Part shown: in pieces, positions 1 through 10,288 of the stretch | Layout of the letters: each line of letters starts with the position of its first letter | Position numbering within the stretch: the stretch's first letter is position 1 | Assembly: GCA_043803945.1 (NCBI GenBank) | Contig: JAZDJN010000001.1 | Location: forward strand, 1-10,288 | Length of the DNA: 10,288 nt | Reading direction: 5' to 3' | Source: a bacterium | GTDB lineage: Bacteria > Bacteroidota > Ignavibacteria > UBA10030 | Translations under genes and position numbers: made by a program | Notes under the pieces: generated by a model | Told to the model about the DNA's origin: nothing | Databases searched by the model: none | The model's input: the letters and a program-made list of their open reading frames with translations, nothing else

Positions 1-120
<120 letters not shown>

Positions 121-143
121 TGGTTGGACTTTTCGTCCAAGCT
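121..143 (-). repeat. 23-nt hairpin repeat, copy 1 (AGCTTGGACGAAAAGTCCAACCA on the - strand); forms the intron's 3' exon
   Basis: Its reverse complement matches 3365-3387 and 10119-10141 at 22/23 nt each. Internal palindrome TTGGAC-N5-GTCCAA. Confidence 0.9.
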
Positions 144-203
144 TCCAGCGAATTGTAATCACCAGATTCGTGAATGTCAAGTGCCACTCTTGCGAAATTG
201 ATA

Positions 204-232
204 TTGCTCACAAACCTATTTTTTTCTATATT
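204..232 (+). promoter_or_regulatory. Candidate sigma70-type promoter upstream of the tRNA locus
   Basis: TTGCTC (204-209), 17-nt spacer, TATATT (227-232). The same -10 sequence occurs in the alr promoter candidate. Confidence 0.45.
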
Positions 233-293
233 ATAACTGATTCACTCACGTTACGCAAAAACACAAAATAAGACTCTTTGAAAGAAAATCTGG

Positions 294-331
294 CCGCCAA
301 GTGCGCCCCAGACCGCCATGCGGTCTGGCGG
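294..331. repeat. GC-rich palindrome (REP-like) in the tRNA leader
   Basis: Perfect 9-bp stem CCAGACCGC (308-316) / GCGGTCTGG (320-328). Alternative outer pairing CCGCCA (294-299) / TGGCGG (326-331). Confidence 0.55.
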
Positions 332-500
332 GAAGAATTTTATTATTTGATTGTTTTCATAAGAATCTGAACATCTATCACATTTAAATCTTGGTGTTTT
401 GGCGTTCTTGGCTGCAAATCTTTCTCTTTTTCTGATCTTACTCAGTTCCATGCGTAACATAACTAATTCACAGTGCTGAAGTAGCTCAGTGGTAGAGCAG

Positions 501-614
501 TCCCGCAAGCCTGATGCTGCGGTAGCTCAATGGTTGAGCAGTGGTTTCGTAAACCACAGGTTGCCGGTTCAAGTCCGGCCCGCAGCTCAAATAAATCAGA
601 ATCGGCTGGCGGGA
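501..614. mobile_element. 114-nt insert bounded by imperfect inverted repeats and carrying tRNA-Thr(CGT)
   Basis: Left end TCCCGCAAGCCTGAT (501-515) versus the reverse complement of the right end (601-614), TCCCGCCAGCCGAT: one mismatch and one indel. The boundaries coincide with the breaks in the outer tRNA. Mobility is inferred. Confidence 0.55.
516..587 (+). tRNA. tRNA-Thr(CGT), CCA not encoded
   Basis: Complete cloverleaf: acceptor GCTGCGG/CCGCAGC; D-arm GCTC-AATGGTT-GAGC; anticodon stem GTGGT/ACCAC with loop TTCGTAA (CGT at 548-550); T-arm GCCGG-TTCAAGT-CCGGC; discriminator T587. Confidence 0.93.
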
Positions 615-635
615 TAAACCGCCGGTCCTGGGTTC

Positions 636-689
636 TGAGCCAACCTGTCCGCCATGTTTTTGGCGGAAGGCTCATCCACCTCTGGTGGA
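636..689 (+). repeat. 30-nt double-hairpin module with a nested 24-nt hairpin module, inserted in the T-loop of the outer tRNA
   Basis: TGAGCCAA|AGGCTCA-TCCACCTCTGGTGGA, interrupted by CCTGTCCGCCATGTTTTTGGCGGA (644-667). Related copies at 3389-3466 and 10238-10267. Confidence 0.8.
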
Positions 690-837
690 AACTCCCACCT
701 TCGGCTCTATCTTTTACTATTTCATTGATATCCAGGGAATACTCATTATTGTAATATTCGCATGAGTGTTCAAGTAGATGTGAAAGCTATTTTTTCCCTC
801 CCCAGTTTCCCAGAGAAATATCAGTGGTAAGTCATTT

Positions 838-3363
838 ATGAAACTCAACTTTCAATCCCTTCTTCTGATTGCGTACCTTACTTTTGGAACACTTATCGCT
901 CAGGATCGCAAAGGCCAGATCACCGGCCAGGTCATCGATGCGCGGACACAGGAGCCTCTGCCCGGCGTCAATGTTGTCCTGGTCGAAAAAACCAGGATTG
1001 GTGCTGTCACTGATATTCAGGGGAATTTCTCGCTGAAAGAAATTGAAGTGGGGGAATATGCCCTTCGTTTTTCTATCATCGGATATGAATCTGTCATCGT
1101 GACCAACGTTGTAGTCTCTACAGGGCGCAGTGCAAAGGTCAGTATAAAAATGCAAGAGACCACACTCCAGATGGAGGGACAGGAAGTCCGGGCAGATTAT
1201 TTTCAGCGTGCCGGTTCCATGAGCCCGATCAGCACAACCGGACTGGATGCAGCCGAAATACGCCGCTCACCAGGTTCTGTCCAGGATATTCAGCGGATCG
1301 TTCAGAATCTTCCTGGTGTCGGCAACTCAACGGATCAGACAAATGAACTTATCGTCCGCGGCGGTGCACCAAACGAAAACCTGACCGTAATGGACTATCT
1401 CGAAATCCCCTCCACCAACCATTATCCGAATCAATTCAACTCCGGCGGACCGATTAACATGATTAATGCAGATCTCATTCAGGATATTCAGTTTTCAACT
1501 GGTGGGTACCCAGCGAACTATGGAGATAAACTCTCTTCCGTTATGAATGTTGCAGTTCGGGAAGGCGATCGCGATCGACGGATAGCCTCGAACACCAGCA
1601 TGCACTTTGCTGGTGTTGGTGCAGTGCTCGAAGGTGGCATCGCATCAGGCCGAGGTTCATGGATCATTTCAGCGCGACAGAGTTTTCTTGAGGTGTTGGA
1701 TAAACTCGTCGGAGTCAGTTCTCTTGGACTGACCGCAGTCCCCAAGTATTGGGATGCACAGTGGAAGGTGGTCTACGATCTTTCGCCTCAGCATAAATTG
1801 TTGTTCAACGGGCTTCTTGGTGATGACCGGATCCTCATGGTTGGATCTGAGAAAGAACATAATGCAGCAAAGGCCGGCGTACGAGATTCGGTCAATGTGA
1901 ACGATATTGATTTTCACAGCTCACAATACGCTGTTGGAATAACACTGAAAAGCATTCTCGGAACCGTCGGCTATTCCGCTCTCACTCTCTATAGCTGGGG
2001 AAATTTCTGGGATATGGGGATGCGATCTAAATTCTCCTCGCGATCATATGATGCTGAGGGAAACCTTGGATCTGTTCAAACAATTTCAGACCGGACCAGT
2101 TTCTACGAGTATTCCCAGGAACGCTATCTCGGATTGAAATATGAAGCGGTCTATGGAATCACGAAAGCACATAATCTTGCCTTCGGAGCCCAATATCAGA
2201 CTGTGGCTCTGTTTAAAAATGATGTTAAGATCGATCGTGATACTGTTCGTTACAATCTCGATGGGCTCCCGGGATTTGAAATCCCAATGGTCGTGGTGCC
2301 TCCCTGGAATCTTTCCAAATCCATTAGCTTTGCGCGTGACTATAAGCTTGATGCTTATGTAAGCAATACCTGGCAAGTCAGTCCAGTAGTTATAGTCACT
2401 GGAGGGCTTCGCTATGATTATTTCAGTTACTCACGGTGTGCGACATTGAGTCCGCGCTTGAATTGTTCTTATCATCTTTACCCGCCGACCACAAAGTTAA
2501 CAGCCGCTTACGGAGAGTATTATCAAATTCAATCGTTTCCTACATACGGAGATCCACAGGATCTCGAATTTAATCGCTACCTGAAAAACAGTCATGCCCG
2601 GCACCTGGTCTTCGGGATCGAACATATTCTTGCCGAAGGGTTGAAGTTGAGTTTGGAAGGATACCAAAAATCCTACTCCGATCTTCCTGTGCGGCAGGCC
2701 TATATCTATTCCGCGGATCGAACTTTTCGCTCCGATACTGTCCTGAATCTTGGTATTCGTTCGGCGTATGGGATTGAATTCTTCATGCAGCAAAAACAAG
2801 TCACAAACACATACTTTACGCTCAGTTACTCCTGGTCTAAAACTCGGGATAAGGATCCACGAACACCGAAACTTGTTGAGGAGTACCCCTCGGCCTATGA
2901 CTATCCGCACATCTTTACCTTTGTCATCGGTCATCGGGTGAAAGATTTCCGAACCACACTGAACAATCTGCCATTCTACATTAAATATCCATCGTCTATC
3001 CTCCCATTTTCGGATGATATGGAAATCAGTTTGCGCTTCCGATTCCAAAGCGGAAATGTCTATACCCCAAGGGTCTATGTGACTGACGAACAGCACCGCG
3101 TCGGTGGGCGAGCCTGGACTCCGGGATGGTGGAAAGATGGAGTTGCGACAAATTCTGCACGCTACCCCGACTATCACCGGCTCGATATTCAGTGGATAAG
3201 CCGGTACCATCTGGCAGCGTATAATATTGAGGTTGTCTTTGCCATTCAAAACGTTTACAATCGGGCGAATATTTCCATGATGAATTATCGGAGTGATGGA
3301 ACCATTGAGAACGTTTATCAGTTTTCATTTTTCCCGGTGGCTGGTCTCAATGTTGAATTTTAA
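838..3363 (+). CDS. TonB-dependent outer-membrane receptor with N-terminal carboxypeptidase-regulatory-like domain
   Basis: 841-aa ORF with a signal peptide. GQITGQVIDARTQEPLPGVNV is typical of the CarboxypepD_reg-like domain. Plug motifs DIQRIVQNLPGV, LIVRGGAPNEN and GGYPANYGDKLSSV; barrel motifs GLRYDYF and LSPRL; C-terminal Phe (GLNVEF). Substrate unknown. Confidence 0.93.
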   Translation: MKLNFQSLLLIAYLTFGTLIAQDRKGQITGQVIDARTQEPLPGVNVVLVEKTRIGAVTDIQGNFSLKEIEVGEYALRFSIIGYESVIVTNVVVSTGRSAKVSIKMQETTLQMEGQEVRADYFQRAGSMSPISTTGLDAAEIRRSPGSVQDIQRIVQNLPGVGNSTDQTNELIVRGGAPNENLTVMDYLEIPSTNHYPNQFNSGGPINMINADLIQDIQFSTGGYPANYGDKLSSVMNVAVREGDRDRRIASNTSMHFAGVGAVLEGGIASGRGSWIISARQSFLEVLDKLVGVSSLGLTAVPKYWDAQWKVVYDLSPQHKLLFNGLLGDDRILMVGSEKEHNAAKAGVRDSVNVNDIDFHSSQYAVGITLKSILGTVGYSALTLYSWGNFWDMGMRSKFSSRSYDAEGNLGSVQTISDRTSFYEYSQERYLGLKYEAVYGITKAHNLAFGAQYQTVALFKNDVKIDRDTVRYNLDGLPGFEIPMVVVPPWNLSKSISFARDYKLDAYVSNTWQVSPVVIVTGGLRYDYFSYSRCATLSPRLNCSYHLYPPTTKLTAAYGEYYQIQSFPTYGDPQDLEFNRYLKNSHARHLVFGIEHILAEGLKLSLEGYQKSYSDLPVRQAYIYSADRTFRSDTVLNLGIRSAYGIEFFMQQKQVTNTYFTLSYSWSKTRDKDPRTPKLVEEYPSAYDYPHIFTFVIGHRVKDFRTTLNNLPFYIKYPSSILPFSDDMEISLRFRFQSGNVYTPRVYVTDEQHRVGGRAWTPGWWKDGVATNSARYPDYHRLDIQWISRYHLAAYNIEVVFAIQNVYNRANISMMNYRSDGTIENVYQFSFFPVAGLNVEF

Positions 3364-3364
3364 G

Positions 3365-3550
3365 AGCTTGGATGAAAAGTCCAACCACTGCGCCAGCGCG
3401 CACCTGTCCGCCGTCTTTCGTGCATTTTGCGTCCACCATCTTTTTGTCGGATCAGCCTCTGGCTGAGAAGGACACAAAGTATAAAATGAAATTCAATTGA
3501 TTTGAAATTTTATCATTTTTACAGTTCTTCCTTCGTATCCTTTAGTGGTG
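3365..3550 (+). repeat. Composite palindromic element, copy A: 23-nt hairpin, then an inverted-repeat body around an AT-rich spacer, with nested modules in the left arm
   Basis: Hairpin at 3365-3387. Left arm AACCAC|GAAGGACACAAAG is interrupted by 3389-3466. Right arm CTTCGTATCCTTTAGTGG (3531-3548). Homologous to 10119-10273. Confidence 0.8.
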
Positions 3551-3581
3551 AAATTATTTCCTGTACTTTTCAATCGGGTCA

Positions 3582-3687
3582 CTAGCCCGAAGGCGTCCCC
3601 GCCTGCTCTAAAGAATTCATAATGGTGGGCAGGTCGCCGAGGGAAATAACGAAAATATTGTGCTCGGCGGGGACGCCTTCGCACTAG
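3582..3687. repeat. REP/REPIN-like long inverted repeat with an internal hairpin insert
   Basis: Perfect 16-bp inverted repeat CGAAGGCGTCCCCGCC (3588-3603) / GGCGGGGACGCCTTCG (3666-3681), flanked by CTAG at 3582 and 3684. Internal CCTGC...GCAGG hairpin at 3602-3633. Confidence 0.75.
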
Positions 3688-3785
3688 AAAATATTTATTG
3701 GACAACAATGAAGGGGGATTTGTCGATAGAGTGTCAAATTTCAGATTAATTCGTGACTTAGTAGCTGAGAATAAACGGAAGAGTA

Positions 3786-4311
3786 ATGCAACCATCCCTT
3801 TTTGATCTTATCATTGTCGGAGCGGGCCCCTCAGGCCTCGCTTGCGCTATTGAAGCTAAAAAAGCAGGCCTTTCCTGTCTGGTGCTCGATCAGGGTTCCG
3901 TGGTCGACGCAATCCGTAGATTCCCTTTCAATATGACGTTCTTTTCTACCGCTGGGCAACTAGAGGTTGGCAATATTCCTTTCCTCTGTAAAAGAAATCC
4001 ACCCGCACTCAATTATTATCGAGGGCGTGGAAGAGCGTGAATTGTTGAACGATGCCCTCTTCCCAATGATCGGCTACCAGCCGGATCATTCATTATTGGC
4101 AGGTCTCCATGTAGAGATCGACCCCGAGACGTTGATACCAGCTCACGACTCAAAGACAATGGAGACGAATGTGCCAGGATGTTTTCTTGCAGGTTCTATT
4201 GCGGCTGGCAAGTTTAACAATAAAATATTTATTGAGAACGGCAGGCTTCATGAAAAAGAGATCGTGAACCGAATACGTTCTCGATCGCAATCTCCCTCGT
4301 CATTGCATTGA
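3786..4311 (+). pseudogene. ypdA: YpdA-family (putative bacillithiol disulfide reductase, thioredoxin-reductase-like flavoprotein) pseudogene with internal deletion and frameshift
   Basis: First frame: FAD-binding DLIIVGAGPSGLACAIEAKKAG and FPFNMTFFST...LEVGNIPF. Second frame: IGYQPD, TMETNVPGCFLAG and FIENGRLH, the YpdA C-terminus. The two parts total only about 175 codons, and no central NADPH-binding domain is visible. Confidence 0.85.
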
Positions 4312-4336
4312 TTTTAGGGGAGGTTTTTGCTATTTT
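4308..4336 (+). promoter_or_regulatory. Candidate promoter for atpD-atpC
   Basis: TTGATT (4308-4313), 17-nt spacer, TATTTT (4331-4336), with an extended -10 TG at 4328-4329. Confidence 0.4.
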
Positions 4337-4475
4337 TTGCAAGCACAATAACTGATATTACGCATTACAAATTACATTAGCGTCCTTGACGAACTTGGCG
4401 GTTCAGGTTTTCAATCAAGGCTTTCAATCTTTACTCTGCGTAATGTGAATGTGATAAGACATGTAATATTTTTGA

Positions 4476-5900
<1,425 letters not shown>

Positions 5901-5903
5901 GTG

Positions 5904-6320
5904 ATGGCAGACAAAGAGTTTATGATAGAGATCGTCACGCCGAAAAAAATTGTTTTCAGCGGATCGGTTCAGAGTTTCTCCGCTCCGGGGATTATGGGTG
6001 GATTCCAGGTGTTGAAGAGTCATGCACCGTTGCTCTCATCCATCGGCATAGGCGAAGTGAAACTGATAGACGCGGTTGGAAAAGAAATTCACTATGCCAC
6101 GAGCGGCGGTTTTGTGGAAGTGCACGATAATAAAGTGGTTCTTATTGCCGAAACTGCAGAACGATCCGAAGAGATCGATGTAAGCCGGGCACAAGCCGCA
6201 CAACAACGGGCTCAACAACGTCTGAGTATAAAACGTGTCGAAACTGATATCGATCGGGCCCGCATTGCTTTGCACCGGGCACTGAACCGATTAAAAATTG
6301 CCGGTGCTCAGCAGAGTTAA
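5904..6320 (+). CDS. atpC: F0F1 ATP synthase subunit epsilon
   Basis: EIVTP, G.FQVL.SHAPLLS, SGGFVEV and AERSEEIDVSRA motifs; directly follows atpD. Start is ATG 5904 or GTG 5901. Confidence 0.97.
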   Translation: MADKEFMIEIVTPKKIVFSGSVQSFSAPGIMGGFQVLKSHAPLLSSIGIGEVKLIDAVGKEIHYATSGGFVEVHDNKVVLIAETAERSEEIDVSRAQAAQQRAQQRLSIKRVETDIDRARIALHRALNRLKIAGAQQS

Positions 6321-6343
6321 TCCATGGCCCCAAGTTCCATTCC

Positions 6344-6384
6344 GACAAGCTCATTCACCCGATGTGAATGAGCTTGTCTGTTTT
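6344..6384 (+). terminator. Rho-independent terminator of atpD-atpC
   Basis: Perfect 15-bp stem GACAAGCTCATTCAC / GTGAATGAGCTTGTC with a 5-nt loop, followed by TGTTTT. Confidence 0.85.
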
Positions 6385-6425
6385 AGAGGAGAGAGGTGAA
6401 GAATCGATGAGTCGATGCACGATGA

Positions 6426-6454
6426 TTGACATTCAATACCCTAAGCGGTATATT
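6426..6454 (+). promoter_or_regulatory. sigma70-type promoter of the alr operon
   Basis: TTGACA (6426-6431), 17-nt spacer, TATATT (6449-6454), just upstream of alr. Confidence 0.75.
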
Positions 6455-6476
6455 CAAACCGATTTTGAGAACCTAA

Positions 6477-7628
6477 TTGCCACCAACAAGGAGCAGCTCC
6501 GCTTTGCCTAAGATCACGCGTCCGGCTGTAGCGGAAATAGATCTCCGACTCATCGCCGCCAACCTCAAAGCGATTAAGCGTAAGGTTGGCCCTTCCGTTA
6601 AAATTCTCGGTGTGGTAAAAGCAAATGCCTATGGCCATGGTATGGTTGAGGTTTCACGCTTTATCTCGAATGGACTGGTAGACTCACTCGGTGTTGCGAC
6701 GGCCGAAGAGGGAGTGATACTCCGGAATACCGGGCTGCGCAAACCGATCCTTGTCTTTACACTTCCATCGGAGCCGCAGGTCAAAGCAATCGTTCAGCAT
6801 GGACTCGAAGCGACGGTCTGTTCGCCGGTTGAGGCACGTACGCTTCAGCAGGAAGCAGAACGGCGCAGACGGAAGGTGGCTGTGCATCTGAAGATCGAAA
6901 CGGGAATGAACCGGATTGGTATTACGCCATCAGGATTGCCGGTACTGCTGAAATCACTCTCCCATATGAAACGGCTTGAGATTGTGGGTGTTTATACGCA
7001 CTTTGCCCAGGCGGACATCGCAGATAAATCTTATACGCACGAACAACTCTCGCGATTCACAAATGCTCTGGATATTCTCAAGACCCATGGCATTGAACCG
7101 GAGGTTATTCATACAGCAAATAGTGCCGGTATCCTCGACCTCCCTGAATCGCATTTCACGATGGTGCGGCCGGGTATCATGATGTATGGTTACTATCCCT
7201 CGGAGCATGTCTCCCGAAGTGTTCGCGTAAAACCGGCACTTACCCTGAGCTGCAAGGTATCATTTGTGAAAAGAATCGAAGCGGGTGAGACCGTCAGTTA
7301 CGGCCGACTCTTCAAAGCGACAGCGCCAGCATGGATCGCGACACTTCCCATCGGATACGCGGATGGCTACTTCAGGCTCCTCACCGGAAAATCGGCAGTA
7401 CTCATCAAGGGAAAGAAACATCCGGTGGCTGGAAGAATCTGTATGGATCAAATAATGGTTGATTTGGGTGACGTAAAAATCGCTGTGGGGGAAAAGGCAA
7501 TTCTCATTGGCAGCCAGGGAGCGTGCAGGATCGATGCTTCCGATCTTTCTTCCCTGATCGGTACAATTCCTTATGAAATTCTAACCAACATCTCATCACG
7601 TGTTCCACGGACCTATCTACCATCATGA
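6477..7628 (+). CDS. alr: Alanine racemase
   Basis: PLP-lysine motif VVKANAYGHG, plus HLKIETGMNRIG, HTANSAG, VRPGI, VSYG, IGYADG, GRICMDQ and GTIPYEI. The TTG start is uncertain. Confidence 0.98.
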   Translation: MPPTRSSSALPKITRPAVAEIDLRLIAANLKAIKRKVGPSVKILGVVKANAYGHGMVEVSRFISNGLVDSLGVATAEEGVILRNTGLRKPILVFTLPSEPQVKAIVQHGLEATVCSPVEARTLQQEAERRRRKVAVHLKIETGMNRIGITPSGLPVLLKSLSHMKRLEIVGVYTHFAQADIADKSYTHEQLSRFTNALDILKTHGIEPEVIHTANSAGILDLPESHFTMVRPGIMMYGYYPSEHVSRSVRVKPALTLSCKVSFVKRIEAGETVSYGRLFKATAPAWIATLPIGYADGYFRLLTGKSAVLIKGKKHPVAGRICMDQIMVDLGDVKIAVGEKAILIGSQGACRIDASDLSSLIGTIPYEILTNISSRVPRTYLPS

Positions 7629-8500
7629 ACGCACCTCAACAACAAATAGACGAGTTTCTTGGAATGCTCCCTGTTTATGAACTCTCCTCAGGGCAGCATC
7701 GCTCAACATTTGAGCAGATCCGGAATCGATTAAGTTCCACATCGGATTTTGATGAGGAGTTAAAAACACTTTTCAAGGTCGAGGGATTCTCAGATTTTGC
7801 GCTTGGACTGATGTTCCTTGCTGATAAATTAGCGAAGAATCCGCTGGCCATGGCCTCTGCTGATGATGAGGAGAGGATATTCTACAGTTTTAGATCTGCC
7901 GTTGGCGAAGATCCGGGTGTGGGTACTCCAGTGGAAGAGCCATCAATCCAGGAAGAGCCCACATTTGCTGCCCTGCAACCCGAAGAACCTGCAGCGGAAT
8001 ATACTGCCGAGGAGCCTGGCTCAACCTTCCCGATGGTTGAAGAAGAATCGCCAACGCCGGTGATGGAGCAGCCGATAAGCGAATCGGAACCATCCTATGA
8101 ACTGCCTTCTCTTGAAGAATCGCCTGCTGAATCCTTTAATGAGGGTTCCGCTGGCCTGTTTGATGAAATGGGATTCTCTGTACTCCTCGATCAATTTGTC
8201 GAAGCAATGCAGGGTGGCGATGAGAATCGGGAGACACTGATGAACGAGGTGATGATGCAATGCAATATGGCATTGTCAGGAGAAGAGCCGGAAGATTTTA
8301 AGGAATTCTGCCAGCGACTTTCTGAGTTTCTCATGTACATATCGGTGAACCAGTATCTCGATGATGTGCGGGTGATGAACATCCTCGCCAATATCTCAAG
8401 TCCGGTACAGCTATGGACCACAACCGCCCCTGATGCGCGGGCCGGTTTGCTCGAGGATGCCACAGGACCCTTGAGAGAATTCAAATCGATGTTTGAATAG
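7625..8500 (+). CDS. Hypothetical acidic protein: two helical-looking regions joined by a Glu/Pro-rich linker
   Basis: 291-aa ORF with an ATGA overlap with the alr stop and an 11-nt gap to manC. No family recognised. Confidence 0.85.
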   Translation: MNAPQQQIDEFLGMLPVYELSSGQHRSTFEQIRNRLSSTSDFDEELKTLFKVEGFSDFALGLMFLADKLAKNPLAMASADDEERIFYSFRSAVGEDPGVGTPVEEPSIQEEPTFAALQPEEPAAEYTAEEPGSTFPMVEEESPTPVMEQPISESEPSYELPSLEESPAESFNEGSAGLFDEMGFSVLLDQFVEAMQGGDENRETLMNEVMMQCNMALSGEEPEDFKEFCQRLSEFLMYISVNQYLDDVRVMNILANISSPVQLWTTTAPDARAGLLEDATGPLREFKSMFE

Positions 8501-8511
8501 CGGAAAACACA

Positions 8512-9600
8512 ATGGCCCAGACATTCGCAGTGATTATGGCAGGAGGTATTGGTTCTCGTTTTTGGCCGAGGAGCCGCGAGAAAACACCAAAGCAGCTTCT
8601 GGAAATTATCGGTGAAGGAACGATGATCGAGAATTCGCTCGCGCGCATCGAGCCGCTCGCCGAACGAATGAACACGTTCATCGTTACAAACAAGGCACAG
8701 TATGAAAATCTTCTGAAGCAGGTTCCTTTTCTGCCCAAGGAGAATATTCTGATCGAACCGATTGGACGAAATACAGCTCCCTGTATCGGCCTTGCAGCAT
8801 TATGGATTCAGCACATCGACCCGAACGCCTTAATGCTGGTCTTGCCGGCCGATCATCTGGTCCGGGATACCGACGAGTTCGTCCGCATCCTCTATCTTGC
8901 CCTGAAAGTTGCCGAGGAACAGGATGCCCTGGTCACCATCGGTATCAAACCAACGCGCCCGGAAACCGGCTACGGCTATATTCAGATCGAAGAAGAAGAG
9001 CATGACCGGAATCAATACCGGTCGGATGGCGTGTACCGCGTCAAAACTTTTGCAGAGAAACCAAACCTGGAAACGGCGCAGCAGTTCCTCGATAGTGGTG
9101 ACTTCCTCTGGAACAGCGGTATGTTTATGTGGAAAGCTGATGTGATCCTGCGTCAGATTGAACAACATCTCCCCGAAATGTACGAGATACTTTCCTCTTT
9201 GAAAAAGCATTTTGGTCTGCCGACTTATAAAAGCGCATTGCAGGAGGTTTATAGTCTCATCCGGGGAATTTCGATTGACTACGGTGTCATGGAGAAGGCA
9301 AACAATGTCTATGTCGTCAAAGGGGATTTTGGCTGGAGCGATATCGGATCGTGGGATGAAGTGGTCAGGTTGACACCGAAGGATGATAACTCCAATTCCT
9401 TCAGGGGTAAAGTTATTCCAATCGACTCGAAAAATAACTATATCGATGCCGGCTCAAAACTGGTGGCAACGGTCGGCGTGGAAGACCTCATCATCATTAA
9501 CACCGATGATGCCATTCTGGTCTGCCGTAAAGGGCAATCTCAGGATGTCAAAGAAATTATCGATTACATGCGGCGTAAGCAGATGAATGAATACTTCTAG
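8512..9600 (+). CDS. manC: Mannose-1-phosphate guanylyltransferase (monofunctional length)
   Basis: VIMAGGIGSRFWPRSR..PKQ, EPIGRNTAPCI, LPADH, PETGYGYI, FAEKP, WNSGMF, SIDYGVMEKA and WSDIGSW motifs; 362 aa with no C-terminal cupin PMI domain. Confidence 0.96.
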   Translation: MAQTFAVIMAGGIGSRFWPRSREKTPKQLLEIIGEGTMIENSLARIEPLAERMNTFIVTNKAQYENLLKQVPFLPKENILIEPIGRNTAPCIGLAALWIQHIDPNALMLVLPADHLVRDTDEFVRILYLALKVAEEQDALVTIGIKPTRPETGYGYIQIEEEEHDRNQYRSDGVYRVKTFAEKPNLETAQQFLDSGDFLWNSGMFMWKADVILRQIEQHLPEMYEILSSLKKHFGLPTYKSALQEVYSLIRGISIDYGVMEKANNVYVVKGDFGWSDIGSWDEVVRLTPKDDNSNSFRGKVIPIDSKNNYIDAGSKLVATVGVEDLIIINTDDAILVCRKGQSQDVKEIIDYMRRKQMNEYF

Positions 9601-9610
9601 ACCATATCCT

Positions 9611-10084
9611 ATGCCTCTTCTCATTTCTCTCCTTCTTTGCGTGACACTCACAGGGTGCTCAGTCGCTCCCCGCTTTGCGACACAAGGAAGGTCTGGGAGT
9701 GCTCCCTCTGCTCCTCCTCCACAGGAGAACAAGGAAGAGGTGAGTGCGCCGGTTGTGAAGAATCCCGGCAAGGTACTCCTCACACTCGAAGGGATTGCCT
9801 CCTACTACGCCGATGAGTTCCATGGCCGTCAGACCTCGAATGGTGAGGTCTATGATAAGAATGCCTTGACGGCTGCACATCGAACATTTCCGTTCGGGAC
9901 ACTGGTTCGGGTTACCAATCTGGAACAGAACCTCAGCACTATCGTGAGGGTGAACGATCGCGGCCCATTCAAGGAAGGCCGTCTCATCGATCTCTCCGAG
10001 GGTGCAGCAAAAGAACTTGGCATGATCCAGAAGGGGACCGCCAGGGTGAAACTTGAAGTTTTAGAATGGGGGAGAGGACAGTAG
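9611..10084 (+). CDS. rlpA: RlpA-family (septal ring lytic transglycosylase) lipoprotein, DPBB domain only
   Basis: Lipobox LTGC; GIASYY, TSNGEVYD, LTAAHRTFPFGT, VRVNDRGPF and IDLSEGAA motifs. Start is ATG 9611 or 9587. Confidence 0.93.
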   Translation: MPLLISLLLCVTLTGCSVAPRFATQGRSGSAPSAPPPQENKEEVSAPVVKNPGKVLLTLEGIASYYADEFHGRQTSNGEVYDKNALTAAHRTFPFGTLVRVTNLEQNLSTIVRVNDRGPFKEGRLIDLSEGAAKELGMIQKGTARVKLEVLEWGRGQ

Positions 10085-10118
10085 TCCCTTCCAATATGTT
10101 CTCCCTCCTTCCTCTAGA

Positions 10119-10273
10119 AACTTGGACGAAAAGTCCAACCACAAAGGACACTAAGGATGCGAAGAATAAAAAGAAAAAGGAGTAATGGAAATTTAAATTA
10201 ATTCAACAGTTTTTCCTTTGTGTCCTTGGTGAACTTTTCAGCCAGAGGCTGATGCGCCTTTGGTGCAGTGGTT
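10119..10273 (+). repeat. Composite palindromic element, copy B
   Basis: Hairpin at 10119-10141. Left arm AACCACAAAGGACACTAAGGATGCGAAG (10137-10164). Right arm CTTTGTGTCCTTGGTGAACTTT|GTGGTT is interrupted by a 30-nt double hairpin (10238-10267). Confidence 0.85.
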
Positions 10274-10288
10274 TGATTATGTTCTTAA

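Follow-up and report, generated by a model that had tools for sequence, protein, structure and literature searches.

Our finding that the window (the whole 10,288-nt stretch analysed, which is the entire contig C1 of a 5.54 Mb source genome in 118 contigs) begins with the 3′ end of a group II intron that lies within a short multicopy repeat suggests, with high confidence, that a mobile intron of 1934 nt retrohomes into a MITE-like element and that its sites are selected by RNA-DNA base pairing. The sequences show directly how the intron is built, where exactly the filled and empty sites lie, how guides covary with targets and how the copies are distributed; from this we infer that the pairings drive integration into DNA. 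The mechanism would then be ordinary retrohoming, and it is the choice of target that is unusual and, apparently, lineage-wide. The original prediction, made from the letters of the window alone, was that an intron that does not look like class IIC uses a multicopy intergenic hairpin element for homing, and this interpretation was largely right in spirit. By itself, the window is an ordinary case, a mobile intron within a non-coding repeat.

Anatomy of the intron and its boundaries

The start of the window holds the following features.

Window 1..120, plus strand: 3′ end of a group II intron (Rfam RF00029, 54.2 bits; 100% identity with the intron ends on contigs C21, C99 and C66)
Window 9–11, plus strand: stop codon TAA after the last codons of the RT/maturase (reading frame of the intron-encoded protein)
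Window ~43–75 (~33–34 nt), plus strand: intron domain V, with an AGC triad at 44–46 (Rfam match and sequence reading)
Window ~77–120, plus strand: intron domain VI, with a bulged A at 114, 7 nt from the end, and the 3′ end ...CUCUAC (sequence reading)
Window 121..148, plus strand: 3′ exon, the right terminal inverted repeat of a MITE-like element, TGGTTGGACTTTTCGTCCAAGCTTCCAG (repeat family alignment)
Window 121, plus strand: IBS3 (T121), with intron A268 as its partner (EBS3 covariation across relatives)

The match to Rfam Intron_gpII (RF00029, domains V and VI) covers positions 41–120, its 54.2 bits comparing with a gathering score of 40. Contig C1 begins within the intron because the intron is multicopy, and the 5′ exon of the window's own copy lies outside the assembled sequence; the same 120-nt 3′ end terminates contig C99, is internal in C21 and, on C66, is 18 nt away from the contig end. 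All four 3′ ends (C1, C99, C66 and C21) are the same through ...CUCUAC and differ beyond, and intron-free copies of the element are continuous across the boundary (...CCTTTG^TGGTTGG..., where ^ marks the point of insertion here and below), which confirms that the intron ends at 120 and the exon starts at 121. Both ends of the contig lie in repeats, position 1 being in the intron and position 10288 in a MITE-like copy, within its left terminal repeat. An intron in a non-coding repeat accounts for the contig breaking at both ends, and the length of the contig therefore reflects the collapse of repeats in the assembly.

A complete copy of the intron, 1934 nt from GUACG to CUCUAC, is present on contig C21 (60774..58841, minus strand), two further 5′ ends stand at the start of contigs C9 and C5, and the assembled pieces are 98–100% identical. 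Divergence among the three 5′ flanks and among the four 3′ flanks sets in precisely at the intron boundaries, where empty elements are uninterrupted. The GUGYG-like 5′ end that was expected upstream of the window was found as GUACG, with A at position 3, and relatives carry either GUGCG or GUACG. The junctions are as follows.

Contig C9, 5′ junction: ...CATCCTTAGTGTCCTTTG^GUACG
Contig C5, 5′ junction: ...ACTTTGTGTTCTTTG^GUACG
Contig C21, 5′ junction: ...TTTTGCGTCCTTAG^GUACG
Contigs C1 and C99, 3′ junction: CUCUAC^TGGTTGGAC...
Contig C21, 3′ junction: CUCUAC^TGTCCTTCGTGGTTGGA...
Contig C66, 3′ junction: CUCUAC^TGGCAGC..., the 3′ exon being unique sequence

An ORF in domain IV yields a 460-aa RT/maturase (390 bits against TIGR04416, cutoff 300) comprising only the domains RVT_1 (5e-39) and GIIM (6e-08); profile search detected no endonuclease domain in it, and the protein stops 26 aa past GIIM. 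Intron-encoded proteins (IEPs) of this endonuclease-less kind are common to classes A, D, E and F besides C. When the protein is compared with those of solved structure in the PDB (IIA, IIB and IIC), the IIC proteins 7uim (4.6e-57) and 6ar1 (5.5e-54) rank ahead of the IIB protein TeI4h (3.4e-47) and of LtrA (7.4e-40), the margin between IIC and IIB being small. The best plasmid matches reach at most 48.6% identity and come from mixed hosts.

Domain I matches Rfam RF02005 (group-II-D1D4-6) with 62.6 bits against a threshold of 49, one lower-scoring match from the same clan being present besides. In a consensus fold of 36 variants, compensatory changes are seen in 56 of 75 pairs. The fold places EBS1 in a terminal loop and EBS3 in an internal loop beside the stem GCCUCG/CGGGGU, and it pairs nt 6–20 with ~296–309, again with compensatory changes, as the normal closing helix of domain I; a reading of nt 1–19 as a conserved 5′ hairpin was dropped for this reason. 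As modelled, the layout of the ribozyme looks IIB-like rather than IIC.

The expectation that the intron would not look like IIC is borne out accordingly by four of the six IIC features checked. Introns of class IIC have a CGC triad in domain V and an IBS1 of 3–4 bp. Here the triad at window 44–46 is AGC, EBS1 spans 5–6 bp and is accompanied by a short EBS2-like pairing in place of a very short IBS1 with no EBS2, and the best Rfam model of domain I is D1D4-6 and not D1D4-3, under which PDB 4FAW, presumably the O. iheyensis IIC intron, is listed. The 5′ exons consist of tandem 9-nt units in which we found, by reading, no G+C-rich stem followed by a T run as in an upstream terminator or attC stem-loop. 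The lack of an endonuclease domain (460 aa, RVT_1 and GIIM only) is shared with IIC.

The repeat element, its filled sites and its empty sites

An alignment of 12 near-identical members shows the element bounded on both sides by CTAG and ending in the terminal inverted repeats CTAGARAYYTGGMCGAAAAGT. Its left arm is composed of inverted units of the CACAAAG type and leads into an AT-rich centre; the right arm consists of direct 9-nt units, ...TTCTTCG CATCCTTAG TGTCCTTTG, followed by the right terminal repeat TGGTTGGACTTTTCGTCCAAGTTTCTAG, and some copies carry additional small hairpin modules. CTAG is invariant at both ends and could therefore be either a target-site duplication or a part of the element. 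Right ends with up to 4 mismatches number at least 47 in the genome, and the terminal-repeat core has 250 matches, with a core-to-core spacing of 111–174 nt for 22 pairs. Having terminal inverted repeats, a small size, no ORF and many dispersed copies, the repeat can be called MITE-like on the grounds of its sequence. No transposase for it was found between seven core pairs spaced 1.1–3 kb apart, where ordinary genes reside, and none of 12 Y1_Tnp matches is a Y1 transposase flanked by the repeat (REP/REPIN-RAYT test): within 900 nt, one has a single terminal-repeat core, one has two inverted-unit motifs and ten have neither. An autonomous parent of the element was likewise sought among the 1.1–3 kb core pairs and the Y1_Tnp loci, and none was found there.

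Within the element, the insertion junction reads CCTT(T/A)G^TG. The intron occupies a unit boundary: the right end of the element is 28 nt away in C1 and C99, and in C21, on which a complete element with the intron inside is assembled, it is 37 nt away, the intron being one unit further in. Two details of the original prediction have to be revised in this light: insertion exactly at the terminus of the repeat is not observed, since the element extends 28 nt more (window 121–148, the right terminal inverted repeat), and the TGG taken for the end of a long inverted-repeat arm belongs to G^TGGTT, which falls inside the right arm. On the other hand, a 5′ exon containing the repeat body had been foreseen, and the 5′ exons do carry it, ending in CTTTG (C9, C5) or CTTAG (C21). 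A multicopy intergenic element as homing site agrees with the junctions as well, since every one of the three assembled 5′ junctions is found in the element and so are three 3′ junctions out of four.

The recurrence of window 121–143 on the minus strand at 3365–3387 and 10119–10141 was reproduced with one mismatch each, and 0/200 shuffles gave any match. A resemblance of the 3′ exon to the repeat by chance or through an error of assembly is, in our view, of negligible probability: the break of the contig at the intron is the sole point in its favour, and against it stand the absence of matches to the 23-mer in 200 shuffles, the 47 members of the family and the filled copy assembled internally on C21.

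More weight attaches to the idea that the intron entered one element a single time and that this element then transposed with the intron inside. The 98–100% identity of the intron pieces would fit such passenger spread, as would the location of 3/3 assembled 5′ junctions and 3/4 3′ junctions in the element. However, the 5′ exons of C9, C5 and C21 represent three different element subfamilies, and the intron occupies two insertion positions, that in C21 lying one unit upstream of that in C1 and C99; this argues for independent insertions, and against the movement of one intron-bearing element. Moreover, neither the core pairs nor the Y1_Tnp loci revealed a transposase for the element. We thus regard passenger spread as highly improbable and favour retrohoming into the element. 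The near-identical copies at different sites lend indirect support to the predicted self-splicing and retromobility of the intron, and the copies are presumably active at present.

The window holds two intron-free copies of the element and one site that would suit the intron.

Window 10114..10288, minus strand: intron-free element copy, cut by the contig end in its left terminal repeat (repeat alignment)
Window 10142/10141, minus strand: predicted empty homing site, with IBS2-like GTG at 10151–10149, IBS1 CCTTTG at 10147–10142 and IBS3 T at 10141
Window 3358..3585, minus strand: element without intron, belonging to a second subfamily and directly adjoining the stop codon of the TonB-dependent receptor gene, with the right terminal repeat at 3365–3387

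The site at 10142/10141 reads GTGTCCTTTG^TGG, and the 60 nt before it match the 5′ exon at the filled C9 site without a difference; judged from its sequence, it is a good empty site. Window 3468–3579, in the second-subfamily element, shares 81% identity with the 5′ exon at the filled C5 site. At 3388/3387 (minus strand), the sequence GCGCAG^TGG pairs with EBS1 at only 2/5 positions, and this candidate was rejected; hence, of the two empty target sites that had been claimed for the window, the one at 10142/10141 fits the guides and stands, and the other falls. Among the 47 right ends in the genome, 2 are occupied at the insertion position seen in the window, and EBS1-compatible units are present at 30 of the 45 others (CCTTTG at 14, CCTTCG at 11, TCTTCG at 2, TCTTTG at 2 and ACTTTG at 1).

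Several further features of the window were recorded.

Window 242–462: second dispersed repeat, to which other parts of the genome show up to 12 overlapping matches; terminal-repeat-like core at 290, CTGGCCGCCAAGT
Window 308–328: perfect hairpin CCAGACCGC-CAT-GCGGTCTGG, inside the second dispersed repeat
Window 474–515: stretch resembling the 5′ part of a tRNA, GCTGAAGTAGCTCAGTGGTAGAGCAG..., abutting tRNA-Thr(CGU) at 516–588; ARAGORN calls tRNA-Thr(CGU) only
Window 3582–3687: separate multicopy palindromic element flanked by CTAG, GCGAAGGCGTCCCCGCC ... GGCGGGGACGCCTTCGGGC, a CTAG being common to it and the adjoining MITE-like copy
Window 3967–4311: ORF of 114 aa whose match is limited to the C-terminal quarter of Pyr_redox_3 (profile 230–305 of 305), probably a gene fragment beside repeats

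Guide pairings and their covariation

A protein scan of species-representative genomes yielded at least 601 matched stretches and at least 536 confirmed relatives, the best 80 of which were used and gave 79 loci; joined with two copies from genome searches, these provided 58 5′ junctions and 42 distinct ribozyme variants. The pairing tests rest on 41 variants, which are mutually non-independent and drawn from the best 80 of at least 536 relatives. Hosts among these best 80 include Ignavibacteriota, Bacteroidota and, going by the labels of MAGs, about a dozen further phyla. Every one of the located introns starts with GU(G/A)CNCCA..., and those whose end is covered terminate in ...CUCUA(C/U). 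In public sequencing runs, matching contigs were all internal to the intron, none spanning an exon junction. For locus L009, one RNA-seq library labelled as groundwater metatranscriptome contained two contigs, one of 470 nt with 6 differences and one of 252 nt with none, which correspond to L009 positions 1119–1588 and 1731–1982 in the intron interior, DNA carry-over being possible.

When the complementarity of each 5-nt window of domain I with exon bases −5 to −1 was scored, nt 199–203 came out on top with a mean of 4.78/5 (next best 3.95). All five positions are paired in 33 of 41 variants, compared with a mean of 7.4 and a maximum of 15 after shuffling the exons 2000 times; a sixth pair, with exon −6, is formed in 20/41 variants, and the 41 variants display 21 different EBS1 5-mers. 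Two EBS1 candidates chosen by eye, UAAGGAC (~249) and CGAAGGG (402), were superseded by this covariation scan (nt 199–204). EBS3 at nt 268 covaries with the first base of the 3′ exon (T-A 20, C-G 11, T.G 2, other 2; Watson-Crick in 31/35), in agreement with the predicted pairing of EBS3 with T121, for which A268 is the partner. An EBS2 was not found in scans at fixed offset; a test with variable offset then gave a short pairing, in which the internal loop UUAC(A/G)C (nt 172–177) tracks an exon G(T/C)G located ~8–10 nt upstream of the site. The combinations are CAC/GTG at 26 sites, CGC/GCG at 7, CGC/GTG at 4 and CAC/GCG at 1, and the Watson-Crick run averages 3.91 against 3.03 in shuffled sets, a value reached by 0/1000 shuffles.

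EBS1 of the source genome is CGAAGA (nt 199–204). It pairs with TCTTTG in C5 with one G.U, with CCTTTG in C9 over 5 bp and with CCTTAG in C21 with an A.G mismatch at −2. This last mismatch, which involves EBS1 of the C21 copy at 60576–60571, is one of purine with purine, and locus L084 is similar, with G.G; guide or target may have drifted after insertion in these two cases. In a genome of the same family, an intron of 78% identity with EBS1 CUAAG is present three times in identical form; each copy follows (G/A)CTTAG, and these three sites have no tandem unit.

We propose that EBS1 (nt 199–204, CGAAGA) would pair with the 9-nt unit ...(C/T)CTT(T/C/A)G, that the EBS2-like ACGC (nt 174–177) would pair with G(T/C)G at the unit boundary before it, and that EBS3 A268 would pair with the first exon base, T. 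The repeat contains tandem copies of the unit, so that each element would offer more than one site, and many elements would amount to many neutral intergenic sites for the intron. Priming would presumably come from the replication fork, by analogy with other endonuclease-less introns, for which it is described in the consulted part of a review.

It might be argued instead that targeting is directed by structure in the manner of IIC, the DNA hairpin of the palindromic element being recognised and the short pairings remaining secondary. The protein without an endonuclease domain, whose closest solved counterparts are IIC RTs, is in line with such targeting, and the inspected targets are indeed palindrome arms in the source genome and in several relatives. 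Furthermore, pairing-compatible candidate sites far exceed those used: sites fitting all three pairings number 725 in the genome, and 32 (4.4%) of them are in masked arms of the element, so that pairing alone fails to explain the location of the intron in the repeat. It must be supplemented by selection that removes insertions in genes, or by an extra determinant such as DNA structure. Yet EBS1 is 5–6 bp long and covaries, an EBS2-like pairing is present, domain V carries AGC, and domain I is of type D1D4-6 and not D1D4-3. The site is, in addition, at the base of the palindrome in the source genome and at its tip in loci L042 and L073, and the three sites in the closest relative genome have no tandem unit. 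Recognition of the hairpin itself receives no support from sites that lie at palindrome base or tip, and base pairing accounts for recognition. Structure-directed targeting appears improbable to us, and site selection by base pairing is preferred.

Target pattern across the lineage and relation to known systems

The context of insertion was surveyed at 57 distinct sites whose upstream flank was 30 nt or longer; one Saprospiraceae genome contributes 13 of them. The exon has G at −1 in 56/57, T at −4 in 50/57 and G at +2 in 44/50, and a near copy of the IBS1 5-mer is located 7–10 nt upstream at 42 of the 57 sites, the rough chance expectation being 6. At least one site in tandem-unit context is found for 31 of 41 variants. 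Flanks that were inspected are often palindromes with inverted and then direct units (e.g., L067, L070, L076, L077 and L080); in the Prolixibacteraceae loci L042 and L073, the order of the units is reversed and the intron is at the tip of the palindrome, not at its base. Occurrences of the unit pattern number 81 on a Saprospiraceae chromosome of 7 Mb, where the reversed control gives 0; they often form inverted pairs at short distance.

Two related introns are arranged in tandem at locus L060 (OW818689.1, ~2970–2995), with 19 nt between them (TTTTAATTCGTGTAATTCG), and are therefore in adjacent repeat units. The upstream flank of L077, from a MAG labelled Planctomycetota, contains a hairpin module, CCTGCCTGCCGGCA(A)GGCAGG, nearly as in elements of the source genome, for example on C26 and C111; this likeness hints at a repeat class common to, or transferred between, distant genomes.

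It is tempting to speculate that the whole intron lineage is specialised on dispersed arrays of 9–10-nt units, ...(A/C)TYYG^TG, palindromic where inspected, with EBS1 tracking the unit of the host. Judged from these flanks, we hold this to be a real possibility rather than the expected outcome. If true, it would add a fourth target habit of bacterial group II introns to those named in a 2015 review, which, in the part consulted, are homing sites in genes, terminators and attC sites; the literature searched contained no description of such a habit. Bacterial group II introns persist only where targets are harmless and renewable. A guide of 6 nt retuned to the repeat unit of each host would then be a clear natural case of co-evolution with a target, the repeat class would span phyla, and the many natural pairs of guide and target would lend themselves to work on the choice of DNA sites by endonuclease-less introns. 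The survey also brings to attention a family of palindromic tandem-unit repeats that recurs across phyla and for which no link to a transposase was found.

As far as the sources consulted describe them, IIC introns, whose insertions follow intrinsic terminators or occupy integron attC sites, share with the present one an RT/maturase without an endonuclease domain, a compact size of ~1.9 kb, an EBS3-IBS3 pair and intergenic, structure-rich multicopy targets. The present intron differs from them in its AGC triad, its covarying EBS1 of 5–6 bp, its EBS2-like pairing, its D1D4-6 type of domain I and the lack of an upstream terminator or attC site. The target of RmInt1 from Sinorhizobium meliloti (class D, IIB3) is ISRm2011-2. 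According to the portions of the literature consulted, RmInt1 resembles our intron in having an endonuclease-less IEP, in being present in many copies and in homing to a site within a different mobile element; its target, however, is a transposase-bearing IS recognised through conventional EBS1 and EBS2, whereas here it is a non-coding MITE-like repeat of 9-nt units.

Comparable to the insertions described here is a group II intron of Pseudomonas putida KT2440, likewise a bacterial intron at extragenic palindromic repeats, for which the consulted part of the report (PMC1525189) gives 2/9 copies at REP sequences. That is a minority association in one genome, whereas here 3/3 5′ junctions are in the repeat and 31/41 variants have a comparable tandem-unit context. 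Finally, Waldern et al. (2020; PMC7306698) describe, in the part of the article consulted, that introns of non-C classes colocalise with mobile elements and so avoid essential genes. An intron that does not look like IIC and resides in another element would conform to this strategy of 'hiding in mobile elements'. Their survey scored protein-coding neighbours (COG categories), and the word 'repeat' does not appear in the main text as consulted, so that non-coding repeats, such as the element that would serve as target here, lay outside its assessment.

Follow-up and report, generated by a model that had tools for sequence, protein, structure and literature searches.

How does a complete threonine tRNA gene come to lie between the parts of another one? 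This question is raised by positions 475 to 707 of the window, i.e., the whole stretch of 10,288 nucleotides analyzed here, which represents the initial 10,288 bases of contig C1 from an assembly of 5.54 Mb in 118 contigs. The contig start falls in a repeat, namely the end of a group II intron. In a preliminary description of the locus, three segments were joined to a tRNA cloverleaf with a second, distinct tRNA-Thr(CGT) in its anticodon arm, and either an inserted element supplying a replacement tRNA or a structured precursor was proposed as the explanation. The analysis reported here indicates that positions 475–707 probably represent the remains of a resident tRNA-Thr(CGU) gene into which a replacement gene was inserted, leaving its dead halves at both sides of the new gene.

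Organization of the Nested tRNA-Thr Locus

The locus is composed of the following features, all located on the + strand:

475..500, +: outer tRNA-Thr(CGT) relic, 5' piece, comprising the GCTGAAG acceptor 5' strand, positions 8–9 and the D-arm, up to standard position 27 (26/26 positions as in the intact allele of genomes G110 and G004)
501..511, +: cassette left arm TCCCGCAAGCC, inverted repeat of 604–614 (10 of 11 positions pair, with one A.G)
512..515, +: spacer of 4 nt (TGAT) ahead of the inner gene, read from the sequence
516..588, +: intact inner tRNA-Thr(CGT) without encoded CCA (ARAGORN; Rfam RF00005)
589..603, +: spacer of 15 nt, 3' of the inner gene, read from the sequence
604..614, +: cassette right arm GGCTGGCGGGA; its junction (CGGGA followed by TAAACC) recurs in relatives
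615..635, +: outer tRNA 3' piece a, TAAACCGCCGGTCCTGGGTTC, standard positions 36–56 (19/21 positions as in the intact allele)
636..689, +: hairpin insert of 54 nt separating positions 56 and 57 of the outer T-loop, a member of a dispersed repeat family
690..707, +: outer tRNA 3' piece b, AACTCCCACCTTCGGCTC, comprising AACT, the T-stem 3' strand, the CTTCGGC acceptor strand, the discriminator T and one extra base (17/18 positions as in the intact allele)

The cassette at 501–614 thus comprises 114 nt and ends in inverted repeats of 11 nt. No ORF was found in it, the tRNA being its sole gene, and the distance from the outer 5' piece to the inner gene amounts to 15 nt. Downstream of the tRNA, the window contains a TonB-dependent receptor gene (838–3363), followed by atpD and atpC; in several relatives, the tRNA is located directly upstream of atpD. 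A consensus scan of positions 250–900 returned no terminator-like site, and no promoter-like site was obtained on the + strand upstream of position 475 by applying sigma-70 rules, which may not fit this phylum.

The Inner Gene Is Intact and the Outer Gene Is a Relic

The inner gene was called by ARAGORN as tRNA-Thr(cgt) at 516–588 and by Rfam (RF00005) at 516–587, the latter with 70.6 bits compared to a gathering score of 29. The complete and distinct tRNA-Thr(CGT) that had been described between the outer pieces is therefore real, and the expectation that tRNA scanners would report this gene alone proved right for both programs. In a permissive Rfam search of positions 440–760, the inner tRNA was the only match above threshold, three chance-level matches to other families remaining far below theirs. 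The proposed inventory of the tRNA-Thr genes was also carried out: among the 47 tRNA genes of the assembly, tRNA-Thr is represented by one gene each with cgt, ggt and tgt anticodons, and the inner gene is the sole tRNA-Thr(CGT). The inner gene is probably the one that now does the work of the tRNA-Thr(CGU). Its allele, starting with GCTGCGG, differs from the plain allele of relatives at 14 of 74 positions.

The outer pieces match the intact tRNA-Thr(CGT) gene of the related Ignavibacteriales G110 and G004 (GCTGAAG...GGGTTCAACTCCCACCTTCAGCTC) at 62 of 65 positions, which is far beyond chance and identifies them as remains of one former gene. Coordinates and sequences of the outer segments and of the inner gene had been given correctly in the preliminary description, as had the GCTGAAG acceptor strand and the canonical D-arm within 475–500. 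The strand CTTCGGC (699–705) pairs with GCTGAAG over 7 bp, including one U.G. Piece 615–635 contains the anticodon-loop TAA, the anticodon-stem 3' strand, the variable loop, the T-stem 5' strand and TTC; the latter (633–635), together with AACT (690–693), forms a T-loop beside a T-stem of 4 bp, the fifth pair being C-C. Absent from the outer gene are eight bases at standard positions 28–35, which read CGGTTTCG in the intact allele and correspond to the anticodon-stem 5' strand from position 28 and the loop through the second anticodon base.

Of the full cloverleaf proposed for the outer gene, the acceptor stem, the D-arm and the T-loop (TTC/AACT) were thus recovered, but the anticodon arm is incomplete and no tRNA is called from the joined segments at thresholds of 80% or above. 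The splice of 475–500, 615–635 and 690–707, generated programmatically, yielded no ARAGORN call at the default, 90% and 80% thresholds, and just a 'tRNA-???' at 70%. Applied to the genomic window with its intron options, the program likewise reported no outer tRNA, and lowered thresholds resulted in spurious calls elsewhere only. Since eight bases including the first two of the anticodon are gone, the outer gene is not restorable by removal of the insert. The joined outer pieces are no working tRNA but dead halves.

Plain and Nested Genes at the Same Locus in Genus g17

Genus g17 comprises 16 genomes, five of which have alignable flanks at the tRNA-Thr locus. G110 carries a plain GCTGAAG-type gene. 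In G115, positions 28–35 are replaced by 113 nt consisting of TCCCGATAATTTC, the dinucleotide AT, a GCTGGTG-type tRNA-Thr(CGT), 12 nt and GAAATTATCGGGA; the outer 3' half is otherwise identical to G110, and both halves abut the flanks of the single gene in G110. The upstream flank is common to plain and nested loci. G119, which is a one-contig genome, and G111 are nested as G115 is, and feature in addition point changes and a two-hairpin insert of 30 nt in the T-loop, which is absent in G115 and occupies the same position as the 54-nt insert of the window. The occurrence of plain and nested genes between alignable flanks supports the earlier suggestion that an element was inserted into tRNA-Thr and supplied a replacement. 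A single intact tRNA-Thr starting with GCTGAAG had also been predicted for relatives, and such plain tRNA-Thr(CGT) genes, ending in AACTCCCACCTTCAGCTC, were indeed found in G110, G118, G120, G004 and G024. Two homologous deletions in the nested locus would regenerate the plain gene, so that the comparison of G110 with G115 alone gives no proof of direction; the inner and outer alleles are identical across positions 8–48.

Several g17 genomes have lost parts of the outer gene. The outer 3' half and the right arm are gone in G117 and G112, the inner gene being unchanged, while G121 lost the outer 5' half and kept the right arm and the 3' half. Next to a live gene, G113 and G123 contain dead copies whose junctions, located at the same positions, enclose a bare hairpin (TCCCGAT-3 nt-ATCGGGA or close to it). 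Changes were counted relative to G115 for the inner gene, the outer halves and the flanks, respectively, and amounted to 0/73, 8/63 and 27/235 in G119, to 0/71, 2/26 and 16/235 in G117, and to 0/73, 12/63 and 18/235 in G111. The changes in the outer halves include U8A and broken T-stem pairs. The rate of change in the outer halves thus equals or exceeds that in the flanks, whereas the inner gene is invariant; the outer halves are free of tRNA constraint, and their partial loss does no harm to the inner gene. In the arms, 2 of 65 positions were changed, which is below the flank rate (counted by eye in the alignment and not significant); this low rate may leave room for some constraint on the stem, and both of the arm changes in G111 are non-compensatory.

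In G111, moreover, an element of 5.7 kb resides within the inner tRNA and encodes two Phage_integrase ORFs and an HNH ORF. Its scar consists of a 5' fragment of positions 1–41 and features neither arms nor a 3' half. This is a true classical integrase scar, unlike the one bounded by arms, and the tRNA-Thr gene of this lineage is a target for mobile DNA.

Recurrence of the Junctions across the Order

The flanks of tRNA-Thr genes were read in 40 relatives. The same architecture recurred in several of them: the outer 5' piece ending in GAGCAG is followed by an arm starting with TCCCG, an intact tRNA-Thr with a short spacer at each side, an arm ending in CGGGA and the outer 3' half starting with TAAACC. 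A strict left-junction pattern, defined as CAGTCCCG followed by 4–30 nt and the start of a tRNA-Thr, was detected at 29 places, which are distributed over 26 of the 277 genomes representing the order (one match for the reversed control), and the right-junction pattern in 34 of the 277 (three control matches). Similar splits are thus a feature of about one in ten of the relatives screened. When the phylum was sampled evenly, 7 of 401 genomes showed the junction pattern; all seven belong to the own order, which contributed 40 genomes to the sample, and the 361 genomes from outside it showed none. Because the patterns were built on Thr-tRNA sequence, this absence outside the order is weak evidence.

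The junctions, after position 27 and before position 36, are constant across the unrelated arms TCCCGATAATTTC, TCCCGATGCCGC, TCCCGACAAC, TCCCGATGG and TCCCGCAAGCC, and hold different inner alleles. Within each locus, the two arms are always complementary, although their sequences vary from lineage to lineage. The complete arm pairs read TCCCGATAATTTC / GAAATTATCGGGA in genus g17, TCCCGATGCCGC / GCGGCATCGGGA in G008, TCCCGATGG / CCATCGGGA in G027 and TCCCGACAAC / GTTGTCGGGA in G039; in L162, G115 and G008, arms of 11–13 nt are perfectly complementary. G012, G017 and G021 have the same junctions at a different locus, that of tRNA-Thr(TGT), where outer and inner genes are both of the TGT type. 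Multi-layer nesting was observed in G034 and G039. The nested architecture is present in independent assemblies, namely the one-contig genome G119, other MAGs and the metagenome contig L162. In L003 and L027, the outer 3' half matches the inner allele and not the outer 5' half, which means that recombination blurs these histories.

The inner allele of the window is live in three places, namely in the window itself, in G005 (3/73 differences) and on the metagenome contig L162 (2/73 differences). Each live copy resides inside a cassette with related arms, those of L162 being a perfect pair (TCCCGCAAACC/GGTTTGCGGGA), and the type of the outer gene differs each time: GCTGAAG with AACT in the window, GCTGGTG in G005 and GCTGGCG with an AAAT T-loop in L162. 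That the cassette and its tRNA travel together into different resident genes is best supported by this recurrence in three places; gene conversion among Thr genes may be an alternative source of the pattern. A contig of 359 nt from a fourth organism, obtained from public reads, contains the inner allele followed by ...GCCGGGATAAACCG. Of the public read runs listed, among which there was no RNA run, none covered a fraction of the sampled words above 0.17, and the reads of four runs yielded nothing but pieces of the tRNAs of relatives. In G034, a dead copy of the window's inner allele type forms an outer layer. A phage origin of the inner allele was also considered and rejected, the number of viral contigs carrying this allele being zero.

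A Dispersed Hairpin Repeat in the Outer T-Loop

The insert at 636–689 consists of two hairpins, and the loop of the first one accommodates a third. It produced 14 blastn-short matches in its own genome, including itself, in tRNA-derived and other contexts, and its core word CCTGTCCGCC and the complement thereof occur 43 times compared to approximately 7 expected occurrences. The insert is therefore a member of a dispersed hairpin repeat family. The full repeat copies listed among the blastn-short matches follow TTC, and many copies are located in the T-loop of partial 3' tRNA copies downstream of an intact gene. For tRNA-Met, at least four plus three tandem units of 99 bp were found at the ends of contigs C102 and C60; partial 3' copies of tRNA-Asn with the hairpin repeat are located on C29/C51, and hairpin-bearing partial 3' copies also follow tRNA-Arg, tRNA-Gln and tRNA-Glu. 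Dead copies in relatives carry hairpin units also in the D-loop and the variable region, and inspection of these copies by eye revealed none in a tRNA stem.

A link to RAYT/IS200 transposases is conceivable, but found no support. The genome contains 12 matches to PF01797 (Y1_Tnp), and a search of their flanks for hairpin motifs returned nothing beyond three stray matches; the motifs searched do not flank the PF01797 genes.

Comparison with Known Systems

In a literature survey, which was mostly conducted at the level of titles, no description of a bacterial tRNA gene nested in another tRNA gene was found. The closest known system is tRNA-dependent lysogeny, in which mobile DNA likewise enters a host tRNA gene without rebuilding it (Guerrero-Bustamante and Hatfull 2024, PMC10865867). 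There, the insert of actinobacteriophages is a whole prophage featuring its own integrase and a common core of approximately 10 bp between attP and attB (PMC10865867). Here, by contrast, a cassette of 110–140 nt with a tRNA as its sole gene ends in inverted repeats, shares no core with its target and has cost the latter eight bases, and the tRNA resides within a few bases of both cassette ends. As in a lysogeny-type prophage, the outer gene is broken and the inner tRNA has the same anticodon; the insert carries no other genes, however, and no direct repeat was recognized at the two junctions by reading.

Fragments of tRNA genes at att sites share with the present locus the occurrence of partial tRNA copies beside an intact gene (van der Gulik et al. 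2023, PMC9897764). In classical integration, one tRNA end is present as a direct repeat at the far side of a kb-sized element, whereas here both halves bracket a second complete gene. The anticodon loop and the T-loop are reportedly the classical crossover places in the sublocation rules of Williams from 2002. That the locus is not a simple att-site duplication, as stated previously, is confirmed by both halves being colinear with one gene, by the inverted repeats bracketing the insert and by the lack of an integrase ORF in the 114 nt. Classical att-site fragments explain the scar in G111, but not the nested one.

REP/REPIN sequences, PATE and the Rickettsia palindromic elements, which occur inside genes, are small palindromic elements. 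The inserts in the T-loop, D-loop and variable loop resemble them in being short, GC-rich, multicopy hairpins that nest in each other, but in contrast to REPIN-type elements no link to a transposase was observed here. We know of no palindromic element with a tRNA gene between its arms. In a comparison with MITE/REPIN-like elements, the cassette at 501–614 possesses terminal inverted repeats but does not show their copy number, target-site duplication or transposase: its right-junction word CGGGATAAACC occurs once in the own genome, eight target bases are lost where a duplication would be expected, and no transposase could be linked to it.

Interrupted tRNA genes comprise those with group I introns in bacterial anticodon loops as well as the archaeal introns and the split and permuted tRNAs. 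They have in common with the nested locus a foreign sequence in the anticodon region; here, however, the insert itself is a tRNA gene, and the exons lack an anticodon. Neither a group I intron nor an archaeal BHB intron is indicated, as no Rfam family besides tRNA reached its threshold in 440–760.

Alternative Explanations

Regarding the mechanism of insertion, the main alternative is a large integrated element of the tRNA-dependent lysogeny type, which would have integrated at the anticodon region and left the host tRNA broken, since it brought along a tRNA-Thr of its own; of this element, only that tRNA and the two ends would have survived. Inverted repeats form the ends of integrase core sites, and elements with tyrosine integrases targeting this gene exist in the lineage, as exemplified by the 5.7-kb element of G111. 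Yet all nested loci observed are compact, with spacers of about 2–25 nt at each side of the inner tRNA, and no intermediate with genes between the arms was seen using a pattern that required the tRNA near the left arm. Conservative recombination should also have retained the eight lost bases at one of the junctions, and the one integrase scar at hand, in G111, differs in retaining positions 1–41 only. Although the mechanism is documented for mycobacteriophages (PMC10865867), we regard a decayed element of this kind as unlikely.

The second possibility raised in the preliminary description was a structured precursor; in a broader form, namely that the outer shell and the bracketing stem are a functional precursor or scaffold required for processing, stability or regulation of the inner tRNA, it did not withstand the comparison with relatives and is considered very unlikely. 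In its favor, the outer acceptor strands are base-paired and the inner cloverleaf is present in the RNA structure predicted for 475–707 (−105.6 kcal/mol, z −5.55, 0/200 shuffles as good), the arms are perfectly complementary in several lineages despite differing sequences, and all hairpin inserts observed in dead copies fall in loops of the tRNA fold and none in stems. A low folding energy is, however, no sign of need, because it is expected from a tRNA plus palindromes. Of the 277 genomes of the order, 251 lack the strict left-junction pattern, the losses in g17 (3' half and right arm in G117 and G112, 5' half in G121) left the inner gene unchanged, the outer halves change at least at the flank rate and gain stem-breaking changes, and the arm changes in G111 do not compensate each other. 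Outer halves and arms thus decay or vanish in relatives while the inner tRNA persists unchanged.

An origin from separate tandem tRNA-Thr genes, in which deletions left the 5' end of one copy and the 3' end of another around a middle copy, is highly improbable. Tandems of live and dead genes and arrays of partial copies do exist (L029, L032, G113 and G123, as well as the 3' units after tRNA-Met and tRNA-Asn of the genome studied). Nevertheless, the halves in G115 abut the flanks of G110 and together represent the G110 gene minus eight bases, and the sequences adjoining the break points are mutually inverted repeats in at least ten lineages, which is unexpected from random deletions.

Least credible of all is an artefact, in which two tRNA-Thr alleles were wrongly joined during assembly, or a phase-variable segment that inverts between its repeats. 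The repeat at the contig start, the fragmentation of the source assembly into 118 contigs and the inverted repeats beside the inner gene would be compatible with these ideas, but the same architecture was recovered in many assemblies independent of each other, among them a one-contig genome and a metagenome contig, and the inverted orientation was seen in 0 of 86 genomes of the family compared to 12 of 86 for the forward one, i.e., both orientations were not encountered.

Proposed Course of the Replacement

For the preferred reading, replacement of the resident gene from within, the following course is proposed. A cassette of 114 nt with a different tRNA-Thr(CGU) allele would have displaced positions 28–35 of the resident anticodon arm. 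The inner gene would then most likely be transcribed from the old promoter as part of a longer precursor, given the gap of only 15 nt and the upstream flank common to plain and nested loci in g17, and the tRNA would be cut out by the usual tRNA end-processing enzymes. The outer halves would decay as relics, and a member of the 54-nt hairpin repeat would later have landed in the relic T-loop. The relic status of the outer gene, the colinearity of its halves with one gene, the exact junctions and their recurrence in relatives are direct observations. The manner of arrival is a matter of interpretation: the cassette may have entered as one small unit, through a process with specificity for the anticodon arm of tRNA-Thr genes, and our working idea is a non-autonomous cassette moved in trans by an enzyme acting on the anticodon-arm hairpin.

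To our knowledge, no known scheme accounts for a cassette that ends in inverted repeats, shares no core with its target, encodes no CCA and has removed eight target bases instead of duplicating any. Conservative integration by tyrosine or serine recombinases, integron attC recombination, DDE transposition and retro-insertion were considered and set aside, because none of them, reasoning from their general mechanisms, fits these features together. Neither an enzyme nor a duplication of the target site nor a common core was found to mark the junctions. Instead of repeated arrival, the cassettes may also go back to one ancient origin, with gene conversion and turnover of the arms thereafter.

With more doubt than confidence, a wider reading can be put forward, in which the Ignavibacteriales would harbor a new kind of mobile DNA: an enzyme-less inverted-repeat cassette of approximately 110–140 nt with tRNA-Thr as its sole cargo, which would home site-specifically to the anticodon arm, between positions 27 and 36, of CGU and UGU genes and destroy and replace the resident gene in one step. 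Its alleles would spread horizontally as self-complementing parasites and pile up as layers, and a related process would place hairpins in D-, variable and T-loops. Within this mobile-cassette reading, the hairpin units in tRNA loops suggest an activity directed at hairpin loops into which single-stranded tRNA DNA would fold.

Significance of the Nested Genes

The replacement reading implies that a foreign allele can take over from an essential tRNA gene present in a single copy, and that function is retained throughout. The resulting scar, a tRNA between the halves of another tRNA, is missed by standard annotation; in Ignavibacteriales genomes, it accounts for a class of tRNA fragments and of repeat arrays linked to tRNA genes. 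The junctions, recurrent and exact to the nucleotide, offer a handle for seeking the responsible enzyme. If the cassettes are mobile, they would represent a minimal self-complementing element and a route for the horizontal turnover of tRNA alleles.

Genomic surroundings of the tRNA locus

The nested locus, an intact inner tRNA-Thr(CGT) between relic halves of an outer tRNA-Thr, was found in the window together with the following features:

41-120, group II intron 3' end, domains V-VI (Rfam RF00029, 54.2 bits)
305-345, upstream of the tRNA locus, GC-rich hairpin CCAGACCGC-catg-GCGGTCTGG with T-rich sequence after it
838-3363, gene for a TonB-dependent receptor with CarboxypepD_reg and Plug domains

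The intron domains lie at the extreme beginning of the contig, where the assembly was probably interrupted by a repeated intron. The hairpin is possibly a terminator for whatever precedes it; the consensus scan made no call for it. In the window, the receptor gene and approximately 1.1 kb of poorly coding sequence separate the tRNA from atpD. In several relatives, the tRNA immediately precedes atpD.

Integrated element and 5' tRNA fragments

A nested locus of a genus g17 relative (G111:C5:21800-29000) was found to carry an integrated element, and 5' fragments upstream of intact genes were detected in the window's own genome, G000:

G111 locus 653-6413, 5.7-kb element inside the inner tRNA-Thr(CGT)
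G111 locus 747-1832, tyrosine-integrase ORF
G111 locus 4166-4663, HNH ORF
G111 locus 4670-5833, tyrosine-integrase ORF
G000 C12:760-1200, tRNA-His 5' fragment (positions 1-23) upstream of intact tRNA-His
G000 C44:8120-8420, tRNA-Arg(TCT) 5' fragment (positions 1-18) upstream of intact tRNA-Arg(TCT)

TTGGCAC motifs are repeated close to each end of the element, whose scar is a 5' tRNA fragment (positions 1-41). In the two G000 cases, ATCCCGAC...GTCGGGAT hairpins separate fragment and gene. PF01797 (Y1 transposase family) was matched at 12 places in G000, an unusually large set with open frames of 76-223 aa (for example, C31:48012-48356), and these could represent RAYT-like genes.

Tandem 3' tRNA units

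Partial tRNA units were repeated downstream of intact genes in G000:

C102:55613-56090, tRNA-Met(CAT), then at least four tandem 99-bp units (a lower bound; the array reaches the contig end)
C60:19300-19780, tRNA-Met(CAT), then at least three such units (likewise a lower bound at a contig end)
C29:8182-8400, tRNA-Asn, then repeated units of ~108 bp
C51:39860-40053, tRNA-Asn, then repeated units of ~108 bp

The tRNA-Met unit comprises the tRNA 3' part with a two-hairpin T-loop insert and 12 nt of downstream flank, and the tRNA-Asn unit the T-arm 5' strand, a hairpin insert, the tRNA 3' end, and a downstream terminator-like hairpin. Single units resembling the latter follow tRNA-Arg(ACG) on C27 and lie close to tRNA-Gln and tRNA-Glu fragments on C16 and C25.

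In two relatives, the right-junction word, where the cassette right arm meets the outer tRNA-Thr 3' half, recurs five times with spacing alternating between 98 and 154 nt (G050:C5:58917-59553) and three times at 84 nt (G155:C37:7044-7227). These arrays suggest that dead 3' halves were tandemly amplified downstream of tRNA-Thr.

Follow-up and report, generated by a model that had tools for sequence, protein, structure and literature searches.

The locus described here probably represents a tRNA gene replaced from within, in which a hairpin-bounded cassette split an older tRNA-Thr(CGU) gene; we put the probability of this reading at about 0.6. It lies in a window of 10,288 bp, which is one complete contig of a 5.54-Mb draft genome in 118 contigs. 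We propose that a 114-nt unit (501-614) broke a GAAG-type outer gene (475-500 + 615-706) apart within its anticodon arm, and that this unit consists of a complete tRNA-Thr(CGU) of another allele placed in the loop of a GC-rich hairpin, TCCCGC...GCGGGA. A promoter upstream of the outer 5′ half would then drive transcription of the inner gene, and a repeated double hairpin would have entered the T-loop of the dead gene later. The family of such nests may spread between tRNA-Thr genes by homologous recombination, by Y1-mediated exchange of hairpins, or by both.

Two tRNA-Thr genes in one locus

ARAGORN reported a single tRNA in the window, tRNA-Thr(cgt) at 516-588. Positions 516-587 scored 70.6 bits against the Rfam tRNA model, whose gathering score is 29, placing the sequence among the cloverleaf tRNAs. 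Rfam searches of 430-780 at the gathering score and at E <= 10 returned no family but the inner tRNA; twister-type matches of 12.7-16.5 bits, far under threshold and positioned on the tRNA itself, were set aside. The genome's 47 tRNAs include no second tRNA-Thr(CGU); as a candidate from its sequence, this gene is presumably the working one. Since no other tRNA-Thr(CGU) is available, it would compensate for the gene that it interrupts, as the first-pass annotation had suggested. Its D-loop reads AATGGTT, which bears out the earlier remark that position 21 is T instead of A.

Features of the tRNA-Thr(CGU) nest, with positions in the window
Feature	Positions	Strand	Basis
Outer dead tRNA-Thr(CGU), 5′ half: acceptor 5′ strand GCTGAAG (475-481), D arm, to position 27	475-500	+	Identity to functional alleles
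Left arm of inverted repeat, TCCCGCAAGCCTGAT	501-515	+	Sequence and repeat search
Inner tRNA-Thr(CGU), GCGG-type allele	516-587	+	ARAGORN, Rfam, sole Thr-CGT of 47 tRNAs
Spacer, inner tRNA to right arm	588-600	+	Read from sequence
Right arm of inverted repeat, ATCGGCTGGCGGGA	601-614	+	Sequence and repeat search
Outer 3′ part a: anticodon-loop end (TAA), anticodon stem 3′ strand, variable loop, T-stem 5′ strand, TTC	615-635	+	
Repeated double-hairpin insert of 54 nt in outer T-loop	636-689	+	Genome repeat family
Outer 3′ part b: rest of T-loop AACT, T-stem 3′ strand CCCAC, acceptor 3′ strand, discriminator	690-706	+	

Remains of a second tRNA gene were found on both sides of the unit. Positions 474-501 repeat the beginning of the inner tRNA in direct orientation (86%), and 475-500 are identical at 26/26 positions to the first 26 nt of functional GAAG-type tRNA-Thr(CGU) alleles (G008 and L032). 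Behind the right arm the outer sequence resumes with TAAACCGC, in which the anticodon loop ends and the 3′ strand of its stem follows. Compared with functional genes of relatives, exactly 8 nt (CGGTTTCG, positions 28-35) are absent between GAGCAG and TAAACCGC, in line with the previous estimate that the insert replaces about 8 nt of the outer anticodon arm. These 8 nt include two anticodon bases, 34-35, and because the unit removed them we consider the old outer gene dead. The first-pass annotation had been right that an outer tRNA is disrupted; it had overlooked that this gene runs on to 706 and that its T-loop carries an insert. The outer gene continues over its variable loop and T-stem 5′ strand to GGGTTC (635), where the 54-nt interruption begins, and the acceptor 3′ strand CTTCGGC is found at 699-705, with the discriminator T at 706. 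CTTCGGC and GCTGAAG form six Watson-Crick pairs and one G-U pair, and are paired with each other in the predicted fold of 476-708 (-101.4 kcal/mol, z -4.9).

The two arms of the inverted repeat, 501-511 and 604-614, are complementary at 10/11 positions, and one bulge extends the pairing to 515/601. Both arms bracket the tRNA as previously described, and the left arm ends at 515, immediately 5′ of tRNA position 1 at 516. The tRNA is the sole cargo of the 114-nt unit. By our own rough estimate, made without a tool, about 0.07 inverted repeats of this quality are expected by chance within 136 nt, and the repeat by itself is thus only suggestive. We consider it real because it sits exactly at both junctions and because perfect equivalents of 11-14 bp exist in relatives (G008, G034, L130 and L183). 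No target-site duplication was found at the window junctions, where the flanks are GAGCAG and TAAACC, in agreement with what had been noted before. The flank upstream of the outer 5′ half was also compared with the left arm as a possible trace of tandem duplication, and showed no similarity to it.

Two elements of the earlier interpretation stood in part. The repeats had been expected to form a stem, and the arms are indeed complementary, but in the RNA fold of 476-708 the right arm pairs with 621-628 in preference to the left arm. In an alternative register, ATCA of the spacer (595-598) could pair with TGAT (512-515). The unit had also been called a tRNA-carrying cassette; its cargo is a tRNA and nothing else, but it is present in one copy in the genome and no copy was seen outside half-tRNA flanks among the loci read. 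The imperfect arms of the window, the pairing of the right arm elsewhere in the RNA fold and the constancy of the junction (see below) were counted against the cassette reading.

The insert in the outer T-loop belongs to a repeat family of the genome. It contains a hairpin, TGAGCC/GGCTCA (636-641/669-674), enclosing a nested one, TCCGCC/GGCGGA (648-653/662-667), and is completed by a second hairpin, TCCACC/GGTGGA (675-680/684-689). Elsewhere in the genome, 631-689 is matched strongly at 11 places, and an nhmmer profile built from six copies of the insert detected 28 places at E <= 0.001. The module follows GGTTC in 3′-part copies of tRNA-Met, Val(CAC), Ala(CGC), Asn, Gly(CCC), Leu(UAA) and Arg(ACG), each of these copies lying directly downstream of its own intact tRNA. 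A copy of the gene's own 3′ part was found behind 9-10 of the 47 tRNAs. For tRNA-Met the copies make up an array of at least four units, 99 nt each, which runs on into another contig; tRNA-Asn shows a clean tandem duplication of 3′ part and terminator; and tRNA-Arg(UCG) and Arg(UCU) have an additional 5′ fragment upstream. The double hairpin also occurs, without the nested part, in T-loops of relatives and at three Patescibacteria loci.

Nests in related and distant genomes

Comparison of the tRNA-Thr loci of 19 relatives (18 tRNA-Thr(CGU) and one tRNA-Thr(UGU), L016), all of them, like every genome used for comparison, draft or metagenome assemblies, revealed three arrangements. In six, a 5′ half precedes a repeat arm and an inner tRNA (G005, G008, G013, G017, G027 and G034), in another six a tRNA has a copy of a 3′ part behind it, and seven have a plain gene. 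The atpD gene was present inside the 1.5-kb flank at 19/49 loci, including the nests of G005, G008, G013 and G027, and the nest locus is orthologous among relatives. The oxidoreductase gene found 3′ of the tRNA in relatives is left in the window as a fragment, 3967-4311.

We then consider the order, Ignavibacteriales, as a whole. The pattern TCCCG-N8-30-GCTGNNGTAGCTCA, ending in the tRNA-Thr start, was detected in 47 of 277 genomes, at 54 places, while the reversed control pattern gave 10. Thirty loci of the order were read, and in 20 of them a TCCCG arm lies directly behind a tRNA 5′ fragment; eight are no nests and two are ambiguous or of another type. The junction GAGCAG/TCCCG...CGGGA/TAA, including the loss of 8 nt, is near-constant at tRNA-Thr(CGU) and tRNA-Thr(UGU) loci, the UGU nests with this junction being found in other genera. 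Three loci depart from the common pattern: L153 has a CGU gene within a UGU-type outer gene, L144 has an empty hairpin at the same junction, and G013 has a clean insertion between anticodon positions 35 and 36. Multi-layer 'onions', with two or three layers of 3′ parts, were found in G034, L041 and L088. The outer 5′ and 3′ strands mismatch each other in G008 and L183, the 5′ half and arm are duplicated in L070, and L062 and L036 show plain tandem duplications of the 5′ part. At L130 the few bases behind the inner gene are similar to those behind the outer 3′ end. Related nests were present in contigs of public groundwater runs as well. In four DNA runs, the contigs that could be aligned with the window were fragments from distant relatives, none of them covering the whole stretch, and no RNA record was listed for 380-800; neither outcome has a bearing on expression.

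Some of these loci were counted against the cassette reading. The flank resemblance at L130 hints at local duplication in that lineage, and L070 illustrates how unequal crossing-over can add layers without a new invasion.

The inner and outer genes of the window proved to be different alleles. The outer pieces are identical to the L032 allele at 62/65 positions, made up of 26/26 in the 5′ half and 36/39 in the 3′ part, the latter counted by hand from the printed strings (615-635 + 690-707 against the L032 3′ part). The inner gene is identical to this GAAG-type allele at 59/73 positions, with compensated changes in the acceptor, anticodon and T stems, and to the inner gene of G005 at 70/73. About 14 changes in a working gene against 3 in a dead copy would be implausible for a local duplicate, so that the inner gene is instead a later arrival of a foreign allele. 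The closest relatives by AtpD identity carry GGTG or GGCG alleles, those at the top (G007, 89.8%; G012, 88.9%; G005, 87.5%) having GGTG alleles as plain or outer genes. Because of this the GCGG-type inner allele is not the ancestral resident; that it might be so was an objection that the first-pass annotation had raised against its own proposal.

The same allele types recur in different positions. The GAAG-type is inner in G008 and G027 and outer in the window, L130 and L041; the GCGG-type is inner in the window, G005 and the metagenome locus L183 and outer in G034; the GGTG-type is inner in G013, G017 and G034 and outer in G005. The cassette closest to that of the window is in L183, with arms TCCCGCAAACC/GGTTTGCGGGA, a similar GCGG-type inner gene and the same anticodon stem. 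Its outer context combines a GAAG-type 3′ part, free of the T-loop insert, with a 5′ half of GGCG-type, and L183 is for this reason regarded as a recombinant.

Finally, we searched a single genome of each species for pairs of tRNA 5′ motifs spaced by 28-58 nt, a pattern confined to tRNAs with GTAGCTCANNGGT, to that spacing and to one orientation. The scan gave 112 loci, some of them simple tandem repeats, and a tRNA was called just behind the 5′ fragment at 89. A complete outer T stem (5/5 pairs) and acceptor 3′ strand (7/7) were present within 330 nt at 35 of these 89, compared with 104/1780 in the shuffled-strand control, and at 28 of the 35 the inner and outer genes have different acceptors. 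Most of the nests recovered belong to Patescibacteria; several records labelled 'uncultured Gammaproteobacteria' give the impression, from their tRNAs and neighbours, of being Patescibacteria-like too. The tRNAs concerned are Phe(GAA), Ile(UAU), Ile(GAU), Met, Thr(UGU), Asn, Lys and others, and the nest build extends over two distant bacterial groups and at least eight anticodons. Arm ends across phyla read TCCCG...CGGGA, CCCCG...CGGGG followed by CARG, or CCTGCCCGCC...GGCGGGCAGG.

In Patescibacteria many outer genes have perfect, covarying acceptor and T stems and are intact around clean inserts at 31/32, 35/36 or 38/39. With introns allowed, ARAGORN modelled L037, L051, L060, L095, L097 and L108 as intron-bearing tRNAs whose anticodon equals that of the inner gene. 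In L051 most of the anticodon loop is retained to either side of the insert, and this is the only locus with a partial duplication of the loop. The checks proposed by the first-pass annotation came out in its favour: repeat pairs enclosing a tRNA recur widely in the order and beyond, the repeat type is not unique to the window, and cargo and host share the same anticodon wherever the outer anticodon loop survives.

Possible routes and competing explanations

The motif TCCCG...CGGGA gave 108 regex matches in the genome; in about 60 the loop does not exceed 25 nt, where by our own estimate some 7 were expected. The cassette arms are built like this frequent class of short hairpins, a kinship that had been missed when the arms were first, and correctly, placed. 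The genome has 12 matches to Y1_Tnp (PF01797). One Y1 gene, on contig C18, combines an HUH-like NHYHF motif with TCCCGAAAT hairpins to its left and right; these hairpins share with the cassette arms only the TCCCG...CGGGA core. Hairpin density at the 12 Y1 genes is uneven, from 0 to 2.5 per kb, compared with 0.83 per kb in the first 30 contigs, and does not by itself tie the cassette to a transposase.

Two routes could account for the spread of the unit. In many nests the outer 5′ fragment ends in or just after the D-stem 3′ strand (GGTAG, GGTAGA, GGTAGAG, GAGCG or GAGCAG), with the GC-rich arm next. A single-stranded tRNA gene would present GTAG and then the anticodon hairpin, and because GTAG plus a palindrome is the build of a GTAG-tagged REP, a REP transposase could swap this hairpin. 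The enzyme would take the GTAG of the D arm together with the anticodon hairpin for a REP, and the anticodon hairpin would be exchanged for a REPIN-like doublet with a tRNA in its spacer. Cleavage would then be expected next to GTAGAGCAG in the tRNA-Thr gene, the stretch from GTAG through the anticodon hairpin. Alternatively, the conserved half-tRNA flanks of an existing nest may act as homology arms that carry the unit into similar tRNA-Thr genes. Recombination of this kind fits the constant junction, the hybrids G008 and L183, and the duplicated 5′ half and arm in L070. The constant junction, with its loss of 8 nt, suits a single origin followed by homologous recombination no less well than transposition, and suits it better than a series of independent transpositions. 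In no close strain did we find this allele with the site still empty, which counts against the cassette reading since no insertion event is thereby captured, and the present data fit both routes.

A link with CRISPR was considered and left unexplained. The hairpin and the bases following it (...GCGGGATAAACCG) resemble the end of the CRISPR repeat in reverse complement (...CGGGGATGAACCG), and the genome has a type I-E-like repeat, Cas6e and an array of 10 repeats. Against this link, the resemblance could not be connected with an inverted-repeat nest, and TAAACCG is native tRNA sequence in Thr genes.

Could the nest have arisen in situ only, by partial tandem duplication and unequal crossing-over of the resident tRNA-Thr, with hairpins invading later? 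The genome offers material for such an account in the 9-10 of 47 tRNAs with a copy of their own 3′ part, the tandem duplication at tRNA-Asn and the tRNA-Met array of at least four units, as do the tandem 5′ parts of L062 and L036 and the duplicated 5′ half and arm of L070. We nonetheless regard it as unlikely: the inner and outer genes differ at about 14/73 positions while the outer gene is 62/65 identical to a working allele elsewhere, inner and outer alleles swap among genera, and what separates the 5′ half from the inner gene is no copy of the flank upstream of that half. Moreover, the flanks of the inner gene are mutually complementary, which is no product of tandem duplication. Integration into anticodon loops is known, as are fragments of tRNAs located next to complete genes. 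The locus might thus be what is left of an anticodon-loop integrase element that carried its own tRNA-Thr and was deleted down to that tRNA, a history for which L051, with most of the anticodon loop retained around its insert, and Caldiarchaeum, with its tRNA-Thr fragment beside another allele (PMC3293823), could serve as parallels. Yet the gap between the halves is a tRNA with short flanks in every nest read, no integrase or other gene was found between outer halves among these nests, the arms are directly complementary and of the genome-wide hairpin type, L144 has an empty hairpin at the same junction, and the anticodon loop is not duplicated in Thr nests, all of which makes a remnant of this sort quite improbable.

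The outer gene might also still serve a purpose, its halves scaffolding the inner tRNA in a composite RNA, or the insert acting as an intron that lets two tRNAs mature from one transcript. The fold predicted for 476-708, in which the outer acceptor strands pair and the inner cloverleaf forms, would agree with this, as would the presence of RtcB in the genome and the Patescibacteria outer genes with covarying stems that ARAGORN models as intron-bearing tRNAs. In the window, 8 nt including anticodon bases 34-35 are gone and 54 extra nt interrupt the T-loop; the outer strands mismatch in G008 and L183, and 7/19 relatives manage with a plain gene. Nor was a tRNA splicing endonuclease domain found, PF01974 having no match in the genome, whose completeness by marker genes is 100%. 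With exon bases lost, the T-loop broken up and the endonuclease domain lacking, we judge a composite RNA very improbable in the window. The intron version of it was ruled out there by the missing exon bases and the absent endonuclease domain. The nest might, lastly, be a chimera in which the assembly fused tRNA alleles of several strains. The window is indeed short, one of 118 contigs in a draft, and strains have sequence words of their tRNA genes in common, but a misjoin cannot yield two complementary flanks, and nests occur in many independent assemblies, including the chromosome-titled L060 and contigs of 0.5-1.8 Mb, and in the contigs of public groundwater runs. An assembly artefact is hardly credible in these circumstances.

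Replacement of the tRNA-Thr(CGU) gene from within by a hairpin-bounded cassette remains our preferred reading of the window. A far broader reading is tentative, and we doubt that it holds in all its parts together: hairpin-bounded tRNA genes would be a distinct, cross-phylum class of selfish, self-compensating elements that home into the anticodon arm of their own isoacceptor. Such elements would kill the target and take over its job, serial replacement would leave onion-like fossils, and the clean inserts of Patescibacteria might act as tRNA-containing introns. If true, these introns would imply a bacterial tRNA splicing route not yet known.

Meaning and relation to known systems

tRNA genes are thought to be very stable, changed mainly by point mutation, by duplication and by large islands at their 3′ ends. 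At this locus a tRNA gene that is essential and present once would have been exchanged for a foreign allele by way of a 114-nt insert that carries the replacement. If mobile, the unit would be a minimal parasite, indispensable from the moment of its insertion, and its mobility would explain how acceptor-stem alleles of an isoacceptor move between lineages. There is also a practical side, since gene finders report the inner gene only and, with their intron options, miscall the outer gene. Small hairpin repeats in tRNA loops (D, anticodon and T) moreover provide a testable idea of how REP-type transposases choose their targets. A full-text literature search, with subscription journals outside its coverage, retrieved no description of a bacterial tRNA gene nested in a cognate tRNA gene. 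The nest combines known kinds, namely hairpin-bounded miniature elements and tRNA-targeting elements that restore their target, and hairpin-bounded tRNA nests may be a class of their own.

Group I introns in the anticodon loops of bacterial tRNAs and protein-spliced introns of archaeal tRNAs can spread between tRNA genes, and like them the unit is an insert in the anticodon arm of a tRNA gene. It differs from both: at 114 nt it is too short for a group I intron, a family absent from the 9 Rfam matches up to E = 10 in 430-780, and positions 28-35 are absent from the exons, so that protein-mediated splicing could not restore the outer tRNA. MITEs are short elements bounded by inverted repeats and without a transposase of their own. 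The unit shares with them its shortness, its terminal inverted repeats and the lack of a transposase. Unlike them it has no target-site duplication, 8 nt of the target being lost instead, is present in a single copy in the genome, and is strictly tied to cognate tRNA genes.

Integrative elements that target tRNA genes resemble the nest in their target, often the anticodon loop, and in the old fragments left beside a working gene, of which repeated events at one locus can leave several. Tandem repeats of the ssrA end are reportedly found in Dehalococcoides. These elements are kilobases long, encode a recombinase and usually restore only part of the tRNA, whereas the window unit spans 114 nt, brings a complete gene and has both old halves remaining around it. 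No recombinase gene or remains of one were found in 501-614 or in the other nests read, and the window junctions have no direct repeat of a crossover region. In Caldiarchaeum, an element that bears a recombinase separates one tRNA-Thr allele from the 5′ fragment of another, which lies 1.8 kb further upstream (PMC3293823), and the recently split tRNAs of archaea are a related case of tRNA-targeting elements (PMC3218864).

REPINs and REP elements are moved by RAYT (Y1) transposases, whose genes are flanked by the repeats (PMC3116915, PMC3733652). Compared with them, the window unit holds an essential gene in its spacer and lies inside a gene of the same kind instead of in extragenic DNA. The cassette occurs once in the genome and not as many dispersed copies, the hairpin class alone being frequent, and the window arms have in common with the hairpins flanking the transposase gene only the TCCCG core. 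The likeness nevertheless extends to a small, non-coding build in REPIN style, with two inverted arms around a spacer that would form a hairpin in single-stranded DNA. It extends as well to abundant, non-autonomous elements in a genome with Y1 transposases (12 matches), and to the Y1 gene on C18, which has hairpins on both sides in the arrangement of REP-associated transposases. As in REP elements, GTAG stands just upstream of the arm, and in the window it is the D arm that supplies this GTAG.

Flanks of the nested tRNA locus

The 3' end of a group II intron (domains V-VI) lies within the first 120 nt of the contig, and the contig break probably falls inside a repeated intron. Between this intron end and the nest (a complete tRNA-Thr(CGU) between inverted-repeat arms, inside a split outer tRNA-Thr), window positions 440-462 (to 477) have copies with 100% identity on three other contigs of the source genome, G000, and a copy with 87% identity on a fourth. 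This stretch seems to be the beginning of an ORF family on the minus strand, with CCCGCC...GGCGGGCAGG hairpins in front of it. What originally lay upstream of the tRNA locus seems to have been replaced. In relatives, tRNA-Thr is immediately followed by a pyridine-nucleotide oxidoreductase gene and then by atpD. In the window, a TonB-dependent receptor gene separates the tRNA locus from a C-terminal fragment of the oxidoreductase gene.

Features in the window and in G000 (C numbers, contigs of G000)
Feature	Location	Remark
Group II intron 3' end (domains V-VI)	window 41-120	Rfam 54.2 bits; gathering score 40
TonB-dependent receptor gene	window 838-3363	between tRNA locus and oxidoreductase fragment
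Pyridine-nucleotide oxidoreductase, C-terminal fragment	window 3967-4311	
tRNA-Met array	C102:55613-56084	
Resumed tRNA-Met array	C60:19200-19786	
tRNAs with own 3'-part copy downstream	Asn C29:8182; Gly C95:32987; Leu C98:39131; Arg C27:1500, C27:52495; Val C91:69256; Ala C65:42541; Asp C109:3132	
tRNA-Arg(tct) call	C112:16163-16247	ARAGORN
Y1 (IS200/RAYT-like) transposase gene	C18:82701-83700	NHYHF motif; hairpins both sides
Type I-E-like CRISPR array and Cas6e homologue	C87:189179-189760 and 193038-193715	

Partial tRNA copies elsewhere in G000

Behind a tRNA-Met gene we detected at least four tandem units of 99 nt, each a copy of the 3' part of tRNA-Met with a double hairpin in its T-loop. 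The array reaches the end of its contig and resumes on a second one. That contig also carries a full-length but degenerate copy of tRNA-Met, whose T-loop holds the insert seen in the array units. Eight further tRNAs (Asn, Gly, Leu, two Arg, Val, Ala and Asp) are followed, 75-330 nt behind the parent gene, by a copy of their own 3' part that has an inserted hairpin within or close to its T-loop; for tRNA-Asn, the 3' part and terminator are cleanly duplicated.

The tRNA-Arg(tct) call has a Ser-like body, with acceptor strands GGAGAGG...CCTCTCC and a long variable arm, and closely resembles the tRNA-Ser genes of G000. The gene may encode a Ser tRNA whose anticodon reads AGA; alternatively, it may be a pseudogene.

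Other tRNA builds at scan loci

Six Patescibacteria loci recovered by pattern scans (L046, L054, L055, L061, L065 and L072) carry two inserts in an outer tRNA-Phe, both placed exactly at stem-loop borders, with the anticodon loop CTGAAAA (TTGAAAA in L065) retained between them. The insert between positions 31 and 32 is a hairpin with the inner tRNA; that between 38 and 39 is a second hairpin, beginning TTTTACCCC at four of these loci. Every locus has an intact outer acceptor stem, and all but L061, with one mismatch, have an intact outer T stem; both stems covary between genomes.

A different build recurs at L036, L063, L077, L100, L107, L109, L110, L127 and L132. Here a tRNA start of ~21 nt precedes a sequence resembling GGTAAGC-AAGCTTGCC, which folds back onto the D-arm region; after a short spacer comes the complete tRNA, identical in sequence. 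The arrangement may represent a leader structure or an insert of some other type.

Transposase hairpins and a CRISPR repeat

Three copies of a hairpin with a 14-bp stem, GTGTAGATTCCCGAAATC...GATTTCGGGAATCTA, flank the Y1 transposase gene: two lie on the same side, the third on the opposite side. The CRISPR array comprises 10 repeats with a 61-nt period, and the Cas6e homologue scores 141.9 bits. Read in reverse complement, the CRISPR repeat terminates in a CCCCG...CGGGG hairpin with ATGAACCG after it, an end that closely resembles the ...GCGGGA plus TAAACCG of the nest.

Follow-up and report, generated by a model that had tools for sequence, protein, structure and literature searches.

Can a sequence of only 30 nt behave as a mobile element and, if so, which enzyme moves it? 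The question is raised by the window, the whole stretch of 10,288 nucleotides analyzed here, in which a first-pass annotation had recognized three copies of a double-hairpin (DH) sequence. All three were found where that annotation had placed them:

636..689, + strand: DH copy A, with hairpin 1 split (636-643 and 668-674) and hairpin 2 at 675-689
3389..3466, + strand: DH copy B, degenerate and split, with a 14-mer as hairpin 1 (3389-3402) and a perfect hairpin 2 (3452-3466)
10238..10267, - strand: DH copy C, a canonical contiguous 30-mer that fits the pattern used in the genome scan described below

Copy B is the weakest of the three because its hairpin 1 is degenerate, because 49 nt of inserted sequence (3403-3451) keep the two hairpins apart, and because a covariance model built from 42 distinct DH copies aligns its hairpin 2 alone (23.5 bits). 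The start of this insert resembles the nested 24-nt hairpin element that interrupts the hairpin-1 loop of copy A (644-667). The same model matches copy A at 648-689 (29.9 bits, E 2.3e-07), the predicted DNA fold of which consists of nested hairpins (-15.6 kcal/mol, z -5.25). Hairpin 2 of copy A is a TCCACC/GGTGGA variant that is also present in scan locus L042. Copy C reaches 50.7 bits (E 4.5e-13), a score that is not independent because copy C is among the 42 sequences of the model. The hairpin-2 motif occurs three times in the window against 0.27 expected, and three occurrences were reached in 0/200 shuffles. A search of Rfam with E-values up to 1 returned nothing at the DH copies.

The hosts of these copies are a broken tRNA and a local repeat, which we call R:

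41-120: 3′ end of a group II intron (RF00029, 54.2 bits)
121..143, - strand: R repeat copy ended by the group II intron (inverted repeats I2 and I3; alignment)
476..506, + strand: 5′ fragment of copy A's broken tRNA, acceptor strand and D arm (direct repeat D3)
516..588, + strand: intact tRNA-Thr(CGT), located between both broken-tRNA fragments (ARAGORN; Rfam tRNA, 70.6 bits)
608..706, + strand: displaced 3′ part of the broken tRNA, host of copy A (sequence, ARAGORN)
3365..3388, + strand: R repeat copy with DH copy B at its 3′ edge (repeats, alignment)
10114..10157, + strand: empty R repeat copy (repeat D10, inverted repeats I2 and I17; alignment with the filled copies)

On its 5′ side, copy A is preceded by a GC hairpin that replaces the anticodon arm (608-623), GGTC, the T-stem strand CTGGG (628-632) and TTC (633-635); on its 3′ side follow AACT (690-693), CCCAC (694-698) and the acceptor strand CTTCGGC (699-705), which, as read from the sequence, is able to base-pair with the GCTGAAG stretch at 476-482, one of the pairs being G-U. 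Over 28 nt, the fragment at 476..506 shares 86% identity with the 5′ part of the intact tRNA-Thr. Excision of copy A thus restores a TTCAACT T-loop, as had been proposed, but that of a broken tRNA fragment: ARAGORN calls only a weak pseudo-tRNA after excision, at an 80% threshold, and detects no tRNA at copy A at its default threshold or with introns allowed.

R is composed of the hairpin TTGGAC-GAAAA-GTCCAA followed by CCAC, and the unoccupied DH site of its empty copy lies at 10142|10143. Relative to this empty copy, DH copy B is a clean 78-nt insertion and DH copy C a 30-nt insertion, and the shared flanks of the two are explained by their location at the same site of the larger repeat. The R copy at 121..143 is truncated at a distance of one base from where the DH site lies in the other R copies. 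The 10-bp inverted repeat that excision was said to restore exists (AACCACAAAG at 10137-10146 / CTTT|GTGGTT), although it belongs to copy C rather than to copy B. Two motif searches found R in none of the 118 loci listed from our scan, indicating that the repeat is lineage-specific. The flanking TonB-dependent receptor of the window, through which orthologous empty sites were sought, has a nearest homologue that is 63% identical.

Beyond the window, a DNA-pattern scan of species-representative genomes (596 Gb) yielded at least 124 pattern matches at no fewer than 118 loci; the matches listed comprise 78 DH loci and 40 non-DH loci. Complete DH units with a complementary hairpin 1, of which the scan pattern fixed just the last 5 bases, account for 85 of the 124 matches listed, and all are exactly 30 nt long. 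The 39 listed matches without a full unit are close in number to the approximately 35 chance matches expected by hand arithmetic for this pattern in 596 Gb. Among the matches listed, DH is carried by Ignavibacteria, Bacteroidota, Patescibacteria, Chloroflexota and other metagenome-assembled genomes (MAGs), one carrier (L084) being a MAG whose assigned species, Melioribacter roseus, has been cultured. Plasmid and phage collections gave no match to two DH subtypes by blastn with the low-complexity filter on.

In each DH unit, two 6-bp hairpins lie side by side, both with a 3-nt loop: T-G-[C/A]-G-C-C NNA G-G-C-[G/T]-C-A for hairpin 1 and T-C-[C/A]-G-C-C TNT G-G-C-[G/T]-G-A for hairpin 2. The stem covariation proposed from the window was borne out in the 42 distinct copies: pair 3:13 is C-G in 22/42 and A-U in 17/42, pair 18:28 is C-G in 24/42 and A-U in 16/42, 97.4% of stem cells are paired, and the covariation score was reached by 0/500 shuffles. 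A single long hairpin, the predicted minimum for one copy, was rejected as the conserved fold, since it pairs the covarying positions in 61-63 of 86 copies and the two-hairpin fold does so in 84. Conservation of the TCT loop of hairpin 2 holds for the three window copies but not for the family: the scan pattern itself fixed this loop, and the four full copies recovered from flanks, where the loop was left free, carry TTT, TGT, TCT and TCA.

Mobility of DH is well supported. Among the matches listed, DH lies in 83 different flanks, with sharp ends and without target duplication, as first noted in the window. Filled and empty sites occur side by side at L016, L041, L065, L082, L110 and in the window's R repeat, and DH copies are nested in the loops of like hairpins at L001, L021 and L039. 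The suspected preference for structured targets also found support: the flanks can form a stem of at least 5 bp at 31/83 sites compared to 17.4 +/- 3.3 when flanks are re-paired, and 0/300 re-pairings reach 31. This enrichment is modest and confined to stems of 5-6 bp, as the 4-bp threshold gives a non-significant 44/83 against 37.6 in controls (reached by 21/300 re-pairings), and many targets have no obvious hairpin.

Derivation of a target consensus, a check suggested by the first-pass annotation, gave TTY|GAWT, which is the sequence of a tRNA T-loop. The insertion point falls between a pyrimidine and a purine, often in a hairpin loop, with TTC|GAAT of tRNA T-arms as the favourite. At the 83 unique sites among the matches listed, position -2 is T in 61 cases, position -1 is a pyrimidine in 74, +1 is G in 52, +2 is A in 57 and +4 is T in 49; 16 sites match TTY|GAWT exactly, against a background of 0.45 per kb. 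The idea that DH sits within tRNA T-loops calls for refinement: DH resides in tRNA copies that are displaced or broken and lie beside an intact gene. Excision of DH produces an ARAGORN tRNA in just 1 of 86 copies among the matches listed (L044), and this tRNA copy is itself broken, has further inserts and lies near an intact tRNA-Gln gene, so a tRNA intron or a working tRNA with an insert was rejected. In T-arms, DH survives only in non-functional tRNA copies. An intact tRNA is located at most 300 nt from the match in 20/78 DH loci versus 4/40 non-DH loci (among the matches listed; Fisher p 0.055), and the comparison within 100 nt is not significant (p 0.17).

DH also occurs in protein-coding genes. 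Its C-G/C-G form, as judged from the letters, has no stop codon in any frame, and 30 nt correspond to 10 codons. Nine of 85 DH copies among the matches listed are in frames that continue without a stop for 80 or more codons to either side, 6 in sense and 3 in antisense orientation. In leucyl-tRNA synthetase (LeuRS), an in-frame DH constitutes a 10-residue insert relative to 2v0c; in xanthine dehydrogenase, DH lies inside a gapped, variable stretch. Pfam domains extend across DH or are found on both its sides at L017, L074, L084 and L092.

Such a distribution bears on whether DH is instead a motif that benefits its host, for instance as a binding site for a protein, a terminator, an RNA stability element or a tRNA intron, and that selection maintains while ordinary duplication spreads it. 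We consider this very improbable. The sequence of DH is near-identical across phyla, and an orthologous DH is identical at 30/30 positions in two Ignavibacteriaceae species while its upstream spacer has diverged, both of which favor selection. However, DH appears in unrelated contexts, namely intergenic regions, coding frames in both orientations, dead tRNAs and other DH copies, no T run follows it as would be the case in a terminator, and the excisions described above argue against a tRNA intron.

The orientation of the tRNA-like hosts raises another possibility, that the hairpin pair, once transcribed, inserts into exposed loops of RNA and is then reconverted to DNA, the nuclease cassettes described below being bystanders. 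All 19 T-arm-like hosts among the matches listed are in the sense orientation (0 antisense), the D-loop and T-loop positions found in tRNA-like hosts (L103) correspond to the exposed loops of folded tRNA, and the window contains a group II intron, an element with a reverse-transcriptase lifestyle. Spread by an RNA intermediate has been proposed for cyanobacterial small dispersed repeats. According to the accessible part of PMC2800124, it was also proposed for Allomyces elements that lack flanking duplications. Nevertheless, we regard this route as unlikely. The sense bias may also arise from asymmetry of the DNA target (+4 is T; -5 and -4 are G), the 233 neighbor open reading frames (ORFs) among the matches listed include no reverse transcriptase, the antisense copies in coding frames show that DH inserts in both orientations, and there is no known means for a 30-nt element to insert itself into RNA.

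The first-pass annotation regarded the lack of target duplication as consistent with a single-strand transposase of the HUH/Y1 type (IS200/IS605 TnpA or RAYT) acting in trans. Such an enzyme would recognize the hairpins and insert DH 3′ of a short word, a model that we judge no more probable than the RNA route. In its favor, there is no target duplication, a hairpin is present at each end and conserved, and a 5′ word is conserved (T at -2, pyrimidine at -1). DH is also nearly its own reverse complement (opposite-strand matches score 17-34 bits), like a spacerless inverted REP doublet, and for one copy the predicted fold is a single long hairpin. Against it, no Y1 enzyme was found among the 233 ORFs with 90 or more codons from the 78 DH loci (among the matches listed; 0.3-2 kb of flank per copy were covered), whereas REPs cluster beside their RAYT gene. 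Covariation favors two hairpins, and 22/86 copies mix hairpin types, which breaks a REPIN-like long hairpin. The left word is just T-T-Y and the right flank (G, A, W, T) is conserved too, whereas IS200/IS605 targets are not known to need a conserved right flank; moreover, IS200/IS605 elements carry guide bases next to their hairpins, for which DH has no room. In the text available from PMC3116915, REPs and REPINs resemble DH as short palindromic non-autonomous repeats with two alternative folds ('hairpin' and 'clover' in REPINs) that adjoin a candidate enzyme gene, here the RAYT gene. REPINs are described there as extragenic inverted REP pairs with a spacer, associated with a single-copy Y1/HUH gene, whereas DH adopts a two-hairpin fold, lies inside conserved genes in at least two cases established by alignment, and is accompanied by a GIY-YIG gene.

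This stand-alone GIY-YIG gene is the only recurrent mobile-type gene in the DH loci among the matches listed. It encodes a UPF0213/Slx1-like nuclease of 81 residues and repeatedly lies next to DH. The protein matches Pfam PF01541 (E 7.8e-16), and its only PDB matches are 1ywl (4e-06) and 1zg2 (5.4e-06), both UPF0213, as expected for stand-alone GIY-YIG proteins of approximately 80-100 residues. UPF0213 proteins count among the Slx1 family's bacterial members, as stated in the portion of PMC1564403 available. Twelve GIY-YIG ORFs were found in 11/78 DH loci and none in 40 non-DH loci among the matches listed (Fisher p 0.015), a rough test given that the non-DH loci are mostly from other phyla and that about a dozen of them are actually DH variants. 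The gene lies at most 42 nt from the nearest DH in 8 of the 11 loci. At L048 and L007, the DH neighboring the nuclease gene lies outside any T-arm, indicating that the link is not merely a shared preference for T-arms. The Pfam scan of the 233 ORFs (among the matches listed) revealed no integrase except for one weak integrase-like N-terminal match at L024.

Among the matches listed, 67 of the 78 DH loci lack the nuclease gene, and just 39 of these 67 extend for 1 kb or more to either side. In the window, a GIY-YIG HMM search of ORFs of at least 40 codons gave 0 matches and no remnant, and three small ORFs near copies A and B belong to no Pfam family. No close homologue was detected by tblastn in phage and plasmid collections at E 1e-8, again with low-complexity filtering; close homologues are mostly on contigs shorter than 3 kb, as repeats are.

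Where the nuclease gene is present, it is part of cassettes inserted in T-loops, in or beside tRNA genes. In these cassettes one intact tRNA is rebuilt, and DH is situated precisely at the junction where no such rebuilding occurs. A broken tRNA-Asn surrounds an intact copy and a GIY-YIG gene at L016 and L026 (where the second DH is itself interrupted), and the same pattern recurs with tRNA-Gln at L041 and L044, tRNA-Ser at L094 and L048, and tRNA-Gly at L027. This organization agrees with that of a homing-endonuclease cassette, as the nuclease gene lies at the split target and a replacement copy keeps the host tRNA gene whole. DH copies that flank one cassette have their hairpin types in common, as well as the hairpin-1 loop, which is otherwise variable. 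This is clearest at L016, where each junction is an exact hybrid between two T-arms (CCTGG..CCTA at one, TAGG..CCAGG at the other) and contains an identical DH. At L027 and L094, the whole unit is duplicated in tandem and the nuclease gene has been deleted in some duplicates. The loci form a graded series from cassettes with the nuclease gene through mini-cassettes without it to solo DH.

Could DH itself then be immobile, a crossover or landing site of circular cassettes that target tRNA genes, with each solo DH a remnant of cassette loss? Such a circle would bear a DH within an imitation T-arm and recombine with a second DH. The hybrid junctions of L016 and the tandem arrays of L027 and L094 point in this direction, but we find this explanation doubtful, slightly more so than a transposase or an RNA route. 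Solo DH in the essential LeuRS and in other genes cannot be the scar of a gene-splitting cassette, 64 of the 83 sites among the matches listed are without tRNA-like sequence, and the arrival of the first DH at a site is left unexplained.

With moderate confidence, we favor the interpretation that DH is a 30-nt non-autonomous mobile micro-element of GIY-YIG cassettes, on which the nuclease would act in trans by a mechanism that we infer. The enzyme would cut the boundaries of DH or the TTY|GAWT target. A host stem and the two hairpins of the element could form a three-way junction in which helix ends coincide with element ends, a branched substrate of the type that Slx1-type nucleases cut. GIY-YIG enzymes are hydrolytic nucleases for which we know of no strand-transfer activity, and insertion thus requires other factors; joining could be provided by host repair or ligation. 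Functional tRNA genes with an identical T-loop sequence are untouched beside nuclease genes, which implies that the enzyme cannot cut every TTCGAAT. The link between DH and the nuclease could also be indirect, if the dead T-arms made by cassettes are the only ones in which DH survives. In the window, copy A would mark a decayed cassette, with its broken tRNA, an intact tRNA-Thr inside and the nuclease gene lost, and copies B and C would be solo DH in a local repeat. More tentatively, DH may be the minimal substrate of an unrecognized mobility system in which a Slx1-like nuclease, cutting at the helix ends of the three-way junction, moves the 30-nt unit or DH-bounded cassettes to tRNA T-loops and other TTY|GAWT loops and which has spread horizontally to at least five phyla, including the small-genome Patescibacteria.

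DH recalls several known families of small repeats. The small dispersed repeats (SDRs) of Nostoc and other cyanobacteria, which Elhai et al. 2008 (Genome Res 18:1484) reportedly proposed as the smallest mobile elements, are said to be single hairpins of 21-27 nt with compensatory changes and self-nesting, restricted to a subgroup of cyanobacteria; we know of no enzyme for them. DH shares a length of tens of nucleotides, hairpins with compensatory changes and self-nesting (L001, L021, L039), but differs as a 30-nt double hairpin of Ignavibacteria, Bacteroidota, Patescibacteria, Chloroflexota and other taxa with a T-loop-like target and a linked nuclease gene. The double-hairpin elements of Allomyces mitochondria are reported to adjoin an endonuclease ORF. 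Their mobility was deduced from presence or absence in relatives (Paquin, Laforest and Lang 2000, as presented in the accessible part of PMC2800124). From the same partial source, they resemble DH in having two adjacent GC-rich hairpins, no flanking duplication and intergenic as well as genic locations (the Allomyces elements are also kept in transcripts), but they are organellar, have another sequence and vary in length, whereas DH is bacterial, of fixed length, present in multiple phyla and targeted to TTY|GAWT.

The palindromic elements of Rickettsia are likewise found in frame and translated in unrelated protein genes; as far as the available portion of PMC10969869 describes them, they measure approximately 150 bp and are restricted to Rickettsia, whereas DH measures 30 nt and occurs in several phyla. 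The closest parallel to the nuclease gene itself is SegB of phage T4, a GIY-YIG gene located among tRNA genes that spreads with neighboring tRNA sequence, according to the accessible part of PMC2330249. DH differs from this phage gene system in being linked to a bare 81-residue catalytic domain of the UPF0213/Slx1-like type and in including a 30-nt hairpin module. Enzymes of the SegB type carry DNA-binding domains.

We found no description of DH or of its sequence in a literature search that covered main texts, mostly from outside subscription journals. To our knowledge, no enzyme has been tied to the footprint-free small hairpin repeats of cyanobacteria and mitochondria. DH makes this question testable, as it offers a sharply defined and nearly identical 30-mer in distant phyla, a T-loop target and, in several lineages, a candidate enzyme gene a few bases away. 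It also matters for annotation, as DH splits or mimics parts of tRNAs, lengthens conserved proteins, LeuRS among them, by 10 residues and is a probable cause of broken assemblies. Should the link with the nuclease be causal, it would provide a function for stand-alone Slx1-like GIY-YIG proteins and reveal a new kind of mobile element; the large UPF0213 family would then have a role, and few mobile DNA units for which an enzyme has been identified would be as small as DH.

The window is a complete contig of 10,288 nt, derived from an uncultured relative of Bacteroidota/Ignavibacteria. The three copies of the 30-nt double-hairpin unit (DH; hairpin 1 followed by hairpin 2, both with 6-bp stems and 3-nt loops) that the first-pass annotation had reported are all present in the window, where the hairpin-2 motif occurs 3 times against 0.27 expected, a count reached by 0/200 shuffles. 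Copy C, at 10238-10267(-), scores 50.7 bits against our covariance model and is itself among the source sequences of that model. Copy A, at 636-689, scores 29.9 bits and holds a 24-nt hairpin element nested in its first loop; copy B, at 3389-3466, is degenerate, its parts being split by 49 nt, and scores 23.5 bits for hairpin 2 only.

We scanned 185,579 species-representative genomes with a 20-base degenerate pattern made up of the 3'-terminal 5 bases of hairpin 1 together with hairpin 2, a choice that biases both of these parts, and used 2-kb flanks for 80 loci. The scan returned at least 118 loci, with 124 matches among those listed. In 85 of the 124 listed matches, the ten unconstrained upstream bases supply the complementary arm that completes hairpin 1, and all 85 complete units among these matches are exactly 30 nt long. 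The other 39, which include GC-rich coding matches in actinomycetes and similar, approximate the chance expectation (roughly 35 by our own arithmetic); DH variants whose hairpin 1 has a mismatch or a nested insert account for about a dozen. Carriers among the loci listed are MAGs labelled Ignavibacteria/Ignavibacteriota, Bacteroidota, Chlorobiaceae, many Patescibacteria lineages, Chloroflexota/Dehalococcoidia, Stahlbacteria and 'Gammaproteobacteria', together with one MAG assigned to Melioribacter roseus. DH itself was not found in phage or plasmid collections. A covariance model search of ~300 kb of flanks yielded few additional copies, and DH density is therefore modest. Orthologous DH copies, 30/30 identical, are found in two Ignavibacteriaceae species (L006 and L015, 1881-2150(-)), just upstream of a conserved structured metH leader, presumably cobalamin riboswitch-like, which terminates in a hairpin-2-like stem.

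The DH hairpins are under selection. As proposed from the window alone, the stems covary: 42 distinct copies reveal compensatory switches at two stem positions, with C-G versus A-T on both sides in 22 versus 17 copies at pair 3:13 and 24 versus 16 at pair 18:28, while 97.4% of stem cells are paired; the covariation score was reached by 0/500 shuffles. All four combinations of hairpin types are seen (39, 20, 13 and 9 of 86 copies), which keeps the two-hairpin fold and breaks a single long hairpin, the former being paired in 84/86 copies and the latter in 61-63/86. The single long hairpin is the predicted minimum for one DH copy. The hairpin-1 loop reads NNA, its first bases being free; the hairpin-2 loop is fixed by the scan pattern in pattern-found copies and reads TTT, TGT, TCT and TCA in four copies that the pattern did not constrain.

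This unit of fixed length inserts cleanly into a T-loop-like target, nests and is tolerated in frame. The 83 different sites carry no duplication of flanking bases, in agreement with the earlier claim of insertion without target duplication, and yield the consensus T(-3) T(-2) Y(-1) / G(+1) A(+2) W(+3) T(+4), in which the slash marks the insertion point. The exact TTY/GAWT is found at 16/83 sites compared with 0.45 per kb in the same DNA. A flank stem of at least 5 bp surrounds 31/83 sites versus 17.4 +/- 3.3 for re-paired flanks (0/300); at a 4-bp threshold, the excess over re-paired flanks is not significant. All 19 T-arm-like sites (GGTTC/GAATCC) are in tRNA sense orientation, with 0 antisense. 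DH also occupies a D-loop (L103) and, in L001, L021 and L039, the loop of a further hairpin of its own kind. Hairpin-1 loops with other nested inserts were observed in L019, L063, L072, L087 and L101.

DH-bearing T-arms are displaced fragments adjoining an intact gene for the same tRNA; in L065, L082 and L110, the intact and DH-bearing versions of the same T-arm are a few tens of bases apart. We rejected the possibility that they belong to working tRNAs: DH excision restored a tRNA detected by ARAGORN in 1/86 cases, that one also being a broken copy.

Physically linked to DH are a stand-alone GIY-YIG gene and cassettes that split tRNAs. In L016, a Patescibacteria locus, the split in a tRNA-Asn gene falls at T-loop position 56/57, and the order is tRNA 5' part, DH, short spacer, intact tRNA-Asn, 81-codon ORF, a DH identical to the first and the original 3' end. 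The ORF, whose stop codon lies within the T-stem mimic TAGGTTC, is a GIY-YIG domain (PF01541, E 7.8e-16); among solved structures, only the UPF0213 proteins 1ywl and 1zg2 are related to it. The available text of a GIY-YIG phylogenomic study (PMC1564403) lists both as bacterial Slx1-family members and describes Slx1-like bacterial proteins as the minimal stand-alone GIY-YIG form. Using an HMM built from the first hits, 12 GIY-YIG ORFs were found in 11/78 DH loci versus 0/40 other loci (Fisher p 0.015; the 40 control loci differ taxonomically from the DH loci), and the gene lies at most 42 nt from a DH in 8 of these 11 loci. Among the cassettes, three recurrent architectures are seen.

Architectures of the tRNA-splitting cassettes
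Architecture 1 (L027, L091, L094; L048 in a variant form): intact tRNA, nuclease gene, T-stem mimic, TTC/DH/GAATCC, old 3' end
Architecture 2 (L041, L044): old 5' part, TTC/DH/GAATCC, nuclease gene, intact tRNA
Architecture 3 (L016, L026): architectures 1 and 2 combined

The cassette junction that does not rebuild the tRNA is always marked by DH. Both DH copies of one cassette have their hairpin types and variable loop in common, which suggests that they arose in a single event and not by separate insertions. L094 contains three tandem units, with the nuclease gene reduced to its 3' end in two, and L065, L076, L082, L089, L110 and L113 resemble mini-cassettes that lack the nuclease gene. In dead tRNA copies within the cassettes of L026 (1945-1960) and L027 (both of its dead tRNA-Gly copies), a 15-nt hairpin of DH design (T-N5-N3-N5-A) takes the place of the anticodon arm instead of just interrupting it. 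DH also lies beside the GIY-YIG gene outside any T-arm (L048 and L007). Close homologues of the protein (60-80% identity; P0122-P0240) occur in Patescibacteria and Margulisbacteria on contigs of mostly 0.5-3 kb, the pattern that repeated, assembly-breaking cassettes would produce; none was found in phage or plasmid collections at E 1e-8.

The features of the window allow copies A, B and C to be placed in this context.

Features of the window
41-120: group II intron 3' end, last 80 nt (Rfam RF00029, 54.2 bits)
121-143(-): R, a local hairpin repeat
516-588: tRNA-Thr(CGT), intact
838-3363: TonB-dependent receptor gene
3365-3388(+): R repeat
10114-10157(+): R repeat
10268-10288(-): R repeat
Further genes, in order after the TonB-dependent receptor: decayed oxidoreductase; atpD, atpC; alanine racemase; unknown-function gene; mannose-1-phosphate guanylyltransferase; RlpA-like

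The acceptor strand CTTCGGC (699-705), located 3' of copy A, pairs with GCTGAAG at 476-482, and the intact tRNA-Thr therefore appears to be flanked by a tRNA 5' fragment (476-506) and a 3' fragment (608-706), the latter having a GC hairpin in place of the anticodon arm and DH in its T-loop. The copy A region would thus represent the L016/L027 architecture minus the nuclease gene, since lost; the window has no detectable trace of a GIY-YIG gene. The 24-nt element nested in copy A (644-667) consists of CCTG and a 7-bp stem, TCCGCCA/TGGCGGA, with a 6-nt loop. A longer relative (3403-3451) splits copy B, and a third copy adjoins DH in an unrelated MAG (L001, 2041-2065(-)).

R, located downstream of genes, is a hairpin (TTGGAY-GAAAA-GTCCAA) plus CCAC, followed by RAAGGACAC. 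Two of its four copies in the window are DH-filled, one is empty (10142/10143) and one is intron-cut. Copies B and C occupy the identical R position, AACCAC/RAAG, and may therefore descend from one shared insertion; copy A lies in a quite different place. R was not found in any of the 118 fetched loci and is lineage-specific. The intron end (120) abuts the R copy at 121-143(-), one base from the DH position of other R copies. This apparent hot spot would be shared by two unrelated mobile elements.

Two overlapping ORFs at 3786-4311 match positions 1-73 and 230-305 of the 305-position Pyr_redox_3 profile; the middle is missing, so this oxidoreductase gene is probably a pseudogene. Upstream of it lies an inverted repeat (3582-3687) whose 22-nt arms are 91% complementary and surround a second stem (RNA fold -56.2 kcal/mol, z -5.6), for which no Rfam match was found. 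A perfect 15-bp inverted repeat with a 5-nt loop directly 3' of atpC (6344-6378) is probably an ordinary terminator.

Insertions within protein genes show that the 30-nt unit is able to arrive alone. In 9/85 copies, the reading frame around DH stays open for at least 80 codons in either direction. In conserved genes, an in-frame DH adds 10 residues. On a closed 3.15-Mb MAG chromosome (L024, 1991-2020), it reads PPEADEPVV in leucyl-tRNA synthetase; aligned with the Thermus enzyme, it amounts to exactly 10 additional residues, placed between the catalytic domain and the editing domain. At L012 (2001-2030), it reads SAKGASASGG in a gapped, variable stretch of xanthine dehydrogenase. Pfam domains extend across the DH site or lie on both its sides in L017, L074, L084 and L092, where the host genes encode a glycosyltransferase, an ECF sigma factor, a PFL-like enzyme and an AIR-synthase-related protein.

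Judged from sequence, DH is very probably mobile as a unit, now or recently, and we see an even chance that the GIY-YIG protein is its mobilising enzyme. Such a nuclease would act in trans on DH or its target. DH in a hairpin loop would form a three-way junction with no unpaired bases, the element ends being helix ends; according to the available text of PMC1564403, Slx1-type nucleases cut branched DNA near junctions. Since cutting would be hydrolytic, host ligation or repair synthesis would be needed to complete insertion. Rival explanations that we weighed include spread through RNA, a role as a landing site only and a function for the host. The HUH/Y1 enzyme (IS200/IS605, RAYT-type) invoked by the first-pass annotation gained no direct support; one encoded elsewhere in the genome may mobilise DH, but 0/233 ORFs of DH loci gave an HUH match.

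Cyanobacterial small dispersed repeats work in a DH-like manner. In the available text of the respective reports, mitochondrial double-hairpin elements (PMC2800124) work similarly, Rickettsia palindromic elements (PMC10969869) behave like the DH copies inside genes, and REPINs (PMC3116915), like DH, have a candidate enzyme gene flanked by repeats. Classification of DH as a REPIN/RAYT system was rejected, as DH has none of the defining features tested. We found no description of DH in the literature searched, literal motif strings included, which comprised the main text of mostly non-subscription papers. If the nuclease link is causal, there is a real chance that DH is a new kind of element.
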